From assembly GCA_902628565.1 (NCBI GenBank), contig CACONR010000002.1, positions 13,732-77,731 on the forward strand: a DNA stretch of 64,000 bases, written 5' to 3'. Of the stretch, positions 1-64,000 are shown one piece after another. Made by a program: the position numbers and the translations under genes. The notes under the pieces are model-generated. The model was not told where the DNA came from. It did no database searches and worked only from the letters and a program-made list of their open reading frames with translations. Positions within the stretch are counted from its first letter, which is position 1, and every line of letters begins with the position of its first letter. The DNA comes from an uncultured Pelagibacteraceae bacterium (lineage in GTDB: Bacteria > Pseudomonadota > Alphaproteobacteria > Pelagibacterales > Pelagibacteraceae).

Positions 1-465
1 CAATTGGCTGAAATGGCAAAATCAGCAGCGAGGGTTGCAAAATTATTTGGTTTTGATCCAAAAGTTGCTTTTTTATCTCACTCTACTTTTGGGGAGCCAG
101 CTACAGATAGAACAAAAAGACTTAGTGATGCTGTTGAAATTTTAAAAAATGATAAAGTTGATTTTAAATTTGATGGTGAGATGCAACCAGATGTTGCTTT
201 AGAGGAAATGTACAAAGAACTTTATCCATTTTCAGAAATAGTTGGTAACTCAAATGTTTTAATTATGCCCAGTCAACATAGTGCAGCTATTTCATATAAA
301 ATGATTAAGTCAATGAGTAGAGCAAAGGTAATAGGGCCTTTATTAATTGGTTTGGGGTTACCTATTGAAATAGCACCTTTGAGATCTTCAACTTCCGATA
401 TTTTAAATTTAGCTTCTATTGCAGCTTACTCAGCTGATGTAATAGATTACAAAAAAACTAATTAG
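1..465 (+). CDS. maeB: NADP-dependent malic enzyme, C-terminal phosphotransacetylase-like domain (5' partial)
   Basis: PKVAFLSHSTFG, DGEMQPDVAL, NVLIMP and IGPLLIG motifs of the PTA-like MaeB C-terminus; the frame is open to the window edge. Confidence 0.85.
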   Translation, partial: QLAEMAKSAARVAKLFGFDPKVAFLSHSTFGEPATDRTKRLSDAVEILKNDKVDFKFDGEMQPDVALEEMYKELYPFSEIVGNSNVLIMPSQHSAAISYKMIKSMSRAKVIGPLLIGLGLPIEIAPLRSSTSDILNLASIAAYSADVIDYKKTN

Positions 466-1051
466 TTTTTATTCTCAAATTATCAACTAGTAAAATACTA
501 GCAATCACATCCTCAACATCTAAAATTTCTTTTGCCTCTGTAATAACCAGGTCTTTTTCATCTTTTGTAAGTGAAATTCCATAAATATAAATTTTCTTTT
601 TATAAGTATCTATTTGATAGTTGGTTGCCTTAATTTCTTTATTTAAAATTAATGCAGTTCTTAATTGTGAGGTTATTAACAAATCTTTGGCTGATTGTTT
701 GAAATTAAATGCTTCCTTTATTTTAATATCATTTCTAACTGACCTTACTCCATCAGTTTCCCATGCAATTTTTGTTAATTTTAATTTTTCTTCTGGTTCA
801 TCAACTTTTCCAGTTAAAAATATTCTACCATCCAAAACTTTTGATTTTACTGATAAAAGATAGTTTTTATTTAGGAGTAAAATTCTAGCAGTCAAATTTT
901 TTTGCATTAAAGAATCATCTATCTGGGTCCCTAAAGATCTTGGATCGATAGCAACACTTACACCTGTTCCAAAAATTCCTGAGGATGATACGCCTGCGCA
1001 TCCACTTAAAATAAAACTGACAAAAAGTACAATAAGTATATTATTTTTCAT
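458..1051 (-). CDS. Dual BON-domain lipoprotein (DolP/YraP-like)
   Basis: Lipobox LSGC; DPRSLGTQIDD motif; two BON repeats (GRIFLTGKV and D.LITSQL...IYIYG). Confidence 0.85.
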   Translation of the reverse strand: MKNNILIVLFVSFILSGCAGVSSSGIFGTGVSVAIDPRSLGTQIDDSLMQKNLTARILLLNKNYLLSVKSKVLDGRIFLTGKVDEPEEKLKLTKIAWETDGVRSVRNDIKIKEAFNFKQSAKDLLITSQLRTALILNKEIKATNYQIDTYKKKIYIYGISLTKDEKDLVITEAKEILDVEDVIASILLVDNLRIKTN

Positions 1052-1904
1052 TTTTAATTTTCAAACAATAATCATAGATAATTTTTTTTGAGATATGATT
1101 TTTATGAATTATTAAATCTGTTATTTCTTTTATGCTTAGTTTATTTATCATAGCTTTAATCAATCTTTTATCTGATTCATCTAAAGTTTGTGAAGCTTTT
1201 TTGTCATGAATTTTTTCTGAAATAACGATAGTCAATTCACCTTTTAAATTACTTTTTAATGGTTCTAAATCTTGAACTTTTGATCTTTTGTATTCCTCAT
1301 AAAACTTTGTCATTTCTCTACAAATCAGGATTTTTCTTCCCATAAAATTTTTTTTAATTAAAGGAATAATCTTATTAATTTTCTTTGGTGATATAAAAAA
1401 AACAATTGAACTATTTAATTTTGATAAAGTTTCCAAATCCTCTTTTAAAATTTTATCCTTTTCAGGAAAAAATCCATAAAAGAAAAACTTTTCTGAAAAT
1501 CCAGATATTGAGACTGCTGATGTTACCGCCGAAGAACCTGGTATAGGTATAATATTTATATTGTTCTTAATACACTCATTAACTAATATAGAACCTGGAT
1601 CAGAAATACCCGGAGTCCCAGCATCTGAAATTAAAGAAATAAGTGATCCTTGATTAATTAATTTAATAATTTTAACAACATTTTTTTTCTCATTAAATTT
1701 ATGATTAGCAATTAGATTTGATTTGATTTGGTATTTTTCTAATAAATTTTTAGAAATTCTAGTATCTTCACATAAAATGTAATCTGATCTTTTTAGAGTT
1801 TCTATGGCTCTAAGACTAATATCACTTAAATTCCCGATTGGAGTCGAGACTAAATATAGACTTTTTTTGAACACTCTATTAGCAGATTTTAAATTTTCAA
1901 TCAT
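1041..1904 (-). CDS. rsmI: 16S rRNA C1402 2'-O-methyltransferase
   Basis: LYLVSTPIGNLSDIS, CEDTR, SDAGTPGISDPG, REMTK motifs. Confidence 0.95.
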   Translation of the reverse strand: MIENLKSANRVFKKSLYLVSTPIGNLSDISLRAIETLKRSDYILCEDTRISKNLLEKYQIKSNLIANHKFNEKKNVVKIIKLINQGSLISLISDAGTPGISDPGSILVNECIKNNINIIPIPGSSAVTSAVSISGFSEKFFFYGFFPEKDKILKEDLETLSKLNSSIVFFISPKKINKIIPLIKKNFMGRKILICREMTKFYEEYKRSKVQDLEPLKSNLKGELTIVISEKIHDKKASQTLDESDKRLIKAMINKLSIKEITDLIIHKNHISKKIIYDYCLKIKNEK

Positions 1905-1936
1905 ATTTATAATTAAAATATTATAGTATCATTAAA

Positions 1937-3091
1937 ATGAAAAAAATTTTTAGAATTATTTTTACATTAATAATTATCTATCTAACAAATCACTCATTTG
2001 CATTTTCACAAAATGAAAAAATTAAAATTGGACTACTTGCACCTTTATCTGGTGAATACAAAGAATTAGGGCAATCAATAATTAAATCAACCCGAATGGC
2101 TTTGAATGATATTGGAACAGACAAAATTGAAATTTATCCAATGGACACTGGTATAGATCCTAATCAAACTTTAAAATCGGCTGCTAAATTAAAGAATGAA
2201 GGAATAAAGATTTTTATTGGTCCAATTTTTTTTAAAAGCTTAATATATTTGGATGAAATACAAGATGTTATTTTTCTATCATTAACAAATAAAACAAATG
2301 ATCTACCGAAAAACGTGATAAGCAGCGGAGTAAATTCTTTATCTCAATTAAATGCAATTAAAAATTTTTTAGAATTAAGTGAAGTAAAAAAAACAATTTT
2401 TTTAACACCTGACCTTGATTACAAAATTGAAATCAAAAAAGCTATTAAACAATCAAAAATCAAAATTTCTAAACAATACACTTATGACACTGAGCCAACT
2501 AAACTGACAAAGCAAATTGAAAAGATAACAAATTATGAGGTGAGAAAACAAAACTTGGCCGATGAAATTTTAAGAGTTGAAAACTCAGATTTAGTGGATA
2601 AAGAGGATCAAATTAAGAAATTGGAAAAGAAATATACAATTGGTAATGTAAATTTTGACTCCGTTATTATTTCTGATTTTGATCAAAATCTTAAAAGTGT
2701 AATTACTTCCCTTATCTACACCGATGTATCACCAAAAAATAAATTATTTATAACTCTTAATCAATGGTTTGATGAAAGTTTATTTTTAGAGGAAAATATC
2801 CAGCCTTTATATTATCCATCAATCAATAAACAAAATTTAGAGGCATTTAATAAAAAATTTGTAGATATCTACAATTCAAAACCAAATCATTTAAGCTTAT
2901 TAAGTTATGATCTTTTAGGATTGATTTATTATTTATCCTTAAAATCTGATTTTTCTGACATAAACAATATTTTTAAAAAAGAAAATTCATTTAAAGGTAA
3001 AATTGGTATTTTTGATGTAAAAAATAACAAAATTAATCATAGATTAAACTTTTACAAAATTGATGAAGGAGAAATTAAAGAAATTTTCTAA
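1937..3091 (+). CDS. Periplasmic binding-fold protein, LpoA/YraM-like penicillin-binding protein activator
   Basis: Signal peptide; KIGLLAPLSG and IFIGP motifs; divergent from rsmI as in the yraL/yraM arrangement. Confidence 0.7.
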   Translation: MKKIFRIIFTLIIIYLTNHSFAFSQNEKIKIGLLAPLSGEYKELGQSIIKSTRMALNDIGTDKIEIYPMDTGIDPNQTLKSAAKLKNEGIKIFIGPIFFKSLIYLDEIQDVIFLSLTNKTNDLPKNVISSGVNSLSQLNAIKNFLELSEVKKTIFLTPDLDYKIEIKKAIKQSKIKISKQYTYDTEPTKLTKQIEKITNYEVRKQNLADEILRVENSDLVDKEDQIKKLEKKYTIGNVNFDSVIISDFDQNLKSVITSLIYTDVSPKNKLFITLNQWFDESLFLEENIQPLYYPSINKQNLEAFNKKFVDIYNSKPNHLSLLSYDLLGLIYYLSLKSDFSDINNIFKKENSFKGKIGIFDVKNNKINHRLNFYKIDEGEIKEIF

Positions 3092-3677
3092 GCTTTTTAA
3101 AAGCATCAGATCTGTGGTCTAATTTGTACTTTTGAGATGGCTTCATCTCACCAAATGTTTTTATTTTATTTTTAGGAATAAATATTGGATCATATCCGAA
3201 ACCATTTTTACCTTTAGGTTCTTTAGAGATATACCCCTCAACTTTTCCAACAACACAAGCTATTTTTTTATTTAAATCACTTATAGATAAAGCACAAACA
3301 AATCTAGCATTAATTTTTTTATTTCTCCAATTTTTATCTTTTTTATCTAATGCCTTATAAACTTTTTGAATTGCCTTATTAAAATTTAATTTTTTTCCAG
3401 CCCATCGTGCTGAAAAAATTCCTGGTTTTTTATTTAAAATATCAATTTCTAAACCAGAATCATCAGCTAAGCAGATTAGATTTGTTTTTTTTGAAAAGAA
3501 TTGAGATTTAATCAGAGAATTTTCTTTAAAAGTCTTTCCTGTTTCTCTTGGGCTCTTTAAATTAAACTTTGAGGTAGGAAATGTTTTAATATTAGCTGGT
3601 AATAAATCTCTAATTTCCTTTAATTTTCCTTTGTTATTTGTACCTATAAGGAGTTGTTTAATTTTTTTTTTTAGCAT
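3075..3677 (-). CDS. rdgB: Non-canonical purine NTP pyrophosphatase (dITP/XTP)
   Basis: TNNKGK, ADDSGL, PGIFSARW, GFGYDPIF, HR motifs. Confidence 0.95.
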   Translation of the reverse strand: MLKKKIKQLLIGTNNKGKLKEIRDLLPANIKTFPTSKFNLKSPRETGKTFKENSLIKSQFFSKKTNLICLADDSGLEIDILNKKPGIFSARWAGKKLNFNKAIQKVYKALDKKDKNWRNKKINARFVCALSISDLNKKIACVVGKVEGYISKEPKGKNGFGYDPIFIPKNKIKTFGEMKPSQKYKLDHRSDAFKKLRKFL

Positions 3678-3707
3678 CTAGAAATTTAATTTTTTCTTAC
3701 CATATAT
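3678..3707 (+). promoter_or_regulatory. Putative RpoH (sigma32) promoter of grpE
   Basis: CTAGAA-N14-TACCATAT directly upstream of grpE, resembling the sigma32 consensus CTTGAA...CCCCATNT. Confidence 0.55.
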
Positions 3708-3713
3708 GTCCAT

Positions 3714-4364
3714 ATGGAAAAAGATCAAAACCAAGATAATACAGGCAAAGCATCAGAGAAAGATCAAAAAAGTTTAAATCAAGATCAAAAAACTGAAAAT
3801 TTAGAAACAAATAATAAAGAACAAGACCAAGAACAGGATCAAGAGCAAGAAAAAACCCCAGAAGAGAAAATTTTAGAGTTAGAAGATAAGCTTGCAAGAT
3901 CATTTGCTGAAATGGAAAACCAAAGAAGAAGATTTGAAAAAGAAAAAGAAGATGCTTTTGAATATGGAGGTTTTTCTTTTGCAAGAGAAGCTTTAAATTT
4001 AATAGATAATCTTGAAAGATCAAAACAAATTTTATTAAACGATGAAACTTTAAAGGATACTGAGGCATTAAAAAAAACACTCGAACATTTTGACATTATC
4101 AATAAAGATTTAATTTCAATTTTTTCAAAAAATAAAATTAAGCCTATTGAATGTCTCAACAAAAAATTAGATCCAAACTTTCACCAAGCAATGATTGAAA
4201 TTGAAGATGATCAAAAAGAACCCGGAACAATTGTTCAAGAAATACAAAAAGGTTTCACAATTAAAGATAGATTGTTGAGACCAGCTCTAGTGGGCGTAGC
4301 AAAAAAAAGTGAAAAAAAAGAGGAAAAAAATGAGGAAAATAAAGAAAATTCAGGAGATAAATAA
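3714..4364 (+). CDS. grpE: Nucleotide exchange factor GrpE
   Basis: AEMENQRRR, DNLER, DPNFHQA, GFTIKDRLLRPALV motifs. Confidence 0.97.
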   Translation: MEKDQNQDNTGKASEKDQKSLNQDQKTENLETNNKEQDQEQDQEQEKTPEEKILELEDKLARSFAEMENQRRRFEKEKEDAFEYGGFSFAREALNLIDNLERSKQILLNDETLKDTEALKKTLEHFDIINKDLISIFSKNKIKPIECLNKKLDPNFHQAMIEIEDDQKEPGTIVQEIQKGFTIKDRLLRPALVGVAKKSEKKEEKNEENKENSGDK

Positions 4365-4376
4365 TCTTTAAATGAA

Positions 4377-4404
4377 CTTGTAGAATTCAATTTCAACCCT
4401 ATAT
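4377..4404 (+). promoter_or_regulatory. RpoH (sigma32) promoter of dnaK
   Basis: CTTG-N17-CCTATAT, matching the alphaproteobacterial heat-shock consensus CTTG-N17-CYTATNT. Confidence 0.75.
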
Positions 4405-4424
4405 GAGGATAACAAATAACTGAT

Positions 4425-6350
4425 ATGAGCAAAATAATTGGAATAGATTTAGGAACAACAAACTCTTGTGTGGCTATTATGGAAGGAAGCCAGGCAAAAG
4501 TTTTGGAAAATGCAGAGGGTGCAAGAACGACACCTTCAGTAGTTGCTTTTACTGAAGAAAAAGAAAAATTAATAGGACAACCTGCTAAAAGACAAGCAGT
4601 AACAAATCCTGAGAACACAATTTTTGCAGTTAAAAGATTAATTGGTAGAAATTTTGAAGACCCAACTGTTAAAAAAGATATCGAGGCTGCTCCTTTTAGG
4701 ATTGTAAATTCTGAAAAAGGTGACGCATGGATTGAAGCGAAAGGAGAGAAATATTCGCCTTCACAAATTTCTGCTTTTATTCTCCAAAAAATGAAAGAGA
4801 CTGCTGAAAAATATTTAGGTCAAGCTGTTACAAAAGCAGTAATAACAGTCCCTGCATATTTTAATGATGCACAAAGACAAGCTACAAAGGATGCTGGAAA
4901 AATAGCTGGGTTAGAAGTTTTAAGAATTATCAATGAACCAACCGCAGCTTCACTAGCCTATGGTTTGGATAAGAAACAAAATAAAAAAATTGCAGTTTAT
5001 GATCTAGGTGGTGGAACTTTTGATGTATCGATACTTGAATTAGGTGATGGAGTTTTTGAAGTAAAATCTACAAATGGTGATACTTTTTTAGGTGGAGAAG
5101 ATTTTGACAACGCTGTTGTAGAATATTTAATTTCTGAGTTCAAAAAAGATAGTGGTATTGATTTAAAAACTGATAAGTTAGCATTACAAAGATTAAAGGA
5201 GGCAGCTGAAAAAGCAAAAATTGAACTTTCAGCAGCAGAGCAAACAGATATTAATTTACCGTTTATAACTGCTGATAAAACTGGTCCTAAACACATTAAT
5301 TTAAAAATGACTAGAGCTAAGTTGGAGGCTTTAGTTGAAGATTTAATCGCTAAAACTATTCCACCATGTAAAACTGCTTTAAAAGATGCTGGAATTTCAG
5401 CTAGCGATGTTGATGAAGTAGTAATGGTTGGAGGTATGACTAGAATGCCAAAAGTCATTTCTGAGGTTAAAAATTTCTTTGGCAAAGAACCGAACAAGAG
5501 TGTTAATCCTGATGAAGTTGTTGCCATGGGTGCAGCAATACAGGCTGGTGTTTTACAAGGTGATGTAAAAGATGTTCTTTTATTAGATGTAACGCCATTA
5601 TCTTTAGGGATTGAAACTCTAGGTGGCGTTTCTACAAAACTTATTGAAAAAAATACAACAATACCTACGAAAAAAAGTCAGGTATTTTCTACTGCTGAGG
5701 ATAATCAGCCAGCCGTCTCAATACGTGTTCTTCAAGGTGAAAGAGAAATGGCCACAGATAATAAATTACTTGGTAATTTTGAACTAGTTGGTATTGCTCC
5801 AGCTCCAAGAGGAGTTCCTCAGATTGAGGTAACTTTTGATATAGATGCTAATGGTATTGTCAATGTGTCTGCAAAAGACAAAGGTACCGGTAAAGAGCAA
5901 AAAATTCAAATTCAAGCCTCAGGTGGATTAAGTGATGAAGAAATTGAAAAAATGGTAAAAGATGCTGAAGCTAATAAAGAAGCAGACAAGAAAAAAAGAG
6001 AGTCTGTTGATGTTAGAAATCAGGCAGATACTTTAATTCATTCAACTGAAAAAAATCTAAAAGAGCATGGATCTAAAGTTTCAGATGTGGAGAAAAAAGC
6101 AATTGAAGATGGATCAAATGCATTAAAAGAATCTCTTAAAGGTGAAGATATTGAGGATATTAAGAAGAAAACAGAGGCATTAGTACAAGCTTCAATGAAA
6201 CTAGGAGAAGCTATTTACAAGTCACAACAAAGCACAAAACCAGATTCTGGTAAAGATGATGGAAAAGATGAAAAGGGAAAGAAAGACGATAATGTTGTTG
6301 ATGCGGACTTTGAAGAAGTAAAAGACGAGAATAAAGAAAAAAGCGCTTAA
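4425..6350 (+). CDS. dnaK: Chaperone DnaK (Hsp70)
   Basis: [25 protein letters not shown] signatures. Confidence 0.99.
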
Positions 6351-6378
6351 CTGACATCTATTTGTCCAGGTTATATAC

Positions 6379-7515
6379 ATGGCTAAAAGAGATTATTACG
6401 ATGTCTTAGGAGTGAGTAAAAGCGCAAGCCCCGATGAACTAAAATCAGCCTACAGAAAATTAGCCGTTAAATATCACCCTGACAAAAATCCTGGGGATAA
6501 ATCTGCAGAAGATAAATTTAAAGAAGCTAGTGAGGCTTATGGTGTCCTCTCTGATAAATCAAAAAAAGAGAACTACGATAATTTTGGACATGCTGCATTT
6601 GAAAATGGTGGCGGTGGCAGAGGTGGTTTTGGTGGTTTTGGAGGTTTTAGTGGTGCAGATTTCTCTGATATTTTCGAGGATTTTTTTGGAGACTTTGGTG
6701 GTGGAGGCAGAAGAAGTTCAAGAAGAAGCTCAAATAACAGAGGTTCAGATCTAAGATATGATTTATCAATTACACTAGAGGAGGCATACACTGGAAAAAA
6801 ACAGAATATTCAGTTCTCCACGTCTGAAAAATGTAATACTTGTAAAGGAAATGGTTCTAAACCAGGCTCAAGTCCAGATAGATGTACCTATTGTGGAGGA
6901 AATGGAAGAGTTAGATCCAATCAAGGTTTCTTTACAGTTCAACAAACTTGTCCTCAGTGTGCAGGAAGTGGAGAAGAGATTACCAATCCATGTGGGGATT
7001 GTAACGGACAAGGAAATAAACAAACAAATAAAAAAGTATCTGTAACAATACCCAAAGGTGTAGATGATGGTACGAGAATAAGACTTGCCGGCAAAGGTGA
7101 AGCTGGAACTAGAGGGGGTACCAGTGGAGACTTATACTTATTTATTAATGTTAAATCGCATGAATTATTTAAAAGATCTGATGTAAATTTATTTTTTGAG
7201 TTTCCAATTTCTATTGCAGATGCAGCTCTTGGTACAACAATAGAAATACCTACAATTGATGGGAAAAAGGCAAAGATTAAAATACCAGACGGAACTCAAG
7301 ACGGTAAACAATTTAGATTAAAAGGAAAGGGTATGCCATTTATGCGAAGAGGTGATTTTGGTGACCTATATGTTCAAGTTAAAACTGAGGTACCAGTATT
7401 TTTAAATAGAGAACAAAAAGAATTGTTGGAACAATTTAGAAAAATAGAAAATGAAAAATCAAACCCAAGTATAAAAAAATTTTTTCAAAAAGCAAAAAGT
7501 TTTTGGAATAGTTAG
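6379..7515 (+). CDS. dnaJ: Chaperone DnaJ
   Basis: J domain with HPD, G/F-rich region, four CxxCxGxG repeats. Confidence 0.99.
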
Positions 7516-7518
7516 AGA

Positions 7519-7689
7519 ATGGGGTTAGAAGAAATCGTTCCAGCTATTTTTTTGATAGCAGTTTTAATTCTAGTGCTGCCTGAATTTTTAAGATCTAATT
7601 CAAAAACTAAGAGATTTATCAAAAATTTATTTATTTGGTCTATAATTGTTGCTTTCATTGTGATACTTTCTATCTTTATCTTTAAATGA
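7519..7689 (+). CDS. Small two-TM membrane protein, 56 aa (not in ORF track)
   Basis: MGLEEIVPAIFLIAVLILVLPEFLRSNSKTKRFIKNLFIWSIIVAFIVILSIFIFK; fills the dnaJ-dapB gap exactly and has an ATGA overlap with dapB. Confidence 0.75.
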   Translation: MGLEEIVPAIFLIAVLILVLPEFLRSNSKTKRFIKNLFIWSIIVAFIVILSIFIFK

Positions 7690-8462
7690 GAAAAATTAAA
7701 TTATTAGTGACCGGTTGCATGGGTCGTATGGGCCAACAAATAATTACATCTGTAAAAAAAGATAAAAATTTTAAACTTACCGCTCTTACAGAAAATATAA
7801 AGATTAATAAAAAGATTAATGGAGTAAAAGTTGAGCTAAATAATGAAAAATTATTCAAAAAAGTAGACCTAATTATTGATTTCACGATACCTAAATGTAC
7901 TTTTCAGGTTTTAAAAATAGCAACAAAGTTAAAAAAAAGAGTAGTTATTGGTACTACTGGTTTTACTAAAAAAGAAGAAGAGTTAATTAAGAAATTTTCA
8001 AAGAGAATACCAATTTTAAAAGCTGGAAATATGAGTTTAGGTATTAATCTTTTAATGTATTTAACAGAAATTGCCTCAAGTTCATTAGGAAAGAATTTTT
8101 TAAGTAAAATTTTTGAGATTCATCATAAACATAAAAAAGACTATCCATCAGGAACTGCATTAATGTTAGGCAAAGGAATAGCTGTGGGTAAAAACAAAAA
8201 TTTTTATAATTTGTTAGGAAAAAAATATTTAAACAAAAAAACTTTTCCCTACGGAAAAAAGATAAATTTTAATTCTATAAGAAAAGGAGAAATTATTGGA
8301 GAACATGAAGTTAAATTTTCAAATGGTAAAGAAATAATTACTTTAAATCATGAAGCCTTCGATAGAGCACTTTATTCTGAGGGTGCTTTGTCAGCAGCAA
8401 AATGGCTTATTAATAAAAAGCCAGGTCTTTACTCGATGAGAAGTTTGATGAATTTCAAATAA
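7686..8462 (+). CDS. dapB: 4-hydroxy-tetrahydrodipicolinate reductase
   Basis: GCMGRMG, IDFT, VIGTTG, EIHHKHKKDYPSGTA motifs. Confidence 0.97.
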   Translation: MRKIKLLVTGCMGRMGQQIITSVKKDKNFKLTALTENIKINKKINGVKVELNNEKLFKKVDLIIDFTIPKCTFQVLKIATKLKKRVVIGTTGFTKKEEELIKKFSKRIPILKAGNMSLGINLLMYLTEIASSSLGKNFLSKIFEIHHKHKKDYPSGTALMLGKGIAVGKNKNFYNLLGKKYLNKKTFPYGKKINFNSIRKGEIIGEHEVKFSNGKEIITLNHEAFDRALYSEGALSAAKWLINKKPGLYSMRSLMNFK

Positions 8463-9115
8463 TGAATGAAATTCAAAGAGCTAAGATAGTTTCACAAATT
8501 TTAGACAAAACTTATCCAAAAATATATGTGCCTCTCAAAAGTAGAAATGTTTTTACACTTCTGATTTCAGTTCTTCTTTCTGCACAATGTACTGATGTAA
8601 ATGTCAATAACGTAACTAAAAATATCTATCCAAAATTTTATAAACCTAAACACTTTGTTAAATTAGGAAGAAAAAAAATTGAAAAATTAATAAAAAAAAT
8701 TGGCATTTTTAGAATTAAAGCGAAAAGTATTTTCAATTTGTCTAAAATACTAATCAAAAAACACAGTGGCAAAGTACCAAAAACTTTTGAGGAATTAGAA
8801 AACCTTCCTGGAGTAGGTCATAAGACTGCTGGAGTTGTAATGTCTCAGGGCTTTGGGTATCCTGCATTTCCAATTGATACTCATATACACAGATTGGCTC
8901 AAAGATGGGGTTTAACAAACGGAAAAAATGTTGTTCAAACTGAGAAAGATTTAAAAAGACTTTTTCCTAAAAAAAGTTGGAACAAACTTCACCTTCAAAT
9001 TATATATTATGGAAGAGAATATTGTAAAGCAAGAGAGTGTTATGGTGTGACTTGTAAAATTTGTACCAGTTGTTATCCTAAAAGAAAAAAACCTATTAAA
9101 ACCAAAAAAGCATAA
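8462..9115 (+). CDS. nth: Endonuclease III
   Basis: LLSAQCTD, HhH motif LPGVGHKTA, PIDTH, C-terminal Cys cluster. Confidence 0.93.
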   Translation: MNEIQRAKIVSQILDKTYPKIYVPLKSRNVFTLLISVLLSAQCTDVNVNNVTKNIYPKFYKPKHFVKLGRKKIEKLIKKIGIFRIKAKSIFNLSKILIKKHSGKVPKTFEELENLPGVGHKTAGVVMSQGFGYPAFPIDTHIHRLAQRWGLTNGKNVVQTEKDLKRLFPKKSWNKLHLQIIYYGREYCKARECYGVTCKICTSCYPKRKKPIKTKKA

Positions 9116-9116
9116 T

Positions 9117-10046
9117 ATGAAAATTCTTGGTATTGGAAATGCAATTATTGATGTCATTTGTAAAGTAGAGGAAAATTTTCTAACTGAAAATAATCTTACA
9201 AAAGGCACTATGAAATTAATTTTTGATGATAAAGAATTCAAAAATATTTTAGCGAAACTTAAAATAGAAAAAACTGTTTCAGGAGGTTCTGTTGCTAACT
9301 CAATCGTTGGTCTATCTCAACTTAAAAATGAAGTCGGATTTATAGGAAAAATATCTGATGACGATTTTGGTGCTAAATATGAAGAAGGATTAATAAAAGA
9401 AAATGTGAATTATTTTTATTCTAAAAAAAAAGAGAGTTTTCCTACGGGATCTTGTCTCATTTTAGTAACACCTGACTCTGAGAGGACAATGTGTACTTTT
9501 TTAGGTATTGCAGGAAAAATTGGTGAAATTGATATAAATGAAGAGCTAATAAAAAAAAGTGATTTGATTTTTTTAGAAGGTTATTTATGGGATGAAGGGG
9601 AACCTAAAAAAGCATTTGAAAAAGCAATTAAGCATTCCAACAAAACTGCAATGTCATTATCTGATTTATTCTGTGTAGAAAGGCACAAAAAAAATTTTTT
9701 AATCTTAGTTAAAGAAAAACTAGATCTTATTTTTGCAAATGAGAGTGAAATTATGTCACTTATAGATACAAAAAATTTTAATGATGTTGTCTCTTTTACT
9801 AAAGAAATAAAAAAGCATATTATAATTACCCGTGGGGAAAAGGGAGCAATTTCTATAATTGGGGACAAACTAATTGAGGTAAAGGCTAAAAAAAATCTCA
9901 CAATAAAGGATTTAACTGGTGCAGGAGATCTTTTTGCAGCTGGTTACTTACATGGTGTCATCAACAATCTATCTAGTGAAAAATGTTTAGAGAAGGGGAT
10001 TGAATTATCATCAAAAGTAATTCAACAAATTGGTGCGAGGCTTTAA
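9117..10046 (+). CDS. PfkB-family carbohydrate/adenosine kinase
   Basis: GIGNAIID, SGGSVAN, ERTM, LEGYLWD, DLTGAGDLFAAG motifs. Confidence 0.88.
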   Translation: MKILGIGNAIIDVICKVEENFLTENNLTKGTMKLIFDDKEFKNILAKLKIEKTVSGGSVANSIVGLSQLKNEVGFIGKISDDDFGAKYEEGLIKENVNYFYSKKKESFPTGSCLILVTPDSERTMCTFLGIAGKIGEIDINEELIKKSDLIFLEGYLWDEGEPKKAFEKAIKHSNKTAMSLSDLFCVERHKKNFLILVKEKLDLIFANESEIMSLIDTKNFNDVVSFTKEIKKHIIITRGEKGAISIIGDKLIEVKAKKNLTIKDLTGAGDLFAAGYLHGVINNLSSEKCLEKGIELSSKVIQQIGARL

Positions 10047-10162
10047 CTCTTTTTTCTCTTAAAACTACCTTTACCTTTTTTTGGCTTTATTACCCTGGGC
10101 TTATATTTTCTTGAAAAAAGCTCTCTTGCAAACTTATTTTTTTTTGTCAACTTCGTAGCCAT
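10043..10162 (-). CDS. ArfA-like alternative ribosome-rescue peptide, 39 aa (not in ORF track)
   Basis: MATKLTKKNKFARELFSRKYKPRVIKPKKGKGSFKRKKS; carries the KKGKGS(Y/F)xR hallmark of ArfA; an alternative TTG start lies at 10150. Confidence 0.7.
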   Translation of the reverse strand: MATKLTKKNKFARELFSRKYKPRVIKPKKGKGSFKRKKS

Positions 10163-10700
10163 CGTCCTTGCTTAAAATAAAACTCTCATCTTTAAAAACT
10201 TTTGAAATTTTTTTTCTTAATCTATAAATATGTGTTTCGACAGTATGTGTCTCTAACTGAGATTGATATCCCCAAACATTTGATTGTAATTCTTGAATTT
10301 TTACGGGTTTTTTGGATTTTGATAAGTATATTATTGAACTTATTTCTTTTTCTGTAAGTTTAAGTTTATTATCAGTTGAAGACATTTCACGTGAATTTAT
10401 ATTAAATATATAACTTCCTATTAAAATCTCAGATTGTTCATGAAAATTTTTTTTTATAAATTCAATATTAATTTTTTCTAATATTTTAAATATTGAAACA
10501 GGAAATTTGTTGAAAATTATTTGATTATCTAATCCTGGTATTTCATTTTTCGTTAATATTAAACACTTTGAATTAGGGTTTAACTTTAACAATTCGTGTT
10601 TATTAATTTTCTCAAAATTAAAATTTATATCTTTTTTAATTTCTTCAAAAATCTTATATAATTCATCAAGTTCATAAATAACAAGATTATGAGTATTCAT
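10134..10700 (-). CDS. OmpR-type winged-helix regulator, CenR-like, with degenerate receiver domain
   Basis: LTEKE...VWGY...THTVETHIYRLRKKI C-terminus; located beside the L,D-transpeptidase/yggS/leuS genes. Confidence 0.75.
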   Translation of the reverse strand: MNTHNLVIYELDELYKIFEEIKKDINFNFEKINKHELLKLNPNSKCLILTKNEIPGLDNQIIFNKFPVSIFKILEKINIEFIKKNFHEQSEILIGSYIFNINSREMSSTDNKLKLTEKEISSIIYLSKSKKPVKIQELQSNVWGYQSQLETHTVETHIYRLRKKISKVFKDESFILSKDDGYEVDKKK

Positions 10701-10713
10701 ATAAGAAGATAAT

Positions 10714-11208
10714 ATGATAATTTATATTAAAAATAAACATTCACTTAAAATTGATGATTTTTATTTCAAGTGTAGCATTGGTAAAAATGGATTAAGTAAA
10801 AACAAAAGAGAGGGTGATAAAAAAACACCAATTGGTTGTTTTTGTATTGAAAAATTATATTACAGATCAGATAGGATTAAAAAACCTATAACCAAATTAA
10901 AATGTATTAAAATTGAGAAAAAAATGGGTTGGTGTGATGATCCATTAGATCAAAAAAATTATAATAAGTTAATTAACTTAGAAAAGAAAATTAAATGTGA
11001 AAAACTTTACCGACAAGATCATAAATATGATTTGATGATACCAATAAAGTATAATTATTTAAGACCTATCAAATTTAAAGGAAGTTGTATTTTTATACAC
11101 GTAACAAATGATTATAAACCAACCGCAGGATGTATAGCACTACAAAAAAAAGATTTTTTAATAATGTTAAAATTATTAAATAAAAAAACAAAAATTCAAA
11201 TAAACTAA
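10714..11208 (+). CDS. L,D-transpeptidase (YkuD) family protein
   Basis: KREGDKKTPIG, GWCDDP, GSCIFIH...PTAGCIAL (catalytic His/Cys). Confidence 0.85.
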   Translation: MIIYIKNKHSLKIDDFYFKCSIGKNGLSKNKREGDKKTPIGCFCIEKLYYRSDRIKKPITKLKCIKIEKKMGWCDDPLDQKNYNKLINLEKKIKCEKLYRQDHKYDLMIPIKYNYLRPIKFKGSCIFIHVTNDYKPTAGCIALQKKDFLIMLKLLNKKTKIQIN

Positions 11209-11864
11209 CTTCTTGGTCCAAAAATATTAGATCCTATCCTGACATAAGTAGCAGAATTTTTTATAGCATCTAGATAATCTGAAGACATTCCCATACTAAG
11301 TTCATTAAAATTTAGATTTGTATTTAAAATATTCATCTCCTTAAAAAAGATATCTGACGATTTTTCTAAGGGCGGAATGCACATTAAGCCAACCACATCT
11401 AGATCAAGAGTTTTACAATACGAGTATAGATGAGTCACTGATGATTTGCTTACTCCGTTTTTTTGCTGTTCATCTCCAATATTTACCTGAATAAAAATTT
11501 TTACTTTTTTTTTTTGTTTTTGTTGTTCTTCTGATATTTTTTTAGCAAGCTTTTCGCTGTCGACTGAATGAATAAAATCAAATATTTTTACTGCTAATTT
11601 TACTTTATTTGTTTGTAACTTACCTATTAGATGTAATTTTAGGTTCTTATTATTTGTCTTAACATCACTCCACTTTTCAATTGCCTCTTGAACTTTATTT
11701 TCACCAAAATCCAAATGGCCGTATTCTATTAAGGGTGAAATTTTATCCATTCCAAAAGTCTTTGATACTGCGATAATTTTTGGTACTTTACTAATTTTAA
11801 GGGTATCTAAAATTAAATTAATTTTTTTTTGGATATCTAATAAATTTTGAATAGTTTTATGCAT
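11205..11864 (-). CDS. yggS: PLP homeostasis protein YggS
   Basis: IAVSK, FGENKVQE, HLIGKLQTNK, GLMCIP, LSMGMSSD, VRIGS motifs. Confidence 0.96.
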   Translation of the reverse strand: MHKTIQNLLDIQKKINLILDTLKISKVPKIIAVSKTFGMDKISPLIEYGHLDFGENKVQEAIEKWSDVKTNNKNLKLHLIGKLQTNKVKLAVKIFDFIHSVDSEKLAKKISEEQQKQKKKVKIFIQVNIGDEQQKNGVSKSSVTHLYSYCKTLDLDVVGLMCIPPLEKSSDIFFKEMNILNTNLNFNELSMGMSSDYLDAIKNSATYVRIGSNIFGPRS

Positions 11865-12422
11865 TATAATTTACTAAAAAAATATTACTTTATAAATTCT
11901 TTTGATACAAATGTTATCAATAGACAAGATAAAACAACTTCATTTATTTACAGAGATTACAGCTCTTCAAAATTTGATATTACTAAAATTTTAAAAATAA
12001 AAACTTATCTTAAAAAAAGAGGTAATAAATTTTTATTGGCAAATAATTTCAAAATGGCTCTAAAATTAAAATTAGATGGTGTTTATTTACCATCTTTTTA
12101 TAAAAAATTTAATCATTTAAACTATTTAACCTACTCAAATTTTATTGTTTTAGGATCTGCACATAATTTAAAGGAGATAAGAATAAAAGAACTTCAAAAA
12201 GTTCAAGGTATATTTATTTCATCAATATTTAAAAAAAATGATAATTTTCTTGGAATAAATAAATTTAAAATAATTTCGGGGTACACAAGAAAAAAAATAA
12301 TTGCCTTAGGTGGAATATCAAAAAAGAATATTAGGATGCTTAATTTATTAAATATCTCTGGTTTCGCGGGAATTTCATATTTTGATCAAAAAAAAAGGCC
12401 CCTAAAAAGGGGCCCTTTTTAA
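11859..12422 (+). CDS. Thiamine-phosphate synthase/TenI-like TIM-barrel protein (divergent)
   Basis: DGVYLP, GSAHN, SSIF, IALGGI motifs; I prefer the ATG at 11859 over the TTG at 11847. Confidence 0.7.
   Translation: MHYNLLKKYYFINSFDTNVINRQDKTTSFIYRDYSSSKFDITKILKIKTYLKKRGNKFLLANNFKMALKLKLDGVYLPSFYKKFNHLNYLTYSNFIVLGSAHNLKEIRIKELQKVQGIFISSIFKKNDNFLGINKFKIISGYTRKKIIALGGISKKNIRMLNLLNISGFAGISYFDQKKRPLKRGPF
12388..12420. terminator. Bidirectional intrinsic terminator
   Basis: A-tract, GGCCCCT-AAAA-AGGGGCC hairpin, T-tract; lies between the convergent thiE-like and porin genes. Confidence 0.85.
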
Positions 12423-12440
12423 ATTTGTTTTCTAAATTAA

Positions 12441-13394
12441 TTAGAATGCAAATGATAGACCAAACTCGTAACCTTCAAAATCATTTGAACCAGTTCCGCC
12501 CATGTTATCAACTTCGTTCATAGCTCCACCAAGTGTAATTCCACCTTGTGTGTATGAGAAAGAAACACCAGTTGATTTTTGATCACCATCACCTGCAGTT
12601 TCAGTTTCTAACTCATGGTAGCTGTAACCAATTGATAAGTCATCATTTACTGCATATGTAATACCATAAGCAATTGACTCTTGATCAGAGTTAGCAGTTG
12701 TGTCATCCATATCAGACGACTGAACACCTACTGTGAAACCACCTGTTGCATATGTTGCATACAATGTAGTTTCTTCTTGGTCTCTGTTAAGTGCAACTGT
12801 GTTGTCAGAACTTGCAAATCCAAGAGTTAATCCTTCTAGCATTTCTGGTGATACTGCAACTGCAAAGTCCATATATGACTCTGCTGCATCACTTACGTGA
12901 TTTACGTAAGCAGCTGTTACTGTTACACCACTTACTGATGGAGAAGTGTAGATAAACATATCGTCTGTTCCACCACCATTAATTACTAGAGGTGTACCAC
13001 CTGTTGTAGCACCATTTGTATCGATGATATCCCATGCTTCTTCGTAAGCATTTGGAGTTTTGTCATCAACAGCACCGAATGCAGATGAACCACCATGACC
13101 ATCGAACGTTAATGTTCCAAAGTCACCAGTTAGTTTCATGTTATGATCGTCAAGTGCACCATCATCAATTTCATAGTACAACGAAACGCCAATTCCATTA
13201 TCTGTTTCACCAGATGCGTTAAACTTAAGACTATCACCCATGTAGAAGCCGTTACCTCTATCACCAAATCCTCTGTTACTATCGTCGAAAGTTAATCCAG
13301 CCGAACCACTTACTGACATGTCAGCAGCGTTAACAGAAAAAGTCGCTAGAGAACCAGCTAAAGCTGACAATCCGATTTTTCTTAAATTGTTCAT
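12441..13394 (-). CDS. Major outer-membrane porin
   Basis: Signal peptide MNNLRKIGLSALAGSLATFSVNA; alternating beta-strand pattern; C-terminal GLSFAF; AAAGGAG RBS before the ATG at 13394; codon usage of a highly expressed gene. Confidence 0.9.
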   Translation of the reverse strand: MNNLRKIGLSALAGSLATFSVNAADMSVSGSAGLTFDDSNRGFGDRGNGFYMGDSLKFNASGETDNGIGVSLYYEIDDGALDDHNMKLTGDFGTLTFDGHGGSSAFGAVDDKTPNAYEEAWDIIDTNGATTGGTPLVINGGGTDDMFIYTSPSVSGVTVTAAYVNHVSDAAESYMDFAVAVSPEMLEGLTLGFASSDNTVALNRDQEETTLYATYATGGFTVGVQSSDMDDTTANSDQESIAYGITYAVNDDLSIGYSYHELETETAGDGDQKSTGVSFSYTQGGITLGGAMNEVDNMGGTGSNDFEGYEFGLSFAF

Positions 13395-13504
13395 ATTAAT
13401 TACTCCTTTAGTTTGTTTGATTATTAATAATAAACACTTGCAAATTAGCATTTCTGGCTCAAAAAACGTGATTAATACTCGGTTTTAATAAATTATTTGA
13501 AAGT

Positions 13505-13522
13505 TGTTGCATTTATGCAACA
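13505..13522. promoter_or_regulatory. Perfect inverted repeat, putative transcription-factor operator
   Basis: TGTTGCAT-TT-ATGCAACA in the porin/lipoprotein divergent spacer. Confidence 0.6.
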
Positions 13523-13596
13523 CTTCTATGTTCAATTTTTTCATTAATTAATGATTTAGAGTGTATTAATTCTAGTTTCATTTTAAAAACTCATAG

Positions 13597-14169
13597 ATGT
13601 ACAAAATACTAAAAAATAAATTACTCATCACAATTATCTTTATTATTTTCTCATTAACCTCCTGTGCAAAAGAAGGTTTTTTCAAAACTGGAGATGCAAG
13701 AAAAAATCCCCCTGATCCTAAATTAAGAGTCAAAAAGAATTTAGAGGAAGGAAAAGGCTTTCGTTTAAGTAACGCTATGAAAGGAAATAAAGGTACCAAT
13801 TTTGAATTTGCAAGTTCAAATGAGTTGTGGAGAGCCTCCCTTGATGTTTTAGATTTCATGCCACTAACATCTGCAAATTATAGTGGTGGAGTTATAATAA
13901 CTGATTGGTATTCAGAACAAGGTAATGCTGAGGAGTCTATTAAGATAACAATAAGATTTTTAAGTAATGAAATTAGATCAGACGCTATAGACGTTGATAT
14001 CTTTTATAAAAAGTGCATTACAACAAACAATTGTAAAATAAATAAACAAGACGGCCAATTGAAAAAAGAAATAACAAGACAAATACTTGCAAAAGCTACT
14101 ATTTATAAAAAACAATCTAAAGATAAAAATTTTCAACCCTACAATAATCAATCTTCCTCGAAAGACTGA
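13597..14169 (+). CDS. DUF3576-like outer-membrane lipoprotein
   Basis: Lipobox LTSC; LWRASLDVLDFMPL...GGVIITDWY motif; upstream of leuS. Confidence 0.85.
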   Translation: MYKILKNKLLITIIFIIFSLTSCAKEGFFKTGDARKNPPDPKLRVKKNLEEGKGFRLSNAMKGNKGTNFEFASSNELWRASLDVLDFMPLTSANYSGGVIITDWYSEQGNAEESIKITIRFLSNEIRSDAIDVDIFYKKCITTNNCKINKQDGQLKKEITRQILAKATIYKKQSKDKNFQPYNNQSSSKD

Positions 14170-14195
14170 TTATTATATTGTCAAGTTGAATATTT

Positions 14196-16730
14196 ATGAA
14201 CAGATACAACTTTAAATCCATTGAAAAAAAATGGCAAAGTTTTTGGGAAAAAAATAAAAGTTTTCGAGTAAAAACTGATCCTTCAAAAAAGAAATTTTAT
14301 TGTCTTGAAATGTTCCCTTATCCTTCAGGCAAAATTCATATGGGTCATGTTAGAAATTATACCATAGGTGATGTATTGGCACGTTATAAATCTCTTCAAG
14401 GCTATAATGTCTTACATCCAATGGGATGGGATTCTTTTGGAATGCCGGCCGAAAATGCTGCTAGACAGAATAATCTTGACCCAAAAACTTGGACGGAAAC
14501 GAACATCAAAAATATGAAATTACAATTAAAAAAACTTGGCCTTTCAATTGATTGGGATAGAGAGATATCTACCTGCGATAAGAATTATTACAAACATCAA
14601 CAAGAATTCTTTTTAGAATTATTTAAAAAAGGACTTGTTTATCGAAAAGAAAACTATGTGAATTGGGACCCTGTAGATGAAACGGTTCTTGCAAACGAGC
14701 AAGTAATTGATGGTAAGGGTTGGCGATCAGGCGCTCCTGTGGAAAGAAAAAAATTAAGTCAATGGTTTTTTAATATTTCAAAATTTTCTCAAGAATTATT
14801 AGATGGTCTTGATCAGTTAGAGTCATGGCCTAAAAAGGTAAAAATAATGCAAAAAAATTGGATAGGTAAATCTTTTGGGTGCGAAATTGATTTTAAAATT
14901 GAGGGTGAATTACCCATAAAAAAAGTAAAATGTTTTACCACCAGACCTGACACTCTTTTTGGTTTTTCATTTTTAGCATTATCTGTTGACCATGAAATTT
15001 CTAAGTTTTATCAAAATAATAAAGACTTTATAAAATTTAAAGAAGAGTGTTCGAAAACTGGCACCACTGAGGAAGCTATTGCAGTAGGAGAAAAAATTGG
15101 TTTCAAAACCAATTTGAAAGCTATTAATCCATTAAACCCACAGCAAACAGTTCCGGTGTATTTTGCAAATTTTGTTTTAATGGATTATGGATTTGGTGCT
15201 GTATTCGGGTGTCCAGCACATGATCAAAGAGATTTTGATTTTGCAAAAAAATATAATCTAGATATTAAGACAGTTGTTCGTCCAAATGATCAAGATGAAA
15301 ATTTTAAAGTTGATCAAGAGGCATACCCTGGACCAGGAATATTAATTAATTCTGATTTTCTAAATGGACTTGAAGCACCAGAAAATTCTATCGTTGAGAC
15401 AATTAAAATTTTAGAGAAAAAAAAATTAGGTAAGAAACAAATAAATTTTAGACTTAAAGATTGGGGTGTATCAAGGCAAAGATATTGGGGATGTCCAATT
15501 CCGATAGCATATGATGAGAATAATAATGCGCACCCAATACCAAAAACAAACCTACCTGTAGAACTTCCTGAAAATATAGACATTAACGTTAAAGGTAATC
15601 CACTTGATAATCAAAAAGATTGGAAAAAAATAACTTTAAATGGAAAAGAATTATCGAGAGAAACTGATACTTTAGATACTTTTGTTTGTTCATCATGGTA
15701 CTACCTAAGATTTTGTTCACCAAAAGAAACTGGGTATGGATTTAAAAAAGAAGATATTGATTACTGGATGCCAGTAGATCAATATATCGGTGGTGTAGAA
15801 CATGCGATTTTACATTTACTTTACTCAAGATTTTTCATGCAAGCTTTGTCATATGAAAATGATAATTTTAATATAGCTGAACCTTTCAATGGACTATTTA
15901 CTCAAGGAATGGTTTGTCATGAAACTTACAAAGACCCTGACAATAACTGGGTGAGTCCTGATGAAATTGAAAATATAAGTGGTAAAAAATATCTTAAAAA
16001 AGATAAATCAAAACTTATTTCGGTTGGGCCCTCAGAGTCGATGTCCAAATCAAAAAAAAATACAATAGATCCGGAAGACATAATTTCTAATTATGGAGCT
16101 GACTCTGCAAGATTATTTATTTTATCTGATAGTCCTCCCGAAAAAGATGTTCAATGGTCTGAAGAAGGAATAATCTCATCATTTAAGTTCATTCAAAAAC
16201 TTTGGAATTTAAATGAAAAAGTAATTAATGAAATGAACAAAAAACATAGTAGTGATTTTGATGACGAGATAAACAAATATACTAATAAATATTTAAAAAA
16301 AGTTCACGATAATTTAGAAAGTTTTAGTTATAATAAAATTGTAGCAAATTTATATGAAATGTACTCTTTCTTGAATAAACAAATTGAGAAACAATATACA
16401 AAAAATACAATTCTTGAAAATTACAGGAAAATATTAATTACAATGACTCCTATTCTTCCCCATTTTGCAAATGAATGTTTAAGTATTATCGAAACAAAAA
16501 ATTTCTGTTGGCCCGATTATAATAAATCAATGTTAAAAGAGGATATAGTCAATATTGTAGTTCAAATTAATGGAAAAAAAAGAGCATTAATTCAAACAGA
16601 ACCAAATATAATTGAGGAAAAACTCTTTGAAATTGTAAAAAATGATGAGAAAATAAGTAAATATTTACATCAGAAAAATGTAAAAAGAAAAATTTATATT
16701 AAAGATAAACTTTTAAATATAATTGTTTAA
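14196..16730 (+). CDS. leuS: Leucine--tRNA ligase
   Basis: MFPYPSG, HMGH, TTRPDT editing motif, SMSKS. Confidence 0.99.
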
Positions 16731-17189
16731 ATGCTTAGAAAAATACTGCTTATAACCTTTTTATTAAACTTTTTAAGTCATTGTGACTACAAACCAATTT
16801 ATTCAAAACAAAATAATATAAATTACAAAATTAGCATTAGCAGTTATACTGGTGATAAAGATATCAATAATGCAGTAGCTGCAAATTTACAGCACAAAAG
16901 TAAAAATCAATCCAAAGATATAATTAATATTAGTTATGATACAAAGTATACAAAAATCATTTTAGCTAAAAATACAGCAGGCACAATTACTGATTATCAA
17001 ATCGACGTTGTGACAACTTTTTCTATACAAAAAGAAAAAGATTCTGAAAATTTTATAGTAAACGAGAAATTTAATTTCCAAAAAATGACTGATAAATATG
17101 AAGAAAAAAATTATGAACGTAATATTAAGAGAAACATTGCGAACTCAATATCACAAAAGCTAATTCTTAGATTGGCAGTAATGGAATGA
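16731..17189 (+). CDS. LptE-like LPS-assembly lipoprotein
   Basis: Lipobox LSHC followed by YKPIY; occupies the conserved leuS-lptE-holA position. Confidence 0.7.
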   Translation: MLRKILLITFLLNFLSHCDYKPIYSKQNNINYKISISSYTGDKDINNAVAANLQHKSKNQSKDIINISYDTKYTKIILAKNTAGTITDYQIDVVTTFSIQKEKDSENFIVNEKFNFQKMTDKYEEKNYERNIKRNIANSISQKLILRLAVME

Positions 17190-18178
17190 TATTAAAGACA
17201 TTTGAACTTAGAAAAATCTCAAATAATACAATTTTTTATTTACTATATGGCAAAAACGAGGGTTTAAAAACTGAATGTATTAATAAAATAATAAATAAAA
17301 ATAATGGAAAAATTTTTAATTACGACGAGAAACAAATTAAAGAGCAACTTGAACCTTTTTATGAAAATATTTTATCTAACTCTTTATTTGAAGATGAAAA
17401 AATAATAATAATAAATAGAGGGTCAGATAAAATCTATGAAATAATTGCAGATTTAATTGATAGAAATCTAAATAATATAAAGATTATAATTAATGCAGGA
17501 ATTTTAGAAACAAAATCAAAACTAAGATCTTTATTCGAAAAAGGTCAAAATCTAGTTTGTATACCAACTTACCCTGATAATCATGTTACTCTCTCAAGGT
17601 TAACTTCAGATTTTTTTAAGAGTGAGAAAATTTCAGTTTCACAACAAAATATAAATTTAATTGTTGAGAAATGTAATGGTGATAGAAATAATTTATACAA
17701 TGAGCTTAGCAAAATTAAAAACTTCGCAATAAATAAAGAGAAAATATCCTCTCAAGAAATATTAAAATTAATTAATTTAAGTGAAAATTATGGATTATCA
17801 GAACTAATTGATAATTGTTTATCTAAAAACAAAAAAAAAATTATAAATATTCTTAATGAGAATAACTATAATACAGAAGACTGCATTATTATTCTCAGAA
17901 CTTTTTTATCTAAAGCCAAAAGAATTCTTAAACTTGCAAATCAACTTGAACTAAATAAAGATGTTAATAAAACAATAAATACTGCTAAACCACCAATTTT
18001 TTGGAAGGATAAAGATATCGTTAAAATTCAACTGAATAAATGGAAACCCAAGAAAATAAAAGAACTTATAAAAAGTATCAATAACATCGAACTTGAAATT
18101 AAAAAAAGCTATGGGAATTCAGTACTAATTATTACCAACTTTATTTTAGAAAAAGCTAGTTCAGATATTAATAATTAG
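17186..18178 (+). CDS. holA: DNA polymerase III delta subunit
   Basis: YLLYG, SLF, SKLRSLFE, PPIFWK motifs; synteny. Confidence 0.9.
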   Translation: MILKTFELRKISNNTIFYLLYGKNEGLKTECINKIINKNNGKIFNYDEKQIKEQLEPFYENILSNSLFEDEKIIIINRGSDKIYEIIADLIDRNLNNIKIIINAGILETKSKLRSLFEKGQNLVCIPTYPDNHVTLSRLTSDFFKSEKISVSQQNINLIVEKCNGDRNNLYNELSKIKNFAINKEKISSQEILKLINLSENYGLSELIDNCLSKNKKKIINILNENNYNTEDCIIILRTFLSKAKRILKLANQLELNKDVNKTINTAKPPIFWKDKDIVKIQLNKWKPKKIKELIKSINNIELEIKKSYGNSVLIITNFILEKASSDINN

Positions 18179-19007
18179 ACTTAATTATATCGATTATTTT
18201 GTTTAATTGTTCAATATCATGATAAACAAAAGTAATTGAACCTTTGTTTTTTTTGTTGTTTTTAATTAATACATTTAAACCTATCTTGTCAGAAATTGAT
18301 TTTTCAAGATTTTGGATATTTGGATCTGTAAATTTAACATAAGAACCTTTTTTCTTTTTAAAAATTTTAACAAAATTTTCTGATTGACGAACAGAGAGTT
18401 TTTTTTCAATAATCTTTTGTGCAACAAAACTTGCATTTTCAAGACCGACCAATATCTTAGCGTGACCAGGAGATAACTTTTTGGTTTCAATGTAAGTCAA
18501 CACATCACTTGGTAAAGTTAATATTCTTAAACAATTTGTAATGTAACTTCTGCTTTTACCAATGAATTTTGATACCTTTTCTTGATCATAAGAAAAATCA
18601 TTTATTAATCTTTGGTACCCTTGAGCTTCTTCTAGTGGGTTAAGGTCACTTCTTTGAACATTTTCAACAATTGCGAATTCTAGAGATTTTAAATCATCTG
18701 CTTCAGTGACAACGACTGGAACTTCATGTAGGCCAGCTCTTTGAGCTGCAAGCCAACGTCTTTCTCCGGCGATAATCTCATATTTTGAATTTTGATCAGA
18801 TTTTCGAACTATAATTGGTTGAATAATACCTCTTTCTTTTATTGATTTTTTAAGATCATCCAAACTATCCTCATCAAAAAATTTCCTAGGTTGAAATTTA
18901 TTTGGAAAAAGATCTCCGATTGATAATTTATTAGTATTTTTCTCAATCTTAGTTTCACCTATTAATGATGACAATCCTCTACCCAATCCCTTTTTAATTT
19001 TATTCAC
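18168..19007 (-). CDS. parB: Chromosome partitioning protein ParB
   Basis: GLGRGL, QPR, AGERRW, ENVQR, HTH; GTG start. Confidence 0.97.
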   Translation of the reverse strand: MNKIKKGLGRGLSSLIGETKIEKNTNKLSIGDLFPNKFQPRKFFDEDSLDDLKKSIKERGIIQPIIVRKSDQNSKYEIIAGERRWLAAQRAGLHEVPVVVTEADDLKSLEFAIVENVQRSDLNPLEEAQGYQRLINDFSYDQEKVSKFIGKSRSYITNCLRILTLPSDVLTYIETKKLSPGHAKILVGLENASFVAQKIIEKKLSVRQSENFVKIFKKKKGSYVKFTDPNIQNLEKSISDKIGLNVLIKNNKKNKGSITFVYHDIEQLNKIIDIIKSNY

Positions 19008-19804
19008 TAAGCTGCACTTCCAATTTTATTTTCTTGATTAAGAAATTCATCTGTAAAACTATAATATGATTTACTGCCAGGACAATTTTTATCATAAATT
19101 AAAACTGGTACTCCATGAGATGGTGCTTCAGATAATCTTACGTTACGTGGAATTACTGTTTGATACACTTTTTCTTTAAAATAATTTCTTGCTTCTTGTT
19201 CAACTTGTGATGATAACTTATTTCTTCTATCATACATTGTTAAAAGTATCCCTTGGATTTCTAAACTAGGGTTCAAATTGATTTTTATGCGATCAATTGT
19301 TTTCATTAATTGAGTTAAACCCTCCAAAGCAAAAAATTCTGTCTGAAGTGGAACTAAAAGTGAGTTTGAGCACACAAGAGCCATCACAGTCAATAAACTA
19401 AGAGATGGTGGACAATCAATAAATATATAATCGTATGATCCTCCAGAATCATTTAAATACAATGCTAATTTAACCTTTAAAATAAAGGCCCGATCATTAT
19501 CCCCAGCTGTTTCGACCTCTAAACCAGACAAATCAACATTCGAAGTTATTAAGTCAAGATTATCAAATTTTGTTTTTTTTATTACTTCTGAAATAGACTT
19601 AGTTCCATTTAAAATACCATAAATCGTTTCATCAGATCTTTCCAAATTAGATAAGCCGAGACCAGTTGTTGCATTTCCTTGAGGATCTAAATCAATAACT
19701 AAAATTTTTTTTCCTTGCTGTGTTAAAGCAGAAGCGAGATTAATAACTGTTGTTGTTTTACCAACTCCACCCTTTTGATTTATTATTGAAATAATTTTTA
19801 CCAA
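19007..19804 (-). CDS. parA: Chromosome partitioning ATPase ParA/Soj
   Basis: NQKGGVGKTT, DLDPQGN, DCPPSL, RNVRLSEAPS motifs. Confidence 0.97.
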   Translation of the reverse strand: MVKIISIINQKGGVGKTTTVINLASALTQQGKKILVIDLDPQGNATTGLGLSNLERSDETIYGILNGTKSISEVIKKTKFDNLDLITSNVDLSGLEVETAGDNDRAFILKVKLALYLNDSGGSYDYIFIDCPPSLSLLTVMALVCSNSLLVPLQTEFFALEGLTQLMKTIDRIKINLNPSLEIQGILLTMYDRRNKLSSQVEQEARNYFKEKVYQTVIPRNVRLSEAPSHGVPVLIYDKNCPGSKSYYSFTDEFLNQENKIGSAA

Positions 19805-20445
19805 ATTTTTTTTTCCATTTTCTTTATGTTTAACAAAAATGAGTCTTTACTCGTTAAACTCTCTCTTTCCTCATAATCTAAATTCCAAATTTTAAGAGTA
19901 TCATTTAAAATTTTTCTTCCACTTTTACCCATGAATAAAATTATATTTTTATATTTCCAGAAATTCTTTTGTACCAAATCAAGAATTATAGGCATTGGCT
20001 TAAACGCTCTGGACATAATGGTTCCCGTTTCAATATTTTTAATTTTAAAAATGTCTTTTTGTATTATCTCCGTATTCAGTTCTAATTTTTTTGAAACATC
20101 CTTTAAGAAAACACATTTATGATAACTTTTTTCATAAAGTTTTATTTTCATTCTGTTTTTCAATTTTTTCATTAAGATTGCTATAATTAATCCTGGCATT
20201 CCACCCCCAGATCCTAAATCAGAGGTTGTATTAGTATTTAAATCAACAAAATCAATAATTTGCGCAGAATCAACAATATGTCTTTGTCTAATTGCCTTTT
20301 TTTCTGAGTTTTTTTTACTAATTATGTTAATTTCCCTATTTTTCTTTTGTATCATGCTTATTAAGCTTTCAAGCTCATTACAAGTTTCACGTGAAACATA
20401 AAATTTTTGTATTTGAGAGTAATTTTTAGAAATTAACGAATCCAT
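19798..20445 (-). CDS. rsmG: 16S rRNA G527 N7-methyltransferase
   Basis: RHIVDS, DLGSGGGMPG, SRAF motifs; follows mnmG. Confidence 0.93.
   Translation of the reverse strand: MDSLISKNYSQIQKFYVSRETCNELESLISMIQKKNREINIISKKNSEKKAIRQRHIVDSAQIIDFVDLNTNTTSDLGSGGGMPGLIIAILMKKLKNRMKIKLYEKSYHKCVFLKDVSKKLELNTEIIQKDIFKIKNIETGTIMSRAFKPMPIILDLVQKNFWKYKNIILFMGKSGRKILNDTLKIWNLDYEERESLTSKDSFLLNIKKMEKKIW
20383..20398. promoter_or_regulatory. parS centromere site
   Basis: AGTTTCACGTGAAACA, 15/16 match to TGTTTCACGTGAAACA; inside the 5' end of rsmG, upstream of parAB. Confidence 0.9.
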
Positions 20446-22316
20446 TAAGCTATATGCTTAATAGACTTTCTTTTAACGTGTGACAACAAAATATATACAG
20501 CTGCTGGGGTAATTCCATCTATTCGTAAAGCTTGCCCCATTGTTTTGGGTCTTATTTCTTTAAATTTGGCTTTTACTTCGTTTGATAAGCCTGAAAATTG
20601 ATCATAATCAATATTTTCCGGTATAACGAGATTTTCATCTCTTTTAAAAGCTATAATATCTGCATTTTGCTTTTTTAAATAACCTCTATAATGAGAATTA
20701 ATTTCTATTTGCTCATCAATTTCAGACCCAAAATCCTTAATTTCAGTCCAAATCTCTCGCATTTTATTCATATTAGCACCTTTTTGAGCTAAAATTTCAT
20801 CAGCTGATCGCAATATACCATCCTTTGCAATTTTAATACCATGTTTTTCTGCTTTTGTAGGAGATATACTTAGATTAGACATTTGAAGAGATATTTCACT
20901 CATTTTAGCAAATTTATCCTCGAACTTAAACTTTCTCTCGCCTGATACTAAGCCAATTTTAATACCCTTATTTGTAAGTCTCAAATCAGCATTATCTGCT
21001 CTCAGGCTGAGCCTATACTCAGCTCTTGAAGTAAACATTCTATAGGGCTCTGCTACACCTTTAGTAACCAAATCATCTATCATCACTCCAATGTAAGCAT
21101 CAGATCTATCGAGGATGAATGGCTTTTTATTCATGAGCGACATAGCTGCGTTTACACCAGCTATAAGACCTTGGGCTGCAGCCTCTTCATATCCAGTGGT
21201 TCCGTTTATCTGACCAGCTAAATATAAGTTCTTAATTTTTTTAGTCTCAAGAGTTAGAAAGAGTTCCCTAGGGTCTACATAGTCATATTCTATTGCATAT
21301 CCTGGTCTAATCATTTTAACATTCTCTAAACCATTGATATTATTGAGTATTTCAGCTTGTACTACCTCAGGTAGAGAGTTTGAAATTCCATTTGGATAAA
21401 TTGTATGATCATTGAGCCCCTCAGGCTCTAAAAATATTTGATGTCTCTTCTTTTCTGCAAACTTAACTATTTTATCTTCTATTGATGGACAATATCTTGG
21501 ACCCACTCCTTTAATGCTACCTGAGTACATTGCGCTCTTAGATAAATTTTTCTCAATTATTCTATGTACCTTTTCGTTAGTGTAGGTCATTGAACAAGAC
21601 ACTTGTTTATTAGTTACAGATTTTGTTAAAAACGAAAAAAAGTAGGGGTTATCATCAGCTACTTGTTTTTCCAAATTTTTAAAATTTATTGTCCTTGCAT
21701 CCAGTCTCGGAGGAGTACCAGTTTTTAATCGCCCGATTTTAAATTTATATTTTTCTAATTGTTCGCTCAAACCTGTACTAGGTTTTTCATTGTATCTTCC
21801 CGCAGGCGTACGCTCATCACCTATATGTATCAATCCATTTAAAAAAGTACCGGTTGTGAGTATTATTTTATTACAAGTAATCTTATTACCTTTTAATGTT
21901 AAAAAGCCATTTATTGTATTTTTAGAAAAAATAAACTTAATTACAGGATCAGAAAAAATGCTTAAATTACAATAGTTTACAAGTTTTTTTTGCATAAATT
22001 GTTTATATAATGATCTATCAGATTGAGTTCGCGGACCTCTAACAGCTGGTCCTCTGCTTCTATTTAGTAACCTAAATTGTATTCCTGATTTGTCAGCAAT
22101 CTCTCCCATAACGCCATCTAGTGCATCAATTTCTCTTACTAAATGACCTTTGCCCAAACCACCAATTGCGGGATTACATGACATCTCACCAATAGTATTT
22201 TTATCATGAGTGAATAGAGCAGTATTTACACCTAAACGAGCTGAAGCTGCTGCTGCTTCACAACCAGCATGACCACCTCCTATTACGACTACATCAAATG
22301 AAAATTCTTTTTTCAT
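20445..22316 (-). CDS. mnmG: tRNA uridine-5-carboxymethylaminomethyl modification enzyme
   Basis: [39 protein letters not shown] motifs. Confidence 0.99.
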
Positions 22317-22355
22317 GATGTAAACTTATATTTGAAAAAAAATTTTACAAGTTTC

Positions 22356-23687
22356 TTATTTTCCAATGCAAAAATCGTTGAAAATGCTGCCTAATATTTC
22401 CTCTACATCCACCTTTCCAACAATCATACCCAAATGTCTTGTAGCTAACCTTAAATCTTCAGCAGCTTTATCAAAATCCTTTTTATCATTTTTTTCTAGA
22501 AAATTTGCTAAATTATCTGAACACTGAACCAAATGTTGCCTGTGTCTTTCTCTGGTAATTAATATATCCTCATTCATGATAAATCTTGTCTTTAACTTAT
22601 TTTTGATTTTTGAAATTAATTTATCTAAATTTAGGTTTTTCTTTAATGAAATTAAAACATGATCTAACTTTCTCACCTCTGAGTCTAATTCACCATTGAT
22701 AAGATCTGACTTATTTACAACTAAAATAGCATTTTCTTTCAATAAATCATTTAAAAATCCGCCTAAATCAATGCTTTTAGCATCTACTACCACTAATTTT
22801 AAATCAGCATTTTCGGCCTTATCTAACGATAATTTTATACCTTTTTTCTCAATTTCATCTTTAGAATTTCTTATGCCAGCTGTATCTGAGATTATAACAG
22901 GATAGCCATCAACATTTAAGTGTGTTTCAATTACGTCTCTTGTTGTTCCTGCAATTTCGGAAACTATTGCTACATCTCTATTAGATAAATTATTTAATAA
23001 TGAGGATTTACCAGCATTTGTTGGGCCAACTATAGCTATTTTAAAACCTTCACGGATAATCTCACCTACTTTTTGATCATTTAAAATTTTTTTAATTTGA
23101 TTTAAAACTTCAGTTGAATCATTTTTAATTTGTTGAATATTTTCATTAGGTAAATCCTCTTCAGGAAAATCTATTTTTGCTTCAACATAAGATAGTATCT
23201 TTAATAACTTTTCTCTTAAATTATTGAATTTCTCAGCCGAATTACCTTTCATAATTTTTACAGCTTGTAATCTTTGTATTTCAGTTTCAGCGGAAATTAA
23301 ATCGGCTATACCCTCAGCTTTTAGCAAATTAATTTTACCATTTTGAAAAGCTTTCTTTGTAAATTCACCTGGCTCAGCCAATCTGAAGTTTTTTATTTTA
23401 GACAATTCGTTTTGTATCGCTAAAACAATTGCTTTCCCTCCATGAACATGAACTTCAGCCATATCCTCTCCTGTGTAGCTCTCAGGACCGGGAAACCAGA
23501 TAATAATACCTTCGTCAATTAACTCAGAAGTGTTGATATTGTTTATTTTTCTTAGAGTAGCTATTCTGGGAGTAGGTAGATCTTTCTTGGTGAGTAATTT
23601 AATTGCTTTTGATGCCTCGGGGCCAGAAATTCTTACAATTGCTACTCCAGATACACCCGGACCAGTTGATAAAGCATAAATAGTCAT
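22356..23687 (-). CDS. mnmE: tRNA modification GTPase
   Basis: SYTGED, GPTNAGKSS, GTTRD, DTAG, NKSD, C-terminal FCIGK. Confidence 0.99.
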   Translation of the reverse strand: MTIYALSTGPGVSGVAIVRISGPEASKAIKLLTKKDLPTPRIATLRKINNINTSELIDEGIIIWFPGPESYTGEDMAEVHVHGGKAIVLAIQNELSKIKNFRLAEPGEFTKKAFQNGKINLLKAEGIADLISAETEIQRLQAVKIMKGNSAEKFNNLREKLLKILSYVEAKIDFPEEDLPNENIQQIKNDSTEVLNQIKKILNDQKVGEIIREGFKIAIVGPTNAGKSSLLNNLSNRDVAIVSEIAGTTRDVIETHLNVDGYPVIISDTAGIRNSKDEIEKKGIKLSLDKAENADLKLVVVDAKSIDLGGFLNDLLKENAILVVNKSDLINGELDSEVRKLDHVLISLKKNLNLDKLISKIKNKLKTRFIMNEDILITRERHRQHLVQCSDNLANFLEKNDKKDFDKAAEDLRLATRHLGMIVGKVDVEEILGSIFNDFCIGK

Positions 23688-23729
23688 TCAAATATTATAA
23701 CTTCAATTATGTGGTATTGGGAAATTAAA

Positions 23730-24998
23730 TTATGCTGGTTTGTTCATTGAATTAAAGAACTCAGCATTGTTTTTTGTATCTTTTAGTTTTGAATTAATAA
23801 ACTCAATAGCATCCATGGTTCCCATTGGTGCAATTATTCTTCTCAAAACATTCATCTTTTGTAAATCATTCTTATCAAACAATAATTCTTCTCTCCTTGT
23901 GCCTGATTTCGTAATATCAATAGCTGGATAAATTCTTTTGTCTGCAATTTTTCTATCGAGAACTGTCTCACTATTTCCAGTGCCTTTGAATTCTTCAAAA
24001 ATTACTTCATCCATCCTGCTTCCAGTGTCAATTAATGCTGTAGAAATAATTGTTAACGATCCACCCTCCTCTATATTTCTCGCTGCACCAAAAAACCTCT
24101 TAGGTCTTTGAAGAGCATTTGCATCAACACCACCTGTTAAAACTTTACCAGAACTTGGTATTACCGCATTATAAGCTCTTCCTAGTCTTGTAATTGAGTC
24201 TAGTAATATAACAACATCCTTTTTGTGCTCTGTCAGTCTTTTAGCTTTTTCTATTACCATCTCAGCAACAGCTACGTGACGTTGTGCTGGCTCATCGAAA
24301 GTTGAACTAATTACTTCTCCTTTTACAGTCCTCTGCATATCAGTTACTTCCTCAGGCCTCTCATCAATTAACAAAACAATTAGATAACATTCTGGATAAT
24401 TTTTTGCTATTGAATTGGCTATGCTCTGTAAAATCATAGTTTTACCAGCCTTTGGAGGTGAAATAATAATTGACCTTTGACCTTTTCCGATGGGACTTAC
24501 AAGATCTATAAGTCTTGGGGTTAAATCTTGTTTTTTATCAGGTTTTACTTGCTCCACCTCCATAACGAGTTGTTTGTCTGGATAAAGGGGCGTCAAGTTA
24601 TCAAAAGCTATTTTATGTCTGGATTTGTCAGGTTCTTCGAAATTAATTTTACTTACTTGTAGCAACGCAAAATATCTTTCTCCCTCTTTTGGAGCTCTAA
24701 CTGGCCCTTCCACAGTATCACCTGTTCTTAAACCAAATTTTCTAATCTGACTTGGGCTTACATAAATATCATCTGGACCCGGTAAATAATTTGACTCCAT
24801 CGCTCTCAGAAAACCAAAGCCATCTTGAAGTAGTTGTAATACACCTGCGCCGGTAATCTCTTCTTTTTCTGCTACTTTTTTTAAAATTGCAAAAAGTATC
24901 TCTTGCTTTCTTAAAGTACTTGCATTTTCAATACCAAGCTCTTCTGCTTGAGCAATAAGTTGTTCAGATGATTTAAGTTTTAATTCTTGGATATTCAT
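23730..24998 (-). CDS. rho: Transcription termination factor Rho
   Basis: DGFGFLR, DIYVS, GKGQR, PPKAGKT, DERPEE motifs. Confidence 0.99.
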
Positions 24999-25113
24999 GA
25001 ATGAATTATTAAGGATTTAATAATGAGACTAATATATATACTATTACAACTTTTACAAGAGTTTTACTTGTTTTATTAAAAAAAATGAAAAAATCCTAAT
25101 ATTGAGGGCTTTT

Positions 25114-25641
25114 TTAAGAATTTATATCTAATTCCCTTGCAAAATTATCTACCTTTGACCAATCAGTAAATTCATATGATTGAGAGGTGTCTGTTGGGCC
25201 ATTAGTTAAAAACATAATAAGTTTAATGGCATATTTATCAAAAAAACCATAATTTGGATAGTCTACTTTACCTGCAAAAACACCAATTTTTTTTGGTTTC
25301 CATTTAGAAATTTTAAGAAATTTTTTTACATATGGATTGGTATTAGGTGTATTTTTTTCGGGTTTCCTCGCCACTACATTTACTGAAAAAAAAAAACTAT
25401 TTTTTTGTTCCAATATATCTTTATTCGAATTAATAAATTGATAAAGATCTTTTGAGTGTTTTCCATATCTTATACTTGCCCCAATAACAATTTGGTTAAA
25501 TTTAGTTAAATCAAATTTGGTTGCCTCAAGCAAGGATATGATTTTAGTAGTGTTGGTATTATTAAAAAAATTAGCTAACCTTTCACAAATATTTTTGGTA
25601 TGACCATTGGTGCTAGAATAGATTATTAAAGTTTCTGGCAT
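25114..25641 (-). CDS. hemG: Flavodoxin-type protoporphyrinogen IX dehydrogenase
   Basis: YSSTNGHT, IGASIRYG, FFSVNVVARKPEK, TNPY, FAG.VDYP.Y, EFTDW motifs; downstream of hemE-hemH. Confidence 0.92.
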   Translation of the reverse strand: MPETLIIYSSTNGHTKNICERLANFFNNTNTTKIISLLEATKFDLTKFNQIVIGASIRYGKHSKDLYQFINSNKDILEQKNSFFFSVNVVARKPEKNTPNTNPYVKKFLKISKWKPKKIGVFAGKVDYPNYGFFDKYAIKLIMFLTNGPTDTSQSYEFTDWSKVDNFARELDINS

Positions 25642-25651
25642 TGCTAAAATG

Positions 25652-26764
25652 CTATGATTTGTTCATTATTTGTTGAGGCATTTTTTCATAATATTTTTTC
25701 TCAAGTTTATATTCTATATTTTCTTTATCTTGTGCTGATCCCTCTGCTTGAGTAAAGGTATATTTCGCGAAATCTTTGCACCAGTCCTTTTTGGTATTAA
25801 GACACTCCACAGGGTAAATATTGCCGCCTAATTCTTTTGCCTCATTAACTAATTCGTGACCAAGTTCATCTGTGGTTTCCAAGCAGTCTGCAACAAAACT
25901 TGGTGAATAAATCGCAATTTCTTTTTTTCCCTCTGATATTAACTTTTTAACTACATCTTCAGTATAAGGGGTTATCCACTCCTCAGAGCCAAATCGACTT
26001 TGAAAACTCATCATGCAGTGTTCGGGTTTTATATTTTTCAAATTTTTTGTAATCAGACAAAATGTTTCATAGCAATGTCTGTAATAATCATCGCCCTTAT
26101 TTACAATTCTTCTTTTTTGCATCCCATGAAAAGTAATTATTAAATTATCAATTTTTTTACCTTGACTAATTAGCTCACTCAATTTCGCATCAACCTGATT
26201 AACAGAATTATTAATGAATGCATGAGTTCTATGAAAGTTAGTAATTACTTCAAATGTTGGAATTTTTACTCTTTTTGATAATTCTTTGGCTAAAGCATCT
26301 ATTCCTGAAGCTATTGTGCTTTCAGAATATTGTGGGAACATCGGTATGACAAGCAGTTTTGTTGCACCGACGCCTTTCTTCAAGTCCTCTTCCCAACTGT
26401 CATATACTTCATTTACATATGGAGGCGATAAAAGGAAAGCATGATTTACCTCTACATAACCCTCTGGGTCAATTTTTTTAAGTTCTTCTCTTACATTTTT
26501 TGTAAAATCTCTAGTGTTAGTAATTAAAGGAAAGTTTTCGCCATCCCAAATTCTTGCATATAATTTAGCGGATTTTTTTGGCCTGAAAGGCAAAACAAAA
26601 AAATTTAAAATTATTTTCCAAAGCCAAGGATTAATATCGATAACTCTTGGATCTCCTAAAAATGCTCTCAAATATTTTCTTAAAGCTTTAGTTGTCGGCG
26701 CAGAAGGTGAGCCAAGCTGAACAAATACAACTTTTGTTTTTCTTTTTGGGTGCGAATAAACCAT
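25652..26764 (-). CDS. hemH: Ferrochelatase
   Basis: QLGSP, FLGDPRV, PMFPQYS, FHG, FQSRFG..W, FVADCLET, CLN motifs. Confidence 0.95.
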   Translation of the reverse strand: MVYSHPKRKTKVVFVQLGSPSAPTTKALRKYLRAFLGDPRVIDINPWLWKIILNFFVLPFRPKKSAKLYARIWDGENFPLITNTRDFTKNVREELKKIDPEGYVEVNHAFLLSPPYVNEVYDSWEEDLKKGVGATKLLVIPMFPQYSESTIASGIDALAKELSKRVKIPTFEVITNFHRTHAFINNSVNQVDAKLSELISQGKKIDNLIITFHGMQKRRIVNKGDDYYRHCYETFCLITKNLKNIKPEHCMMSFQSRFGSEEWITPYTEDVVKKLISEGKKEIAIYSPSFVADCLETTDELGHELVNEAKELGGNIYPVECLNTKKDWCKDFAKYTFTQAEGSAQDKENIEYKLEKKYYEKMPQQIMNKS

Positions 26765-26766
26765 AT

Positions 26767-27768
26767 TTAATAATCTTTTACTATTTTAACTAAATATTCC
26801 ATCATACTAGGGTCGGTCTCTGGCAAAATACCATGTCCTAAGTTGAAGATATATGGATGATCCTTAAATATATCTAGATATCTTTTTGCCTCTTTTTTTA
26901 GATTTTCTTTATCAGCAAGTAGAATTTGGGGTTTCATGCCCCCTTGAACAGGTATTTTGACGTTTTTTACAATTTGATTAGGGTCTACTTCGTAATCAAT
27001 ACAAATAACGTCTGGATTTATAATTTCACAATATTTTTTATAATCTTTTATTCCTCGAGGAAAACATATTACAGGGACATTAAGTCTTTTAATATATTTA
27101 ACTAACGATAATGTTGGGTTGTAAATATAAGTATCAAGATCTTTATCTTCCAATAGTCCTGCCCAACTATCAAAAATTTGAATTATTTCAGCACCACTAT
27201 CTACTTGGTTTTTTATATGAATTTTTAAGAATTTTTCTATTATCTTTAAGATTTCTGTTATTAAAACATTGTCTTCAAAAAAGTTTTTTTTTAAACCTTG
27301 CTTAGGTGACTTTTTATTCAACATATAAACTAGTAACGTCCAAGGCGCACCAACGAAACCTATAGTGCTTTTATTTTCAGTGAGTTTATTATTTTGAACT
27401 AGATCAATCGCTTTATAGACTGGATTAACTCTTTCGGTAAAAACATTTTCTGTAAATTCAGACATTTGGTTAATATTTAAATCACCAAGGATAGGACCAA
27501 CATTTTTTAAAAATTCTACTTTTTGATTTAATCCATAAGGTAAAATTAATATATCAGAAAAAATTATGGCAGCGTCCAAATCAAATCTTTTAAGTGGTTG
27601 AAGTGTAATTTCAGCTGATAAATTAGAATTTAAACATAATTTTATAAAATTAGTATTTTTTTCTCTGATTTTTCTAAATTCTGGTAGATATCTCCCAGCT
27701 TGTCTCATAATCCAAATGGGGTTCAAATCTGTTCTTTTATTGTTAATAACTTCTTTAATGTCAGACAT
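26767..27768 (-). CDS. hemE: Uroporphyrinogen decarboxylase
   Basis: WIMRQAGRYLPE, DAAIIFSDIL, QIFDSW, FNLGHG motifs. Confidence 0.98.
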   Translation of the reverse strand: MSDIKEVINNKRTDLNPIWIMRQAGRYLPEFRKIREKNTNFIKLCLNSNLSAEITLQPLKRFDLDAAIIFSDILILPYGLNQKVEFLKNVGPILGDLNINQMSEFTENVFTERVNPVYKAIDLVQNNKLTENKSTIGFVGAPWTLLVYMLNKKSPKQGLKKNFFEDNVLITEILKIIEKFLKIHIKNQVDSGAEIIQIFDSWAGLLEDKDLDTYIYNPTLSLVKYIKRLNVPVICFPRGIKDYKKYCEIINPDVICIDYEVDPNQIVKNVKIPVQGGMKPQILLADKENLKKEAKRYLDIFKDHPYIFNLGHGILPETDPSMMEYLVKIVKDY

Positions 27769-28049
27769 ATTAATAATTAAATTTATTTAATAGTATTTGT
27801 AGTATGTATTGTGAAATACGTGGATTAAATTTTATGTACATTTTATAAACTAGTTATTAACATTTAAAGTTAAATTTCTGATATATATATAAGTAATATT
27901 GAAGCTTATTACCAATATTTCAATTTAATGAAAAACTTTATACAAATGTTTAATAATGTTAATAAAAGCCATGTTTTACAACATAAATTTAAAATTTATA
28001 AAACCAATCAACTTTGTTTAAATAAAATAAAAATATTAACACTTTATAC
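27769..28049. other. Putative replication origin oriC
   Basis: Longest spacer in the window and extremely AT-rich; hemE-adjacent position is the known origin location in Caulobacter/Rhizobiales/Rickettsia; degenerate DnaA boxes; flanking operons diverge from it; parS lies about 7.4 kb away. Confidence 0.8.
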
Positions 28050-28874
28050 ATGACTAATATTTATCAAATTTATTTAATATCAGACTCTACAGGAGAGACT
28101 TTAGACAGAATTTTCACCGCAATAAAGGCTCAGTTTAAAAACATAGATTATAAGATACACACATATTCATTTACAAGGACCGAAAATCAAATTTTAAAAA
28201 TATTATCTAGTGCTAATGAAAACCCGAACTCTATAATTTTGTATTCAATCGTAGATAGTTCACTTGCAAAATATCTTGCAAAAAATAGTGAAGAAAAAAA
28301 AATTCCGTGTTTTGGAGTTTTAGGAGATCTTATTTTAAGCTTTTCAAAACTCCTAAATCAAAAAGCATCTCATGAACCCAGCGGGCAATATAAACTTAAT
28401 GATGAATATTATAAAAAAATTGAGGCGATTCAATTTACAATGAATCATGACGACGGAAACCTTATTAAAGATATAAAAAAATCAGACATTATTTTGTTGG
28501 GAGTAAGCAGAACAAGCAAAACACCAACCTCTATTTACTTGGCAAACAAAGGTTTCAAAATATCAAACATTCCTTTAGTAAATGAAAAATCTATACCTGG
28601 AATTTTAAAAGAAAAACCTAATTTAACATGTGTTGTTGGTTTAAATACCGAACCAGAGAGGTTAGTAGATATTAGAAAAAATCGAATGAACTCTTTAAAA
28701 GAGTCACAAAATAAATCCTATACAGACTTGTCTAAAATTAAAAAAGAAGTTGAGGACGCCAAAAATACTTTTAAAAAATATAAGTGGCCGACAATAGATG
28801 TAACTAGAAAATCAGTAGAAGAAACTGCGGCCTCAATTATAAAGATATACGAAATATATAAAAATAATGGTTAA
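28050..28874 (+). CDS. Pyruvate, phosphate/water dikinase regulatory protein (DUF299)
   Basis: ISDSTGET, HDDG, GVSRTSKTP, DVTRKSVEETA motifs. Confidence 0.93.
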   Translation: MTNIYQIYLISDSTGETLDRIFTAIKAQFKNIDYKIHTYSFTRTENQILKILSSANENPNSIILYSIVDSSLAKYLAKNSEEKKIPCFGVLGDLILSFSKLLNQKASHEPSGQYKLNDEYYKKIEAIQFTMNHDDGNLIKDIKKSDIILLGVSRTSKTPTSIYLANKGFKISNIPLVNEKSIPGILKEKPNLTCVVGLNTEPERLVDIRKNRMNSLKESQNKSYTDLSKIKKEVEDAKNTFKKYKWPTIDVTRKSVEETAASIIKIYEIYKNNG

Positions 28875-29451
28875 GATTATCCTTGCCTCAAAAAGCAAAG
28901 TAAGAAAGCAAATTTTGGATAATAACAATATATACACTGAGGTACAAAATTCTAATTTAGATGAAGATATTGTTAAAGAAAGTTTAATTAAAGAAAAAGC
29001 ATCTCCCGAATTAATATCAAAAAATTTAGCTGAATTAAAAGCAAACAAAATAAGTCAAAAAAACCAGGGTTTTTTAGTTATAGGTGCTGATAGCGTAATT
29101 GATTTAGATGGCGAATTAATTTCTAAACCTATAAACAGAGATCAAGCTTTAGAAATTTTAAAAAAGCTTAATGGAAAAAAACACAATCTCATCAGTTCAG
29201 TTTGTATCTCTCAAAATGGTGCCATGATTTGGAATTACACTGACAAAGCAACTCTAACAATGAAACAATTTAGTTTAGATGAACTTAAAAATTATTTGTC
29301 AAAAATTACAGATGAAGCATTATATGCTTACAATGTTTATCAAATAGAGGGAGAAGGTAGAAAACTTTTTTTAAATATAGAGGGAGATGAGGATACTATT
29401 ATGGGTTTACCGATCAAAAAAATAAAACAATATTTGAGCAATTATAAATGA
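28867..29451 (+). CDS. maf: Maf nucleotide pyrophosphatase
   Basis: ILASKS..R, LAELKA, IGADS, KP, YQIEG, IMGLP motifs. Confidence 0.92.
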   Translation: MVKIILASKSKVRKQILDNNNIYTEVQNSNLDEDIVKESLIKEKASPELISKNLAELKANKISQKNQGFLVIGADSVIDLDGELISKPINRDQALEILKKLNGKKHNLISSVCISQNGAMIWNYTDKATLTMKQFSLDELKNYLSKITDEALYAYNVYQIEGEGRKLFLNIEGDEDTIMGLPIKKIKQYLSNYK

Positions 29452-30242
29452 AAAAATATTTAGTAATAGGAAATCCAATTGACCATTCTTTGTCTCCCAA
29501 ACTTCAAAATTGGTGGTTAAAAGAAAATAATATTGATGCAATTTATGATAAAATTAAGCTTGAGGATAATGAAATTAAAAATTTTATTCAGGATATCAAA
29601 GAACAAAAAATTGCTGGTTGTAATGTAACTGTCCCTTTCAAAAAAACAGTTATACCTTTTTTAGATAAATTAAGCCCAGAGGCAGATCAGACCCAATCAG
29701 TAAACACAATCACTTTTGAAAATGGTGATCTAGTTGGACATAATACAGATATAGCTGGTTTTGATACTGCGATTAGAAAGTTAAACTTTAGTGTAAAGGA
29801 CAAGAAAGTTTTAATCTTGGGTGCTGGTGGTGTAGTTCCCTCACTGATTTTTGCATTAAAAAATATGCATGCTCAAGAGATAACAATCAGCAATAGAACG
29901 AGAGAGAAGGCAGAAAATTTAAAAGTTTTATTTAATAATCTTAAAATTTTAGATTGGGGAGATTTAACTGATTTTCATATGGTAATAAATGCCACAAGCC
30001 TTGGTTTAAATAATGAAACAATAGATTTAGATTTCTCAAGTTTTGGACGGGATAAATTATTTTATGATGTGATTTATAATCCTCAGGAAACCCATTTTTT
30101 GAAAATGGGAAAACATTTAGGATGCAAAACAGAAAATGGAAAAACTATGTTTGTTTACCAGGCTCTAGAGGCTTTTAAGTTATGGCACAAGATAGAACCA
30201 AAAGTAAATAAAGACACATTTAAATTTTTAGATAATGATTAG
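29448..30242 (+). CDS. aroE: Shikimate dehydrogenase
   Basis: GNPIDHSLSP, NVTVPFK, NTD, GAGG, NRT, INATS motifs. Confidence 0.96.
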   Translation: MKKYLVIGNPIDHSLSPKLQNWWLKENNIDAIYDKIKLEDNEIKNFIQDIKEQKIAGCNVTVPFKKTVIPFLDKLSPEADQTQSVNTITFENGDLVGHNTDIAGFDTAIRKLNFSVKDKKVLILGAGGVVPSLIFALKNMHAQEITISNRTREKAENLKVLFNNLKILDWGDLTDFHMVINATSLGLNNETIDLDFSSFGRDKLFYDVIYNPQETHFLKMGKHLGCKTENGKTMFVYQALEAFKLWHKIEPKVNKDTFKFLDND

Positions 30243-30807
30243 AATAGGAATTTTAGGAGATATAGGATCCGGAAAAAGCTTTATAGCCAAATCATTTGGT
30301 TACCCAGTATTTAATGCTGATAGTGAAGTTGGAAAATTATATAAAAAAAATAAAAGAATTTTTATTAAACTAAACAAGTCTTTACCTAAACATATCACTC
30401 AATTTCCAATAAAAAAACAAGAAGTAACAAGAGCGATATTGGTAAATAAAAATAATTTAAAAAAGATTATTCAAATCATTCATCCCGAAATAAGAAAGAA
30501 AATAAATATCTTTTTAAAGAAAAACAAAAAAAGTAAACTTATCGTTTTAGATGTTCCTCTATTACTTGAAAATAGATTAAATAAAAGAAAAGATATTTTG
30601 ATATTTATTCAATCTAGGAGAACTGAAATTTTAAAAAGATTGAAAAAAAGGCAAAATTTTAACTCAAAAATTATAAATAGATTCAGAAAAATACAACTAC
30701 CGCTCGACTATAAAAGAAAAAAATCAAACTTTATAATTAAAAATAATTTTACAAACAACAATATTAAAAATCAGATAAGATATATTCTTAAACAAATAAT
30801 TAAATGA
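30235..30807 (+). CDS. coaE: Dephospho-CoA kinase
   Basis: GDIGSGKS P-loop, IIHP, DVPLLLE motifs; synteny. Confidence 0.92.
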   Translation: MIRIGILGDIGSGKSFIAKSFGYPVFNADSEVGKLYKKNKRIFIKLNKSLPKHITQFPIKKQEVTRAILVNKNNLKKIIQIIHPEIRKKINIFLKKNKKSKLIVLDVPLLLENRLNKRKDILIFIQSRRTEILKRLKKRQNFNSKIINRFRKIQLPLDYKRKKSNFIIKNNFTNNNIKNQIRYILKQIIK

Positions 30808-31469
30808 AAGAAGTAATTTTAGATACAGAAACAACGGGATTGTCTGTCAAAGAGGGTCACCGAATAGTTGAGATAGGATGTATTGAGCTGGAAAATTTAA
30901 TCCCTACAAACAATAACTTTCATTGTTATTTAAATCCCGAAAGAAAAGTTTCTGAAAAAGCTTTAGAAACTCATGGATATACAGATAAATTCCTTTCAGA
31001 TAAAAAAAAATTTAAAGAGGTAGCAGATGATTTTTTACTCTATATAAAAGGGAAAAAATTGATTATTCATAATGCTGAATTTGATTTATCGCATTTAAAT
31101 AATGAACTAAAAATAGCAGGTAAAAATTTAATTAATAATGAAATAATAGATACAGTTATTTTAGCTAGAGATAAATTTCCAGGATCATCAAATAGCCTAG
31201 ATGCTTTATGTAAAAGATACAGAATAGATAATTCCAAAAGAGAAAAACATACAGCTTTAATTGACTGCGATTTATTATCAAAAGTTTATATTAATCTAAT
31301 AGATCAAAAAGAACCAAAACTGAATTTTAGTAATGAGATTAGTCATGATAATCAAACATTAAAAAAAAATATTTCGTATTTTAAAAAAGTTATAAGACCT
31401 AGTGAAAAAGAAAAAATAAATCATGAAAAATATTTAAAAACTAGTTTAAAGAAAAATTTTTTTAATTAA
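30804..31469 (+). CDS. dnaQ: DNA polymerase III epsilon subunit
   Basis: DTETTG, HNAEFD, SLDALC, HTALID motifs. Confidence 0.97.
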   Translation: MKEVILDTETTGLSVKEGHRIVEIGCIELENLIPTNNNFHCYLNPERKVSEKALETHGYTDKFLSDKKKFKEVADDFLLYIKGKKLIIHNAEFDLSHLNNELKIAGKNLINNEIIDTVILARDKFPGSSNSLDALCKRYRIDNSKREKHTALIDCDLLSKVYINLIDQKEPKLNFSNEISHDNQTLKKNISYFKKVIRPSEKEKINHEKYLKTSLKKNFFN

Positions 31470-31887
31470 ACTTTTTGTTATAAAGATCTTCAAAATCTAT
31501 TTTTTTTTCAAATTTAATATTTGGATAGCCTGATGTATGCAAAAGATTAAGCAAGGCCTTTTCTATTTCTGGATAAACTTCTTTTTGAACATCACATAAG
31601 ATTATTTTTTGAAGAACATTTTTATCTTTGATTTCTTTATTGAGCTTTATTACAGAAGTATAGGTCATTTCAAAATGCGATTTTTTTTTACTTTCTGTAT
31701 TATCATGAAATTTTAGATTTGTATTTATCTCAACAAACTGAGTTTTTAAGGGTTTTGAGTTTATCTCAATATGTAATTGATATTTAGATATAAAATCTTT
31801 TACGTATAAATATGTTTCAACATCAGGTGTTTCACCAGAAAGGTCTTTTATAAATTTACTCATTATTTTATAATTTTCGTTCATCAT
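31462..31887 (-). CDS. secB: Protein-export chaperone SecB (divergent)
   Basis: FIKDLS.E.P, SGYP and IDF..LY motifs; dnaQ/secB/fxsA synteny; I prefer the ATG at 31887. Confidence 0.75.
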   Translation of the reverse strand: MMNENYKIMSKFIKDLSGETPDVETYLYVKDFISKYQLHIEINSKPLKTQFVEINTNLKFHDNTESKKKSHFEMTYTSVIKLNKEIKDKNVLQKIILCDVQKEVYPEIEKALLNLLHTSGYPNIKFEKKIDFEDLYNKKFN

Positions 31888-32293
31888 CTTCCTCAATGTC
31901 TTCAAATTCACCCTCTATATATGGTTTTTTAATTTTTGTCTCACTCTTAAATTTTTTAATAATTTTCCCAAAAAATAATTTTCTTGTAAGAGGAAAAATT
32001 AAAAGAAACCCAAGTAAGTCAGTTGCAAAACCAGGAATTATTAATAATAAGGCCGCAAATGCTATTGCTGCACCAGAGATAATTTCATAAATCGGTGCTT
32101 CATTTTTTATTAATTGCGAAAAACCAGATCTCAGAGTATTTAAACCTTCATATCTTGCATAAATAACGCCAATTATCGCCGTGATAAATATGAGTGAAAT
32201 TGTGTTAAACGCACCTATTTGGCCACCTATTTTAATAAATAGATAGATTTCTACTATAGGTACTAAGATAAGAGTAATCAATACTGAGTTCAT
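31868..32293 (-). CDS. fxsA: FxsA family membrane protein
   Basis: PIVEIYLFI, TAIIG, LLIIPGFATD.LG, IEGEF motifs. Confidence 0.92.
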   Translation of the reverse strand: MNSVLITLILVPIVEIYLFIKIGGQIGAFNTISLIFITAIIGVIYARYEGLNTLRSGFSQLIKNEAPIYEIISGAAIAFAALLLIIPGFATDLLGFLLIFPLTRKLFFGKIIKKFKSETKIKKPYIEGEFEDIEEDDERKL

Positions 32294-32350
32294 TTGTCTT
32301 TAATCTAATTGCTAGTTGAAATTAATCAACATAGTAATTAGATTATTACT

Positions 32351-32947
32351 ATGAATTACAGTTTTGAATATATCGATATTATATTACTTGCAATGATAGC
32401 TGGATTTATTTTTTTAAGATTAAGAGGTATCCTTGGAAAAAGAACTGGCTTTGAAGGGAAAAACCCACAACAATTCCAAGAAATTTTAAAAGAGGTTCAT
32501 CAAGAAAGTAATTTAAAACAAGAAGAGAATTTTGATAAAAAAGCACAAGGCGAATTTTTAAAAGGTGCAAAGATCGCTTATGAAACTATTATCACTGATT
32601 TTAGTGATAATGATAATAAGCTAATAGCAAGTAAACCTTTACTAAGTAAAGAAATTTATAATGAATTTAACAAAGCTCTTAAAGATAGAAGCAATAGAGG
32701 GCATTACGCTGAAATTACTTTTATTGGAATTAAATCAGCTGATATAAAAGAACATAAAAAAATAGATAAAGCTTTGCAAGTTACGGTAGATTTTGTAAGC
32801 GAAATTATTACTTGTATTCGAGACAAAGAAAAAAAAATTATTTCAGGTAGTCCTGATAAGATAAAAACTATTTATGATACTTGGACCTTTTCAAGGGATA
32901 TGAGATCAAATAATCCAAATTGGTTGCTGGTAAATACACTTAATTAA
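32351..32947 (+). CDS. Tim44/TimA-like membrane-anchored adaptor
   Basis: FLRLRGILGKRTG, FLKGAKIAYE, WTFSR...PNWLL motifs. Confidence 0.88.
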   Translation: MNYSFEYIDIILLAMIAGFIFLRLRGILGKRTGFEGKNPQQFQEILKEVHQESNLKQEENFDKKAQGEFLKGAKIAYETIITDFSDNDNKLIASKPLLSKEIYNEFNKALKDRSNRGHYAEITFIGIKSADIKEHKKIDKALQVTVDFVSEIITCIRDKEKKIISGSPDKIKTIYDTWTFSRDMRSNNPNWLLVNTLN

Positions 32948-33358
32948 GTGAATAGTAAAATTTCAGAAAAAGATAAAAAAATTTGGAACGAATTTTTATC
33001 AAACGATCAAAAATTACCTGATAAGGATAACTTTCAAACAGAAATAAATGTCAAAAAAACTAGATCTTTAGATCTTCATGGCAAAACTCTTGATGAGGCA
33101 AATCGAGTTATAGAAAATTTTATTAGAAAATCTTATCAAGAAAAAGTTCATAAATTAATAATTGTTACTGGCAAGGGCCTTCACTCTAAAAATGAAATGG
33201 ATCCGTATGTATCTAAAGATTTAGGAATCTTAAAATATTCTATACCTAATTTTTTGAAAAATAATTCAGAGTTAATGAAAATGATCTCGAATATAAGCGG
33301 TGCGAGCATAGCAGACGGGGGAACGGGAGCTTTTTATATTTTTTTAAAAAAGAATTAA
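32948..33358 (+). CDS. Smr domain protein
   Basis: LDLHG, IVTGKG, GGTGAFY motifs; GTG start. Confidence 0.9.
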   Translation: MNSKISEKDKKIWNEFLSNDQKLPDKDNFQTEINVKKTRSLDLHGKTLDEANRVIENFIRKSYQEKVHKLIIVTGKGLHSKNEMDPYVSKDLGILKYSIPNFLKNNSELMKMISNISGASIADGGTGAFYIFLKKN

Positions 33359-33400
33359 TCTATATATTTTAGATATTTTAAACATATAATGATTTAAAAA

Positions 33401-34237
33401 ATGATAGTTTGGTTAGCATCATATCCAAAAAGTGGAAATACTTTAGTAAGATCTTTATTATCATCATATATATTTTCTAAGGATGGAATTTTTAATTTTG
33501 AATTATTAAAAAATATCAAGCAATTTCCAAATAATTCATTATTCAAGCAAATAGGTGTTGATACTAATAATGATGAGGAAATGTATAAAAATTATATCAA
33601 TACTCAAAAGATTTTTAATAAAAAAGATTCAATTAGATTTTTAAAAACACATAGTTGTTTTATGAACACCAAAACATTTCAATTTACTGATCGGCACAAT
33701 ACCCTTGGAGTAATATACATAGTTAGAGACCCAAGAAATATAGTCACTTCTCACTCACACCATTTTCAAAAAACTCCACATGAGTCTCTCGAAAGTTTAT
33801 TATCACATCAAGTTCTCACTAAAGATGCTAGACATTGCACAACTTATCTAGGCTCATGGAAATTTCATTATAATTCATGGAAAGTCTTTAGAAGATTTAA
33901 TAAATATTTGCTGGTCAGGTATGAGGATTTGATAAATGATACTGAAAAAACTTTTTTAAATATTTTAAAATTTATTGCTCACCTTGGTCGGGTTAAGTTT
34001 TCATTAGACAAAAAAAAATTTGAGAATACTCTTAAAACAACAGGATTTGAGAAAATGCAGGCTCTTGAGGCCAAAGAAAGTTTTGCTGAGGCAAAAGAGG
34101 ATAAAAACACTGGAAAAAAAATTAAATTTTTTAATATGGGAAAGAGAAATGATTGGAAAAAACTTTTAGATAAAAATATTAAAGAGAGTTTAGATAAAGA
34201 ATTAGCTGATGAAATGAAAGAGCTAAATTATCTTTAA
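33401..34237 (+). CDS. PAPS-dependent sulfotransferase
   Basis: 5'-PSB loop WLASYPKSGNT, KTH, 3'-PB YIVRDPRN..S, RYEDL, FF..G...W motifs. Confidence 0.9.
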   Translation: MIVWLASYPKSGNTLVRSLLSSYIFSKDGIFNFELLKNIKQFPNNSLFKQIGVDTNNDEEMYKNYINTQKIFNKKDSIRFLKTHSCFMNTKTFQFTDRHNTLGVIYIVRDPRNIVTSHSHHFQKTPHESLESLLSHQVLTKDARHCTTYLGSWKFHYNSWKVFRRFNKYLLVRYEDLINDTEKTFLNILKFIAHLGRVKFSLDKKKFENTLKTTGFEKMQALEAKESFAEAKEDKNTGKKIKFFNMGKRNDWKKLLDKNIKESLDKELADEMKELNYL

Positions 34238-34241
34238 TACT

Positions 34242-35615
34242 TTAAAGAATAAATTTTGATAAGTCAGTATCTTTTACAAGTGTATCTAAATTTTTATCTA
34301 TATAATCCTTATTTATTGTAATTTTTTCACCTGCTCTATCAGTTGCTGTGAAGCTAATTTCATCAAGTATTTTCTCAATAATTGTATGTAGTCTTCTAGC
34401 CCCAATATTTTCCACTGTTGCATTTACTTCAGATGCTATATTTGCAATTGCATCAATCCCATCTTCCGCGAACTCTAAATCTACATTTTCTGTTTTTAAC
34501 AAAGCTACATATTGTTTAATCAAACTATAGTCTGGTTCTTTTAGAATTCTTTTAAAATCTTCGCTTGTCAAAGCCTCCAACTCTACTCTAATGGGTAATC
34601 TACCTTGTAGTTCAGGTAATAGGTCTGATGGTTTTGCTAGTTGGAAAGCTCCTGATGCAATAAATAATATATGATCTGTTTTAATAGGACCATATTTTGT
34701 ATTAACTGTTGTACCTTCAATAAGAGGTAATAAATCTCTTTGTACTCCTTCTCTTGATACATCTCCTCCAACTCTATCAGTTCTGCCAGAAATTTTATCG
34801 ATTTCATCTAAAAAAACTATTCCATTATTTTCAGTTGAAATTTTAGCTGCTTTAATAATTTTATCCTGTTCAATCAATTTATCAGACTCATCATTAATTA
34901 ATATTTCATGAGATTCTTTTACAGTCATTTTTTTCTTTTTTTCTTTTGTGCCCATCGACTTTCCAAGCATTTCCCCAATATTGATCATACCAACATTCGC
35001 TCCTGGCATACCTGGAATTTCAAATGAAGTACCACTGCCACCTGTGTCACTTACAGCGATTTCTATTTCATTATTGTCTAAATCACCATCTCTTAATCTT
35101 TTTCTAAAACTTTCTCTTGTTGCAGTGCTTGCCTTTTTTCCAACTAAGGCATCTAAAACTTTTTCTTCTGCCATTTTCTGAGCTCTTGCATAAACTTCTT
35201 TTCTTTTTTTTATTTTTTCCATTGAAATAGCTATTTCAATTAAATCTCTTACTATTTGTTCAACATCTCTTCCCACATATCCAACTTCCGTAAATCTTGT
35301 AGCTTCAACTTTAACAAATGGAGCTTCAGCAAGTTTTGATAGTCTTCTAGATATTTCAGTTTTTCCAACTCCAGTTGGTCCAATCATGAGTATATTTTTT
35401 GGTAAAACTTCATTCTTCATTTCACCTTTTAAAGCTTGTCTTCTCCATCTATTTCTAAGTGCAACAGCTACAGCTTTTTTTGCTTTATTTTGACCGACTA
35501 CAAACCTATCTAATTCTGAAACAATTTCTCTTGGCGATAATGAACTAACTAAAGTTTCATTATCTTTGGAATTTTTATCTTTTGGAACAAGAGGTGTAAC
35601 GTTAGATTTTTCCAT
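34242..35615 (-). CDS. hslU: ATP-dependent protease ATPase subunit HslU
   Basis: [32 protein letters not shown] motifs. Confidence 0.98.
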
Positions 35616-36130
35616 TATATTTTTTCAACCTTAATATTATTATTTGTAAAAACACAAATTTCTGAAGCAACTTCAATAGCTTTTTTTGCTACCTCTTCAG
35701 CACTCATATCTGTACCCATTAAAACTTTCCCAGCTGCCAAAGCATAATTACCACCTGAGCCAATTCCAATGACATCGCCCTCTGGCTCCAGCACATCTCC
35801 AGTTCCAGAAATAATATAACTATTATCTTTGTCACCAATAGCCATAAGTGCCTCAAGTCTTCTCAGATATTTATCTGTTCGCCAGTCTTTTGCCAATTCA
35901 ACAGCGGCTCTTGATAAGTTTCCTGCATGTTTTTCTATTTTTGCTTCTAATCTTTCGAACAAAGTTAAAGCATCTGCAGTGGATCCTGCAAATCCTGCCA
36001 CAACATCTCTTTTTTCAATTTTTCTTACTTTTGACGCAGTACTTTTAACAACAGTATTTCCCATACTAACCTGTCCATCACCAGCAACTACTACTTCATT
36101 ATTTTTTCTTACCAAAACAATCGTTGTCAT
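35615..36130 (-). CDS. hslV: ATP-dependent protease peptidase subunit HslV
   Basis: N-terminal [22 protein letters not shown] motifs. Confidence 0.98.
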
Positions 36131-36135
36131 AGCTT

Positions 36136-36165
36136 ATAAATGGATACTAAATTTGATAGTTCAAG
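36136..36165 (-). promoter_or_regulatory. Putative RpoH promoter of hslVU
   Basis: Minus strand CTTGAA-N14-ATCCATTT, ending about 7 nt before the ATG. Confidence 0.65.
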
Positions 36166-36222
36166 CCCAGGTTTAGTATTATTGCCATATTTGGATAATA
36201 TATGTATACCTCTTTTTTAATT

Positions 36223-36813
36223 ATGAAGCGTAAAGGTAAAATAAGTCGAAAAACAAAAGAGACCAGTATAAGTGTTGATCTCAACATTGATGGTAAAGGT
36301 AAGTACAAGATTGATACTGGAATAGGATTTCTAAATCACATGCTAGAGCAATTATCCAAGCATTCATCAATTGATATGAATATAAAAGCTAAAGGAGATA
36401 CTCATATTGATCTTCACCACACAACAGAAGACACAGGAATTGCAATCGGTGAGGCTTTAAAAAAAGCACTTAAAAAATCTGTTGGTATTAGAAGATATGC
36501 ACACGCAATGATACCAATGGATGAAACTTTATCGCGAGTTGCAATTGATATTTCGAACAGACCTTATTTAATTTGGAAAGTAAAATTAAAAGTCGAAAAG
36601 CTAGGCGAGATGGATACAGAACTTTTTAAAGAGTGGTTTCAGGCTTTTTCTCAAGCGGCAGGAATTACTTTGCACGTAGAAAATATTTATGGTGATAATA
36701 GTCACCACATTATTGAGTCCTGTTTCAAAGGATTAGCAAGATCATTAAGAGCTGCATTAGAGATAGACCCTAGGAATAGTAAATCAATTCCATCTACTAA
36801 AGGCTCATTATAA
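36223..36813 (+). CDS. hisB: Imidazoleglycerol-phosphate dehydratase
   Basis: [29 protein letters not shown] motifs; I prefer the ATG at 36223. Confidence 0.97.
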
Positions 36814-36818
36814 AATTA

Positions 36819-37445
36819 ATGAAAGTTACTATTGTTGATTACAACTCGGGCAATATAAGCTCGGTGATAAACTCTTTTAAAGAAGTTGCCAAAGATAAGG
36901 TAAATATTGAGGTTACTGCTGATTTAAATAAAATTAATTCAAGCGACAAAGTAGTTTTACCAGGGCAGGGCTCATTTAAAAGTTGTGTAGAAGCTCTAAA
37001 TAAAATTAATGGTCTAACGGAAACATTGAATGATTTTGCAATAAATAATAAAAAACCATTGCTTGGAATTTGTGTTGGCTTACAAATGTTTGCTGATATT
37101 GGTTATGAAGAAACAGAAACTAATGGTTTAGGTTGGATTTCTGGAAAAGTTTCAAAAATAGATAATCAAAATGGAAAATATAAACTTCCTCATATTGGTT
37201 GGAACCAGATAAATATTGTAAAGGATAGTAAACTTTTTAAAGATATTGCAAATAATTCACATATGTATTTTGTGCATAGTTATGAGTTTTTGCCAAATGA
37301 TAAAAATGTAATTTCAGCAACAACAGATTATTCATCAAATATTGTTTGCTCTGTTGAAAAAGAAAATATCTTTGGAACACAATTTCATCCTGAAAAAAGT
37401 GATAAGATTGGACTTACAATAATAAATAACTTTATAAATATTTAG
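36819..37445 (+). CDS. hisH: Imidazole glycerol phosphate synthase amidotransferase subunit
   Basis: GICVGLQ, PHIGWN, YFVHSY, QFHPEKS motifs. Confidence 0.97.
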   Translation: MKVTIVDYNSGNISSVINSFKEVAKDKVNIEVTADLNKINSSDKVVLPGQGSFKSCVEALNKINGLTETLNDFAINNKKPLLGICVGLQMFADIGYEETETNGLGWISGKVSKIDNQNGKYKLPHIGWNQINIVKDSKLFKDIANNSHMYFVHSYEFLPNDKNVISATTDYSSNIVCSVEKENIFGTQFHPEKSDKIGLTIINNFINI

Positions 37446-37449
37446 ATCC

Positions 37450-37593
37450 ATGAATAAACTTCTTCTAATAATCCTATGTTATTTTTTTCTTACTTCGTGC
37501 CAAAACATACAAAATAAAGAAAATAAAGAGAAAAAAAGTCTGAATAAAGAATTTACAATTTCAATTGAACCAAATGTAAAAGTCAATAAATGA
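37450..37593 (+). CDS. Small lipoprotein, 47 aa (not in ORF track)
   Basis: MNKLLLIILCYFFLTSC|[30 protein letters not shown]; lipobox LTSC; ATGA overlap with hisA. Confidence 0.65.
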   Translation: MNKLLLIILCYFFLTSCQNIQNKENKEKKSLNKEFTISIEPNVKVNK

Positions 37594-38306
37594 AAATATT
37601 TCCAGCGATTGATATTAAAGATAAAAAATGTGTGAGGTTAGTTAAAGGAGACTTTGATAATAAAACTGAGTATGAAATGTCTCCAGTTGAACAAGCTAGA
37701 AAATATAAAGATCATGGCTTTAAAAATTTACATATAGTTGATTTGGATGGAGCTTTAATTGGCGAAACTACTAATTTAGATATTATCCAAGATATAGTAG
37801 CTAAATTTGACCTCAAAATTGAGGTTGGTGGAGGTGTAAGAAATTTTGAAAGTATTCAAAAGTATACGTATGCTGGTGTTGAAAAAGTAATATTAGGCAG
37901 TGCTGCAATAAAAGATAAAAATTTTTTAAAAGAAGCATGTGAAAAATTTCCAAACAAAATTGCCTTAGGTTTAGATGCTAAAGATGGATTTTTATCAGTA
38001 TCTGGTTGGAAGGAAAATTCTAATCAATTAACTTTAGATTATTTAAAAGAAGTAAATGGTTATGGTGTTAGCAGATTGATTTATACAGATATCAACCGAG
38101 ATGGTATGAAACAGAGCCCAAATTTTGAAGAGACTTCAAAAGTTGCGGAGAAATCGAATTGTCCTGTGATTATTTCTGGCGGTGTTTCATCAATAGATGA
38201 TATTAAAAAAGCTAAAACTTTAAAAAATATTGAGGGTATTATAGTTGGTAAAGCTATTTATGATGGAGATATAAAGTTAGAGGAACTGGTAAAAGAAGAT
38301 GCTTAA
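37590..38306 (+). CDS. hisA: Phosphoribosylformimino-5-aminoimidazole carboxamide ribotide isomerase
   Basis: [30 protein letters not shown] motifs. Confidence 0.97.
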
Positions 38307-39054
38307 AAACAGAATAATTCCTTGTTTAGACGTTAAAAACGGACGTGTAGTTAAAGGGATTAACTTTGTTGATTTAAAAGATGCAGGAGATCCAGTTGAA
38401 CAAGCAAAAATTTATTCTGATGGTGGTGCGGATGAAATTTGTCTTTTAGATATTACCGCTTCCAATGAAAATAGAGAGACAATTTATGATGTGGTTGAAA
38501 GAACATCAAAAAAATGCTTTGTTCCTTTAACTGTCGGTGGTGGAGTAAGAAGTATAGAGGATATAAATAAATTATTAAATTGTGGTGCTGACAAAGTATC
38601 TATTAATACTGCAGCTGTTGAAAATCCAAAAGTTGTTTTAGAAAGTTCAAAAAAGTTTGGTTCACAATGTATTGTTGTTGCAATTGATGCAAAGAAGAAT
38701 GGCGATAAATGGGAAATATTTACCCACGGAGGGAGAAACAATAGTGGTCTTGATGCTTTAGAGTATGCCAAAAAAATGGAAGATAGTGGGGCAGGAGAAT
38801 TACTTGTAACGTCAATGGATAGAGATGGAACACAAATAGGTTATGACGTTGAATTAATGAGTAAAATTGCATCAAAAGTAAATATACCTTTAATTGCCTC
38901 AGGAGGCGTTGGTAACTTAGATCATTTGGTTGATGGTATTAAATTAGGAAATGCAAGTGCAGTTTTGGCAGCATCAATATTTCACTATGGAAAACATTCA
39001 GTTCAAGAGGCTAAGGAATATTTGGACTCAAAAGGAATTCCTGTTAGAATTTAG
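38299..39054 (+). CDS. hisF: Imidazole glycerol phosphate synthase cyclase subunit
   Basis: [38 protein letters not shown] motifs. Confidence 0.98.
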
Positions 39055-39055
39055 A

Positions 39056-39328
39056 ATGTTAAGTGCACTAGAAAATTTGTTTAAACTTGCACGCGAAAGA
39101 AAAGCAAAGCCAGTCGATGGATCTTATACTAATAAATTACTATCAGATAAATCGCTTAGTAAATCAAAAGTTTTAGAGGAAATAAATGAATTAATCGAGG
39201 CTGTAGACAAAGATATTAATAAAATACACGAAGCTGCTGATGTATTTTATCATTTGATAATTTATCTAGAAGCAAATAACATTAAAATTGAAGACATTGA
39301 GATTGAGTTAGAAAATAGAAAAAAATAA
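39056..39328 (+). CDS. hisE: Phosphoribosyl-ATP diphosphatase
   Basis: SYT..L, KVLEE, EAADVFYH motifs; ATG at 39056. Confidence 0.93.
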   Translation: MLSALENLFKLARERKAKPVDGSYTNKLLSDKSLSKSKVLEEINELIEAVDKDINKIHEAADVFYHLIIYLEANNIKIEDIEIELENRKK

Positions 39329-39333
39329 AGTTA

Positions 39334-39678
39334 ATGAGCAAGATTAAGATAGTATTTTTTTTAATATTAGGTTTTGTTTTCTATAAAGGTTATGAAGCTT
39401 TTACAAAGTTTGAGATAGGAGTTTCCGATAGAGTAACTGAATTAGAGGAAAAAGCTGATTTTGAGAGACAAGGAGAGGTTATAGCTTTGATGATGTATTT
39501 AGGTGATCCTCCCAAATTAACCGAACATTTATTGGTTAAAAATGAGTCTAAATGCATAGAGATGAAGCAAATTGCTGAGGAAACGTCATTTGCCTATTAC
39601 GAATGTGCGATTGTTGATGCTAATTTAAAAGGTGGAAAAATAACCAGTATAAACCAAGAGCTCAAAGTTTTACAATGA
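39334..39678 (+). CDS. Hypothetical N-terminally anchored protein
   Basis: N-terminal hydrophobic segment, two Cys; ATGA overlap with the next gene. Confidence 0.65.
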   Translation: MSKIKIVFFLILGFVFYKGYEAFTKFEIGVSDRVTELEEKADFERQGEVIALMMYLGDPPKLTEHLLVKNESKCIEMKQIAEETSFAYYECAIVDANLKGGKITSINQELKVLQ

Positions 39679-40040
39679 CATATGATGACAACAACATTTT
39701 CGCAAAAATTCTAAGAGGTGAAATTCCTTGTAAAAAAATCTACGAAGATGACTTTGTGTTATCTTTTCACGATATAAATCCTCAAAAAAAAATTCACGCA
39801 TTAGTAATTCCAAAAGGAAAATATATAGATTTAGATGATTTCAGTAATAAAGCTTCACCAGATGAGATGGTAGGATTGTTAAAAGGTATTAATATAGTAG
39901 CAAAGAAACTTGGTATTTCAGTCGATACAGGTAAAGGATATAGAGCCTTAGCAAATATAAACGAGCATGGTGGTCAAGAAGTACCCCATCTTCATTTTCA
40001 TTTATTCGGTGGTCAACCAGTTGGTAAGATGGTGCAGTGA
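39675..40040 (+). CDS. HIT-family (HinT-like) nucleotide phosphoramidase
   Basis: NIFAKILRGEIP, HALVIPK, GGQEVPHLHFH motifs. Confidence 0.95.
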   Translation: MTYDDNNIFAKILRGEIPCKKIYEDDFVLSFHDINPQKKIHALVIPKGKYIDLDDFSNKASPDEMVGLLKGINIVAKKLGISVDTGKGYRALANINEHGGQEVPHLHFHLFGGQPVGKMVQ

Positions 40041-40540
40041 ATAAAAAAGTAGAGAGAAATTATTTAGAAATATCTTTTTTGGAAGATCTAAAGGACTCTA
40101 CAAATTTATCAGACCATTATTCGATAAATTTAGTTGACCCAGTTGATTTTCAATTAAATAAATTTTTTTATAAAAATATTGGCAAAAGTCATCATTGGGT
40201 AGACCGATTAATATGGGGCGAAAAACAATGGTTAGATTACGTTTCTGACAAAAAAGTTAAAACATACGTATTAAAGGATAAGGACGAACTAGCAGGTTAT
40301 TTTGAATTAATTTTACATAAAGATAAAAATGAAGTCGAGATAGCTTATTTGGGTTTATTGGAAGAATATCAAAATAAAAAATTAGGTTCATATCTATTAT
40401 CAGCAGCCATTAAAAATTCTTTTAAAGAAAAACCTAAAAGAGTTTGGGTTCATACATGTTCATTAGATCACAAAAATGCGTTAAATAATTATATCGCAAG
40501 AGGTATGAAAGTTTTTAAAAGAGAAACTATATTAATTTGA
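40037..40540 (+). CDS. GNAT N-acetyltransferase
   Basis: AGYFEL, YLGL..EYQNKKLG, VHTCSLDH..AL.NY..RG motifs; GTG start. Confidence 0.88.
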   Translation: MNKKVERNYLEISFLEDLKDSTNLSDHYSINLVDPVDFQLNKFFYKNIGKSHHWVDRLIWGEKQWLDYVSDKKVKTYVLKDKDELAGYFELILHKDKNEVEIAYLGLLEEYQNKKLGSYLLSAAIKNSFKEKPKRVWVHTCSLDHKNALNNYIARGMKVFKRETILI

Positions 40541-40541
40541 A

Positions 40542-41090
40542 TTAGTTTTGTTGAGGAAGTTTAAATATTTTTTTGTTTAATTTTTGATTTCTTTTAATTG
40601 AAGAAAGATAGGTAATGCTTACATTTTGATAGATATCCACTGTTTGCCATCCGACTAAGTTAAAAGTTTTCTTATCAAAAAATAAATTTATCTCATTTTC
40701 GTTTTCTACAAAATTAAAATTTATAAAATCATTACCGATATCTCTTTGATCTAAATTTTTTAATTTTTTTAATAAATATTCTTTATTAAGAATTGTTTCT
40801 AAAGGTGTTTTTTCAAGTGGATAAAAGTAATAACTGCTTAATGTTTTAATGACTAATGATTTTCCATTTGAAACTAAAACTTTTTTGTTACTTAAATTGT
40901 ATCTACAAAAAATTTTTTTTGGATACTCAATTACACAATTGCCATTCTCAATTTTACCATTAATATTTTGCTCAAATTCAAATGATACATTTTCAATATC
41001 TGTAAACTTTTTAATTATATTCTCTTTAATGGATGCTGAAACGCTAGAAATTGTCGATAAATAAATAATGAGAAAGATTAATATTTTCAT
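40542..41090 (-). CDS. lolA: Outer-membrane lipoprotein carrier LolA-like
   Basis: Signal peptide; FEQ, VSNGK, YPL..TPL, GW..D motifs; downstream of ftsK. Confidence 0.8.
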   Translation of the reverse strand: MKILIFLIIYLSTISSVSASIKENIIKKFTDIENVSFEFEQNINGKIENGNCVIEYPKKIFCRYNLSNKKVLVSNGKSLVIKTLSSYYFYPLEKTPLETILNKEYLLKKLKNLDQRDIGNDFINFNFVENENEINLFFDKKTFNLVGWQTVDIYQNVSITYLSSIKRNQKLNKKIFKLPQQN

Positions 41091-43174
41091 TTAAGAACGT
41101 CTCTTTTGCCAACATGATTTGCTTTACTCACTATTCCCTCAGACTCCATCATATCAATTATTCTTGCAGCGCGATTGTATCCGATTTGAAGTTTTCTTTG
41201 TAAAAATGAAGTTGATGCCCTTCCCTCAGTTTTAATTATTTCAATAGCAGTTTGATATAATTCATCCTTTTCACCTTGATTTTTTGACTCACTCAATTCT
41301 TTTTCATCAGCAAAATTGAGTATTTCATCAACATAATTGGGCTCTGCTTGAGACCTTAAAAAGTTATTAATTTTTTCAATTTCAGAGTCTGAAACAAATG
41401 GAGCATGAATTCTTACAATTCTATTTGCGGATGACATATATAACATATCGCCTTTTCCTAATAATTGCTCAGCTCCTTGTTCACCTAAAATCGTTCTACT
41501 ATCTATTTTAGAGGTGACTTGAAAAGAAATTCGGGTTGGAAAATTTGCTTTGATGGTGCCTGTTATTACATCAACACTTGGCCTTTGAGTAGCCATAATA
41601 ATATGAATACCAGCAGCTCTGGCCATTTGTGATAATTTTTGAATATAATTTTCAATTTCTTTTCCTGCCACCAACATCAGATCAGACATTTCATCTACCA
41701 CTACTACGATGTATGGCATCGGCAGTTTATGTTTTGAATTATAGCCATCAATATTCCTAACCCCTTCTCTGGTCATTAGCCTATATCTGCTCTCCATTTC
41801 TTTTACCACCCAACCAAGAACAGAGGCAGCCTTTTTAGCCTCAGTGATGACTGGGCAAAGTAGATGTGGAATACCCTCATAAGTAGAGAGTTCTAACATT
41901 TTAGGATCAATCAAAATAAATTTACATCTTTCTGGAGTATGCTTGTAAAGAAGAGACAAAATAATTGTATTGATACAAACAGATTTTCCTGAGCCTGTAG
42001 TACCAGCAATAAGTAAATGAGGCATTGCAGATAAGTCTCCGATTATTGGAGTGCCAGAAATATTTTTTCCTAGAGCAATAGGTAATTTGATTTCTTTCTT
42101 TTTAAAGTTTGAATTATCTAGAATTTCACTTAGATATACATTCTCTCTGTTTAAATTTGGAAGTTCTATACCTATGGTATTACTTCCTGGAATGGTTGCT
42201 ATACGTGCTGACTCTGAACTTGTATTTCTTGCAATATCATCAGATAGATTAATTATTTTAGAAACTTTGATACCCGCCGCAGGTTCAAATTCATTTAGAG
42301 TAACTACTGGGCCGTGACTAACCTTTTTAATCTTTCCATTAACACCAAAATCTAAGAGAATTTTTTCTAAAAATTCTGGATTATTATTTTCATTTTTATT
42401 AAGACTTTCTCTTTCTTTTTTGGTTGGAGTTTTTAACAAATCAATTGAGGGCAGAGAAAATTTCGTTTTTGTAGACCTATTATTTTCAGCTTTAATAAAA
42501 GGTAAATCTTCTTGTATTATGTCTTTTATTTCATCTTGAGGAATAAATTCGTTTATAAGCTCATCTTTATTTGTATAATTTTTAGAATTTTTATTAAATA
42601 AATTATTTAATATTTTTTTTACACTCGAAATAAAATTTTTTAAGTTAAAATTTATACTTAAAATGAAAAATAATAGAGTCAGTAGTATAAGTAAATAATA
42701 TGAAAAATTATCATATTGATTTAATAAATTAATCAAAAAGTTTTCTGATAGGTAATTTCCAACAAAACCACCACTACCATTAATATAAAGTGTAAAATTT
42801 TCAGAGTAAAATTTTGAAAAAAACAAAGATCCAAAGAATACATAAATTGTTACAAAAAAAGTGTTTTCTATGATAACTAAGATTTCTTTCCTTCTAAAAA
42901 TGTTTAAACCTGTAAAGATATAAGTGATGGGTAATAAGTAACCTATTAAACCTATAGATTGTAAAATAAAGTCTGAAGTAACACTTCCCTGATAACCTAA
43001 AACATTTTTTATAACAGTATTTTCTGGGAAAATAAAATTTGGGTCTTCTGGAGAGTATGAAATTAAGGCAATTAAAATTAAAAACCCCATTAAAAGAACA
43101 CAAATACCAAAAATTTCAATTAATCTATTTGTAATGAATGTTAGAGCTGTGTTTGATAGTTTTTTTATATCCAT
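41087..43174 (-). CDS. ftsK: DNA translocase FtsK
   Basis: 4-TM N-terminus, PHLLIAGTTGSGKS, DEMSDLM, ATQRPS, gamma domain QRKLQIGYNRAAR; the start could also be 43207. Confidence 0.97.
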   Translation of the reverse strand: MDIKKLSNTALTFITNRLIEIFGICVLLMGFLILIALISYSPEDPNFIFPENTVIKNVLGYQGSVTSDFILQSIGLIGYLLPITYIFTGLNIFRRKEILVIIENTFFVTIYVFFGSLFFSKFYSENFTLYINGSGGFVGNYLSENFLINLLNQYDNFSYYLLILLTLLFFILSINFNLKNFISSVKKILNNLFNKNSKNYTNKDELINEFIPQDEIKDIIQEDLPFIKAENNRSTKTKFSLPSIDLLKTPTKKERESLNKNENNNPEFLEKILLDFGVNGKIKKVSHGPVVTLNEFEPAAGIKVSKIINLSDDIARNTSSESARIATIPGSNTIGIELPNLNRENVYLSEILDNSNFKKKEIKLPIALGKNISGTPIIGDLSAMPHLLIAGTTGSGKSVCINTIILSLLYKHTPERCKFILIDPKMLELSTYEGIPHLLCPVITEAKKAASVLGWVVKEMESRYRLMTREGVRNIDGYNSKHKLPMPYIVVVVDEMSDLMLVAGKEIENYIQKLSQMARAAGIHIIMATQRPSVDVITGTIKANFPTRISFQVTSKIDSRTILGEQGAEQLLGKGDMLYMSSANRIVRIHAPFVSDSEIEKINNFLRSQAEPNYVDEILNFADEKELSESKNQGEKDELYQTAIEIIKTEGRASTSFLQRKLQIGYNRAARIIDMMESEGIVSKANHVGKRDVLK

Positions 43175-43238
43175 ATCAGATGAATCAAATTTACCACTTT
43201 GTATCATCTAATTTTTATTGTTAAAATTAAAATTTAAT

Positions 43239-44309
43239 ATGAAACTTTGTATTCTAGGTGGTGGATTAACTGGATTAAGTTTAGCAAAATCTTTACTTAA
43301 AAAAGGATTATCTATTGATATTTTTTTAAATAAAAAAAAATCAGATTTTAATAGGAGTCGAACGATTGGTATATCTAATGAAAATTTGACGTATTTTAAT
43401 AAAGAAATATTAGATATCAAAAAATTATTCTGGGATATAAAAAAAATTGAAATTTATTCAGACAATCTAAGGAATGAAAAAATTTTAAATTTTGAAAATA
43501 ATAATAAAACTATTTTTGCAATAGTTAAAAATTATCAATTACAAAGCAAACTACTCAAAAGTTTAAAAAAAGATAAGTTATGTAAATTTAAACAAAATTT
43601 TGATTACAATCTCTCAAATTTGAAAAAATATAAGTTAATAATCAATTGTGAAAATGATAACTATTTTACAAAGAAGTTTTTTGCAAGAAGTTTGAAAAAA
43701 AAATATGATAGTCTTGCGTATACTACAATTTTAAAACATAAAAAAATTCAAAATAATACAGCATCTCAAATATTTACGAAAAATGGACCATTGGCATTTT
43801 TACCATTATCAGAAATAGAAACTTCTATTGTTTATTCAATTAAAGGTAAAAAAAATATTAATCTCAAAGAATTAATTAAAAAATATAATACCAAATATTC
43901 AATTACAGATTTTGGTATTTGCAACTTTTTTGAGTTGAAAGCTTCGAATTTGAGAACTTATTATCATAAAAATATTCTGGCTTTTGGTGATGTATTGCAT
44001 CGCCTTCATCCTTTGGCTGGCCAGGGTTTCAATATGACTTTAAGAGATATTCGAGATTTGGGTAATTTAATTGAACTTAAGTTAAAGAATGGATTAGAGA
44101 TAGATAATTCAATTTGTGAAGAATTTCAAAATATGACTAAGCATAAAAACTATCTTTTCTCTACTGGAATTGATTTTGTATACGAATTTTTTAATTTTGA
44201 AAGCAAGATGAATAATAATATCCTTAGCAAATCAGTGAGATTTATAGGAAGAAATAAATTCCTAAATAGATCTTTCAAAAATATAGCTAATAGAGGTTTT
44301 GAAATTTAG
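43239..44309 (+). CDS. UbiH/UbiL-family FAD-dependent hydroxylase
   Basis: GGGLTG, GPLAFLP, GDVLH.LHPLAGQGFN motifs. Confidence 0.88.
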   Translation: MKLCILGGGLTGLSLAKSLLKKGLSIDIFLNKKKSDFNRSRTIGISNENLTYFNKEILDIKKLFWDIKKIEIYSDNLRNEKILNFENNNKTIFAIVKNYQLQSKLLKSLKKDKLCKFKQNFDYNLSNLKKYKLIINCENDNYFTKKFFARSLKKKYDSLAYTTILKHKKIQNNTASQIFTKNGPLAFLPLSEIETSIVYSIKGKKNINLKELIKKYNTKYSITDFGICNFFELKASNLRTYYHKNILAFGDVLHRLHPLAGQGFNMTLRDIRDLGNLIELKLKNGLEIDNSICEEFQNMTKHKNYLFSTGIDFVYEFFNFESKMNNNILSKSVRFIGRNKFLNRSFKNIANRGFEI

Positions 44310-44311
44310 TT

Positions 44312-44956
44312 TTATTGAACGGTTGTATTATTATAATTGTCAAAAGAATATGTAGTTAAAATTTCTGAAATTTTAGTTTTTCTAAGCTCTAAATTTTTGG
44401 CCTCTAATAAGATTTGTTTTTCTTCTAGCGTAAAAGGAGATGCCATTGCTAGAGCGTTAATTGTTTCATCTAAACTTTGTTTCTCTAATCCTTTCCAATT
44501 AATAATAAATCCTCTTTTTTCAAAAAGATTTTTTAAGTCTTTAAATATCAATTTTAAATCAGAAAATTGTAGATTTTCACTTTGATAACTTAGATCATCA
44601 TAAAAATTATTAAAATTTACATTGCATTCTCTGTATTTTTTATTTGATTTTACTTCATCTGTTTTTTTAAATCTGATTATACCCTTAAGTTCTATCAAAA
44701 ATTGACCGTTATCATTTTCTCTAAAGCTTGTAATTTTGCCCATACACCCAATGTCATATAATTCAGGGTTAACTTCACTTTCTTTTGAATTTTTAGGTTG
44801 TATCATCCCAATAAGCTTGTTTGACTTCATACTATCATTAATCATATCGACATATCTTGGCTCAAATATATTTAATGGAACAGTAGTTCTTGGAAAAATG
44901 ATAAAGTTACTTAATGGAAAAACTGGTATTGTTTTTGGTAAATCTTCTTTTTTCAT
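44312..44956 (-). CDS. Lon N-terminal substrate-binding domain protein
   Basis: IPVFPL, PLNIFEPRY..M, IGMIQP, IGCMG, EKQILLE motifs. Confidence 0.9.
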   Translation of the reverse strand: MKKEDLPKTIPVFPLSNFIIFPRTTVPLNIFEPRYVDMINDSMKSNKLIGMIQPKNSKESEVNPELYDIGCMGKITSFRENDNGQFLIELKGIIRFKKTDEVKSNKKYRECNVNFNNFYDDLSYQSENLQFSDLKLIFKDLKNLFEKRGFIINWKGLEKQSLDETINALAMASPFTLEEKQILLEAKNLELRKTKISEILTTYSFDNYNNTTVQ

Positions 44957-44984
44957 GAAAAAAACATACCATAATTAATATTAC

Positions 44985-45013
44985 TTGAATTAAAAAAAAC
45001 GACACACTATATT
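44985..45013 (+). promoter_or_regulatory. Sigma70 promoter of tRNA-Gly
   Basis: TTGAAT-N17-TATATT ending 10 nt before the tRNA. Confidence 0.6.
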
Positions 45014-45023
45014 AATTTCTTTT

Positions 45024-45098
45024 GCGGGCGTAGCTCAGTGGTAGAGCGTCTCGTTGCCAACGAGAAGGTCGAGGGTTCGATCCCCTTTGCCCGCTCCA
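45024..45098 (+). tRNA. tRNA-Gly(GCC)
   Basis: GCGGGCG acceptor stem, D-arm TAGCTCAGTGGTAGAGC, anticodon arm TCTCG-TTGCCAA-CGAGA, GGTTCGA T-loop, encoded CCA. Confidence 0.98.
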
Positions 45099-45147
45099 TT
45101 TTTAAGTAATATAATAAAAAATTTAATTAGATAAGGATGTAAATTAA

Positions 45148-45483
45148 ATGAGTGAACTATTCGATAAAAAATGTGTTCCTTGTGAAGGTGGTGTACCTGC
45201 GCTTGATATAAGTGAAATACATAAATATCAAAAAAAAATTGATGGATGGGATGTTATTAAAAATGAAAAAAATATACATTTTTTAGAAAAAAAATTTACA
45301 TTTAAAAACTTTGTTGAGAGCCAAAAATTTGTAAATGAAGTAGGTAGAATATCAGAAGAGGAAGGTCATCACCCTGAAATTTTATTTGGATGGGGTTATG
45401 CGAAAATAAACATCTCAACCCATGCAATTGAGGGATTATCAGAAAACGATTTCATATTAGCTTCAAAGATTGACAAGATTTAA
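45148..45483 (+). CDS. Pterin-4-alpha-carbinolamine dehydratase
   Basis: CVPCEGG, F.FKNF, EGHHP, THAIEGLSENDFILA motifs. Confidence 0.93.
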   Translation: MSELFDKKCVPCEGGVPALDISEIHKYQKKIDGWDVIKNEKNIHFLEKKFTFKNFVESQKFVNEVGRISEEEGHHPEILFGWGYAKINISTHAIEGLSENDFILASKIDKI

Positions 45484-47036
45484 TGTCTAAAATGTCTTGT
45501 TTTAGAAAAAATTAAAATAGTATTAGTTTTATCTGCAAACTTTATAATTTCTTTATCTCTGATTGATCCTTTAGGTTGGATTACAGCAGAAACACCAGAT
45601 TGAATTAATTTTTCAATACCATCAACAAATGGAAAAAAAGCATCAGATGCGGCAACAATTTCTTTTTCATTTTTTTTGAACTTTCTCATTTTATTTATTG
45701 CAATTTGACAGCTATCAAGCCTACTAGGTTGTCCAGATCCGATACCAACTGTTGTTTTATCACCAACAAGCACAATAGCATTGGATTTAACATGACGTGA
45801 AATATTGAATGCAAATAATAAGTTTTCAAATTGTATTTTGTTTGGTTTTTTCTTTGAAACAACTTTGAAATCTTTTCTTTTAAAAACAAGGTCATCTTGA
45901 GATTGAATTAACATTGAGTTTGATACAGAGTTAATTTGAAGAACATCATCAAAATTAAAGTTTGTTGAATCTATAATTCTAACATTCTTTTTAGATTTTA
46001 ATAATTTAAGAGCGCTTGTTTCAAAACCATTAGCAATAATTACTTCTAAAAAAGTTTTGTTTAACTCAACAGCTAAGCTTTTATTAATCTTAAAATTACA
46101 AGAGACAATACCTCCAAATGCGCTCACAGGATCACATTCAAATGCAGATTTATAACTGCTTACTCTATCCTTTAAAATAGAAACTCCACAAGGGTTAGCA
46201 TGTTTGACAATTACAGTGCCTATATTTTTTGGTAGACTTTTGGATATCGTTAAAGCAGCAAAAATATCATTATAATTGTTATAGCTTAATTGTTTTCCAT
46301 GAATTTTTCTTAATTTGAAATCTTTATTTTTAGAGTAAATAGCAGATATTTGGTGTGGATTTTCTCCATATCTTAATTTCTCAATTAAGTTACCATAAAT
46401 AATTTTTTTCTCTGTAAAATTTTCACTAGTGACTGAATTGAAGTAATCTGAAATTACGGAGTCATAATATGCTGTTTCATTAAAGGCTGATTGAGATAAT
46501 TTTTTTCTAAATTCTAATCTTGTTGCACCCTTAAATCTTTTTAACTGATCAATCAATGCTGAATATTGATTGGTGGATGTTATTACTGCAACGTCATTGT
46601 AATTTTTTGCAGCACTTCTAACTAAGGCAGGACCACCAATGTCAATTTTTTCAATTATTTTATTATGATTTTTTGTTGTGTTTAAAGTTTTTTCAAATGG
46701 ATAAAAGTTGACTATAACTAAATCAATATTTTGAAAATTATTTTTTTTTATTTCTCTTTTATGAGAATTATTGTTTCTTTTATTTAGGATTCCCGCATGA
46801 ATTTTAGGATGTAGTGTTTTAACACGTCCATCAAGAATTTCATTAAAACCAGTATAATCAGAAACTTCAACGCATCGATAGCCTAATTTTCTAATTGCCT
46901 TAAATGTACCCCCTGAACTAATCAGTTTAACATTATACCTGTTTAAAGTTTGTAATAGTGGTTTTAAGTTTGATTTATCTGAAACAGATATTACAGCTGA
47001 TTTTATTCTTCTTACTATATTTTTTTTATTTGCCAT
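45480..47036 (-). CDS. purH: Bifunctional AICAR transformylase/IMP cyclohydrolase
   Basis: ISVSDK, GRVKTLHP, IDIGGP, LRYGENPHQ, ASDAFFPF, RHFRH motifs. Confidence 0.98.
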   Translation of the reverse strand: MANKKNIVRRIKSAVISVSDKSNLKPLLQTLNRYNVKLISSGGTFKAIRKLGYRCVEVSDYTGFNEILDGRVKTLHPKIHAGILNKRNNNSHKREIKKNNFQNIDLVIVNFYPFEKTLNTTKNHNKIIEKIDIGGPALVRSAAKNYNDVAVITSTNQYSALIDQLKRFKGATRLEFRKKLSQSAFNETAYYDSVISDYFNSVTSENFTEKKIIYGNLIEKLRYGENPHQISAIYSKNKDFKLRKIHGKQLSYNNYNDIFAALTISKSLPKNIGTVIVKHANPCGVSILKDRVSSYKSAFECDPVSAFGGIVSCNFKINKSLAVELNKTFLEVIIANGFETSALKLLKSKKNVRIIDSTNFNFDDVLQINSVSNSMLIQSQDDLVFKRKDFKVVSKKKPNKIQFENLLFAFNISRHVKSNAIVLVGDKTTVGIGSGQPSRLDSCQIAINKMRKFKKNEKEIVAASDAFFPFVDGIEKLIQSGVSAVIQPKGSIRDKEIIKFADKTNTILIFSKTRHFRH

Positions 47037-48622
47037 TTAATATTTTCGGTCTGGTTATTTGAAATTCCAGAAATAAATATATTTTGATTATCAATATATG
47101 AATTTTTATTACCGAAATATAAACCATTATCAATATTTATATCATAATTATCACAAGTAAATTTCCAACCCTCATTTTCCAATTCAATTAATATTGATTT
47201 ACCATCCTGAGTTTTCATTAATTTTACGTCAGGTTCTACATGAAATCGAATATCAAATTTATAATTTTTATTAATCTTTTTTAGAATTTTATCACAACCA
47301 ACGAAAGTTTCTTCTTCGGGATAAAATTCTATATTTCTTTCATGAATAGTATTATATTTTTTTTGGTATCCATCATGAGAAGCATTTATTTTCCAATAGT
47401 TTTTTTCAAAAATAGTTTCTCTTTTTGTAATTTTTAAACCCCTGGTAACAAAAAAAGATTTATCACTGTTTGTAAATTTGCAGGAAGAATTATCATCGAT
47501 TACTAAGGTATTCTGAGCGGCAGTTGATCTTGATAAATGATTTAGTTTTATATTTGTTTCACTATGAAAGCCACAATTGCTAATTAATTTTTTTCCATTA
47601 GAAATTATTTCAAGAGATAAAGCTCCAGATTGATAATCTTTTGAAAAAAATGAATTTGGTGAAGAACCAGCATCCATAGTGAGACACATCTTTTTATTTC
47701 TCAAAATTATATATCCACCATAATCTTGATTGTCATTTTTGAATTTATAACCTAGTCTTTGAAGATAATTATCAAAATTATTATTATCTGAGATATTATT
47801 ACCGTTATAAAGAATATCACTTTTTAGATTTTGCCAAACAAAAGCGTAACCTTGTCCAAGATAGTATATTGTTTCATTGATATGTTCTGGGATATTAATT
47901 TGAGATTCTTTAAACCACTCTCTGATTAAAATATAATATTTCAAATAAAATATTAATTGTTTAATACTCCTTGATTTAGGAAAACCAGAATTATCAAGAG
48001 TAATTTTAGATATTTTTTTTAGTAAATTTAAACCATATGGCAAATACTTTTTTTCATCCTGATAACAAAGGCCAACTAATATAATAGATGCACAACCTAT
48101 CAATTTATCTTCAACAAATTTTGATTTATTAATTTCATTTATGAGGTGATTTGCTTGTTTTTGTACCATAGTGTTGAAATCAATTTTATATTGTCCGTTA
48201 CCATCTTCATAAGTGAGATTATGACTAGATAACCAAGCAATAATTCTTTTTGCAGTTAAATCGAAATTCCAACTTTTTGCATTGTATTTATGATTTAAAG
48301 TCATCCAGTTTTTTATAACTGATTGGGTATTTTTTTTTGAAGACTTAAGATCTAAACTAAAAAGCCAATAAAAATTATTAAGTTTTCTTAAGTTTTTTTT
48401 GGTTATTTCTTTATTATCCCAAATTTCATTTAATGCAAAATCTTCAATCCTAAATTTTTTTTTTTGATATTTAATTAAGGATGAAAGTAAATGAGGGCTA
48501 GGCTTATAAATCAAATTTTGATAATAAGTTTTCGAAATTTTTTTATCGTACAGACTAGAATTTAAATATAATTCTCTTATTTTATCGAAAATATTAAAAA
48601 AAAACCGATTTATGTAAATCAT
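47015..48622 (-). CDS. Heparinase II/III-like protein
   Basis: MDAG, GALSLE, LISNCG, RSTAAQNT, ASHDGY, RFH motifs; conserved rpe-X-purH position. Confidence 0.8.
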   Translation of the reverse strand: MIYINRFFFNIFDKIRELYLNSSLYDKKISKTYYQNLIYKPSPHLLSSLIKYQKKKFRIEDFALNEIWDNKEITKKNLRKLNNFYWLFSLDLKSSKKNTQSVIKNWMTLNHKYNAKSWNFDLTAKRIIAWLSSHNLTYEDGNGQYKIDFNTMVQKQANHLINEINKSKFVEDKLIGCASIILVGLCYQDEKKYLPYGLNLLKKISKITLDNSGFPKSRSIKQLIFYLKYYILIREWFKESQINIPEHINETIYYLGQGYAFVWQNLKSDILYNGNNISDNNNFDNYLQRLGYKFKNDNQDYGGYIILRNKKMCLTMDAGSSPNSFFSKDYQSGALSLEIISNGKKLISNCGFHSETNIKLNHLSRSTAAQNTLVIDDNSSCKFTNSDKSFFVTRGLKITKRETIFEKNYWKINASHDGYQKKYNTIHERNIEFYPEEETFVGCDKILKKINKNYKFDIRFHVEPDVKLMKTQDGKSILIELENEGWKFTCDNYDINIDNGLYFGNKNSYIDNQNIFISGISNNQTENIKWQIKKI

Positions 48623-48626
48623 GAAA

Positions 48627-49286
48627 TTATTTTGATTTTAATAATTCAATATTCTTTTTTATATCTCCATTATTACTTTTAAAAATTGTTGTTCCAGAAA
48701 CGAGTATATTTGCTCCTGCTTCTATTACCTCTTTTGAATTGTCAAAATTAATACCTCCATCAATTTCAATATCAAAATTGAAATTTTGAGTTTTCTGTAT
48801 TTCTTTTAGCTCTTTAATTTTTACTAAAACTTCTGGCATAAATTTTTGACCACCAAAACCGGGGTTAACACTCATTATTAAAACTAAATCAATTTTGTTC
48901 AAGTGTTCTCTAATTACATCAACTTTAGTTTCAGGATTTAAAGATACTCCGACCTTTTTATTTAATTGTTTTATCTTTGAAATAGATGAACTTAGATCGT
49001 CTGTAGCTTCTGGATGAATAGTAATAATATCTGCACCTGCATCAGAATATGCATCGATATATTTGTGTACTGGAGAAATCATTAAATGGACATCAAATAT
49101 CATTGATGATTTTTTTTTTAATGCTTTTATAACTGGAGGTCCGATGGTTAAATTTGGAACAAAATGCCCATCCATTACATCTACATGGATCATATCAGCC
49201 CCAGCATCTTCTAAACGTTTTATTTCGTTTCCTAATTGACTAAAATCAGCAGATAAAATTGATGGTGATATTTGTATTTTTTTCAT
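48627..49286 (-). CDS. rpe: Ribulose-phosphate 3-epimerase
   Basis: SPSILSADF, HVDVMDGHFVPN, DVHLM, MSVNPGFGGQ, IDGG motifs. Confidence 0.98.
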   Translation of the reverse strand: MKKIQISPSILSADFSQLGNEIKRLEDAGADMIHVDVMDGHFVPNLTIGPPVIKALKKKSSMIFDVHLMISPVHKYIDAYSDAGADIITIHPEATDDLSSSISKIKQLNKKVGVSLNPETKVDVIREHLNKIDLVLIMSVNPGFGGQKFMPEVLVKIKELKEIQKTQNFNFDIEIDGGINFDNSKEVIEAGANILVSGTTIFKSNNGDIKKNIELLKSK

Positions 49287-49313
49287 TGATAACTAAATTA
49301 CTAGTACCAATTT

Positions 49314-49670
49314 TTAAAATTTAATTGAATTAAAAAATTGATAAATTTGTCTCGAAATTTCACTTTCCAAAGGAAAAGATAACATTCCCATGACAGAATA
49401 TCCCAAAATCCATGGCATTAAATAAAATCTTATCATAAAGAAAAACCAAGCAACATATAGTGGAACTATTGGTTGAATAATAAATTCGGGCGTAATTGGT
49501 TTAAAAATTCGTAATAATGGATTGGTAAATTTTACGAATACTTTCATAAAAAAAAATTGAGAGTCCTCTTTTTGAAAAATATTCATCGCAACCCTGCCAA
49601 TTAATGTCCACATTATTACTCCAAGTATGTAATCAATAATGTACACCATTGGGTGAAAATTAGCTGACAT
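49314..49670 (-). CDS. YggT-like membrane protein
   Basis: Hydrophobic; MWTLIGR...F.KFTNPLL..F..I.P pattern resembles YggT. Confidence 0.55.
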   Translation of the reverse strand: MSANFHPMVYIIDYILGVIMWTLIGRVAMNIFQKEDSQFFFMKVFVKFTNPLLRIFKPITPEFIIQPIVPLYVAWFFFMIRFYLMPWILGYSVMGMLSFPLESEISRQIYQFFNSIKF

Positions 49671-49700
49671 CTAAGAATTTATATTGGAAAAAGACGTTGA

Positions 49701-49730
49701 TTAAAAGGGGCGAAATTAATCGCCCCTTGA
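49701..49730 (-). terminator. Intrinsic terminator of the symporter operon
   Basis: Minus strand AAGGGGCGA-TTAATT-TCGCCCCTT followed by T residues, just after the stop codon. Confidence 0.85.
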
Positions 49731-49739
49731 AATAATTAT

Positions 49740-51554
49740 TTAGTGTTGTTTGCCAAGGATCGATTTACCTGATGGTACACGAACCTCATCAACCATTCTC
49801 TGCGTAGCAGCGCTTGGCGCTGAAGTCATTAAACTTACAACTACCATTGCTACTAAGCTGACAGCTGAACCAAAGATACCAAACGTTAACTGCGTAATAC
49901 CTAAGAATCCACTTCCGCCGTTTCTTACCCATATTAGGTAACCAGCACCGGAAATTAATCCTAAAGCCATACCAGCTATAGCACCTTCTCTGTTAGCTCT
50001 CTTCCACCATACACCTAGTACAAGTGGGAAGAACAATCCAGACATCGCAAAGTCAAAAGCCCAGATAACTGAACCTAAGATACCCTGGATTTCCATTGCT
50101 GCAATAGTTGCTCCAGCAAAACCAATTACTACAAGTAGTACCCTTGCAACAACTAGTCGTTTTGCAGTCTCAGCTTTTGGATCGATGATTTTATAGTAAA
50201 CATCGTGTGAGATTGCATTTGCAATTGCTAGAATCAAACCATCGGCTGTTGACATGGCAGCTGCCATACCACCAGCAGCAACTAGACCTGAAATTACATA
50301 TGGTAATCCAGCAATTTCTGGTGTTGCTAACACAACGGCTTTACCACCCATGAAAAACTCATTTAATTCAAGAGTTCCATTTCCGTTAAAGTCGCTTACA
50401 AACATTAAGTTTGCTTGGTTCCAGTTTTGATACCAATCTATCGATTGAACTTCTGAAATTGATTTACCAATAATACCTGTCGGTAGTGATGGATCAATCA
50501 ATGACAACTTAGATAGTGTCGCTAACATTGGAGCAGAAGAATAAAGTAGGAAGATAAAGAATAAAGACCAACCTACTGATTTTCTAGCTGCTTTTACACT
50601 TGGCGTAGTGAAATATCTCATCATCACGTGAGGCAATGAAGCTGTTCCCATCATCATTGCTAGTGCTAATGAAATAAACGCCCAAGGCGTTGCATTCACC
50701 GCTGAGTGAGCTTTAGTTATTCCAGCCAAACCTTTTGGCACTTCTTTTAGATTTTCAGCAGAGTTTTTTACAAAACCAAACTGAGCTTCTAATTCAGCAA
50801 TTCTTGAAACTTCATCAGCTAACATGAAGTGTGGGAAAAAACCCGCACCCATTTTGTTACTGATCCAGAATACTGGTAATAAGTAAGCTATGATTAGTAC
50901 AATGTATTGTGCAACCTGTGTCCAAGTTACTCCTCTCATACCACCTAGCATTGAACATAGTAAGATACTTACTAAACCAACATATACAGCGTATTGAAAT
51001 GGAATATCAAGTGCAACAGATGCTATTGTACCTGTAGCGTTAATTTGAGCAGTCACATAGGTAAATGAAGCAACAGTTAAAACCACTACTGCAAGAAACC
51101 TTGTTAGATTACCACCATATCTTGTACCAATGAAATCTGGAACTGTGTAACAGCCAAATTTTCTTAGGTATGGTGCTAATAAAGATGCGACTAATACATA
51201 TCCACCAGTCCAACCTACAAGCAGCGCCATATAGCCGTAACCTTTAAAATAAATACCACCAGCCATTGCAACGAATGATGCACCAGACATCCAGTCTGCT
51301 GCAGTTGCCATTCCGTTGAACACGGTTGGTACTTGTCTTCCAGCTACGTAATACGCATCAGCTTGAGCTGTTCGTGATAGATAACCAATTATAGCATAGA
51401 TGGCCACAGTAAAAGCAACGAAACAAATACCAATTGTTTTTGCTGTCATACCCATCTGCTCGGCAATTGACATAATGATTATGAAAGCTAAAAAACCACC
51501 TGTATAGATTCCATAAACCTTAGGCAAATTGTCTATAAAATTACCTTTCATCAT
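49740..51554 (-). CDS. Sodium:solute symporter, ActP-like monocarboxylate permease
   Basis: YYVAGR, NGMATAADWMS.ASF, GTASLPH..MRYFT, AAAMSTADGL motifs; preceded by a small DUF4212-type subunit and near acs. Confidence 0.9.
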   Translation of the reverse strand: MMKGNFIDNLPKVYGIYTGGFLAFIIIMSIAEQMGMTAKTIGICFVAFTVAIYAIIGYLSRTAQADAYYVAGRQVPTVFNGMATAADWMSGASFVAMAGGIYFKGYGYMALLVGWTGGYVLVASLLAPYLRKFGCYTVPDFIGTRYGGNLTRFLAVVVLTVASFTYVTAQINATGTIASVALDIPFQYAVYVGLVSILLCSMLGGMRGVTWTQVAQYIVLIIAYLLPVFWISNKMGAGFFPHFMLADEVSRIAELEAQFGFVKNSAENLKEVPKGLAGITKAHSAVNATPWAFISLALAMMMGTASLPHVMMRYFTTPSVKAARKSVGWSLFFIFLLYSSAPMLATLSKLSLIDPSLPTGIIGKSISEVQSIDWYQNWNQANLMFVSDFNGNGTLELNEFFMGGKAVVLATPEIAGLPYVISGLVAAGGMAAAMSTADGLILAIANAISHDVYYKIIDPKAETAKRLVVARVLLVVIGFAGATIAAMEIQGILGSVIWAFDFAMSGLFFPLVLGVWWKRANREGAIAGMALGLISGAGYLIWVRNGGSGFLGITQLTFGIFGSAVSLVAMVVVSLMTSAPSAATQRMVDEVRVPSGKSILGKQH

Positions 51555-51814
51555 TAGTCATCCCCTCTTTCTGAAAAGCCAAACTCTTCATCAATTTTTT
51601 CCTGTCTATTTGCAAACCAAAAAATTAGTATTACAAATATTCCAAGAGAACCCTGACAAGTGAACCAATAAGTTAACGGGTAACCAAACGGACCAGTAAC
51701 TTCGTTCATTTCAGCTCCAAATAGGAAGATGCCAATTGAGAATACAAACCAGATTGCTAGTGTCATGAATAGCAAACCTCTGGATTTTTCCCAGTGTTGT
51801 TCTTGTTTTGACAT
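51554..51814 (-). CDS. DUF4212 small subunit of the SSS transporter
   Basis: Two TMs; GYPLTYWFTCQGS, IDEEFG motifs; coupled to the symporter. Confidence 0.88.
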   Translation of the reverse strand: MSKQEQHWEKSRGLLFMTLAIWFVFSIGIFLFGAEMNEVTGPFGYPLTYWFTCQGSLGIFVILIFWFANRQEKIDEEFGFSERGDD

Positions 51815-51939
51815 TTATACCTCTCTCTTTTTAGTTATAACTGGCGAAAACCATAACCATTATGAAGAAGATTTAAAGTGTTAAAATTGCTCTAATTAAC
51901 AACCTTTTTGGGATATAAATATGAAAAACAGCATATTTT

Positions 51940-52563
51940 ATGGGAAAATATAAACTTACCTGGAAAGATCTTACCTGGAGAGATTTTAAAATATATCTAT
52001 TTGCGCTTTTCAAGGCGTTTGTTCCGAAGAAAAAAATTAAATCATTAGACGAATTGGAGGAATTTATACAATCTAAATCAGCTTGGGTATCCCAAGTTAC
52101 ATTGTATGGTTATTTAAAGACTAGAATGGGAACTAGATATGTTCTTCATTTCGAAAATGATGAATTTATGAAGTCAGTAAATCTAGCTAAGTGGAATATT
52201 TACGCAGTAGCTTTACAAGATCTTACTTTTTTCACTTTCTCTTATTTAAAAGCGGTGACACAATATGAGGACACTAATAAGGCTAAAGAAATTTTTTTTA
52301 AAATCCTTGATGATGAAATTTCAAATAAAATGCCTTTAGATATAATTGAAAATACAAAAAAAGATTTTGATGAAAGATTCGAGAAAATAAATTGGGAAAC
52401 CTATCATAATGATCTTCCATTTAATCCTAGTGCTTTATCTTTGTACAAGTGGGCTCCAATTGCAGAAGAATTAAAGACTTTAGATCGTAAAATAGTTTTG
52501 AACTCAGTAATTCTCAAATGGGGTGTTGTTAAAAAAGAATTTATAGAGAGATTGGGTTTTTAA
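51940..52563 (+). CDS. Hypothetical protein
   Basis: 207-aa ORF; [18 protein letters not shown] motif; function not recognisable. Confidence 0.7.
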
Positions 52564-54638
52564 ATATTTTTTCTATTGTCAACTAAACTATCAACAACAC
52601 TTGGATCAGCTAAAGTAGTAGTATCACCTAGTTGACCATGCTCATTAGCGGCAATCTTTCTAAGAATTCTTCTCATTATTTTTCCAGATCTTGTTTTTGG
52701 AAGTCCAGGGGTAAAATGAATCAAGTCAGGAGTTGCTAGTGGACCTATTTGTTTTCTAACCCATAACTTAAGTTCTCTTTCAAGATCACCTGTTTCGGTT
52801 TCACCTGCATTTAGAGTTACATAGCAATATAATCCATTTCCTTTAATGTCATGTGGATAACCAACCACAGCAGCCTCAGCAACTTTAGGATGAGCTACAA
52901 AAGCACTTTCAATTTCAGCAGTACCCAAGTTGTGTCCTGATACAATAATTACATCATCTACTCGTCCAGTGATCCAGTAATATCCATCTTTGTCTCGTCT
53001 GCACCCATCCCCAGTAAAGTATTTTCCATCAAATTGAGAAAAGTAAGTATCAATAAATCTTTGATGATCGCCATAAACAGTTCTCATTTGGCCTGGCCAA
53101 GACTGAGCTATACAAAGTCTTCCTTCTCCTGCACCTTTAATTTCTTTTCCATCTTTATCGACAAGAACAGGTTTAATTCCATAAAAAGGTTTTGTTGCTG
53201 ATCCAGGTTTTAAAGGTATAGCTCCTGTTTGAGGCGCAATTAAAATTCCGCCTGTTTCGGTTTGCCACCAGGTATCTACGATTGGACACTTTGAGTTACC
53301 AACTATTTTGTAATACCACATCCAAGCCTCTGGATTTATAGGCTCTCCGACTGTACCCAATAATTTTAAAGATTTTCGAGAAGTTTTATTTACTGGATCA
53401 TCACCCTCTCGCATAAGGGCTCTGATAGCTGTTGGAGCAGTATAAAAAGTATTAACTTTATATTTATCAACAATCTGCCACCATCTTGAGCTATCTGGAT
53501 AATTTGGTACTCCCTCAAACATTATTGTAGTAGCTCCGTTAGATAAGGGACCATAAATGATATAACTATGACCTGTTACCCAACCTATATCTGCAGTACA
53601 CCAATAAATATCTTTAGGCTTATAGTTAAATATGTATTGATGAGTCATGGAAGCATAAACCATATACCCGCCCGTTGTATGTAGTACACCTTTCGGTTTA
53701 CCTGTAGATCCAGACGTATAAAGAATAAATAAAGGATCTTCCGCATTCATTTCCTCAGGTTCACAATGACTTGGGACATCTTTAATTAGATCATGATACC
53801 AAACATCTCTGTCGTCATCCCAATAAACATAATTTCCTGTTCTTTTAACAACAATACATTTTTTAACATCAGGACAATTACTTAGGGCTTCATCGGTTGT
53901 TGCTTTCAATGGAATTGTTTTTCCACCTCTAACACCCTCATCAGCGGTGATGATGTATTCTGATTTGCAATCATTTACTCTTCCAGAAATAGACTCTGCT
54001 GAAAACCCGCCAAAAATTATAGAATGTATGGCTCCTATTCTTGCACAAGCTAACATCAAAACAGCCAGCTCGGGTATCATCGTTAAATATATTGTTACTC
54101 TGTCTCCTTTTTGTATTCCTAATTTTTTTAGACCATTAGCTGCTTTTGAAACTTTTTGATGAAGTTGTTTATAAGAAATTTTTTGAGTATCTTTGGGGTC
54201 ATCACCCACCCAAATTATAGCTGTTTTATCTTTTTTATCTTTTAAATGTCGATCAATACAATTAGCAGAGGCATTTAAAGTTCCATCTTCAAACCATTTT
54301 ATTTTAACTTCATCTTTACTATATTTGACATCTTTAATTTTTTTATATGGTTTTATCCATGTAATTCTTTTTCCTTCTTTTTTCCAAAAAGCATTATTAT
54401 TTTTGATAGAGTCGGTATATTTATTTTGATATTGAGATTTATTAATTAAACCACTTTTCACCCACTCTGGTTTTGTTTTAAAAATTAATTCTTGTGTTGA
54501 ACCTTCATTATTAATTTTAACTTTTTTATTATTAATTTTAATATTTTTTTTTCTTTTTAGAATTTTTTTTCTTTTTTTAACCTTCTTTTTTTTTGAGGCC
54601 TTTTTTCTTGATTTAGATTTTTTCTTTTTTTTAGGCAT
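52560..54638 (-). CDS. acs: Acetyl-CoA synthetase
   Basis: [36 protein letters not shown] motifs; Lys-rich N-terminal extension. Confidence 0.98.
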
Positions 54639-54649
54639 AAATATTATTT

Positions 54650-55063
54650 CTAAATCTTACCCATGTTATTTAAAATTTTCCAGCTTTTAGAATCTATTGG
54701 CATTACAGATAGTCTGCTTTGTCTAATCAGTGATAAATGGCTTAATTGCTTGTTTTTCTTAATATCCTCGAGACTTACTGACTTATTTAATTTTTTTAGA
54801 AACTTCACTGTTACAGCAACAAATCGACCAGATTTATCTGTCTTGTCTAAATATGCTTCTTTGATAACTTCAACAATACCAACAATTTCTTTTCCAATGT
54901 TTGAATGATAGAAAAAACATTGATCTCCCTTTTTCATTGATTTTAAATTTTTGGCAGCTTGATAATTTCTTACTCCATCCCATGGAGCTCCTTTAAAGCC
55001 AGCTTTCTTTTGTTGATCAATTGACCATACGTCTGGCTCTGATTTAAGTAACCAATATTGCAT
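54650..55063 (-). CDS. EVE domain protein
   Basis: [28 protein letters not shown] motifs. Confidence 0.95.
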
Positions 55064-56136
55064 TAAAGTTTAACTCCAGCACCTTTTAAAAATAATGCTT
55101 TTTCATCTAAAGGCCACCTCGGTTTTGCTGGGTGATCTAATTTATTAAATTGTTTTAATTTGTATTTTTCTAAACCTACCATTGCTATCATTGCAGCGTT
55201 ATCCCCACATATTTCTATTGGTGGAAAAATACCTTTATAATCATTTTCTTTACATAAATTTAGTAGCATTGTTCTTATCTTTTTATTAGCAGCAACACCC
55301 CCAGCAACAACAAAAGTTTTTTCTTTTAGATAATTTTCTTTTTCAAATTCACTAAAAGCAACTTGTGTTTTTTTTTTTAATATTTCTTCGATTGTTTTTT
55401 GAAAAGAAGCTGCCAAATTAAATTTATCTTGCTCTGTTTTAATTGTTTTACTTATCTTAAGGATTGCAGTCTTAAGACCAGCAAATGACAAATTACAACC
55501 ACCCTTATTGAAAATAGGTTTAGGCAAATCATAAGAATCTGGATCACCTTTTTCTGCCATAAGCTCGATTTGGGGCCCTCCAGGAAATTCTATTCCTAAA
55601 AGTTTTGCAGTTTTATCAAAAGCCTCACCTAGTGCATCGTCAATCGTTGTTCCTAGCCTTTTATATTTTCCAAGACTTTGAACGTTTAAATATTGTGAAT
55701 GGCCACCTGAAATTAATAGTAAGAGGTAAGGATAACTTAAGTTTGAAAATAATTTTGGGCTCAATGCATGTCCTTCTAAATGATTTACAGCTATAAATGG
55801 CTTATTTATTGAAGAGGCAAAAGCTTTTCCAAAACTTAAACCTACTGATAAACAAACGATTAGACCAGGACCTGCAGTCGAAGCTACCGCATCAATTTCT
55901 TTAATTTTTATTCCACTATCATCCAAAGCTTTTTTCACGATTAAATCTATTTTTTCGATATGAGATCTGGCTGCCAACTCTGGAACTACACCTCCAAATT
56001 CTTTGTGGACATCAGTTTGGCTAGAAACAATGTTTGATAAAATTATCGGTTTCCCTTGGTCATTCTCAGTTATTACTGAGGCAGCTGTTTCATCACAACT
56101 AGTTTCAATTCCAAGAATTAAGGGTTTTTTACTCAT
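55063..56136 (-). CDS. tsaD: tRNA N6-adenosine threonylcarbamoyltransferase
   Basis: GIETSCDET, GGVVPE, HLEGH, SGGH, GEAFDK, DNAAMI motifs. Confidence 0.98.
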   Translation of the reverse strand: MSKKPLILGIETSCDETAASVITENDQGKPIILSNIVSSQTDVHKEFGGVVPELAARSHIEKIDLIVKKALDDSGIKIKEIDAVASTAGPGLIVCLSVGLSFGKAFASSINKPFIAVNHLEGHALSPKLFSNLSYPYLLLLISGGHSQYLNVQSLGKYKRLGTTIDDALGEAFDKTAKLLGIEFPGGPQIELMAEKGDPDSYDLPKPIFNKGGCNLSFAGLKTAILKISKTIKTEQDKFNLAASFQKTIEEILKKKTQVAFSEFEKENYLKEKTFVVAGGVAANKKIRTMLLNLCKENDYKGIFPPIEICGDNAAMIAMVGLEKYKLKQFNKLDHPAKPRWPLDEKALFLKGAGVKL

Positions 56137-56192
56137 ACAAATAGTTTTTAATAATTGTACATTTCCAATACAAGAAAGAAATAAATTTATTT

Positions 56193-57110
56193 ATGACTAA
56201 AAAAATTATTATTGGTTCAAGAGGTAGTAAATTAGCATTGCTGTATGCTCAAAAAGCTAAAGAACAAATAGTTAAAAAAACTACTTTAGATACAAATGAT
56301 ATAGAAATTAAATCTATAACAACAAAAGGTGATCAGGTTCAAAATACTAGATTGTCTGATATAGGTGGCAAAGGACTATTCTCGACCGAAATTGAAAAAG
56401 AGTTAGAGAATAAAACTATCGATATTGCAGTTCACGCATTAAAAGATATGCCAGTAATAGAAACTAGTGGTCTTAAAACAGACTCTTTTTTAAAGAGAAA
56501 CGACCCGAGAGAAATTTTGATAACCAATGATAAAAAAAAATTTAATGATCTTAAGTTGAAATCAATTGTAGGAACATCTTCATTTAGAAGAGAATTTCAA
56601 ATTAAGAAATTAAGATCTGATCTAACATGTAAAATAATTAGAGGAAATGTGGATACACGAATTAAAAAATTAAAAGATGGAAATTATGATGCAATAATTT
56701 TGTCTTATGCAGGGATAAAAAATTTAAATCTTGAAAATGAAATAGCAGAAATTTTTTCAGCACAAGAAATTATACCAAGCGCCGGACAAGGCATAATCGC
56801 ACTCCAATGCCGTGAAAAAGATAAAGAAGTTATTTCAATTTTAAAAAAAGTAAATCATGAAGAAACTTATAAAAGAGCTCATGCAGAGAGAAACGTTCTT
56901 AAAGTTTTGGAAGGGGATTGTGAAACTGCAATAGGTGTTTATTCAAAAATAAAGGGAGAGACAATTGTAGTTGAGGCAGAACTTTTTTCACTAGACGGCT
57001 CCCAAAGATTTTATGAAAAGAAATCTGACAGGATTGATAAATTCAAAGAAATTGGTAGACAAATAGGACAAAATTTAAAAATTAAATCAAATAATTCTTA
57101 CAAAAAATGA
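56193..57110 (+). CDS. hemC: Hydroxymethylbilane synthase
   Basis: GSRGSKLA, GGKGLF, AVHALKD, GTSS.RR, RGNVDTR, LEGDC motifs. Confidence 0.97.
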   Translation: MTKKIIIGSRGSKLALLYAQKAKEQIVKKTTLDTNDIEIKSITTKGDQVQNTRLSDIGGKGLFSTEIEKELENKTIDIAVHALKDMPVIETSGLKTDSFLKRNDPREILITNDKKKFNDLKLKSIVGTSSFRREFQIKKLRSDLTCKIIRGNVDTRIKKLKDGNYDAIILSYAGIKNLNLENEIAEIFSAQEIIPSAGQGIIALQCREKDKEVISILKKVNHEETYKRAHAERNVLKVLEGDCETAIGVYSKIKGETIVVEAELFSLDGSQRFYEKKSDRIDKFKEIGRQIGQNLKIKSNNSYKK

Positions 57111-57111
57111 T

Positions 57112-57810
57112 ATGCATATTTTATTAACAAGACCACTAGAGGATTGTTCAGAGATGATTTTAAAATTTAAATCATTAGGTCATCAAGTTTCTCACATTCC
57201 ACTGATTAATATTGAAAAGGTTAATTATGAGGAAATTAAATTTTCTGACTATGGGGGAATTATTTTTACCAGTGCAAATGCTGTGAAATATTTAGATCAA
57301 AACAATATAGATAAAAAGATAAAATGTTTTTGTGTTGGTAACTTTACTGAAAAAAAGGCTAGATCTTTAGGATTCCAAAATACAATTGCCGCGGAGGGTA
57401 ATGTCTCTAATTTAAAAGAGTTAATTTTGCAATCTTACGAGACAAAAAGTAAAAATTTACTTTATATCAGCGGAGAAATTATATCTGTTGATCTAGATCA
57501 ACAACTAATGAAAGAGGGTTATGGAATAAAAAGGGTGATTAATTACAGGGTAAAACATAATCAAAAATTCAATGAAAGTTTCGTAAAAGATTTAAAATTG
57601 AATATGCCTGATATGGTTTATATTTACTCACAGAACAGTGCTCAAAGTTTTTTGAGTTTTGTTAAAAATTATCAATTTGAAAGCTTATGGATGAATACAA
57701 ATTTGTCATGTATTGGTGAGAAAACTTCATCTATATTGAATGAAATTAAATGGAAAAAAATATTTCTTTTTAATCCTGGAGAAGAAGAGTTTTTGTTATA
57801 TAAAATTTAA
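57112..57810 (+). CDS. hemD: Uroporphyrinogen-III synthase
   Basis: ILLTRP, IFTSANAV, CVG..T, YS motifs; follows hemC. Confidence 0.9.
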   Translation: MHILLTRPLEDCSEMILKFKSLGHQVSHIPLINIEKVNYEEIKFSDYGGIIFTSANAVKYLDQNNIDKKIKCFCVGNFTEKKARSLGFQNTIAAEGNVSNLKELILQSYETKSKNLLYISGEIISVDLDQQLMKEGYGIKRVINYRVKHNQKFNESFVKDLKLNMPDMVYIYSQNSAQSFLSFVKNYQFESLWMNTNLSCIGEKTSSILNEIKWKKIFLFNPGEEEFLLYKI

Positions 57811-57812
57811 CT

Positions 57813-58898
57813 ATGGAATTATTTAATAATTTTTCTGAAATATTTTTATCAGTATGGAACAAAGGTATTTTGGGTGTTGATATTTTTCAAATATTAATTG
57901 GACTTGGAATTTTTTTAATATTTTTAATCTTTAGGGGTTTGATTAGTAAACTTGTTATCAAAAAATTAGAAATTATCTCAAAAAGAACAACAAATAAGTT
58001 GGATGACACTTTTGTAAAATCTTTAGTTGGTCCTGCACGATTTTTACCAATTGTTTTAGGTTTTTTTATAGCAAGTTACTACATGACGTTTTCAATGGAA
58101 GGTAGAGAAATTGTCGATACTATAAATAGAACTCTAATAACCATATTAATTTTTTGGGTTATTCATCAGATTATAGAACCAGTCTCATATATCTTAAGTG
58201 GTCTTGATAAACTATTAACAAGAGAACTCATCGGATGGATTATTAAATCTTTAAAGATTTTGATATTCATATTAGGGCTTGCAGCAGTCTTAGAATTATG
58301 GGGAATAAAGATTGGACCAATTATTGCAGGTTTAGGATTGTTTGGAGTAGCAGTTGCATTGGGTGCACAAGATTTGTTTAAAAATTTAATCTCTGGAATT
58401 TTGGTATTAGTTGAAAAAAGATTTAAAATTGGTGATTGGATTTTAGTTGATGGAATAATTGAGGGTATTGTTGAAAAAATTGGTTTTCGATCAACAACAA
58501 TCAGAAAATTTGATAAATCATTAGCAATAATTCCAAATTTCCAATTTGCAGAAAATGCTGTAGTAAATGTGAGTGAAACTTCAAACTGGTTAATTAGTTG
58601 GATTATTACTCTCCAATATGACACCTCAGTCGATCAATTAAAAAATATTAGAGATCAAATTGAAGATTATATAAAAAAAAGTGACGATTTTGACACCAAT
58701 ATAGGAATTGCAGTTAGGGTCGATAAGTTTTCAGATAGTTCTATAGACATGTATGTGCGTTGTTTCACAAAATCAGATAGTTGGAACGAGTGGCTTTCAG
58801 TAAAAGAGAAACTTGCAATTGCAATAAAACAAATTGTTGAAAACAACAAGGCCTCTTTCGCATTTCCGAGTTCTTCGATTTATATTGAAAAAAAATGA
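57813..58898 (+). CDS. Small-conductance mechanosensitive channel (MscS family)
   Basis: AGLGLFGVAVALGAQD, FKIGDWI, IGFRST, IPN, FAFPS motifs. Confidence 0.93.
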   Translation: MELFNNFSEIFLSVWNKGILGVDIFQILIGLGIFLIFLIFRGLISKLVIKKLEIISKRTTNKLDDTFVKSLVGPARFLPIVLGFFIASYYMTFSMEGREIVDTINRTLITILIFWVIHQIIEPVSYILSGLDKLLTRELIGWIIKSLKILIFILGLAAVLELWGIKIGPIIAGLGLFGVAVALGAQDLFKNLISGILVLVEKRFKIGDWILVDGIIEGIVEKIGFRSTTIRKFDKSLAIIPNFQFAENAVVNVSETSNWLISWIITLQYDTSVDQLKNIRDQIEDYIKKSDDFDTNIGIAVRVDKFSDSSIDMYVRCFTKSDSWNEWLSVKEKLAIAIKQIVENNKASFAFPSSSIYIEKK

Positions 58899-59185
58899 TT
58901 GCTATCTTTTATTTGGTTTTACAATTATTAAAACTTTATTCGTATGTAGTGATTGCCAATGTTATTATCAGCTGGTTAATCGCTTTTAATGTATTAAACA
59001 CTCAAAATAGATTTGTTTATGCAGTTTTAGATTTTACCTACAGATTAACAGAACCATTTTTAAGAAGAATAAGACGATTTTTACCAAATTTGGGTGCATT
59101 AGATATTTCTCCAATTATTTTACTGCTATTGATTTGGTTCATAGAAATGTGTATGAAGCTCTACATCGCACCAATGATATTCTAA
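58895..59185 (+). CDS. yggT: YggT family membrane protein
   Basis: SWL, LTEPFL..IRRFLP, LDISP motifs. Confidence 0.93.
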   Translation: MIAIFYLVLQLLKLYSYVVIANVIISWLIAFNVLNTQNRFVYAVLDFTYRLTEPFLRRIRRFLPNLGALDISPIILLLLIWFIEMCMKLYIAPMIF

Positions 59186-59190
59186 GATTT

Positions 59191-60036
59191 ATGATTTTAA
59201 TTGATGGAAAAAAAGAAGCAGCATTATTAAGAGAACAGCTTAAAAAAGAGGTATCTGATCTTAAAAATAAGTATAATAAAGCTCCAGGTTTAACAGTAAT
59301 TCTGATTGGGGATTTAACCCCTAGTCAGATTTATGTTCGAAACAAAGAAAAATCTGCTACCGAAGTTGGACTTAAATCTGATGTGATTAAATATCCAGAT
59401 AGCGTTGAAGAAAAAGTTATTTTAGAGAAGATAGATGAACTAAATAAAGATAATTCTGTGTCAGGTATTTTAGTTCAACTACCATTACCAAAACATATTG
59501 ATAAACAAAAAATTATTGAAGCGATTGATCCATCAAAAGATGTAGATGGATTTCATCCAATGAATGTTGGAAATCTTTCATCAGGATATGAGAGTTCCGT
59601 TCCATGTACACCATTAGGATGTTATTTGTTAATCAAAAAGATAGAACCTAACTTAAATGGTAAAAAAGCAGTTGTAGTTGGTCGATCCAACTTAAATGGT
59701 AAACCCATGACTCAACTTTTACTAAAAGAAAATTGTACTGTTACAATAACACATTCTAAAACAAAAGATTTAAAAGCAGAGTGTCTAGAAGCTGATATTA
59801 TTATTGCAGCTGTTGGTATTCCTGAGCTAGTAAAAGGTGATTGGGTTAAAAAAGATACAATAGTGATCGATGTTGGAATTAATAAAACTGAAAAAGGTAT
59901 TGTTGGCGATGTTGCATTTGATGAAGTTTCAAAAAATGCCAAAGCACTCACGCCTGTTCCAGGCGGAGTTGGTCCAATGACAATCGCATGCTTGCTAAAA
60001 AATACGATCGACTGTTTCAAAAGATCGCAAGCATAA
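59191..60036 (+). CDS. folD: Methylenetetrahydrofolate dehydrogenase/cyclohydrolase
   Basis: IDGK, YVRNK, VQLPLP, KDVDGFH, PCTP, PVPGGVGPMT motifs; ATG at 59191. Confidence 0.98.
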   Translation: MILIDGKKEAALLREQLKKEVSDLKNKYNKAPGLTVILIGDLTPSQIYVRNKEKSATEVGLKSDVIKYPDSVEEKVILEKIDELNKDNSVSGILVQLPLPKHIDKQKIIEAIDPSKDVDGFHPMNVGNLSSGYESSVPCTPLGCYLLIKKIEPNLNGKKAVVVGRSNLNGKPMTQLLLKENCTVTITHSKTKDLKAECLEADIIIAAVGIPELVKGDWVKKDTIVIDVGINKTEKGIVGDVAFDEVSKNAKALTPVPGGVGPMTIACLLKNTIDCFKRSQA

Positions 60037-60073
60037 TATTTAATTCAATAAATTTTTTTTGATAAGATAGGTT

Positions 60074-60277
60074 ATGAAAAAACCTAAATACCCGTATAGA
60101 ATTGCAATTCTTATGCTAATACTGACAGTTCCGCCAATTGGCGCGACACAATTAGGCTGGTATTTATATGATAAACAAACTGGATTTGATTATGGTATGA
60201 TAGTTGGAACATTTTCAGTAGTTTATGCTGCATGGTTGATGTATGAAAAAAATTGGCGAGAAGATGATGAGGATTAA
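60074..60277 (+). CDS. Small hypothetical membrane protein
   Basis: 67 aa; two hydrophobic segments, basic N-terminus, acidic tail. Confidence 0.65.
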   Translation: MKKPKYPYRIAILMLILTVPPIGATQLGWYLYDKQTGFDYGMIVGTFSVVYAAWLMYEKNWREDDED

Positions 60278-60280
60278 ATT

Positions 60281-60547
60281 GTGGAAAAAATAATTTTTTT
60301 TGGATTAGCGATACCAATTTTAGCATTTGTCCTTTACTTGGGTGGAACAGCTATCATGAAAGGCTTTGAGGCTAAAAGAGAAAATAAATCCAATGAGAGC
60401 TTAGAAGATCAGGACTATGAAGACAACTTATCTGATAATAATGATAAGTTAACAGATGAATTGGATAAATTAAATCAACTCCTTAAAGATGGTGTTTTAA
60501 CTGAAGAAGAATTTAAAAAGGCTAAAAAGAAAATCCTAGATAATTAA
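60281..60547 (+). CDS. Membrane-anchored SHOCT domain protein
   Basis: N-terminal TM; ELDKLNQLLKDGVLTEEEFKKAKKKIL C-terminus. Confidence 0.85.
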   Translation: MEKIIFFGLAIPILAFVLYLGGTAIMKGFEAKRENKSNESLEDQDYEDNLSDNNDKLTDELDKLNQLLKDGVLTEEEFKKAKKKILDN

Positions 60548-60563
60548 ATATAATTTATTTTTT

Positions 60564-61175
60564 TTAATTGTGAGATTTTATAATTATATTTTCTAACGTT
60601 CTACTAATTATTTTTGTGCCCTTTTCATTTGGATGTATACCATCACTTAGATTAAACTCAGGTTTCATAGCCACTCCTTCAAGTAAAAAAGGAATAAGTT
60701 CTATTTTAAATTTTTTTGCTAAATCAGGAAAAATTTTATCAAATTTTTTTTTATAAGTGAAACCATGTGAGGTTGGTGCAATCATTCCGGCAAGAATAAT
60801 TTCAATATTTTTATCTTGTGCAATTTTAATAATTTTTTCTAAATTACTTTTAGTTTCTTTTGGCTGGATGCCTCTTAACATGTCATTGGCGCCTAAGCAC
60901 AAAATTATTAGATCTATATCTGGCTCTGTTAAAGTCCAATCAGCTCTATTTAATCCTCCTGACGATGTACTACCAGAAACACTGCCATCAACAATCTCAA
61001 TATTGTAACCTTTTGCTTCTAAATTCTCTTCTAAAACCACTGGTAAACTATTGTCATCAGATAAACCATAACCAGCCATTAAACTATCACCAAATAATAC
61101 AATTTTTTCGATTGCATATACATTAATGGTTAGTAGACAGATAATAATAATTTTAATAATAAAACTTTTGCTCAT
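60564..61175 (-). CDS. SGNH/GDSL arylesterase (TesA-like)
   Basis: Signal peptide; FGDSLMAGYG, SG.TS, LGAND, DGIHPN motifs; ATG at 61175. Confidence 0.93.
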   Translation of the reverse strand: MSKSFIIKIIIICLLTINVYAIEKIVLFGDSLMAGYGLSDDNSLPVVLEENLEAKGYNIEIVDGSVSGSTSSGGLNRADWTLTEPDIDLIILCLGANDMLRGIQPKETKSNLEKIIKIAQDKNIEIILAGMIAPTSHGFTYKKKFDKIFPDLAKKFKIELIPFLLEGVAMKPEFNLSDGIHPNEKGTKIISRTLENIIIKSHN

Positions 61176-61839
61176 GAGTACTCTTCTTAAATTAAAAAAA
61201 ATAAATCTTAAATACCAAACTGGTAAAGATAATATCAGTGTTTTAAAAGATATAAATTTGACCACAAAAAAAAAAGAAACTATTTCAATAGTAGGTGAAA
61301 GTGGTTCAGGAAAAACAAGTTTAATCATGTTAATTGGCGGTTTAGAGCGTCCAACTTCAGGCAAGATATACTTTCAAGACCATGAAATTACAAAATTGAG
61401 TGAGGACGAAGTATCAAAAATTAGAAAAAAAAATATTGGTATAATTTTTCAGTCTTTTTATTTAATTCCAAATTATACAGCCCTAGAAAATGTAACCTTA
61501 ATTCTTGAATTGAATAAATTCAAAAATCCTGAGAAAGAAGGAAAATCTCTTTTAGACAGATTTGGCTTAAAACATCGACTAAATAATTTACCCAGTCAGT
61601 TATCTGGAGGAGAACAACAGCGTGTCGCTATCGCGAGAGCTATTGCTATGAAGCCAGAGCTAATTCTAGCTGATGAACCTACAGGAAATTTAGATACAGA
61701 AAATTCCGATATGATTTCTAAAATTTTATTCAGATATGTTAAAGAGGAAGGCTCCGCATTAATTATGGTTACACACGACCTAAAACTTGCCAATCAGGCA
61801 ACCAGAAAAATTAAAATTAAAGATGGAAAAATTAAATAA
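61174..61839 (+). CDS. ABC transporter ATP-binding protein (YbbA-like)
   Basis: GESGSGKT, LSGGEQQR, ADEPTGNLD, VTHD motifs; ATG at 61174. Confidence 0.95.
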   Translation: MSTLLKLKKINLKYQTGKDNISVLKDINLTTKKKETISIVGESGSGKTSLIMLIGGLERPTSGKIYFQDHEITKLSEDEVSKIRKKNIGIIFQSFYLIPNYTALENVTLILELNKFKNPEKEGKSLLDRFGLKHRLNNLPSQLSGGEQQRVAIARAIAMKPELILADEPTGNLDTENSDMISKILFRYVKEEGSALIMVTHDLKLANQATRKIKIKDGKIK

Positions 61840-64000
61840 TTTTTATCAATACAAGTTTATCCTAATATATGCTCTAAGAGATTTAAAAAGGAATTATAAA
61901 AAAATCTCAAGTATAATTGTCACTCTGTTCATAAGTCTTTTTATATTAAGTGCAATATTTACTATTGAGGATAGTTTAAAAAAAGAACTCAAAGAAAATG
62001 CTAAAGAGCTTTTAGGTGGAGACGTAGAAATTGATTATAATAGAAATCAAGGAAATATAGATTTATTAAATAAAGTTAAGGAGTTTACAACTATATCAGA
62101 GATGGTTGAATTCAGCACAATGCTTTCGACAACAAATCGAAAAAAAAATAAATCTTTATTCACCAGAATAAAAACAGTTGATCAAAAATATCCTTTATAT
62201 GGTGAGTTAACTTATGAACCTGCTGATGCTTATGAAAGAATGCAAATTGAACCTTATACAATTTTAATTAATGAGAGTTTATCAAAAAGTTTAGATATCA
62301 AAACAAATGAAATTGTAAAAATTCAAGATCAAGAATTTCTCGTTATTGGTAAGATAAGATCTGTTCCAGATGTTAGTGGATTTGTGACTTTTGGAGATTG
62401 GGTTTTAACAGGTAAAAAAACATTAGAAATTTTAAAACTTAACGGAATAGGAAATTTTTTAAATTATGAGTACAAAGTAAAATTTAATAACAATGATGAC
62501 CCAGAAATAATTATAAAAAAAATTGAAAGTATTTTTAAAGATGATCAAAAGGTAAAAATTAGATATCCTGAAAATGCAGCAAGTGGATTGAAAAGAGTAA
62601 TTGGTAACTTTTCACAATTTTTATCTCTTGTCTCAATAAGTGCGATGCTAATCGCTGGTATTGGAATTGCTAATACCCTTTTGTCCTTCATAAATCAAAA
62701 TAACTTGTCTATAGCAGTAAGAAAGGCACTAGGTTTTTTTTCTGGTAATATTAAAAAACTTTATTATCTCCAATTAGTAATATTATTATTTATAATTACT
62801 ATTTCGGCGTATCTAAGTAGTCTATTAATTGTGCCATTAGCAGATAAATATTTGTCAAGTAGCTTTGGACTTAACATAAATTTATTTTTTTCTTTTTTTA
62901 ATTTTTTAAAAATATTTTTAATAGGTTTATTAGTTTTGGTAATTTTTTCAATTCCTACAATTAGTTCTATCGATCAAGTCAAAGCTTCAAGTTTATTTAG
63001 AAATGTATTCCAGAACTTACAATTTTATTACTCAAAAAAATTAATTGGTATGAGTATTATTATGCTATCGATTTTGATTTTAATATTTACTTACAGGTCA
63101 GAAAATCTTGCTTATAGTCTAGGGTATTTTGGGGCATTTTTTATTTGTTTGATTATCTTTTTTCTACTTTCAAAGTTAATTATATTTTCTTTAAAAAAGT
63201 TAAAATTTAATTCGAGTATTCCTCTAAAAGTATCTATAAAAAATATTACACAATCAAAAAGTATTACACCTATAACAATTATGTCTTTAGGCCTGGGTGT
63301 TACATTACTTTTGACCTTGGCATTAGTTGGAACTAACTTTAAAAGAGAGATAGCAAAATCAATACCTGACATTGCTCCTGATTATTTTTTTGTGGGTATT
63401 CAAAATGGAGAGCGTGAAAAGTTTAAACAAAGAATTTTATCAATGGATCCTGATGCAAATATTGAAATTGTGCCGATGGTATCTTCAGGAATAGTAAAGA
63501 TAAATGGTGTAAATCCAAATACATATATCACACCTGAAAATGATAGTTATTGGGTTATAGGCAGTGAACGTAGATCATCTTGGACAAAAAAAGTTCCTGA
63601 GGATAATCTAATTATTGATGGTAAGTGGTGGGATTTGTCTAAGCCAAACCAACTTCAGATATCATTGGATGCTAAGGTTGCAAAAGATTTTAATATTAAA
63701 TTAGGGGATATATTTACTTTAAATATCTATGGTAGAGAAATTGATGGTGAAATAGTCAACTTTAGACAAGTTGATTATAGAGATCTTAATATAAATTTTG
63801 CAATGCTCTTTAATCCTGATTTTGCAAAAAATATTCCTTATGAATATTTAGCAACCACAAAGTTCTATAGTTTAAATAAATTTGATGAGACAAAAATGCT
63901 TGAAATTTTGCCTAGTTTATCAATGATTAAAATTGCTGATTATTTAAATAAAGTAACAAATATATTAAATAAAGTTTTCATAGCAGTCATCGTCATATCA
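61823..64000 (+). CDS. FtsX-like ABC permease (YbbP-like), 3' partial
   Basis: ORF from ATG 61823 (MEKLNNFYQYKFILIYALRDL...LLGGD...YPLYG...) open to the window end; multiple TMs; tesA-ybbA-ybbP arrangement. Confidence 0.88.
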   Translation, partial: MEKLNNFYQYKFILIYALRDLKRNYKKISSIIVTLFISLFILSAIFTIEDSLKKELKENAKELLGGDVEIDYNRNQGNIDLLNKVKEFTTISEMVEFSTMLSTTNRKKNKSLFTRIKTVDQKYPLYGELTYEPADAYERMQIEPYTILINESLSKSLDIKTNEIVKIQDQEFLVIGKIRSVPDVSGFVTFGDWVLTGKKTLEILKLNGIGNFLNYEYKVKFNNNDDPEIIIKKIESIFKDDQKVKIRYPENAASGLKRVIGNFSQFLSLVSISAMLIAGIGIANTLLSFINQNNLSIAVRKALGFFSGNIKKLYYLQLVILLFIITISAYLSSLLIVPLADKYLSSSFGLNINLFFSFFNFLKIFLIGLLVLVIFSIPTISSIDQVKASSLFRNVFQNLQFYYSKKLIGMSIIMLSILILIFTYRSENLAYSLGYFGAFFICLIIFFLLSKLIIFSLKKLKFNSSIPLKVSIKNITQSKSITPITIMSLGLGVTLLLTLALVGTNFKREIAKSIPDIAPDYFFVGIQNGEREKFKQRILSMDPDANIEIVPMVSSGIVKINGVNPNTYITPENDSYWVIGSERRSSWTKKVPEDNLIIDGKWWDLSKPNQLQISLDAKVAKDFNIKLGDIFTLNIYGREIDGEIVNFRQVDYRDLNINFAMLFNPDFAKNIPYEYLATTKFYSLNKFDETKMLEILPSLSMIKIADYLNKVTNILNKVFIAVIVIS

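What the first reader, a model, noticed from the sequence alone, without database searches (positions are those of the whole stretch)
10043..10162. Unannotated 39-aa ArfA-like ribosome-rescue peptide with its own stop codon
Seen: the minus strand carries an ORF missed by the track, MATKLTKKNKFARELFSRKYKPRVIKPKKGKGSFKRKKS*. It overlaps the 3' end of the upstream regulator, and its stop shares TTAA with the convergent kinase gene. Known: ArfA has the KKGKGSYxR motif that enters the empty mRNA channel, recruits RF2, and is characterised mainly in beta/gammaproteobacteria. E. coli ArfA is made from a non-stop, RNase III-cleaved mRNA and is controlled by tmRNA tagging. Inference: this is a minimal, pre-truncated ArfA with no hydrophobic tail and no non-stop control. 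It could be a differently regulated backup rescue pathway in a streamlined alphaproteobacterium.
Basis: partly seen in the sequence, partly recalled or inferred. Interest (0 to 1): 0.72.

Follow-up and report, generated by a model that had tools for sequence, protein, structure and literature searches.

The report
Born-short ArfA relative in SAR11
This ocean bacterium carries a real, conserved 39-codon gene related to the ribosome-rescue factor ArfA; it ends at an ordinary stop codon without E. coli's self-limiting tail, and it likely helps a release factor free ribosomes stuck on broken messages, though that activity is untested.

Summary
The ORF is real: 10043-10162 (-), 39 aa, overlapping an OmpR-type regulator by 29 nt and sharing TTAA with a PfkB kinase. 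It matches Pfam ArfA just under the cut-off (24.5 vs 25.5 bits). A profile matches 161 of 200 same-family genomes, and the core is under purifying selection (dN/dS about 0.11). It ends 6 residues after KGKGS (5-11 in relatives; 16-49 in 49 non-alpha ArfAs), with no in-gene terminator in 33 of 33 SAR11 loci. The host has tmRNA, SmpB, RF1 and RF2; ArfB was not found in 9 Pelagibacterales genomes. Best reading: an RF2-recruiting nonstop-ribosome rescue factor outside tmRNA feedback (0.62). Against: E. coli's essential Ala18 is Lys/Arg, Leu19 and Leu24 are charged, and the peptide stops at position 44, between inactive (40) and active (47) E. coli truncations. It is dispensable: closed genomes show clean deletion. 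Two papers report no arfA in Alphaproteobacteria, yet NCBI already labels Pelagibacter copies ArfA, a pelagiphage copy is in print, ArfT is a short own-stop precedent, and this scan found it before on other DNA. New variant of a known kind.

The parts
10043..10162 (-). ArfA-like ORF, 39 aa plus TAA stop; start probably ATG 10162, alternative TTG 10150 (35 aa)
   Evidence: PF03889 E=1.9e-5, 24.5 bits against cut-off 25.5
10055..10081 (-). K28-R36, KKGKGSFKR, equal to E. coli K33-R41; predicted to sit in the empty mRNA entry channel
   Evidence: K28, K29, G30, G32, S33 and R36 invariant in 30 of 30 loci; role of the E. coli segment from PMC8012679 section 7
10088..10105 (-). Y20-I25, equal to E. 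coli F25-E30; predicted aromatic plug and beta-strand added to RF2
   Evidence: Y/F in 33 of 33 at position 25 and I/V in 32 of 33 at position 29; E. coli contacts
10106..10138 (-). N9-K19, divergent N-terminal segment: N14 and L20 positions kept; Ala18 position is R (K in most relatives); Leu19 and Leu24 positions are E and K
   Evidence: this half is closer to KGKGS-less DUF7230-like peptides (hhalign prob 97.6) than to gamma ArfA (29.2)
10043..10046 (.). TTAA shared by the stop codons of the ArfA-like ORF (-) and the PfkB kinase (+)
10134..10700 (-). Upstream OmpR/PhoB-type winged-helix regulator, 188 aa; its last 29 nt overlap the ORF and its GAT-GGC-TAC codons supply the ATG; likely co-transcribed
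   Evidence: PF00486 E=3.5e-11; same upstream neighbour in 55 of 60 loci; co-transcription is inferred
9117..10046 (+). Convergent PfkB-family carbohydrate kinase, 309 aa
   Evidence: PF00294 E=7.5e-41; kinase-type end found convergent in 49 of 60 loci

Best explanation
This is a conserved protein-coding gene for a natively short ArfA-family peptide that likely rescues ribosomes stalled on stop-less mRNA by recruiting the cell's RF2, and that is predicted to be made independently of tmRNA activity. Shown: the gene, its selection, its family, its own stop 6 codons after KGKGS, the lack of an in-gene terminator, and a host with tmRNA, SmpB, RF1 and RF2 but no detected ArfB. Inferred by homology: the basic KKGKGSFKRKK end enters the empty mRNA channel, Y20 plugs the RF2 pocket (I/F/W kept at E. 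coli V198/F217/W319), residues 22-25 add a beta-strand to RF2, and RF2's GGQ hydrolyses the peptidyl-tRNA. Inferred from anatomy: E. coli's feedback cannot work the same way, because a cut ahead of the stop would remove the few basic residues the peptide has after the motif. Its level is likely set by transcription of the upstream regulator operon and translational coupling. The altered N-terminal half would have to stabilise open RF2 by contacts other than E. coli's Ala18/Leu19/Leu24.
For: All 30 aligned same-genus peptides hit PF03889 and no other Pfam family at E<=0.001; several relatives pass the cut-off. The only PDB matches are six E. coli ArfA chains, gap-free though weak (E 0.08-0.22). 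Profile-profile match to gamma/beta ArfA is 97.5% probable, E=6e-12, gap-free over 29 columns. dN/dS is about 0.11. A profile matches 161 of 200 family genomes, 11 of them weakly. Positions equal to N14, L20, F25 (Y/F) and R41 are kept in 33 of 33 SAR11 cores. Own RF2 keeps I198/F217/W319 and SPF, while own RF1 has V/A/T. tmRNA (permuted, tag ANESYAIAA), SmpB, RF1 and RF2 are present. The ArfB model passes its cut-off in 0 of 9 Pelagibacterales genomes, but in another alphaproteobacterium (176.8 bits) and 2 of 14 controls. In-ORF terminator-like hairpins: 0 of 33 SAR11 loci, against 3 of 5 other alphaproteobacterial loci, the E. coli control and 20 of 38 parsed phylum-wide loci. ArfT (40 aa, no terminator or RNase III site before its stop) and BrfA (different N-terminus) show that other architectures rescue ribosomes.
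Against: Ala18, whose change to Thr abolishes RF2 activation, is A/S in 38 of 38 distinct non-alpha cores but K/R/Q/E in 33 of 33 SAR11 cores. Leu19 and Leu24 of the RF2-binding patch are D/E/N in 32 of 33 and K/R in 33 of 33. The N-terminal 26 residues alone are not significantly like E. coli ArfA (3,787 of 20,000 shuffles score as high). The peptide ends at E. coli position 44: E. coli 1-40 is inactive, 1-47 is active, and the eLife paper states that shortening beyond 47 inactivates. There is no KH motif. The gene is absent from 39 of 200 family genomes, including closed ones with a clean deletion in 5 of 5 loci examined. No translation or strand-specific transcription evidence was obtained.
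Confidence: 0.62

Rival explanations
1. It binds the empty mRNA channel but does not activate a release factor, like the E. coli A18T mutant. It would act as a plug or modulator that protects idle or stalled ribosomes in a slow-growing oligotroph, or that competes with tmRNA-SmpB.
For: Conservation is concentrated in the RNA-binding C-half; Ala18, Leu19 and Leu24 equivalents are charged. E. coli A18T still binds and recruits RF2 without activating it. The same form is common in phages (199 confirmed among 600 pattern hits), which could gain from controlling ribosomes.
Against: The RF2-facing aromatic (Y/F, 33 of 33) and the beta-strand hydrophobic (I/V, 32 of 33) are kept. Ala is shifted one place to position 17 in 28 of 33, which may rebuild a core. 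BrfA activates RF2 with an unrelated N-terminus.
Confidence: 0.17
2. It rescues ribosomes but, like ArfT, works with either RF1 or RF2, the loss of the Leu19/Leu24 patch having relaxed its specificity.
For: The patch that explains RF2 specificity in E. coli is two-thirds lost. ArfT is 40 aa with its own stop and uses both factors.
Against: ArfT lacks a hydrophobic residue at the F25 position, whereas this family keeps Y/F. Own RF1 lacks the F217 and W319 equivalents.
Confidence: 0.1
3. It is a small basic nucleic-acid-binding protein of a phage-shared, DUF7230-like stock with a role outside translation quality control; the KGKGS likeness would be convergent or vestigial.
For: The N-half is closer to KGKGS-less peptides (prob 97.6) than to gamma ArfA (29.2); 3 of 10 of those peptides hit DUF7230 weakly. 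SAR11 and viral cores intermix in a low-resolution tree. The gene is dispensable.
Against: Gap-free register with gamma ArfA and invariant K34-G35-x-G37-S38-[FY]-x-R41. Related alphaproteobacterial and phage copies carry ArfA-style in-gene terminators (3 of 5 and 7 of 62), which ties the clade to nonstop-mRNA control.
Confidence: 0.09
4. It is a chance lysine-rich ORF of an AT-rich genome, or a by-product of the two overlapping neighbours.
For: The genome is about 29% GC, the ATG lies inside the regulator's conserved Gly-Tyr codons, and no strong Shine-Dalgarno site at normal spacing is seen.
Against: dN/dS 0.11, no stops or indels in the core, synonymous Gly codon spread. The core lies outside both neighbours' frames. 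The gene is found beside other neighbours and in phages.
Confidence: 0.02

Closest known systems
E. coli ArfA (YhdL; Pfam PF03889; PDB 5MGP, 5MDV, 5U4I, 5H5U, 7OJ0)
   Same: Gap-free alignment of residues 7-37 with 12-42; N14, L20, aromatic 25, R28, V29, KKGKGS, aromatic 39 and R41 kept; also downstream of a regulator and sharing a 4-nt stop overlap with a convergent gene.
   Different: 39 vs 72 codons; ends at position 44; no hydrophobic tail, no in-gene hairpin, no KH motif; Ala18, Leu19 and Leu24 replaced by charged residues; activity untested.
ArfT (PMC6299226, passages read)
   Same: About 40 aa, basic KGKGS-like end, no terminator or RNase III site before the stop, often missed by annotation.
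   Different: ArfT has KKGGSTNKK and no hydrophobic residue at the F25 position, uses RF1 or RF2 and is thought unrelated to ArfA. This peptide matches PF03889. No direct sequence comparison with ArfT was run.
BrfA of Bacillus subtilis (PMC8012679 section 7)
   Same: Small basic RF2-recruiting factor whose N-terminus differs from ArfA's.
   Different: BrfA is made from a nonstop mRNA through an in-gene terminator and has the KH motif; it gave no PDB sequence match here.
Pelagiphage HTVC027P gp30 and database-labelled Pelagibacter ArfA (PMC12753301; MDC0151111.1)
   Same: PF03889-positive small proteins of SAR11 and its phages, labelled ArfA by domain match.
   Different: Labels only; no test of function and no discussion of the missing tail or regulation in the passages read.
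DUF7230 (PF23876)-like KGKGS-less peptides
   Same: Share the N-terminal NPIAKxLRTPK[YF] type segment.
   Different: They lack KGKGS and do not hit PF03889; function unknown.

Membership tests
ArfA (PF03889) | Match to the family profile above the curated cut-off | tested here: inconclusive
   24.5 bits vs 25.5, E=1.9e-5; 30 of 30 aligned members hit at E<=0.001; 5 of 6 SAR11 relatives scored singly pass the cut-off; no NCBIfam hit
ArfA (PF03889) | KGKGS[YF]xR channel-binding motif in a basic C-terminal segment | tested here: met
   KKGKGSFKR; G, G, S and R invariant in 30 of 30
ArfA (PF03889) | Aromatic residue at F25 and beta-strand 27-30 that bind RF2 | tested here: met
   Sequence level only: Y/F 33 of 33, I/V 32 of 33 at position 29
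ArfA (PF03889) | Small residue at Ala18 and hydrophobic Leu19/Leu24 of the RF2-activating N-terminal minidomain | tested here: not met
   K/R/Q/E at 18, D/E/N at 19 (32 of 33), K/R at 24 (33 of 33); A/S at 18 in 38 of 38 non-alpha cores; importance
ArfA (PF03889) | Length at least to the minimal active E. coli form (residue 47), with the KH motif | tested here: not met
   Ends at position 44; no His45; four basic residues at positions 40-43
ArfA (canonical, tmRNA-regulated) | Synthesis from nonstop mRNA through an in-gene terminator or RNase III hairpin ahead of a dispensable tail | tested here: not met
   0 of 33 SAR11 loci with an in-ORF hairpin plus U-tract; folding z=0.0 in the window vs -3.7 for E. 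coli; 0 terminators in 8900-11400; tail 5-11 aa. RNase III is encoded, so cleavage of an antisense duplex is not excluded
ArfA (PF03889) | Cognate RF2 with the V198/F217/W319 pocket | tested here: met
   I, F, W in own RF2; V, A, T in own RF1
ArfA (PF03889) | RF2- and GGQ-dependent peptidyl-tRNA hydrolysis on nonstop ribosomes | not testable with these tools
   Needs biochemistry
ArfA (PF03889) | Synthetic lethality with loss of ssrA/smpB | not testable with these tools
   Needs genetics
ArfT | KKGGSTNKK-type motif, no hydrophobic residue at the F25 position | tested here: not met
   Motif is KKGKGSF and Y20 is present
ArfT | Activity with both RF1 and RF2 | not testable with these tools
   Needs biochemistry
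ArfB (YaeJ) | Own GGQ catalytic domain | tested here: not met
   No GGQ, no PF00472 match
DUF7230 (PF23876) | Match to the Pfam profile | tested here: not met
   No hit for this peptide at E<=1 or for 30 members at E<=0.001

The most novel reading that the evidence does not exclude
SAR11 and its phages share a distinct ArfA subfamily that is constitutive rather than a tmRNA-gated backup and that switches on a release factor through a different N-terminal module (Ala17-Lys18, DUF7230-like). It is the family's only non-tmRNA rescue route in place of ArfB, releases truncated proteins without a degradation tag, and is swapped between host and phage. This would overturn the published view that Alphaproteobacteria lack arfA and define the smallest working ArfA.
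Probability: 0.3. Interest if true: 0.7.

Novelty: new variant of a known kind. Interest (0 to 1): 0.46.

Why it matters
Two surveys report no arfA in Alphaproteobacteria (0 of 2,376 genomes, PMC11633108 Table 1; 'not present in Alphaproteobacteria', bioRxiv 2022.11.21.517365). Yet about four in five genomes of this very abundant marine family carry a short relative under purifying selection, and ArfB, found in 2,022 of those 2,376 genomes, was not detected in the 9 tested here. If active, it is a natural minimal ArfA that tests which residues really open RF2, and it is a rescue route outside the tmRNA feedback thought to define ArfA. A 39-mer can be synthesised and assayed directly. The surprise is limited: databases already label these peptides ArfA, a pelagiphage copy is in print, and ArfT already shows a short own-stop rescue factor.

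Tried and rejected
Complex prediction of the peptide (alignment A1) with own RF2 residues 90-340: no answer, score 0.01 against a mark of 0.32; it is no evidence either way. Metatranscriptomes: only contigs were available. Contigs of four RNA runs cover the ORF (for example 9969-10119 with 2 differences), but contigs give no strand, ends or level and may come from the convergent kinase mRNA or from DNA, so expression is not shown. tblastn of the peptide against 50,697 GenBank phage records found no match at E<=10, although IMG/VR holds many relatives; low-complexity filtering and short length are likely reasons. PHROGs gave only phrog_37108 at E=0.014. The promoter scan gave 13 sites against 15.9 expected, so nothing. 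A FastTree tree on 29 columns of 128 distinct cores put SAR11, viral and other alpha cores together apart from the 38 non-alpha cores with support 0.63 only, and mixed SAR11 with viral rows; no donor or direction is claimed. An IQ-TREE run timed out. The idea that the KGKGS-less peptide replaces the gene where it is lost mostly failed: it is in 2 of 17 near-closed genomes lacking the gene, in 0 of 21 having it as a separate copy, and 15 of 17 have neither. One regular expression was mis-spaced and returned 0; it was not used. The terminator scan is my own crude one (hairpin of -6 kcal/mol or better before a T-rich 8-mer); AT-rich short tails have little room to score, 5 of 80 viral loci were not parsed and 13 duplicates were dropped, and 12 of 50 phylum-wide loci were not parsed. 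ESM Atlas look-alikes of a stored homologue were ArfA-labelled clusters at 0.95, which adds nothing independent. Schaub 2012 and Garza-Sanchez 2011 were not held, so truncation data come from a review and an eLife paper. PMC4131195 and PMC6514570 passages held nothing on this family.

Full report
Observation. window:10043-10162 (-) gives the 39-residue peptide and TAA exactly as reported. The regulator ORF 10134-10700 (-) overlaps its first 29 nt and has an OmpR/PhoB winged-helix domain; the PfkB kinase 9117-10046 (+) is convergent and shares TTAA at 10043-10046. The host is taken to be a SAR11 (Pelagibacteraceae) genome. This is inferred from about 29% GC, a permuted tmRNA whose tag ARAGORN matches to Pelagibacter, and NCBI names of close homologues. 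The assembly is 73.6% complete.

It is a gene. The single peptide finds a match in 30 of 36 same-genus genomes and 0 of 24 genomes of a second family. A 20-row profile matches 161 of 200 same-family genomes of at least 85% completeness; 11 of these, all in one genus, are weak (E 3e-6 to 5e-4), and the two examined are a KGKGS-less variant. That tally includes one genome flagged unpublished (G856). Over a gap-free 32-codon core in 30 loci, pS is 0.675 and pN 0.162 (JC dN/dS 0.11), pN<pS in 435 of 435 pairs, with no stops; third-position heterozygosity is 0.42 against 0.18 and 0.14. These pairs share ancestry and are not independent. The antisense frame that shares third positions shows the expected echo (0.28) but has stops in 8 of 30 sequences. 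In 60 loci (30 and 30 best; one genome occurs twice) the regulator lies upstream in 55 and the kinase end downstream in 49. In another genus the gene sits beside a different neighbour. The ATG at 10162 is preferred because the two closest relatives (85% and 82% identical) have no start codon at the downstream position, but the window's TTG at 10150 matches the start of many others.

Family. Pfam gives only ArfA, E=1.9e-5, at 24.5 bits against a cut-off of 25.5, which may explain why such genes are missed. All 30 aligned members hit it. NCBIfam gives nothing. The six PDB matches are all E. coli ArfA, gap-free but weak. The pairwise score with E. coli ArfA beat 20,000 of 20,000 shuffles, but the N-terminal 26 residues alone did not (3,787 shuffles as high). 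Profile against profile, SAR11 versus 28 non-alpha cores gives probability 97.5 over 29 gap-free columns, while the N-halves alone give 29.2. The family is large: 7,976 of 7,997 scored candidates passed E<=0.01, and 679 representatives at 50% identity passed E<=0.001.

What is kept and what is lost. In E. coli the basic C-terminus blocks the mRNA channel, residues 27-30 add a beta-strand to RF2, F25 with L19 and L24 binds RF2 V198/F217/W319, and A18T still recruits RF2 but fails to activate it (PMC8012679, section 7 read whole; PMC5378476, passages). Among 33 distinct SAR11 cores, N14, L20, Y/F25 and R41 are kept in all and I/V29 in 32. Position 18 is K/R/Q/E in all 33 (A/S in 38 of 38 distinct non-alpha cores), position 19 is D/E/N in 32, and position 24 is K/R in all; Ala sits at 17 instead in 28. 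The 52 distinct viral cores share this pattern. Own RF2 keeps I/F/W at the pocket and SPF; own RF1 does not. The peptide ends at E. coli position 44. E. coli 1-47 is active, 1-40 is not, and further shortening from 47 is said to inactivate. It has no KH motif but four basic residues at 40-43.

Born short. Residues after the GS number 5-11 in 60 SAR11 loci (exactly 6 in 43), 16-49 in 49 of 49 non-alpha loci, 8-62 in 5 other alphaproteobacterial loci and 4-72 in 80 viral loci. A hairpin followed by a U-tract lies inside the ORF in 0 of 33 SAR11 loci, 3 of 5 other alpha loci, the E. coli control, 7 of 62 distinct parsed viral loci and 20 of 38 parsed of 50 phylum-wide loci. The scan is crude and short AT-rich tails have little room to score. 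The stronger argument is anatomical and inferred: with six codons between motif and stop, a cut ahead of the stop would remove the residues that bind the channel, so tmRNA-gated production of an active truncated form is unlikely. RNase III is present and the convergent kinase could supply antisense RNA, as described for arfA and mscL in E. coli, so antisense control of the message is not excluded.

Rescue inventory. The own genome has tmRNA, SmpB, RF1 and RF2. The ArfB model passed its cut-off in 0 of 9 Pelagibacterales genomes, 6 of them single-contig, but in G336 and in 2 of 14 controls. PF00472 gave at most two full matches in each of 62 genomes of the order; the one third match was partial. 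The gene is not essential: 39 of 200 family genomes had no match, and in 5 of 5 closed ones examined the regulator's stop lies 1-35 nt from the next gene. Of 17 near-closed genomes without it, 15 also lack the KGKGS-less relative. Outside the family it is rare in the class: PF03889 passed its cut-off in 6 of 301 genomes, 2 of them same-family.

Phages. A capped scan of IMG/VR confirmed 199 relatives among 600 pattern hits and kept 80. Neighbours from 13 of these loci (40 proteins) were scanned: they include a T4-like clamp loader, translation repressor and DNA polymerase, endolysins and an integrase, while 3 loci gave no hit at the threshold used. A 29-column tree mixes SAR11 and viral rows with weak support, so no direction of transfer is claimed.

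Mechanism. I commit to an RF2-recruiting rescue factor for nonstop ribosomes, made at a level set by its operon and not by tmRNA (0.62). Shown: gene, selection, family, own stop, missing tail, partner inventory. Inferred: translation, channel binding, RF2 activation, regulation. The main rival is binding without activation (0.17), then RF1/RF2 promiscuity (0.10), a non-ribosomal role (0.09) and chance (0.02).

What is known. A review restricts ArfA to a subset of beta- and gammaproteobacteria. A survey found arfA in 0 and arfB in 2,022 of 2,376 alphaproteobacterial genomes (PMC11633108, passages with Table 1), and a preprint says it is not present in the class (passages). Against novelty: NCBI names a 35-aa homologue 'alternative ribosome rescue factor ArfA [Candidatus Pelagibacter sp.]' and JGI gives similar labels; pelagiphage HTVC027P gp30 is called ArfA by Pfam match (PMC12753301, passages and a supplement search; raw counts there are low, 66 at most); and ArfT is 40 aa without a terminator or RNase III site before its stop (PMC6299226, passages). 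Eight literature searches showed no paper describing or testing a SAR11 chromosomal ArfA, but the library lacks most subscription papers and two primary ArfA papers, and I did not read the genome tables of the two surveys. This scan reported the same gene in another SAR11 genome and many phage copies; my reading was formed before those look-ups.

Verdict. Observation confirmed, interpretation partly supported. It works most likely like ArfA, but it fails the canonical membership tests on Ala18/Leu19/Leu24, minimal length and nonstop control, so I file it as a distinct short subfamily related to ArfA: a new variant of a known kind, interest 0.46.

Noticed in passing
L164-L175 (second family of the order), L177, L266, L267, L271: Small basic peptides of 35-48 aa share this family's N-half but lack KGKGS; 3 of 10 hit DUF7230 weakly. 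Found in 12 of 24 second-family genomes. In the 38 genomes they never occurred beside the ArfA-like gene. Possible ribosome-binding cousins of unknown function.
   Followed up: partly
L201, L203, L204, L210-L212, L214, L215, L217, L218, L222, L223: Many non-alpha ArfA ORFs with 16-22 residue tails end in -AA, like an ssrA/ClpXP degron (degron knowledge recalled). This suggests a third control mode, a built-in degradation tag.
   Followed up: no
L160, L161, L162 (other alphaproteobacteria); L087, L092, L109 (viral): ArfA-like ORFs with strong in-gene hairpin plus U-tract (-18 to -25 kcal/mol): canonical nonstop control appears to exist in some alphaproteobacteria and phages.
   Followed up: partly
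L086, L094-L096, L119, L123: Viral proteins of about 105-116 aa fuse the ArfA-like segment to a 70-aa basic C-terminal domain (phrog_17747 match in L094).
   Followed up: partly
L091, L121: The viral ArfA-like gene lies between the two clamp-loader genes of a T4-like replication module, upstream of a translation repressor and DNA polymerase.
   Followed up: no
L261, regulator 3' end: In a closed genome lacking the gene, an ATG-started 9-codon stub resembling the family's first residues remains in the regulator's last codons, consistent with deletion of the rest.
   Followed up: no
L032:825-880 (G000:C7): Own prfB has a 23-codon first frame ending CTT TGA T followed by the long frame, the programmed +1 frameshift site.
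   Followed up: no
L034, 3' of the ArfA-like stop: A sequence resembling a TPP riboswitch core (CTGAGA...CCTGA; motif recalled) follows the gene and precedes a transporter-like ORF. Not checked against Rfam.
   Followed up: no
window:10134-10700 (-): The regulator is only 188 aa; it has the winged-helix domain but no receiver-domain hit in Pfam, so it may be an atypical or orphan response regulator.
   Followed up: no
window:7519-7689 (+): A 56-aa hydrophobic ORF between dnaJ and dapB-like genes with no significant Pfam family.
   Followed up: no
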